35,943 nucleotides of DNA, taken from assembly GCF_001194135.2 (NCBI RefSeq), contig NC_068985.1:46306366-46342308 (forward strand), read 5' to 3'. Position 1 is the stretch's first letter. Each line of letters opens with the position of its first letter. Shown in pieces: positions 1 through 35,943 of this stretch. The notes beneath the pieces were generated by a model, which saw only the letters and a program-made list of their open reading frames with translations, searched no databases and had not been told where the DNA came from. Made by a program: the position numbers and the translations under genes. The DNA is from Octopus bimaculoides (Eukaryota).

Positions 1-242
1 TTCTATTTATACATGTGTGTATATGTAGATGGATACATATGTGTATATGGGGACACGCACACATGTGTATATTTGTATATGCGTGGGTACGTATGTGCAT
101 ATGTATAAATGTGGACGTATGAGTGTATGTATATATATATATATATGTGTGTGTGTATATATATATATATGTGTGTGTGTATCAGTATGCATGTATATGT
201 GTGTTTGTGTAAGTGTATTTATGTATGCATGTACGATCTCAC
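1..242. repeat. Degenerate (TA)/(TG)/(CA) microsatellite field
   Basis: Alternating purine-pyrimidine runs such as atatatatatgtgtgtgt; source of spurious YIYI/HTHT ORFs. Confidence 0.9.
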
Positions 243-552
243 ACATTTATTGGTATGTGTTGTCCAACCCACTATCCGACAGCGTCCAATTCTCTAACGG
301 TTTTTTTCAAATGAATCAAGTCATAACCCTATCCATCCATTGCTTTCACAATCGGTCACAATGTCTTACGTTTAAGACGACTCCCATGCTTTCCCTGATG
401 AGAAGGTTACAATTTTAATATCAAAGATCCCCACGGATCACACAGGTTGCAATCCCTTGAAACATATGTAGGAACAAAGCATGCAACTACAACATGCGCT
501 TTCTCCAATCCTTAAATTCTTAAATATACTCAAATACCCAAAATTTCAAGGA

Positions 553-555
<3 letters not shown>

Positions 556-583
<28 letters not shown>

Positions 584-914
584 GTTCAACGTCCGCCCTC
601 CACGCCAGCATGGGTTGGACGATTTGACTGAGGACTGGTGAAACCGGATGGCAACACCAGGCTCCAGTCCGATTTGGCAGAGTTTCCACAGCTGGATGCC
701 CTTCCCAACGCCAACCACTCAGAGAGTGCAGTGGGTGCCTTTACGTGTCACCCGCACGAAAACGGCCACGCTCGAAATGGTGTCTTTTATGTGCCACCGG
801 CACAAGCCAGTCCAGGGGCACTGGCAACGATCTCGCTCGAAAATCCTACGGGAGCCAGTCAGGCGGTACTGGCAACGGCCACGCTCAAAATGGTGCATCT
901 CATGTGCCACCCGC

Positions 915-917
<3 letters not shown>
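556..917 (-). mobile_element. SINE-like family A copy, (GAT)n tail, with ~115-bp internal duplication at its 5' end
   Basis: Reverse complement shares GGCGTTGGGAAGGGCATCCAGCTGT...TCCAACCCATGCTGGCGTGGAGGGCGGACGTTGAACGATGATGAT with copies at 2575, 15850 and 17319; ACGGCCACGCTC(G/A)AAATGGTG occurs twice (~761, ~876). Confidence 0.85.

Positions 918-946
<29 letters not shown>
918..946. repeat. (TA)n microsatellite
   Basis: Direct reading. Confidence 0.95.
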
Positions 947-1089
947 CTTTTCTCCCAGATTTACACTCTGATGCATATGCTAAAGCTTACTATTAGAAAC
1001 ATAGTTATCAAGTTTGTTTAATGTCTTGCATTGCTTATCTCAGTAATAATAATGGTAGACATTGTCATTATAACACTGACTACCCCACT

Positions 1090-1265
1090 GTTATCTTCAT
1101 CACCATCATTGCCATCACCATCATCATTGCAATCATTACTGACATTATTATCATGATCACCTACACCATAATCACCATCATTGCTACCATCATTACCACA
1201 ACCACCATCATTACTACTCCCACAATAATGATCATCAACATCATTACTACCACTTCATCATCATT
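1090..1265. repeat. Degenerate (ATC/ACC/ATT) trinucleotide low-complexity tract
   Basis: atcaccatcattgccatcaccatcatc-type repeats; explains the Ile/Thr-rich ORF 1021-1350. Confidence 0.85.
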
Positions 1266-1698
1266 GTATACTGTTGATACTGTACTGAATCAGAATATCT
1301 CCTATTGTTTCCATCGGAGTTACCACTACACCTTTCAAAGCTATTGTTAATAGAAAGGCAGAGTAAATAGTTCTTACTCCCATCGTCATTGTAATTATCA
1401 TCACATCTTCCTCGACATCATTTTCATATCTTTATTTCCATTCTGGGTTGGATGCATCTGCACTGCTGCATAATTTCATTATTTTTGATTCTGCATTAGC
1501 TCTGGTCTGCAAGGTACAGATGCGCTTAAATCTTATCATGATTAAGACTCCATTGTCTCAATAATGAGATCTCAGAATGATCTCAACTTGATGCAACCTG
1601 AATATAAGGATTCTCAGTCAAAGATGGTAAGTTCAAGCTAAAAGAAGGATCAAGCACAAAACTGCTATTATTACTATTGCAAGATTCATATCAGTGTA

Positions 1699-1702
<4 letters not shown>

Positions 1703-1743
<41 letters not shown>
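1703..1743. repeat. (CA)n microsatellite
   Basis: Direct reading. Confidence 0.95.
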
Positions 1744-1744
<1 letters not shown>

Positions 1745-1939
1745 AACTAATTAATATATTGAACAATGTCTTTAAATAAGATTATATACAATTTTGCTTG
1801 TTAATACTCCTTAGTCAATTTGTGTTTGTGTGTGTGTGTGTAGGTATGTATTTTAATATTTCATTTAGACATTCACTCATAAAGCCTGTATGTTTTGAAA
1901 ATGTAGCATTCCCAAGTAAAGTGCACTTCATATTCAAGA

Positions 1940-2022
1940 TGAAGCCATAGGATGTTGTCCTGGTACTCAACTAACAGTCCACCACATCTTATAACAGCAG
2001 AAACAGCTGTAAGCTATTGAAG
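1940..2022. mobile_element. Partial copy of palindromic MITE-like family G
   Basis: agcagaaacagctgtaagctattgaag matches the right end of 15549-15683 at 26 of 27 nt. Confidence 0.6.
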
Positions 2023-2072
2023 TTCAGTACATAACATTTGCTTTTTCTGGTTTCATCTCTTTGTTTCTATGT

Positions 2073-2075
<3 letters not shown>

Positions 2076-2139
<64 letters not shown>
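2076..2139. repeat. Compound (TA)n(TG)n microsatellite
   Basis: Direct reading. Confidence 0.95.
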
Positions 2140-2140
<1 letters not shown>

Positions 2141-2574
2141 AATAGCAAATGCCCACAATCACACATGTGCATATTCATATAGAGATAATTCCTTGCATGC
2201 ATAGTCTGTAAAAGACGTGTATTTTTACTACAGGATCTTGATCAGTTAAAGTGTTCTTTGAAATCCTTAGCAGTAAAATGATTGAAATATATTTATTCTC
2301 TATCAAAATATATGCTGGGGGTCTTAATCTTAAGCTTTAGATCTCTCAAAGAACATTAATTGGTGTTGGGGGGCAAGGTAGTTCACAAATTGTGCCACAT
2401 GCAATTTTGTGTATATGGAGACATTAAGATGTGTGTGCATGCATGTGCTTCCTACTCAAGTTTGCTACAAAGAGATTCTGCCTTCCTAGATTTCTGGCGA
2501 TTTGTTGTACTTGAGAAGACTTGTCAAACTAAGTAAAACATGGCCATCCATACACACAGGCATGTCTTTTGCTG

Positions 2575-2815
2575 GGGCTGGTGTCATGTAAAATGTACTC
2601 TTGCTTGGTGCTGTGTAAATACGACCGCACCACTGACATGTAAAAATCACCCAGCACACCCTGTAAAGTGCTGGGCATTAGGAAGGGCATCCAGCTGTAG
2701 AAACCATGCCAAATCAGACAATTATAATTTGGACAGCTCCCCGGCTGGCCAGCTTCTGTCAGACTGTCCAACCCATGCCAGCATGAAAAATGGATGTTAA
2801 ATAATGATGATGTTG
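2575..2815 (+). mobile_element. SINE-like family A copy
   Basis: ggcattaggaagggcatccagctgtagaaaccatgccaaatcagac...tccaacccatgccagcatgaaaaatggatgttaaataatgatgatg. Confidence 0.85.
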
Positions 2816-3508
2816 ACTTGATCCAGCCTTTTACTTAGACTTTGGTCACTGCAAATTTTTTGATTTCACTATTCATATTTCTGTTTCATATAGTGACACA
2901 TCTGACTCTATGGAAATCCAATCTGTGTAGTCAACACAACAGAGCCCTTAACTTGTTATATTCACTTCATAGACACACCATCACTTGGTGAAATAACAGT
3001 GCTAATTACATCACTGGTTCTCAGTAACATCTGTGATACTTTGTTATTTTAATGTAGAATTAAGTTTTTTTGAGTCAAATGACATACTATTTAGAGAAGG
3101 AATTCAAAAGCATTCATAATATCAGAGATAAATTGCAAGTGCAAAAGAACCTGTCAGGGTGCATCTGTACTGAGAATTCATAAGTAGGTTGTATTAAATT
3201 ACTATTTTGGTTTCAATGTTTAAACAGTTTTTATTTTCATATGGGTTCTCAACAGACACCTCTGGACTTGAATGTGGGCAAAATTTCTTCCCATATGGTT
3301 GTGGTTTCCCATCTTTGCTTTAGACAATTGGTTTCTTTTGACTTTGGACAAAATCTTATAGTTTCAAAGGAAAGGAATGATGTGCTGCACTATTAGTTTC
3401 CTTTTTGTGATTAGTAGCATAAACGGAGATACTATGAATTATTGAAAGCTGCTTGGGAATGTCAACTAGCTGAGAATTGAACCGTTTTGAAATATAATTG
3501 TTGCTACA

Positions 3509-3868
3509 AAGGTGGCGAGCTGGCAGAATGGTTAGCACGCCGGGCGAAATGCTTAGCGGTATTTCGTCTGCTGTTACGTTCTGAGTTCAAATTCCGCCGA
3601 GGTCAACTTTGCCTTTCATCCTTTCTGGGTCGATAAATTAAGTACCGGTTACGCACTGGGAGTCGATGTAATTGACTTAATCCCTTTGTCTGTCCTTGTT
3701 TGTCCCTTCTGTGTTTAGCCCCTTGTGGGCAGTAAAGAAATAAGAATGGTTTGCGTGCTGGGTAAAATGCTTAGCAGCATTTTGCCTGTCTTTACATTCT
3801 GAGTTCAAATTCCACTGATATCAGCTTTGCCTTTCATCCTTTCAGGGTCAATAAATTAAGTATCAGTT
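3509..3868 (+). mobile_element. tRNA-headed SINE family B, head-to-tail dimer (unit 1 ~3509-3746; unit 2 from ~3747 into the gap, probable tail at 4616-4650)
   Basis: A-box-like TGGCAGAATGGTTAGC and B-box-like GAGTTCAAATTCC; core CTTTGCCTTTCATCCTTTC-GGGTC-ATAAATTAAGTA present twice. Confidence 0.85.
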
Positions 3869-4615
3869 NNNNNNNNNNNNNNNNNNNNNNNNNNNNNNNN
3901 NNNNNNNNNNNNNNNNNNNNNNNNNNNNNNNNNNNNNNNNNNNNNNNNNNNNNNNNNNNNNNNNNNNNNNNNNNNNNNNNNNNNNNNNNNNNNNNNNNNN
4001 NNNNNNNNNNNNNNNNNNNNNNNNNNNNNNNNNNNNNNNNNNNNNNNNNNNNNNNNNNNNNNNNNNNNNNNNNNNNNNNNNNNNNNNNNNNNNNNNNNNN
4101 NNNNNNNNNNNNNNNNNNNNNNNNNNNNNNNNNNNNNNNNNNNNNNNNNNNNNNNNNNNNNNNNNNNNNNNNNNNNNNNNNNNNNNNNNNNNNNNNNNNN
4201 NNNNNNNNNNNNNNNNNNNNNNNNNNNNNNNNNNNNNNNNNNNNNNNNNNNNNNNNNNNNNNNNNNNNNNNNNNNNNNNNNNNNNNNNNNNNNNNNNNNN
4301 NNNNNNNNNNNNNNNNNNNNNNNNNNNNNNNNNNNNNNNNNNNNNNNNNNNNNNNNNNNNNNNNNNNNNNNNNNNNNNNNNNNNNNNNNNNNNNNNNNNN
4401 NNNNNNNNNNNNNNNNNNNNNNNNNNNNNNNNNNNNNNNNNNNNNNNNNNNNNNNNNNNNNNNNNNNNNNNNNNNNNNNNNNNNNNNNNNNNNNNNNNNN
4501 NNNNNNNNNNNNNNNNNNNNNNNNNNNNNNNNNNNNNNNNNNNNNNNNNNNNNNNNNNNNNNNNNNNNNNNNNNNNNNNNNNNNNNNNNNNNNNNNNNNN
4601 NNNNNNNNNNNNNNN
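3869..4615. other. Assembly gap (N-run)
   Basis: 747 N. Confidence 1.
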
Positions 4616-6548
4616 CAGAATTGCTGGCCTTGTGTCAAAATTTGAAACCAGTGTAATTGTTGCTGCAGCTTACAAAAAGAATATTTAATGATAATAAATG
4701 TTTCAAACTTTTGATATGAGTTGTAGGATGTACTTTTAACATAAGTATTTTATATATTTCTAGATATAAGTTATATAGTCTATTAGATTTATCCTCACTC
4801 CCATTTTCCACACGAATGATACTCATTATGTCAATGCTCTGAAGGGAAAAGACAATGGGTATTCTGATGATATTCAAACACATTTCACTAGATACTGATG
4901 GTACTTCAGTCTACCACTTCATCTGCATCTACTTCAATAAAGCAGCGTTTCACTGTAATTAACCACCTTGTTAATTGATAATTGACATTTTTCTTTAATT
5001 TACCAAACTTTTCAGCTCAATTTTTGGACAACTTCTACATCATTGTTGTTTGACCTGCTAGAAATGTCAGCCAAATCTCCTTCAAACTATACCCTACCAT
5101 CTTAGAAAAATACCATGTCTGATATACTATTCTAGGAAAAAAAGAAAAAAAAAAAAGAAAAAGGATTGCATGGCTGAGTAATACAAATAATAAATGAGTA
5201 TATGCATATATACGTACATGTATGTACATACTTATATCTACCTGTATATATAGATGCATATCTGGGTACAAGACATTGCAAACAAAGCGTAGACAAAATG
5301 ATAAACGAGTACAGAAAACACACAGGCCACATAGAGAACATCTCCTTCATCAGCTTCCCCCATTCTAACACAGGCGTTTCGAAGAGAAGCTTTCTTCATT
5401 TGTCTGCTGGATCAGTGTTGACTTGGGGACTAAGCAACTATTGATGATATATAGTAATATATGGCCATATATATTGACCATATATGGTAATAAAAGTAAT
5501 TTGATTGCTATTTTTAACTGGTTCTAAGATAAAAAAATGTTTAGTTTTGCTTTTTTTTTTTGTTAAATATTTCCCTTTTTTTTCCCCCCCTTTCTTTTTC
5601 CCCAACACTGATAACTATATCAGGAATATATTAGTATCTATTTCTCTGATGGGTAGATTGAGCAAATTGTCTTGTTTAATGACACAACATCAACACAACA
5701 GATACCAACCGAATTATTATATTTACAACTACTGAAATATCTCTCTTCCTTTTTTTCGTTTTTAATTTTTTTTTATCTGTAATGCTTTTTATCTACAGCC
5801 AAAGAATATCGTTCATGTTAGTTTGAAAGTAACCACTTCTCTACATATCAATAGCATGTTTACTATCTTGTTTATTGAATTTCAGTCAGATAGTAATACA
5901 GGCATGTACAACCAACCAGTCAGAAGTGAGGATACTCTATTTTTTTCTTTTCTGTTTTTTTTTTTCAAGAAGTAAAAAGAAATAATAAAATCTAAAAGAC
6001 ATCAAATGTAAAACTAAATTCTGTGTAATACTGAGGATATGGAGAGAATATTCTCCATGGATATTATATGTTTTTTCTTCCATTTTTTTCTTCTATTTTT
6101 TTCTTCCATTTTTTTTTTTAGTTTCTCCTTAGGCAAGGAAAGGCTTTTTGGAAAGCCACTCACTGTACATAGCTACATAGCTTAAGACTGTCTATCATCA
6201 CTTCACTGCCTGTATGAATGGCCATTTGAGAAGATGCTTGAGCTAAAACAAAAGCAAGCAACACTTACCATACACAAAACAACCACTATAATGATGATGA
6301 TGATGGTAATAATGATGATGATGATGATGATAATAATAAAATACATCTAACAACTATGACAAGCAAATTAGTAAATGGTCCTTTAGAAATGTTACCTTTA
6401 AGGTCAGTTAATAACATTTCAAATTCAATCTGCAGTATATTATGTGCATCTGTTGATTAATTCCTTGAGATTATACAAAACGCCATCACAGCAAACCCTG
6501 AAGGCTGCATGTGTTGGTTGGAGCGGATGTTCAGGAGAGGGTTATTAG

Positions 6549-6579
6549 AATGAGAGAGAGAGAGAAAGTGTGTGTGTGA

Positions 6580-6628
<49 letters not shown>

Positions 6629-6755
6629 AGAATGAGTGAAAGAGAGAACATGTTTTAAAATGAGACTAGAGTGAGACACAAGCTGAGAAAATGTAAGCAG
6701 AAAGGGAAATATATGGAGAGAGAGAGAGAGAGAAAAAAAAGAGAGAGAGAGGGGG
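6549..6755. repeat. (GA)n/(GT)n compound microsatellites
   Basis: Direct reading. Confidence 0.9.
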
Positions 6756-7148
6756 GGGAGTGAGTGAGGGAGATATTGAAGAAGTGCAAAATATAAAAAA
6801 AAACAAACAAAGATAATTAGAGATGAAATAAAATAATCAAAATTAAAGAGAGGTAAATTAGATAAAGATAGATTGTTTGGGGATAAAAATGAAAGAAAAT
6901 AAGCAGAAACACAGTGCGTTTTATAATGTGTCATTGATGTATGCATGCACACACTCATACACACACATATATACATACACATGTACACGTATATACATAT
7001 ACAGGTAAATGATGAAGAGGAATGGTGAGGGAAGAAGAGGGAGGTCTTCATTATGTTACATCAACTGATGATGTGACTATGGATGCTAATTAGAATGTTT
7101 CTACCCAACACTACATTATATACATCATTTGTTAGCCATGGGTGTATG

Positions 7149-7199
7149 TTGTTGTTTAGGTGTGTGTGTGTGTATGCGTGTGTGTGTGTGTATGCGTGT

Positions 7200-7234
<35 letters not shown>
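7149..7234. repeat. (GT)n interrupted by TATGC units
   Basis: gtgtgtgtgtgtatgc repeated. Confidence 0.9.
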
Positions 7235-7235
<1 letters not shown>

Positions 7236-7641
7236 CTTGAGGATATTATCATCACTGTCTGAGGTTTGTTTAATAATGCTCAGGAATTTATGAAGGATCT
7301 TACTGTCCTTGTTACCATGGAAACTCCTTTGCTGTAGTTTCTTGTTGTTGTTGTTGTTGTCATTGTGGTTGATGATGTTTTAGCAAGGATGCTCAGGAGA
7401 GAAAGAAAATCAGATTGCAATTTCTTCTTACCTTGTACATTTACATAACCTGTATGTCACACGTGTTTGTGCACAAGTTTCCCTGTGTGTATGTGTGTGC
7501 TGGTTGTTATATATATATATTTAGTACAAGACTTTACCAGTATCAAAGCTAAATAATATCAATCAAATATTTCATAATGATAACGAACATCGTCTTGATA
7601 TTGACACAAGTATTTAAAAAACATCAAGGAAACGAAAGCAC

Positions 7642-7645
<4 letters not shown>

Positions 7646-7694
<49 letters not shown>

Positions 7695-7805
7695 CACACA
7701 CAGACACACACCTACACTTATGTATAGAAACATGTACCACATGATTAGCTGCTACACAGAACCAACTATTAATGTTCATCAAATGAATTGTGTGTTTAGC
7801 TGTGT

Positions 7806-7888
<83 letters not shown>
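7646..7888. repeat. (CT)n and (TA)(GT)(TA)(GA) compound microsatellites
   Basis: Direct reading. Confidence 0.9.
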
Positions 7889-7889
<1 letters not shown>

Positions 7890-8282
7890 TAATGCGATGC
7901 ATAGAATAGTTATTGGTTATATTTCTGTAAATATACTTAGTCCTGCTGTGAAGAAATGCTTTTGGTTGATCTCTAATTATTGAGTAAAATATTATAATCT
8001 TTGAATGTCTCTGGAGTCTTTGTAAACTAAGTATACTTGTCATGCATTAAGAAGAGGCACCTTAATAAAAATATTCTCATAATATAGAGTGTGTAGTTAT
8101 AGATTTGGCTGCTATTTCATGCAGGTTGATTGACCATGCAAATGTTTTCTCAGTGGTTTGGTTGAAGAGGTGCATGTACTACCTATTCAGGAATTTCATT
8201 GTTTCAGCTGAATAGAACTTTATTTTTATGTTGTCTCAGTTTATCTGGCTGTGAAGTCATCTGGCAATATACTTAGAGTATA

Positions 8283-8619
8283 TTGTTTTCTACTCTAGGC
8301 ACAAGGCCTGAAATTTTGGGGGTACTTAATTTATCGACCCTGAAAGGATGAAAGGCAAAGTCGACCTCGGCAGAATTTGAACTCCGAACGTAAAGACATG
8401 CGAAATACCGCGAACCATTTTGCCCAGTTTGCTAACGTTTCTTATTTCTTTACTGCCCACAAGGGGCTACACACAGAGGGGACAAACAAGGACAGAAAAA
8501 TGGATTAAGTGCGTAACTGGTACTTATTTAATCGACCCTGAAAGGATGAAAGGCAAAGTCGACCTCGGCGGAATTTGAACTCAGAACGTAGCGGCAGACG
8601 AAATACCGCTAAGCTTTTC
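8283..8619 (-). mobile_element. tRNA-headed SINE family B, head-to-tail dimer (head lost in the gap)
   Basis: Two copies of tcgaccctgaaaggatgaaaggcaaagtcgacctcggc-gaatttgaactc (8333 and 8532); reverse complement of 3509-3868. Confidence 0.85.
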
Positions 8620-9263
8620 NNNNNNNNNNNNNNNNNNNNNNNNNNNNNNNNNNNNNNNNNNNNNNNNNNNNNNNNNNNNNNNNNNNNNNNNNNNNNNNNN
8701 NNNNNNNNNNNNNNNNNNNNNNNNNNNNNNNNNNNNNNNNNNNNNNNNNNNNNNNNNNNNNNNNNNNNNNNNNNNNNNNNNNNNNNNNNNNNNNNNNNNN
8801 NNNNNNNNNNNNNNNNNNNNNNNNNNNNNNNNNNNNNNNNNNNNNNNNNNNNNNNNNNNNNNNNNNNNNNNNNNNNNNNNNNNNNNNNNNNNNNNNNNNN
8901 NNNNNNNNNNNNNNNNNNNNNNNNNNNNNNNNNNNNNNNNNNNNNNNNNNNNNNNNNNNNNNNNNNNNNNNNNNNNNNNNNNNNNNNNNNNNNNNNNNNN
9001 NNNNNNNNNNNNNNNNNNNNNNNNNNNNNNNNNNNNNNNNNNNNNNNNNNNNNNNNNNNNNNNNNNNNNNNNNNNNNNNNNNNNNNNNNNNNNNNNNNNN
9101 NNNNNNNNNNNNNNNNNNNNNNNNNNNNNNNNNNNNNNNNNNNNNNNNNNNNNNNNNNNNNNNNNNNNNNNNNNNNNNNNNNNNNNNNNNNNNNNNNNNN
9201 NNNNNNNNNNNNNNNNNNNNNNNNNNNNNNNNNNNNNNNNNNNNNNNNNNNNNNNNNNNNNNN
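8620..9263. other. Assembly gap (N-run)
   Basis: 644 N. Confidence 1.
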
Positions 9264-9425
9264 GCCTGATTTGAACTTCCTGAACCATCTTTCAACTTGG
9301 CTTTTGCTGATTGTTCCTTCACCAAAAAGTTCATTGAGATCGCGAAATGACTGTGCTGCATTCCAACCTTTCTTGAAGTGGTAGAGCACAATATGACGAA
9401 TGTGGATATGATTTCCGATATGCAT
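9264..9425 (-). CDS. Mariner transposase N-terminal HTH region (partial, runs into the gap)
   Basis: MHIGNHIHIRHIVLYHFKKGWNAAQSFRDLNELFGEGTISKSQVERWFRKFKSG matches the mariner/SETMAR HTH pattern IR...F+.G..AA.....+N..FG.GT.....V..WF+KF..G; no stop in 54 codons. Confidence 0.85.
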
Positions 9426-9539
9426 TTTTATGAAAAAAAAGCCGACCATTATTTAAAGATGTTTTTGTTAAATATTGTTATTGTTTTTGTTGAATAAAAT
9501 TTGTTGAAAAAATGCTGCTATAAGTATGCACCAACCCAA
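9264..9539 (-). mobile_element. Mariner (Tc1/mariner, Hsmar1-like) transposon 5' end with TIR and TA target site
   Basis: Minus strand begins TA|TTGGGTTGGTGCATACTT, similar to the Hsmar1 TIR TTAGGTTGGTGCAAAAGT; TA at 9540-9541; transposase ORF follows. Confidence 0.85.
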
Positions 9540-9547
9540 TATCTATA

Positions 9548-9718
9548 TATATGTGTGTGTGTGTGTGTGTATCTTTATGTATGTGTTTGTCCCGCCATCA
9601 CTGATTGATAATTGGTATTGGTTTGTTTATGTCTGTAACTTAGCAGTTTGGCAAAAAGAGACCAATGACATAAATACCAGGCTTAAAAAAAAGTACTGGG
9701 TTGATTCGTATGACTAAA
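9548..9718 (+). mobile_element. SINE family C, 3' portion
   Basis: gtaacttagcagtttggcaaaaagagaccaat...gtactggggttgattcgtatgactaa matches the 3' halves of 14712-15133 (reverse complement) and 30830-31205. Confidence 0.7.
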
Positions 9719-9724
9719 AGCTCA

Positions 9725-9856
9725 TAAAAGATTATTTTCTAAACACCAATTTATTGATGACAAAGCTATTGTACTAAATTTTTCATTGTTTAAAAAAGTT
9801 ATTCATTGAAAGAATGGTAGTGCATTTCAACAAAAATATGGTAGCAAATGGGTTAA
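9725..9856 (-). mobile_element. Old TTAA-ended repeat family H (one end visible)
   Basis: Reverse complement ttaacccatttgctacc...aatttagtacaatagc aligns loosely with 17146-17280. Confidence 0.5.
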
Positions 9857-11169
9857 ATCTAGATTTACTTCTCACATACTGCATTTTCTATATTTTCTGA
9901 AATTTCAGTCAATCAATTTTATCAAAGTTTTCTCTTACTTGTTGCTTAGTGAAGGTATTTTTTTGCCATCTTAATTATTTGAATAATTTTCAATTGAGTG
10001 AAGTTTTTCGACTCAGTTATATATCTGAAACCCTATGATATTCTGATTTTTTGTATGTTTGTTATAAATTATATAAAGACACAAGTTGACCTCTACATTG
10101 TATTTGAATAGTTCCTTCTTTTCTTTTCTTTAACTACCGTTATGTAATTATGTCAGTGCATTATTAGTCTCAGAGAGTTTTTGAGTATCAGTATGTTTGG
10201 TAGCTATGAAGAGTGAAAAAGCTGGTGGTTTCAGGCTCTAACCTTCTGTTGAATCTTTTTTACTTCTGTATTTTTTCATTTGCTTTCTCTCTGATCAGTT
10301 TTTGTATTAAAGTAATATATGACCACTAAACATTTAATTATATTTTATTCATTCAATTATTTCTAATTTACATCCTTCTTCATTTTTAATTTCCTGATAG
10401 TGTTAGGCCAATTTCTGTATACATTCTTATTCCTGTATGCGCTTTTTTTTGTCTTGTCATTTTGCAATTCAGATATATAGCAAAATTTATGTGAAGAAAC
10501 TGAAGTAAAAGTAATTAATATGCTCCTTCCAATACCATTTTTGTAGCAGTGATTTTTAACTCATTATTTATAGGCACAGTACATGAAGCAATTAAGAAAA
10601 CACACACAATTTTTGTTAATCTGAGTTGGAAGGACAGTGTTATTTGCTTTCATAATAAGCCTCCCTAAATTGGAATGAACGGACAGTGTTAAATGATGTT
10701 CATGTTTAATTTGAATTCAAGTTAATTGGTGGAACTAGATATGTAGTGAACCAAAGAAAGATGCTTGTCAAAGGAAGTTGAACTGAGAAATATGCTTCGT
10801 TTGTGCTTTTGGAAAATAAAGCATTATAGTTATGAAGTTACGTACATTAAGGTAATTTTAGTTGAATATTGCATAGTTAACATCTTCAAAAGGAGACCCA
10901 GGTTTTATTGTGGTTGCTGAAAAGGGGACAGAAAAGATGGTGAAGACCAGTTAAACTATTATAAGCTTGTGGGAGTGGCTGGAGTGTTTGTGAGCTTAAA
11001 TTTGCTTCAGTCTGTTTCTGTTTCATTATGACTAGTGGGTTAATGAGTAGTGAGTTAAAGGGTTGGTTTCTTTCATGTCCTGGGGGTGAGGTGGGGATAT
11101 TATTATTGGTAATGATAATCTTTATATTTATGTTACTCTCCTCTCTTTTCTTTTTTTTTTCTTATATCA

Positions 11170-22459: not shown

Positions 22460-22652
22460 CCATGCTCTGATTTTGTCTTCTGTGACATCTGTTTTGGTTA
22501 TACTTTGAAGTATACGATGATAATTCTTCATTTTGATCCTTTACTTTGAATCTTCCAAAATCGTATTCTTTCTCCATATAAAGTGCAAGCTTGTGATTTC
22601 TAAATTGCCACAACTTCCAGCTTTGAACATTTTGATGCCCATATGCAGCACT

Positions 22653-22848
22653 TTAACCTTTTAGCATTCAGACTATTCATTATTTTGAATTAATCATGAA
22701 TTATCTTAAAGCTTCAAGATTTTGATGATGTTATAGTATAGTTTTATAATGACATTATAGAGTATGTGTGAGAGGCCAGATCTGGTCAGTTTGAACATAA
22801 AATAGTAAGTTTGGGCCAGATATGGGTGGTATAAATGCTAAAGGTTTG
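22653..22848 (+). mobile_element. TTAA-flanked (piggyBac-like) MITE family E
   Basis: ttaaccttttagcatt ... aatgctaaaggtt; body shared with 30238 and 34790. Confidence 0.7.
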
Positions 22849-23634
22849 ATTAAATATGCTTCTACATAAACATTGTTACCATGGAATTGTTAATTAAAAA
22901 AACATTTTGACAATGCCTCTTCAAGAATTCTATCTCTTGCAACTCTTATATGCTTCCTTGTACCAATGGATAATAATTCTAAATTTGCATCTGTTATTAT
23001 TTCAATGAAAATTAAGTGAATTTGTCCTTTCTTTTATGTATATCTTAAACAGTTTGCTTTTTAACACCATAGTCTTCATAAAACCTCACTACTTCATAAA
23101 GCAGCAGTCTCTAACTTCCTTATAAGTTTCCAGTTTCTAGTTCACAGACAGAATCACATGCTGCTTTTTTCAGTATATTAGTTCACCTTGAAGACATAAT
23201 GTAGAATGCAAGGCTGAAAGATGCATAAGAAACAAAAAAAAAACAAAAAAACAGAGAGAGAGATAGAGAGAGAGAGAGAGATAGATAGATAGATAGAGAG
23301 AGAGAGAGCAATACAACTTGTATTGTGAATGATAGTTATTATCATAGTGCGACCATGCTGAACCTACCAGTCAGCAATTTCATGTAGATGGAATGAATGC
23401 CTTTGTACACTATAGTAATTGTGATGGTTTATCTGTACACTAGTGTAATGTTGGTGGTGTATACATACATTATATCAGTATTGATGGTATCATCTGTATA
23501 AACTGTAGTGTCTTTAAAACCAACTGCTGAAAGCAAGAGATTTCAGTAATTTCAGATCTCAGCAGTGAAGCATATTCACCTCAGTTGGTTTGGCTTAGCA
23601 GTGATCAGTGTGTCTGTCTGTAGATAGATGGATG

Positions 23635-23665
<31 letters not shown>

Positions 23666-23746
23666 AGTGCGCCTGCTGGATACCCCTAAGTTGTTTTTCT
23701 TCATTATTAAGCATCACTATTTTCTCTCTTTCTGTGTGTATGTGTG

Positions 23747-23781
<35 letters not shown>

Positions 23782-24045
23782 NNNNNNNNNNNNNNNNNNN
23801 NNNNNNNNNNNNNNNNNNNNNNNNNNNNNNNNNNNNNNNNNNNNNNNNNNNNNNNNNNNNNNNNNNNTATATATATTGGAAGGTTTGGAGGTGATGTACA
23901 GAAATTATATTATAGAAAAAAATTAAGGTACTCAGAAATCTGGATGTTTGTACATTTACAGATTTTTATTAATGTCACATGTTTTATAAATTAAATAAAG
24001 CGCTTTTCACCTAATCGTGTAGGATTTTCAAATTGTTTTGAGCCC

Positions 24046-24076
<31 letters not shown>

Positions 24077-25168
24077 CTGCTATGACAAACTGGAGCGAAT
24101 ATAATTTGTTGAGATCTAACTAGATTGAAACATCTTTTGCTGTTACCATTTGGCTTTAAAAGCAAAATCAACTCCTTAATGCAGTGTATTTATTTTTAAA
24201 AAAAAAACATGAATTAGTTGATATCATTGGAGTTATCTACCTTGCTTCCTGTTATTCAACCTTAAAGGGAGATTTTGTGTTACAGTTGCAAGGCTAATTT
24301 CAGTTAATTGGGAATTTTTCCAATTCACTGTGTTGTGTTCCTTACGTGTGACTACTACATTTATTTGTGCATATCCTTTTTTCTGTGCCTGTTAAATATC
24401 TCACACTGTATATTTTTTTTATCTCCTGACTTCTCGGCTAATTTGTCTCTTATCTCACTTAAGACCACCACAGAAGTGTGAGATAAGTTCCATACCAATG
24501 ACCACATATTGCATTTACCACAGTTAAATTGATAATGTCAGGCAATCTACACTAGTTATATCGATAATATCAGTGTCCACTAGTTACATTAATCATGCTA
24601 ATGACCCCCACCACAGTCCATTGGTGTGTTGCTGATATTCTTACATACCTCAGCTATTTTCCTGATATCAACACATTCATGCGCCAGACATCTCTTTGCC
24701 TCCATATCTGTCTTTGGTTGTTTTTGTCCTTCTCTATTTCTTATGTATTTATCTGTTTGTGTGATTCTCTTTTGTCTCTTATATGTCTGTTTATCTACTG
24801 TCTTTGTTTATCTAAATAGCAATCTGTCTATCGATATCTATCTGTAGTATTTCAGTATCTTTCTGTGTCTGTCTGTTTCATGTATTTATCTACTTCTCTT
24901 CTTTGTCAGTATGCCTGTCTGTCTCTCTGTGTATGCCTATGCATCAGTCCCATAAACCTATGTTCTTGTGTTTACCATTTTATATTCTTACATGTTTATT
25001 TTTCTCTTTTCTCTCGCCTATTACATGCCTTAAGGTGTTAGAACTGATTGTTCTGACTATAAATCCTATCACTGTGCATGCCATTTGTGGCAAAAATCAA
25101 TGAAACATTGTTCCACTGCTTTCCACTGTCATCATCCTCCCTGTTTTTTTTTTGTTGAAGGCAATAAC

Positions 25169-25209
<41 letters not shown>

Positions 25210-25849
25210 TAGCAACGGCAAGAGATTGTTGCTCTAGCAAAGATTCTTATTCCCTTTGGTTGGTTTTAGGAGAAAATAATGATGCCGAAGGTCCTTATAA
25301 TACAATATGTTCCCTGCCTTAGTGTGGCATCGATGCTGTCTTGGTGATCTTTGGTGGTTGGGTGGCTGGTTGTGGAGATGAGAATGAATTACTAAACTCC
25401 TGCATTTTTTTTTCTTTGTCTATAATTATTTACTGTACATTTTATTGTATTTATTATTGGAATAAGGGAATCTCCTGAAAGATTTTCATTGGTTGCATTG
25501 ACCTTTTTCAGTTTTTCTTCTTTTTACCCTTGTTTTCACGACTTTGCTATTTTCTGGTAACATTATTCTGAATATTTCTTTCCGAAATGGCCATCGTTTT
25601 CTTCACCCTGTATGTAAAGAACGACCAAATGTTGTTCACGTTTTCTATTTTTTATTGCCTTACTGAAGAATTTCCATATTAATGTACCTATAATGTTTCT
25701 TGTGTCTGTGTATGTGTGTGTGTGATAACGTTGTTGAATGTCAGGTGTGTGTTGTTTGTCTGTTGGGATTTGAGTTTGAACTTTCGTCTCTCACTTTGTG
25801 AATATGCGAAGAGAAAGAGAAAAATGATGAAAAGAATGTGAGACGCAAT

Positions 25850-25850
25850 C

Positions 25851-25936
<86 letters not shown>
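25850..25936. repeat. (GA)n microsatellite
   Basis: Direct reading. Confidence 0.95.
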
Positions 25937-25938
<2 letters not shown>

Positions 25939-26364
25939 GGTGAAATAAAGAAACTGAAAGAAAAAATATTTGACAAAATAGCCATGTAGTGTTCTGTATA
26001 ATATTTATAAGCAAAAATATTGAAAATAGTGGTGTTCATACATTCATATAAACAAGGTCTATGCCAGCGAAAGAAACCATTAACAAATGAATATGTATGT
26101 AATATTGCATGTTTCATAATTTTTATGTCCATTTTGACAGTATTCTATGGTTGGATACTTTTCCTGTTGCCAACTCTTGTTTTTCAAGTATGGTTTTCTT
26201 ATTCTGCTGGTCTTTCACATCATGTTCAAAACTGCTGAACTGCAGGATGTAGTTTTTGCAGGTGACATAAACACATTAACTGTCACACAAACAGTGACAT
26301 GCAGAAATAAACATCTTTGCATGCTTAAATGCACATAGATGCACGTGTGTGTGTGTGTGTGTGT

Positions 26365-26545
26365 GAGGGACTTCTGCAAAGTTCCTGGCTTACAGGGTAT
26401 CGCAAAAGATCTGGTTGACAGCCCAACCTTCCAAGTTCTTTTACAAGGCTTAGAAAAGCTGAAAGACCACTACAATAACAGTGTCAATTGGAGAGGGGAA
26501 TATGTTGAATAAAATCATTATTAACCGATCTGCCTGTATTTTAGC
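26365..26545 (+). mobile_element. Internally deleted mariner derivative retaining the transposase C-terminus
   Basis: 26423-26512 translates PTFQVLLQGLEKLKDHYNNSVNWRGEYVE*, matching the mariner C-terminal pattern G+.KL..RW.KC+...G+Y+E*; TIR-like start gagggacttctgcaaagttcc. Confidence 0.65.
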
Positions 26546-27196
26546 ACATCTTCAAATATACATGCATATATGTATGTGTGTGTATACACACATGTAATTG
26601 TGTCTCTATTTATATAATACAAGCTTCTGTCATTGCTGTCTGCCAGTTTCCAAGTTTCACTCATACGACATAGATTTATGGCATATACCTTTTGTTTGTG
26701 GTAATGTGTTGAACCTATGTCTGTGTGGAAAAAGGACAAATGATGATGGTGATGGTGATGAAGAAGTAGTAGTAATAGTAGTGGTTGTAGCATCTCCATT
26801 ATTTTAAATACATGACCCAGAGAAAAAAGTCTAAATACACTATGAGAGTCTGCCTAAACACATGATTCTGGCTGAAATATAGCCACACTAAGCACTTCAT
26901 GGATTGCTTTCTAAATGAAATGTAGCCAATATGTGGATAAAATAGGAGTTTAATATATATAACTTCTCCATGTTTAGTATGTAATACCCAGCATTTGTGA
27001 CAGACTTTATATAAGAAAGAAGCAGAAACTGGATAGGCTCTGAAAACTAGTATTGACAAAAAATAGGAAGCGTTTTCCAAAGGAGAAGCCAATGACTGAA
27101 TTACATCTGATATAAAAATGGTCATCAAATATCTTTATGGTCAGAATTTTTTACTTGTGGGAACTAAAGGTGGTAGACATAATCCATTGCCCAGGT

Positions 27197-27520
27197 CAGG
27201 GGTTCTCAACCATTTTCTTTTTTTTTTTTTTATCTGTGGACCCTTTTGATTTCTATTTTATTCTGATGCCCCCCCCCCCCTAACAGTTTGATGCTTTAAA
27301 AATCCTATGATATTTTTATAATTAAAAATTAGGAATTGTATAGAAAATTGGCTCTTCAGACCTCAGTCAAACTGTCCAACCCATGCCAGCATAGAAAACG
27401 GATGTTAGACGATGATGATGATTTTGTGTATTGTAGAAGTATAACTAAACACAAACTTTAACAACAAAATCTTACGTGGGTCTCCAAGGGCCATATATGG
27501 ACCCTGGTTGAGAATCACTG
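27197..27520 (-). mobile_element. hAT (Charlie-like) MITE, same family as 17772-18027, carrying a family A tail
   Basis: TIRs CAGGGGTTCTCAAC / GTTGAGAATCACTG; flanks GCCCAGGT / GCCTAGAT (6 of 8); body aligns to the reverse complement of 17772-18027. Confidence 0.85.
27343..27420 (+). mobile_element. 5'-truncated family A tail inserted in the MITE
   Basis: cagtcaaactgtccaacccatgccagcatagaaaacggatgttagacgatgatgatg. Confidence 0.85.
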
Positions 27521-27769
27521 GCCTAGATTAACATCTCTACCATCTGGCATTTTGGGTGTCTTTAGCAAGTGCTCTTTGTTGCTAGTGTTCAAGTGAAGTC
27601 TTTGGTTTGAGTACAGCAAAAGCAATTGGTCTCAAGCAGGCTGCAGCAAGACAACTGCAAAGCTTTGTATTTGTTTGCCTCCTTAGCTCTTCATTTCCTC
27701 TCATCTTAATCAGAACATGGTTGAGGTATGACAGTCACCTCGAGTGTGGCAATTCCCACAATGCCTAGG

Positions 27770-27813
27770 CATGTTTGAGTATCTGTGCTGCAAGGCACAG
27801 ATACTCAAACATG
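27770..27813 (+). other. Perfect 19-bp inverted repeat (hairpin) with TGCAAG loop; candidate small-RNA precursor
   Basis: CATGTTTGAGTATCTGTGC (27770-27788) is the exact reverse complement of GCACAGATACTCAAACATG (27795-27813); hairpin certain, function unknown. Confidence 0.9.
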
Positions 27814-27871
27814 ACTGGTGCCAAACTGTGAGTGCATCTGCATGTTATTCCACTGCTTAGTCACTCTATTA

Positions 27872-28257
27872 GTGAAGGTGCAATGGCTCAGTGGTTAGGG
27901 CAGCGGACTCGCGGTCATAGGATCACAGTTTCGATTCCCAGACCGGGCGTTGTGAGTGTTTATTGAGCGAAAACACCTAAAGCTCCACGAGGCTCCGACA
28001 GGGGGTGGTGGCGAACCCTGCTGTACTCTTTCACCACAACTTTCTCTCACTCTTACTTCCTGTTTCTGTTGTGCCTGTAATTCAAAGGGCCAGCCTTGTC
28101 ACGCTGAATATCCCTGAGAACTACATTAAGGGTACACGTGTCTGTGGATTGCTCAGCCACTTGCACGTAAATTTCACAAGCAGGCTGTTCCGTTGATCGG
28201 ATCAACTGGAACCCTCGACGTCGTAAGTGACGGAGTGCCAACAACAACAACAACAAC
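27872..28257 (+). mobile_element. tRNA-headed SINE family D, full length, young
   Basis: A box TGGCTCAGTGGTTA, B box GTTTCGATTCC, (CAA)n tail, perfect 13-bp TSD AGTCACTCTATTA (27859-27871 / 28258-28270). Confidence 0.95.
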
Positions 28258-28389
28258 AGTCACTCTATTAATTGAAGAGTTGTATACTCTTTGAGAAATA
28301 ATTCTATGCTCCTCATGATTTGTTAAAAGCCAGTTCCTATGTGTGCTGAGCATTTAGTGTGTTCTTATCATAAAGATGGGTCTAATCTC

Positions 28390-28433
28390 TGCCATCATAG
28401 AAAATGGACATTAAGGATGATGATGATGATGAT
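28390..28433 (+). mobile_element. Short family A tail remnant
   Basis: gccatcatagaaaatggacattaaggatgatgatgat. Confidence 0.55.
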
Positions 28434-29134
28434 CCTAAGATGTCATTAAGGTAGACCGTTATAAATTCCACAACTATACTGAGGTATGTGCTAATTTTCC
28501 TAACCACTGCTTTACCTCCATGGTGAATTTGTTATTCACTTCAATGATTCTTTGTAGCTTTATATTTAAACACATACATGAACATATGTGATACAGTGGT
28601 ATATAAAGGTAACACATTTCCATCTACATTGATTAACATAATTTTGGACAGATTCTATAGGGAAATGTTTTCTATAAATATTGAAATCTGTGTTTGTGAC
28701 CAGGTCTTTGTTTAGTTATATGGGTGTGCTTTAAGTTATGCATACGGTTGAATAAATGTATGAATGACTTGACTTTTGCCATAACCTTTAGAGGTGATTA
28801 AGTGTAGTTCTCTTTGAAGTTCTATCTATTACTGGTACAAATGAGCTGAACTTATTTTACCACTTCACTGCCAGGTCAGATGATCAGAGCACCTGGCTAG
28901 TACTTAGACAGTTAATCCTCACAGTACCTAACCAACCTCAACATTGCTTTACTCCATTAAACTCACAGGAACTGGAGTGTTTCATGATGGTTCATTGACT
29001 ATAATCAGCAGTCTTTGAATAAATTTCATTATGAAGACAGTTGATATTGCCAACAACATCAACAATTGCAATAATAATAATTTTTTTTACAAATACTTGA
29101 TAACTCAGACATATTAGTGAATATGAAATTGTAA

Positions 29135-29212
29135 ACGTGCAGGAGTGGCTGTGTGGTAAGTAACTTGCTTACCAGCCACATGGTTCTGGGTTTAGTCCCA
29201 CTGCATGGACTG
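29135..29212 (+). mobile_element. SINE family C head only (tRNA-like region)
   Basis: gtgcaggagtggctgtgtggtaagtaacttgcttaccagccacatggttctgggtttagtcccactgc. Confidence 0.8.
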
Positions 29213-30237
29213 TTAGCCTGAAGTGTACTTAGCACCCATATGGTTCTGGATTTGATCTCTCTGCACAGTACTTTAGTTTATTAAAATAATACCAGTTCTT
29301 ATTTTATTTTTCAACTCTGGAAGCTTTAAAGACCTCAGTGAGATTTGAACACTGTTGTTGGGATCCATAACTAAATATCACATGATGATGATTATAATTC
29401 CTTCTTTTATAATTATTTATTTATTATAATAATAGCTGTTCATATTATTACTATCATCATCATCATCATCATCATCATCAGTAGCAGTAGCATTTTATTT
29501 GGACAAAGATATTTTTCTTCAGATCTTCTTACAAATATTTATACATTTTGAAAACCTATTCACTATAGGGTAGCCGAACCTCCCTACTATGCTTATATGA
29601 GAAATCTGACATGACATTGAAGGATTATGGAAATTTATGATAATTTGTGACTGGTAAATTAGCATTAATAACATTTTTTTTTTCTTTTCATAGATATTGC
29701 TGCAGAGAAAGTTCATCTTTATGTCTAAGAGTTAAAAGTTGAACTGGAGAGAGGTACTAGATTTAAAAATTTGGGCATTTATATTTCCATTACAATAGGG
29801 TGAAAGAAGTTGTGTACTGAATAAGCACTTGGAAAAAGATTGAACACGAATGCTTCAATGGAACATTGTCGAGATTGCTTTTTTATTTGTTCCTGAGATG
29901 GATTCTAAGTACATTTTACTGTGATTGTGTGTATGTGCACAGGCATATTCTTACCTGTATGCATGTCATTGCATGTGTATATTTATATATATATATATAT
30001 ATATATATNNNNNNNNNNGAGAGAGAGAGAGAGAGAACTAGAGCATAAACTGAAAACTTCTTAACGATACAAATACATAGAGGTGGCTTATAAGCAAGTA
30101 AATGTCTTCTTCGGTAGCCTTTGGTTGATTATCATCTTGTTGACTAACATCTTGTTGACTAACATCTTGTAGAAGAATATAGTAGATGGAAACTAGGCAG
30201 AAGACTATCAATAAGATCATTCATAAAATAAATTTGT

Positions 30238-30476
30238 TTAACCCTTTAGCATTCAGATTACTTTGTCAGATGCAAATGCTAGCATTCAGATTACTTTGTC
30301 AGATGCAAATGCTTATTTATTTATATTTTTAAAATTAATAATATATTAGTTTGTAGCTTCAAGATTTCAAAGATGTGATTGTTTAACTTTTAGGATGATA
30401 TTACAGGGTAAGTGTGAGATACTTGATCTGACCAGTTTGAACATAAAACAGGCTGCTTTAAATGTTAAAGGATTAA
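30238..30476 (+). mobile_element. TTAA-flanked MITE family E with internal 33-bp tandem duplication
   Basis: TTAACCCTTTAGCATT / AATGTTAAAGGATTAA (14 of 16); tagcattcagattactttgtcagatgcaaatgc twice (30247-30312). Confidence 0.8.
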
Positions 30477-30829
30477 AGTGGCTGAAAAGTCTGATAGCTT
30501 ATCTTACATAGGTGTCCTAATTAATATTGGAGGTGGGTACTTTGAAAGTGTATTAATTAGTGTAAGAATGGAATGGAAGATGTTTAGGGAGCTATCATGT
30601 CTATTTGCTACAAAGAGTTTCTTTCTCTAAGTGAAGGGTGGATTGTGTGGTGCTCCTGTGTATAAATTAATTTATATTTGTCGAATTGCAGTTAGAAATA
30701 AGTAGTGGAGTTGATATGGTTTGACAAAACTCACAAAACTTCTTAAAAGTGATGCTCCTGCAAGACCACAGTTCAATCACTGAAAGCAGTAAATGAATTT
30801 TAAAATTTATTTTGCAATAGGTACACACA

Positions 30830-31205
30830 TAGCTGTGCTTTCCAACCATATAGTTTCAGGTTCAATCTCACTGCATGGCACCTTGGGTTCTATTATAACC
30901 TCAGACTAACCAAAGCCTTGTGAGTGGATTTGGTAGACGGAAACTGAAAGAAGCCCATTGCATATATGTGTGTGTGCATGCGTGTGGGCATGTGTCTTTG
31001 TGTCTGTTTTTCTCCCTCATCACTGCTTCACAACCAGTGTTGGTGTGTTTACATCCCTGTAACTTAGTGGTTCAGCAAAGAGACGAATAGAATAAGTACT
31101 AGACTTAAAGAATAAATTCTGGGGGTTGATTTGTTCGACTAAAAATTCAAGGCGGTGCTCCAGCATGGCCACAGTCAAATGACTGAAACAAGCAAAAGAA
31201 TAAAA
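30830..31205 (+). mobile_element. SINE family C, near full length, diverged head
   Basis: ccaaagccttgtgagtggatttggtagacggaaactgaaagaagccc ... gcggtgctccagcatggccacagtcaaatgactg. Confidence 0.85.
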
Positions 31206-31265
31206 TTAGAGTACAGCTAACAAACCTTTTTCACTGCAGCCAATATATTCTTGCAAACTTTGAAT

Positions 31266-31267
<2 letters not shown>

Positions 31268-31309
<42 letters not shown>

Positions 31310-31351
31310 TATTCATTTTTACATTTGCCTTTCATGCTGGTATGCGTTGGT
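31268..31351 (-). mobile_element. Family A tail with expanded (CAT)n
   Basis: (cat)n followed by ttcatgctggtatgcgttgg, the reverse complement of a decayed ccaacccatgccagcatg. Confidence 0.6.
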
Positions 31352-32189
31352 CAGTATTCCATAAAGTTCTGTCTGTTAGGTAATATTTCTGTTATTGGTA
31401 TTAAGCTCTCTTTCTCTCTCTTCTGTTTCTTCTTCTGCTACAAGATGTACCTTTGTTCCTCAGAAGTTGCTAAGGTTGGCACACTGCATAATAAAAGTCA
31501 CTAATTGTAATTACTATTCATATCCCAATTTATATCACTTTCTACACTTCAAACCACAATTGCATTTCTATGTAATCTCATGTCAATTTTTTCAGATGTG
31601 TGTTGAGTTCATCCACTAATTGAAAATGTAGGTAAGCTTTAAAAAAAATACTGTGGGTTGGTTCTTTCTTCCAATGAAAATCAAATGGAAGAAAATAGTA
31701 ACTAAACTAATTTAATAGGAGTTTTAGAAAGATTGGACTGAACTGCTGCTCAGATAGGTTTGGGATTTTGCTACAATGTAGCTTAGCTGTCATATTTTGA
31801 GAACCAAGAAAAATAGAAGTAGCATGTTAATTATGATAAGTGTTTGAGGGACCACAATCAGTTATATCTGTGTATTGATTGTTAGTCTCCATAATCTGGA
31901 TTGGGCAGTAACGAATCAATTTCTTTGGATTACATTTCAGAGATTATAATCTTCTACTTCTTTGGTCAGGAGTGTTCACACAGATATTTCAGCTGTTTTT
32001 TTTTCTTTTTTTTTTTCCAGAAGTCTGTTTTCACTTAAGTTAATGATTTGAGATAGTTGTAGATGGGTGGGCATGGGAAAACTCAGCTACAATGAAACTG
32101 ACAGTAACAACTACAGCAATACAACTACATTGTGTTACTTAATCTTGCACCATTAATTAAATATTCTGATGTTGTATAACACTAGATAT

Positions 32190-32525
32190 CATATGATATC
32201 TGGTTTGCTGAATGTATAGATTAATTCCAGCTCAGACAATATCAGTCCAAATATGATACTGTACAGCATGGAATTTACCAAACAATATAGTGCCATCCAG
32301 TTGAATTTATGTGCTATCTGGTGTTCTGAACATATGGGTTAATCCTAGCTCAGACTGACACACTAACTGCCAAACACTTCTGTACTTTCAGCATGAAGTC
32401 TGTCAAACAATATGGGACCACCTAATTCATGTGTTATCTGATGTGCTGAACAAATGAATTATAATTCTAGCTCAGAGTGACATACTAACCTCTAAACAAA
32501 ACTGTATAGCATGGAATCTAGCAAA
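32190..32525. repeat. Degenerate ~120-bp tandem repeat, about 3 units
   Basis: Anchors tatctg-t---ctgaa (~32197, 32315, 32435), agctcaga (~32229, 32347, 32469) and agcatg(g/a)a (~32265, 32390, 32508). Confidence 0.8.
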
Positions 32526-32644
32526 CCATGTGTTTACCAAACTTATGCATAGTAAATTTGATATATGATGGCTGTTTAGCTAGTGGAAGTATTGAGCTAG
32601 TGATGTATTGTTCTTAAATGTTTGGATTAGATACCTTCATGCTA

Positions 32645-32860
32645 CTAGAGGGACATGGCTTCGTGGTTAGGGTGTTATATTGTAAGGTTGTGGTTTTGAT
32701 TCCTGTGTTCTTGAGCAAAGCACATCATTTCATGTTGCTCCAATTCACTCAGATGACAAAAACGAGTAATCCTGTGATAGACAGGTATCCCATCCAGGAG
32801 GGAAATATATACACTGCATAATCTGTTAAACTGGCCTTATGAGCCTATGGTTCAGAAAGG
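32645..32860 (+). mobile_element. Degenerate tRNA-headed SINE
   Basis: catggcttcgtggttagggtg...ggttttgattcctg...ttgagcaaagcac...cactcagatgacaaaaacgagta...cctgtgatagacaggtatcccatccagg. Confidence 0.55.
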
Positions 32861-32989
32861 ATCTTTTGATCCTTTTGATAGGTTTACTGCTAGGATAGCT
32901 ACCTACTTCCATATAGGAAAGCATTAGGCTGAAGGTTTTTACTGGAGATCTGACTGATGTTACACAAGCACATTAGGGGTACTATATGT

Positions 32990-33187
32990 GGTTGTTCAGC
33001 TTGTTAGAAACAGCAGCCAAACCTCTCTTAAATTATCCCCTACTATGTTGAAAAAACAGAAAGGATACATTTGATAGTGTGGTCTTGGGTTCCCTGCACA
33101 TGAGGAAAAGATGAAAATAGTCATGTCTTGAATGCTTTTGATCGAAGGTCTGCTTGATCACAGTTGGTCAGGGTTAAGCAACAACAA
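32990..33187. mobile_element. Old interspersed repeat family F
   Basis: ttagaaacagcagccaaacctctc...gtcatgtcttgaatgcttttgatcgaaggtctgc; gatttggctgctatt motif also at ~8101, ~16765 and ~35858. Confidence 0.55.
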
Positions 33188-33909
33188 ACAATATTAAGAA
33201 GCCGTAAAGTGATAAGAAATATATTTACTTCATAACTTTTGATGTTTAAAAAACAAAAAAAAAAGGAAAAAAAACTTCCAAAAGAATGCAGAATTCTTTA
33301 TATCAGTTTTTACTTGAAATACCACCTCTCTTACCAAAGTGTAAACAGGTTTCAGAATTGGTCTGTATTGCTATTCTTATAAAGGAAGCCCTCCCACATC
33401 TTTCTCTGCTTCTTCTCATCTCCGCATAGAATACAGTTCAACATTTCCTTCAGTACATACACATCGTTACTGTGATAAAATTCTCAAAACATATTTCAGT
33501 TTTTTTCCGTGTTTCATTTTTTGTTTTTTGCCTTCTTTCTTTCCTCCTCTCACTCACTTCCTCTATCTCTAATTCTGTCTTATGCTTTCTTTTCCTGTTT
33601 CTTCCACTTAGTACTTTGCCTCTTTCTCTTTTCCTTATTTCAATTTATTTATTTTTTTTTTCTTTTATCATCATCTCAATTTGATTATTTGGTGACTGAA
33701 AAATACAGAAAAAGAATTTAAAAGAGAACACGTACAAATACAGATAGAACAACAAGAACCACAAGAATTATTTTTGTTTAAATAGTTACTCTTAATACTT
33801 TTGACATTGTGGTATATTTATTTCTGCCTTCATTTTATTAGCTTCTATTTTATCAAATTATAGCTTTATCTTTCTACATTCCATTTATTATGTACATATC
33901 TATTTGTCT

Positions 33910-34077
33910 GTCTGTTGTGTGTGTGTGTGTGTGTGCATGTAGATGCACACACAGGTATGCATGCACATTACATTAACATGTTCTTTGTACAAATACATTT
34001 ACACTCACAATGCACTAAAAGGCATGTATCTATTATATACGTATGTGTGTGTATGTATACTATATATACATATGTAT

Positions 34078-34129
<52 letters not shown>

Positions 34130-34187
34130 TGCATGCATGCATTTCATTTTACCAATAGTTACGTATTGATTTAACATAGGCTCAAAG

Positions 34188-34229
<42 letters not shown>

Positions 34230-34538
34230 AGTGTTTCTCAGTGTGCATGCATGCATGCATGATTGTAAGGCATCAATCAGTGTGCTGTATCATAAAACAA
34301 ATATAGATACTAGTAATGTACAAGAGTCTATGCACATGTGAGTATTGTATTTGTAATAGGCTTGTTTGCATATGGATATTATGTAGATCTTTCTACACAA
34401 AATTACTTATACACTATAAGCAATTTATCCATATCATTTTCTGGTTATAGAATTTCAGTAAGTATTTAAGCAAATAAATGTCCATATTTCATTTTATACA
34501 TACATACATATTATACATACACACACACACACACACAC

Positions 34539-34589
<51 letters not shown>

Positions 34590-34615
34590 TATATATACAT
34601 ATACACACATATACA
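33910..34615. repeat. Cluster of (GT)n, (TA)n, (CA)n and (ATGC)n microsatellites
   Basis: Direct reading. Confidence 0.9.
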
Positions 34616-34789
34616 TGCCTACTTCCTATTTACTAATGTCACCTAGAAATCTTCAAATTTATTTAATTGCTCTATCTCTACTATTTTACTTCCCTATCTT
34701 GAACGATCTATTACTGAATTATCTGAGCCAATTTGTAAAGTATCCGTATATAAAAAAAATCAAAAAATAAAATTTAAAAAAAACCTTGC

Positions 34790-34980
34790 CATATCCTACC
34801 TGTTTTATGTTTGAAACTGGCCAGATTAGGCCTCATACCTACTCTACAATGTCATTCCAAAAGAATATACAATCATATCATCCAAATCTCAAAGCTACAA
34901 GATAATATATGATCAATTCAAAACAGTGTGAATCAATAAGTATTGAATTTGACAAAGTGATCTGAGTACCAAAGTGTTAA
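34790..34980 (-). mobile_element. Family E MITE copy
   Basis: Reverse complement ttaacactttggtactcagatcactttgtcaaattcaatacttatt matches the start of the 30238 copy. Confidence 0.65.
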
Positions 34981-35814
34981 AGCCACCTAAGAATACTTGC
35001 TGTTGTGTAGCTTCAAGTTGGTCCTGATCAGGTAGATCTGTGGTGCATAAGTAGTTAGTTGACCAAATGACTAGCTTCCACCCACAGATCCATGCTGTTA
35101 AATTTCATGGAGATTTCAACATACAATTGTTAATGGCTTGATGTGCAGTGTCACAATATTATAAACAGTAGAATTCTAAAGCAGTGTGTGCATGTATGTG
35201 TATGTATGCATATATATACGTATATCAGTCGCCATAATAGATCGCTGACCACGACATTTAAATTTTTTTTCTCTTAAAGACTTTCTCTATTCCCGAGCAT
35301 TAAACTAATACATCCTTTTGTTGTTTACACCACCTGTCCTCGTCTGTTGTTGTTTTTTTTCGTAAATTCTCCCATATATATATGTTTGTATTTGTGATTG
35401 TGTACCATTTCTCCGTTTTGTTCATCCTTGTTTTTGTATACATTCACTTCCTTTCTTCTAAAGAATCTAGTGCCCTTAGCTTAGATTTTCTTGGGTCTAG
35501 CCAGATTGGAGCAGTCTTGGGTGTAACTGGCCGAAACTGCAGGGATGATCTGGAACTCAACTGACGATAGAAAGCTCCAAATAACCCGTCCTTGTTTTTT
35601 CCTGTCCTTCTTTGTATTGTCTAACTGTTCGGATGTTTTGTTGTCACCTGTTACATTCATGTTCCATTTTTTTTTATATATCTTAATATATAAAGCTGAA
35701 GTTGTGTGTCTGTGTGAAGCCTTTTTGAAAGTTTATGGAAATCCACATTTTCCACTTTTTTGTAAAAATTTTTACATCAATGGAATTTTCTCGATCTGAA
35801 CTTTCCAGTGCAGT

Positions 35815-35885
35815 AATTAGATCTTTAAAATTCCGTTTACTTTGTGTGATTTAAGGGAGATTTGGCTGTTGTTTCTAGCAACTTT
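35815..35885. mobile_element. Family F fragment
   Basis: gtgatttaagggagatttggctgttgtttctagca. Confidence 0.5.
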
Positions 35886-35943
35886 TATATTTCATCCCTT
35901 CTACCTGGAACGCCATTCTTACACATGCGCTCAACATAAAAAT

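What the first reader, a model, noticed from the sequence alone, without database searches (positions are those of the whole stretch)
27755..27840. Perfect 19-bp hairpin with GCAA tetraloop in unique sequence: candidate novel miRNA or short-hairpin RNA
Seen: CATGTTTGAGTATCTGTGC-T-GCAA-G-GCACAGATACTCAAACATG gives 19 Watson-Crick pairs, a closing U-G and a GNRA-type loop on the + strand. After one mismatch the stem extends 4 more pairs (CTAG/CTGG), with a possible bulged basal stem (CACA/TGTG) and a CNNC (CATC, 27835-27838) about 18 nt past a plausible 3' Drosha cut. The arms are non-repetitive and belong to no TE family seen here. Established: coleoid cephalopods have a large expansion of novel miRNAs; short perfect stems with tiny loops characterise Dicer-independent miR-451-type precursors. 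Inference: a young intronic miRNA or Ago-processed hairpin, or a splicing/editing structure; alternatively a neutral template-switch inverted duplication.
Basis: partly seen in the sequence, partly recalled or inferred. Interest (0 to 1): 0.7.

Follow-up and report, generated by a model that had tools for sequence, protein, structure and literature searches.

The report
Neutral DNA palindrome reshaped by template switching
The perfect 19-bp hairpin is real and single-copy, but related species show it changing like neutral DNA, so it is most likely a replication template-switch palindrome and not a microRNA gene.

Summary
Arms 27770-27788 and 27795-27813 form 19 perfect pairs around TGCAAG. It is the only complex-sequence hairpin of this size in the window and is about 100,000-fold rarer than chance would give. 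It lies in single-copy DNA between a high-copy MITE-like element and a SINE.

The miRNA reading finds no support:
- No Rfam family matches.
- Two deep RNA-seq runs of the source species give zero reads over the hairpin.
- The stem is about 26 bp with a 4-6 nt loop, against the roughly 35 bp and 10 nt or more that Drosha prefers.
- No small-RNA library could be reached, so the direct test remains undone.

Contigs from four related lineages settle the evolutionary question. All carry the hairpin. Lineages B, C and D have the exact reverse complement of the loop (CTTGCA). D shares the neighbouring SINE insertion with the source, so the 'GCAA tetraloop' is a derived loop inversion, a known signature of replication template switching.

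The rest of the hairpin varies without compensation:
- an arm substitution in D that breaks a pair;
- a 2-nt indel at the stem base in B and C;
- an 11-nt deletion of the lower stem in one run;
- a segregating arm SNP in the source species.

No pair shows a compensatory change. Verdict: an ordinary, probably functionless palindrome, and a clean cephalopod example of a known mutation process.

The parts
27770..27788 (.). 5' arm of the palindrome (CATGTTTGAGTATCTGTGC)
   Evidence: It is identical in lineages A, B and C. Lineage D and run X44 have T>G at 27774, which breaks the pair with 27809.
27789..27794 (.). 6-nt spacer or loop TGCAAG. This orientation is derived in the source lineage. Relatives B, C, D and X44 carry the reverse complement, CTTGCA.
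   Evidence: One search shows that the reverse complement of 27770-27813 equals the D hairpin except at 27774.
27795..27813 (.). 3' arm of the palindrome (GCACAGATACTCAAACATG)
   Evidence: It is invariant in all five forms compared.
27763..27769 (+). 5' side of the weak 'lower stem' (GCCTAG pairs, then an unpaired G)
   Evidence: Fold. In B and C an extra AT after 27770 shifts its register, and their minimum-energy folds differ.
27814..27821 (+). 3' side of the weak 'lower stem' (A unpaired, CTGG, bulged T, GC)
   Evidence: Fold. Positions 27814-27824 are deleted in run X44, between ACTG direct repeats.
27783..27783 (.). Segregating C>T SNP in the 5' arm within the source species. It gives G.U on a + strand RNA and an A/C mismatch on a - strand RNA, and it breaks the DNA palindrome.
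   Evidence: T in runs X7, X8, X9 (study P3) and X42 (study P2). C in X1, X2, X4, X5 and X11.

Best explanation
This is a short DNA palindrome in single-copy, non-coding, transposon-rich DNA. It was made and later reshaped by template switching during DNA replication, where the nascent strand briefly copies the opposite arm. It has no demonstrable RNA function.

Shown: the hairpin predates the split of at least four lineages. The source lineage differs from its closest available relative by an exact inversion of the 6-nt spacer with no change in length. That is the 'loop inversion only' footprint of a template-switch mutation at a perfectly pairing stem. The other changes at the locus are uncompensated and look like neutral drift: an arm substitution, a 2-nt indel at the stem base, an 11-nt slippage deletion, an arm SNP, and SINE insertions on either side.

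Inferred: the original inverted duplication also arose by a template switch, and the locus is not processed into small RNAs.
For: 1. The perfect 19-bp stem is far beyond chance (1.2e-5 expected per window) and is the only such hairpin of complex sequence in the window. A mutational mechanism that copies in reverse complement is therefore needed.

2. Lineages B (4 runs), C, D and run X44 carry the loop CTTGCA, the exact reverse complement of TGCAAG, between the same arms. All six loop positions differ, against a flank divergence of about 5% (contig pieces with 25 differences in 482 nt and 26 in 565 nt). Point mutation cannot explain that. One reverse-complement copying event can.

3. Polarity. 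D's contig runs into the same SINE head at the same junction as the source. B has the clean empty site: contig 10 joins 27859 directly to 28259. So A and D group together and the source's loop orientation is the derived one.

4. There is no covariation. Of 25 pairs, none has a compensatory change, one is broken in D and X44, and one is a wobble SNP.

5. The lower stem is not conserved.

6. No RNA signal. Depth is 0 over 27573-27814 in two RNA-seq runs of the source species, each sampled at about 1.9 Gb. Four smaller RNA runs also gave nothing.

7. No Rfam family reaches its gathering score. The only hits are generic hairpin matches with E of 0.046 or higher and 14-24 bits, against cut-offs of 58-98.

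8. Published precedent. Template switching can create perfect stems in one event and can invert loops of perfectly pairing hairpins without leaving a mark in the stems. The cited work found 69 'loop inversion only' cases and the MIR633 loop inversion in baboons (PMC8794818). More than 6,000 such hairpins arose in primates, of which only a handful became miRNAs (PMC10710096).
Against: - No species without the hairpin was found, so its creation by a template switch is inferred and not observed.
- No small-RNA library could be examined, so processing into about 22-nt RNAs is not excluded.
- An 'RNA?' run of lineage B holds a 1,048-nt unspliced contig across the locus at depth 8.8. An 'RNA?' run of the source species has low-depth contigs nearby. 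So low-level transcription, whether intronic or pervasive, is possible, unless this is DNA carry-over.
- The arms have no fixed A-versus-B substitution, although about 1.8 would be expected. This is weak (P about 0.17) and can also be explained by arm homogenisation.
- The polarity argument rests on one shared SINE insertion.
Confidence: 0.8

Rival explanations
1. A young lineage-specific miRNA or short-hairpin RNA, either canonical or miR-451-like and Dicer-independent. It would be transcribed from an intron or a non-coding RNA and processed from this hairpin, possibly born from the template-switch palindrome.
For: The stem is perfect and very stable. The arm length of 19 nt passes the arm-complementarity criterion. 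Low-depth unspliced contigs cover or flank the locus in two 'RNA?' runs. The 27783 SNP keeps a G.U pair on the + strand. Template-switch hairpins are a documented source of new miRNAs (PMC10710096). Octopuses have many novel miRNAs (PMC9699675).
Against: The total stem is about 26 bp and the loop 4-6 nt, against the preferred 35 bp or so and 10 nt or more (criteria as quoted in PMC10710096). The lower stem of 6 pairs is too short for a Drosha cut that would leave a 17-19-bp precursor, and it is shifted in B and C and deleted in X44. There is an uncompensated arm mismatch in D and X44 and no covariation. Long RNA-seq depth is zero in the source species. There is no Rfam hit. Neither the arm sequence nor candidate seed sites appear in the supplements of the octopus miRNA survey. 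That last negative is weak, because full miRNA sequences are not in those files.
Confidence: 0.07
2. Another functional double-stranded RNA element within a longer transcript, such as an ADAR editing substrate or a structure that affects splicing.
For: The stem is stable on both strands. Low-level transcription is possible. A GTGAGT donor-like motif lies at 27827-27832.
Against: There are no reads over the hairpin in the two raw RNA-seq runs and no spliced joints outside repeats. No A>G differences could be seen because there is no coverage. A 19-20-bp stem is short for ADAR. The neutral-looking changes in relatives argue against it.
Confidence: 0.03
3. A remnant of a mobile element: a Helitron 3' hairpin (CTGG-T follows the stem at 27815-27819), a foldback element, or the fused terminal repeats of a MITE.
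For: A CTRR-T motif lies 1 nt after the stem. The surroundings are full of transposons.
Against: The hairpin and its flanks are single-copy. Where a DNA run returned contigs for the hairpin region, the hairpin lay on a single contig at 80-85% likeness, and the unitig is unbroken at single-copy depth. No second copy of the arm exists in the window. Helitron hairpins normally sit 10-12 nt before CTRR (general knowledge). No target-site duplication flanks the hairpin. The locus is collinear in all relatives.
Confidence: 0.03
4. A DNA-level functional palindrome, for example a binding site for a dimeric protein or a cruciform-forming regulatory element.
For: The inverted symmetry is retained in four lineages. 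Template switching is reported to expand palindromic transcription-factor sites in yeast promoters (abstract of PMC13100816).
Against: No gene or promoter is evident nearby. The long ORFs of the window are low-complexity or cross assembly gaps, and one carries a transposase-like N-terminus. Arm symmetry is broken in D, in X44 and by the SNP in the source species. A 19-bp half-site is far longer than known dimer sites.
Confidence: 0.03

Closest known systems
Template-switch mutation (TSM) hairpins and loop inversions (Loytynoja & Goldman 2017, PMC5453318; Monttinen & Loytynoja 2022, PMC8794818)
   Same: It is a perfect reverse-complement repeat that point mutations cannot produce. The difference between lineages is an exact inversion of the loop with its length kept and the stems untouched. 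That is the published 'loop inversion only' category, with the MIR633 baboon case as an example.
   Different: This is a cephalopod locus with no annotated RNA gene. Creation of the stem itself could not be observed, because every lineage sampled already has it. The 6-nt loop differs at all six positions, whereas most published cases are 4-nt, partly self-complementary loops.
TSM-born primate miRNAs (Monttinen, Frilander & Loytynoja 2023, PMC10710096)
   Same: The raw material is the same: a perfect hairpin in non-coding, possibly intronic DNA.
   Different: Those loci have small-RNA evidence and hairpins of pri-miRNA size. Here there is no expression evidence, the stem is about 26 bp, the loop is 4-6 nt, and decay in relatives is uncompensated. 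It belongs with the thousands of TSM hairpins that did not become genes.
miR-451-type Dicer-independent precursors
   Same: A short, perfect upper stem of 19-20 bp with a 4-nt loop on the + strand.
   Different: There is no sequence or Rfam similarity. The basal stem needed for Drosha is only 6 pairs and is not conserved. The tetraloop exists only in the source lineage. Reads running into the loop could not be tested.
Quasipalindrome-associated mutation in bacteria (general knowledge: Ripley 1982; later work in E. coli)
   Same: The proposed mechanism is the same: a switch within or between strands at an inverted repeat during replication, which perfects or inverts palindromes.
   Different: That work was shown experimentally in bacteria. 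Here the mechanism is only inferred, from a comparison of animal genomes.

Membership tests
Canonical animal miRNA gene (MirGeneDB-type criteria) | Discrete 20-26-nt reads from the arms with uniform 5' ends and 2-nt 3' offsets | not testable with these tools
   No miRNA-Seq run is served for this species. The small RNA-labelled runs proved to be long-RNA assemblies and held nothing.
Canonical animal miRNA gene (MirGeneDB-type criteria) | At least about 16 complementary nucleotides between the arms | tested here: met
   19 perfect pairs.
Canonical animal miRNA gene (MirGeneDB-type criteria) | Pri-miRNA geometry: a stem of about 35 bp and an unstructured apical loop of 10 nt or more (as quoted in PMC10710096) | tested here: not met
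   26 pairs including the weak lower stem, and a 4-nt (+) or 6-nt (-) loop.
Canonical animal miRNA gene (MirGeneDB-type criteria) | Hairpin kept in related species, with changes that preserve pairing | tested here: not met
   27774 T>G breaks a pair in D and X44. The lower stem is shifted in B and C and deleted in X44. None of the 25 pairs has a compensatory change.
Canonical animal miRNA gene (MirGeneDB-type criteria) | Transcription of the locus | tested here: inconclusive
   Depth is 0 in two raw RNA-seq runs. Low-depth unspliced contigs appear in two runs whose type was only guessed to be RNA.
Known miRNA family in Rfam 15 | Match at or above a family's gathering score | tested here: not met
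   No hit at gathering level. The best sub-threshold hit scores 23.9 bits against a cut-off of 70.
miR-451-type Dicer-independent precursor | A 17-19-bp pre-miRNA stem with a loop of about 4 nt, sitting on a basal stem of about 11 bp for Drosha | tested here: not met
   The upper stem and loop fit in the source lineage only. The basal stem is 6 pairs with a mismatch and a bulge, and it is not conserved.
miR-451-type Dicer-independent precursor | Mature reads of about 23-30 nt that start on the 5p arm and run into the loop, dependent on Ago slicing | not testable with these tools
   No small-RNA data.
Template-switch mutation hairpin | A reverse-complement repeat far longer than chance allows | tested here: met
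   Expected 1.2e-5 per window and 0.9 per 2.5 Gb. It is the only complex hairpin in the window.
Template-switch mutation hairpin | A cluster of differences between relatives explained by one reverse-complement copy whose source and target overlap both stem halves, with loop length kept (the loop-inversion rule of PMC8794818) | tested here: met
   The reverse complement of 27770-27813 equals the D hairpin except at 27774. The rule is quoted.
Template-switch mutation hairpin | An ancestral state without the repeat, showing that the stem was created in a single event | not testable with these tools
   All lineages retrieved (A, B, C, D, X44) already have the hairpin. Lineage E gave no contig over it.
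MITE, foldback element or Helitron end | Many copies in the genome with element-like flanks | tested here: not met
   Where a DNA run returned contigs for the hairpin region, the hairpin lay on a single contig, at single-copy depth. There is no other copy in the window.

The most novel reading that the evidence does not exclude
The palindrome is a proto-miRNA caught early. It would be a template-switch-born hairpin that is weakly transcribed within an intron and already yields Ago-loaded small RNAs in the source lineage. The recent loop inversion there re-perfected the stem and created a tetraloop. If so, it would tie the large expansion of octopus miRNAs to template switching as the source of new hairpins.
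Probability: 0.05. Interest if true: 0.6.

Novelty: new member of a known kind. Interest (0 to 1): 0.2.

Why it matters
As a gene candidate it does not hold up. That saves follow-up effort and shows that a perfect stem with a GNRA-like loop in a cephalopod genome is not in itself evidence for a miRNA.

As a mutation example it has modest value. It is a clean case, supported across several species, of a template-switch loop inversion at a perfect palindrome in an invertebrate, and a shared SINE insertion gives the polarity. The octopus miRNA survey states that the source of the novel cephalopod miRNA loci is unknown (PMC9699675). Hairpins like this one are plausible raw material, but this locus shows no sign of having been recruited.

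Tried and rejected
1. Rfam at gathering level and at permissive thresholds gave only generic hairpin noise.

2. A search for miRNA-Seq libraries returned none. I laid the four smallest RNA-labelled runs in case they were small-RNA libraries. They are long-RNA assemblies and hold nothing.

3. I searched the supplements of the octopus miRNA survey for the arm sequence and for 12 candidate seed sites and found nothing. A control search showed that those files list only 8-mer sites and not full sequences, and two of them are truncated. The negative is therefore weak.

4. My first reading was that one template switch explained both the loop inversion and the extra AT of lineages B and C. Single-switch solutions exist in both directions. 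I dropped this after lineage D showed the inverted loop without the AT. Two separate events are now more parsimonious.

5. A block with no substitutions between A and B (27750-27870, nominal P about 0.003) looked like constraint. I rejected that reading. It was chosen post hoc, it is marginal after correcting for windows, and lineage D has 27750, 27751 and 27774 changed inside it.

6. Run X13 seemed to lack the hairpin region. This turned out to be incomplete contig retrieval. The same tool missed contigs it had shown before, and missed X42's contig that appeared with another stretch.

7. The Helitron end, MITE and foldback readings were rejected on copy number.

8. ARAGORN finds no tRNA gene in the window, although the SINE has a tRNA-like head.

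9. Gene context. The long ORFs are low-complexity, cross assembly gaps, or (one) carry a transposase-like N-terminus. Whether the locus is intronic could not be settled.

Full report
**Observation**

Arms 27770-27788 (CATGTTTGAGTATCTGTGC) and 27795-27813 (its exact reverse complement) flank TGCAAG. As + strand RNA this folds into 20 pairs (19 Watson-Crick plus U-G) closed by a GCAA loop. Below that come a G/A mismatch, four pairs, a bulged U and two more pairs. The energy is -49.2 kcal/mol, with z = -5.3 against dinucleotide shuffles. The - strand folds almost as well, at -44.6 kcal/mol and z = -5.4.

A scan of the whole window for perfect stems of 12 bp or more with loops of 20 nt or less finds only (TA)n-type simple repeats apart from this hairpin. 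With the window's base composition, 1.2e-5 such 19-bp hairpins are expected per window and about 0.9 per 2.5 Gb. The arm has no other match in the window, even with three mismatches allowed.

**Setting**

The hairpin sits in a stretch of about 330 nt of single-copy DNA (27529-27859).

- Upstream is a MITE-like element. Its inverted ends are at 27193-27212 and 27505-27524. Its right end has a k-mer depth of about 10,000 in DNA runs where the hairpin unitig has 28-57.
- Downstream is a SINE with a tRNA-like head at 27872-28258. It carries a 12-nt target-site duplication, GTCACTCTATTA, at 27860-27871 and 28259-28270. An inverted copy of the SINE lies at 21013-21397.
- The window as a whole is AT-rich, full of microsatellites and transposon fragments, and has 1,635 N.
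- Its long ORFs are low-complexity or cross assembly gaps, and one carries a mariner-like transposase N-terminus.
- No tRNA gene and no Rfam family is found.

**Is it an RNA gene?**

- Rfam with permissive thresholds gives only generic matches of miRNA models to a perfect hairpin. The best scores 23.9 bits with E = 0.046 against a cut-off of 70, and such matches occur on both strands.
- Two raw RNA-seq runs of the source species, each sampled at about 1.9 Gb, have depth 0 over 27573-27814. The flanking SINEs collect thousands of reads from other copies.
- Four further RNA-labelled runs hold nothing.
- One run of the source species whose type was guessed to be RNA has short contigs at depth of about 3.5 on nearby unique sequence. 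One such run of a related species (B) has a 1,048-nt unspliced contig across the locus at depth 8.8. This may be intronic or pervasive transcription, or DNA carry-over.
- No miRNA-Seq run is served, so the direct test for about 22-nt products could not be done.
- The structure has 26 pairs in all and a 4-6-nt loop. The preference is for a stem of about 35 bp and an apical loop of 10 nt or more (as quoted in PMC10710096).
- For a miR-451-like route the basal stem, at 6 interrupted pairs, is too short.
- A CNNC motif (here CATC) is expected at about 3% of positions by composition, so it carries little weight.

**Comparative evidence (the decisive part)**

In source-species (A) DNA runs where the hairpin contig was retrieved, from at least seven samples in four studies, it carries the window form. 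The one exception is a C>T SNP at 27783 in the 5' arm, seen in four samples from two studies.

*Lineages B and C.* Lineage B (three DNA runs and one RNA-type run) and lineage C carry CATATGTTTGAGTATCTGTGC-CTTGCA-GCACAGATACTCAAACATG (rebuilt). The arms are unchanged. The loop is the exact reverse complement of TGCAAG, and an extra AT sits at the stem base.

*Lineage D and run X44.* X44 is labelled B, but it lacks two of B's substitutions (27719, 27741) and shares three of D's four. Both carry CATGGTTGAGTATCTGTGC-CTTGCA-GCACAG...: the inverted loop, no AT, and a T>G at 27774 that breaks the pair with 27809. X44 also lacks 27814-27824, a slippage deletion between ACTG repeats that removes the 3' half of the lower stem.

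The reverse complement of the source hairpin equals the D hairpin at every position except 27774.

**Polarity**

D's contig continues after 27869 into the same SINE head at the same junction as in the source. B has the clean empty site: one contig joins 27859 directly to 28259. A shared SINE insertion groups A with D, so CTTGCA, found in D, B and C, is ancestral. TGCAAG arose in the source lineage by a pure loop inversion. The AT indel is a separate event on the branch between (A,D) and (B,C). My earlier idea that one switch produced both changes is no longer the most parsimonious. The alternative of two independent inversions, one in D and one in B/C, needs one more event. I give it perhaps 15%, because perfect palindromes may be recurrent switching sites.

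**What this means**

All six loop positions differ, while the flanks differ by about 5%. Only a reverse-complement copying event explains that. It matches the published criteria for a template-switch loop inversion: source and target overlap both stem halves, and loop length is kept. It also matches the observation that such inversions occur at perfectly pairing hairpins without leaving a mark in the stems. The published work includes 69 such cases and the MIR633 example (PMC8794818).

Everything else at the locus behaves neutrally. On an alignment of the five forms, none of the 25 pairs shows a compensatory change, one pair is broken in two forms, and one pair has a wobble SNP. The lower stem is shifted or deleted in relatives. 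Two different SINE insertions have landed within 60 nt of the hairpin in different lineages.

The lack of any fixed A-versus-B arm substitution is not significant. About 1.8 are expected, giving P of about 0.17. It can also come from arm homogenisation by the switch itself.

**Mechanism proposed**

1. Inferred: in an ancestor of these lineages, a replication template switch copied about 19 nt in reverse complement and created a perfect palindrome with a 6-nt spacer.
2. Shown: the palindrome was inherited by lineages A, B, C and D.
3. Shown as a pattern, inferred as a mechanism: in the source lineage a second switch, from one arm across the spacer into the other arm, inverted the spacer and reset the arms to perfect complementarity.
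4. Shown: ordinary substitutions, slippage indels and SINE insertions accumulate without regard to pairing.
5. Inferred from the absence of evidence: no small RNA is made.

**Comparison with known systems**

The locus works like, and meets the testable criteria of, template-switch hairpins (PMC5453318, PMC8794818). It resembles the raw material of TSM-born miRNAs (PMC10710096), but it fails the tested miRNA criteria of geometry, conservation and family match. The read-based criteria could not be tested. It is not a multi-copy element.

**Verdict**

Novelty: a new member of a known kind. Interest is low (0.2). A residual chance of about 5-7% remains that it is a very young small-RNA locus, and one small-RNA mapping experiment would settle that.

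Noticed in passing
window 27860-28270: A SINE with a tRNA-like head and an (AAC)n tail lies at 27872-28258, flanked by a 12-nt target-site duplication, GTCACTCTATTA. It is absent from lineage B, which has the clean empty site, and present at the same junction in lineage D. It is therefore a usable phylogenetic marker. An inverted copy, 90-93% complementary, lies at 21013-21397.
   Followed up: yes
window 27193-27528: A MITE-like element with inverted ends AGGTCAGGGGTTCTCAACCA / TGGTTGAGAATCACTGGCCT. Its right end has a k-mer depth of about 10,000 in DNA runs, against 28-57 for single-copy DNA. It appears to be interrupted by a fragment of another repeat family (27363-27420, five copies in the window).
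   Followed up: partly
window 27753-27762 (lineage C, run X43): In lineage C two contigs overlap by 10 nt at this point and run off into unrelated sequence (CATCATCATCATTGTTCGACCGT...). This suggests a lineage-specific insertion with a 10-nt target duplication only 8 nt upstream of the hairpin.
   Followed up: no
run X44 versus runs X17, X18, X20, X25 (all labelled organism B): X44 carries the lineage-D haplotype (27743G, 27751G, 27774G, no AT insertion, none of B's substitutions). The species label of that 2016 run looks wrong, or it covers a cryptic species.
   Followed up: partly
window 27814-27824 (run X44): An 11-nt deletion lying exactly between two ACTG direct repeats, immediately 3' of the hairpin. 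It is a typical replication-slippage footprint.
   Followed up: partly
window 27750-27870: There is no fixed substitution between the source and lineage B over about 120 nt, although the flanks differ by about 5% (nominal P about 0.003, marginal after correcting for windows). Lineage D has three changes inside the block, so constraint is unlikely.
   Followed up: yes
window 9300-9449 (- strand): An ORF starts with a sequence resembling a mariner-type transposase N-terminus (HIRHIVLYHFKKGWNAAQSFRDLNELFGEGTISKSQVERWFRKFKSG). This was recognised by eye and not searched. The ORF runs into an assembly gap of Ns.
   Followed up: no
window 17330-17664 and 16040-16080: A tandem array of a 26-nt unit (about AGTGACACATAAGAGGCACCTGTGCC), with roughly 11 copies at 60-80% identity and a solitary related copy 1.3 kb upstream.
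   Followed up: no
Read laying on runs X13 and X42: Contig retrieval depends on the stretch submitted. A contig seen with one stretch was missed with another. Absence of a contig in these outputs should therefore not be read as absence of the sequence.
   Followed up: yes
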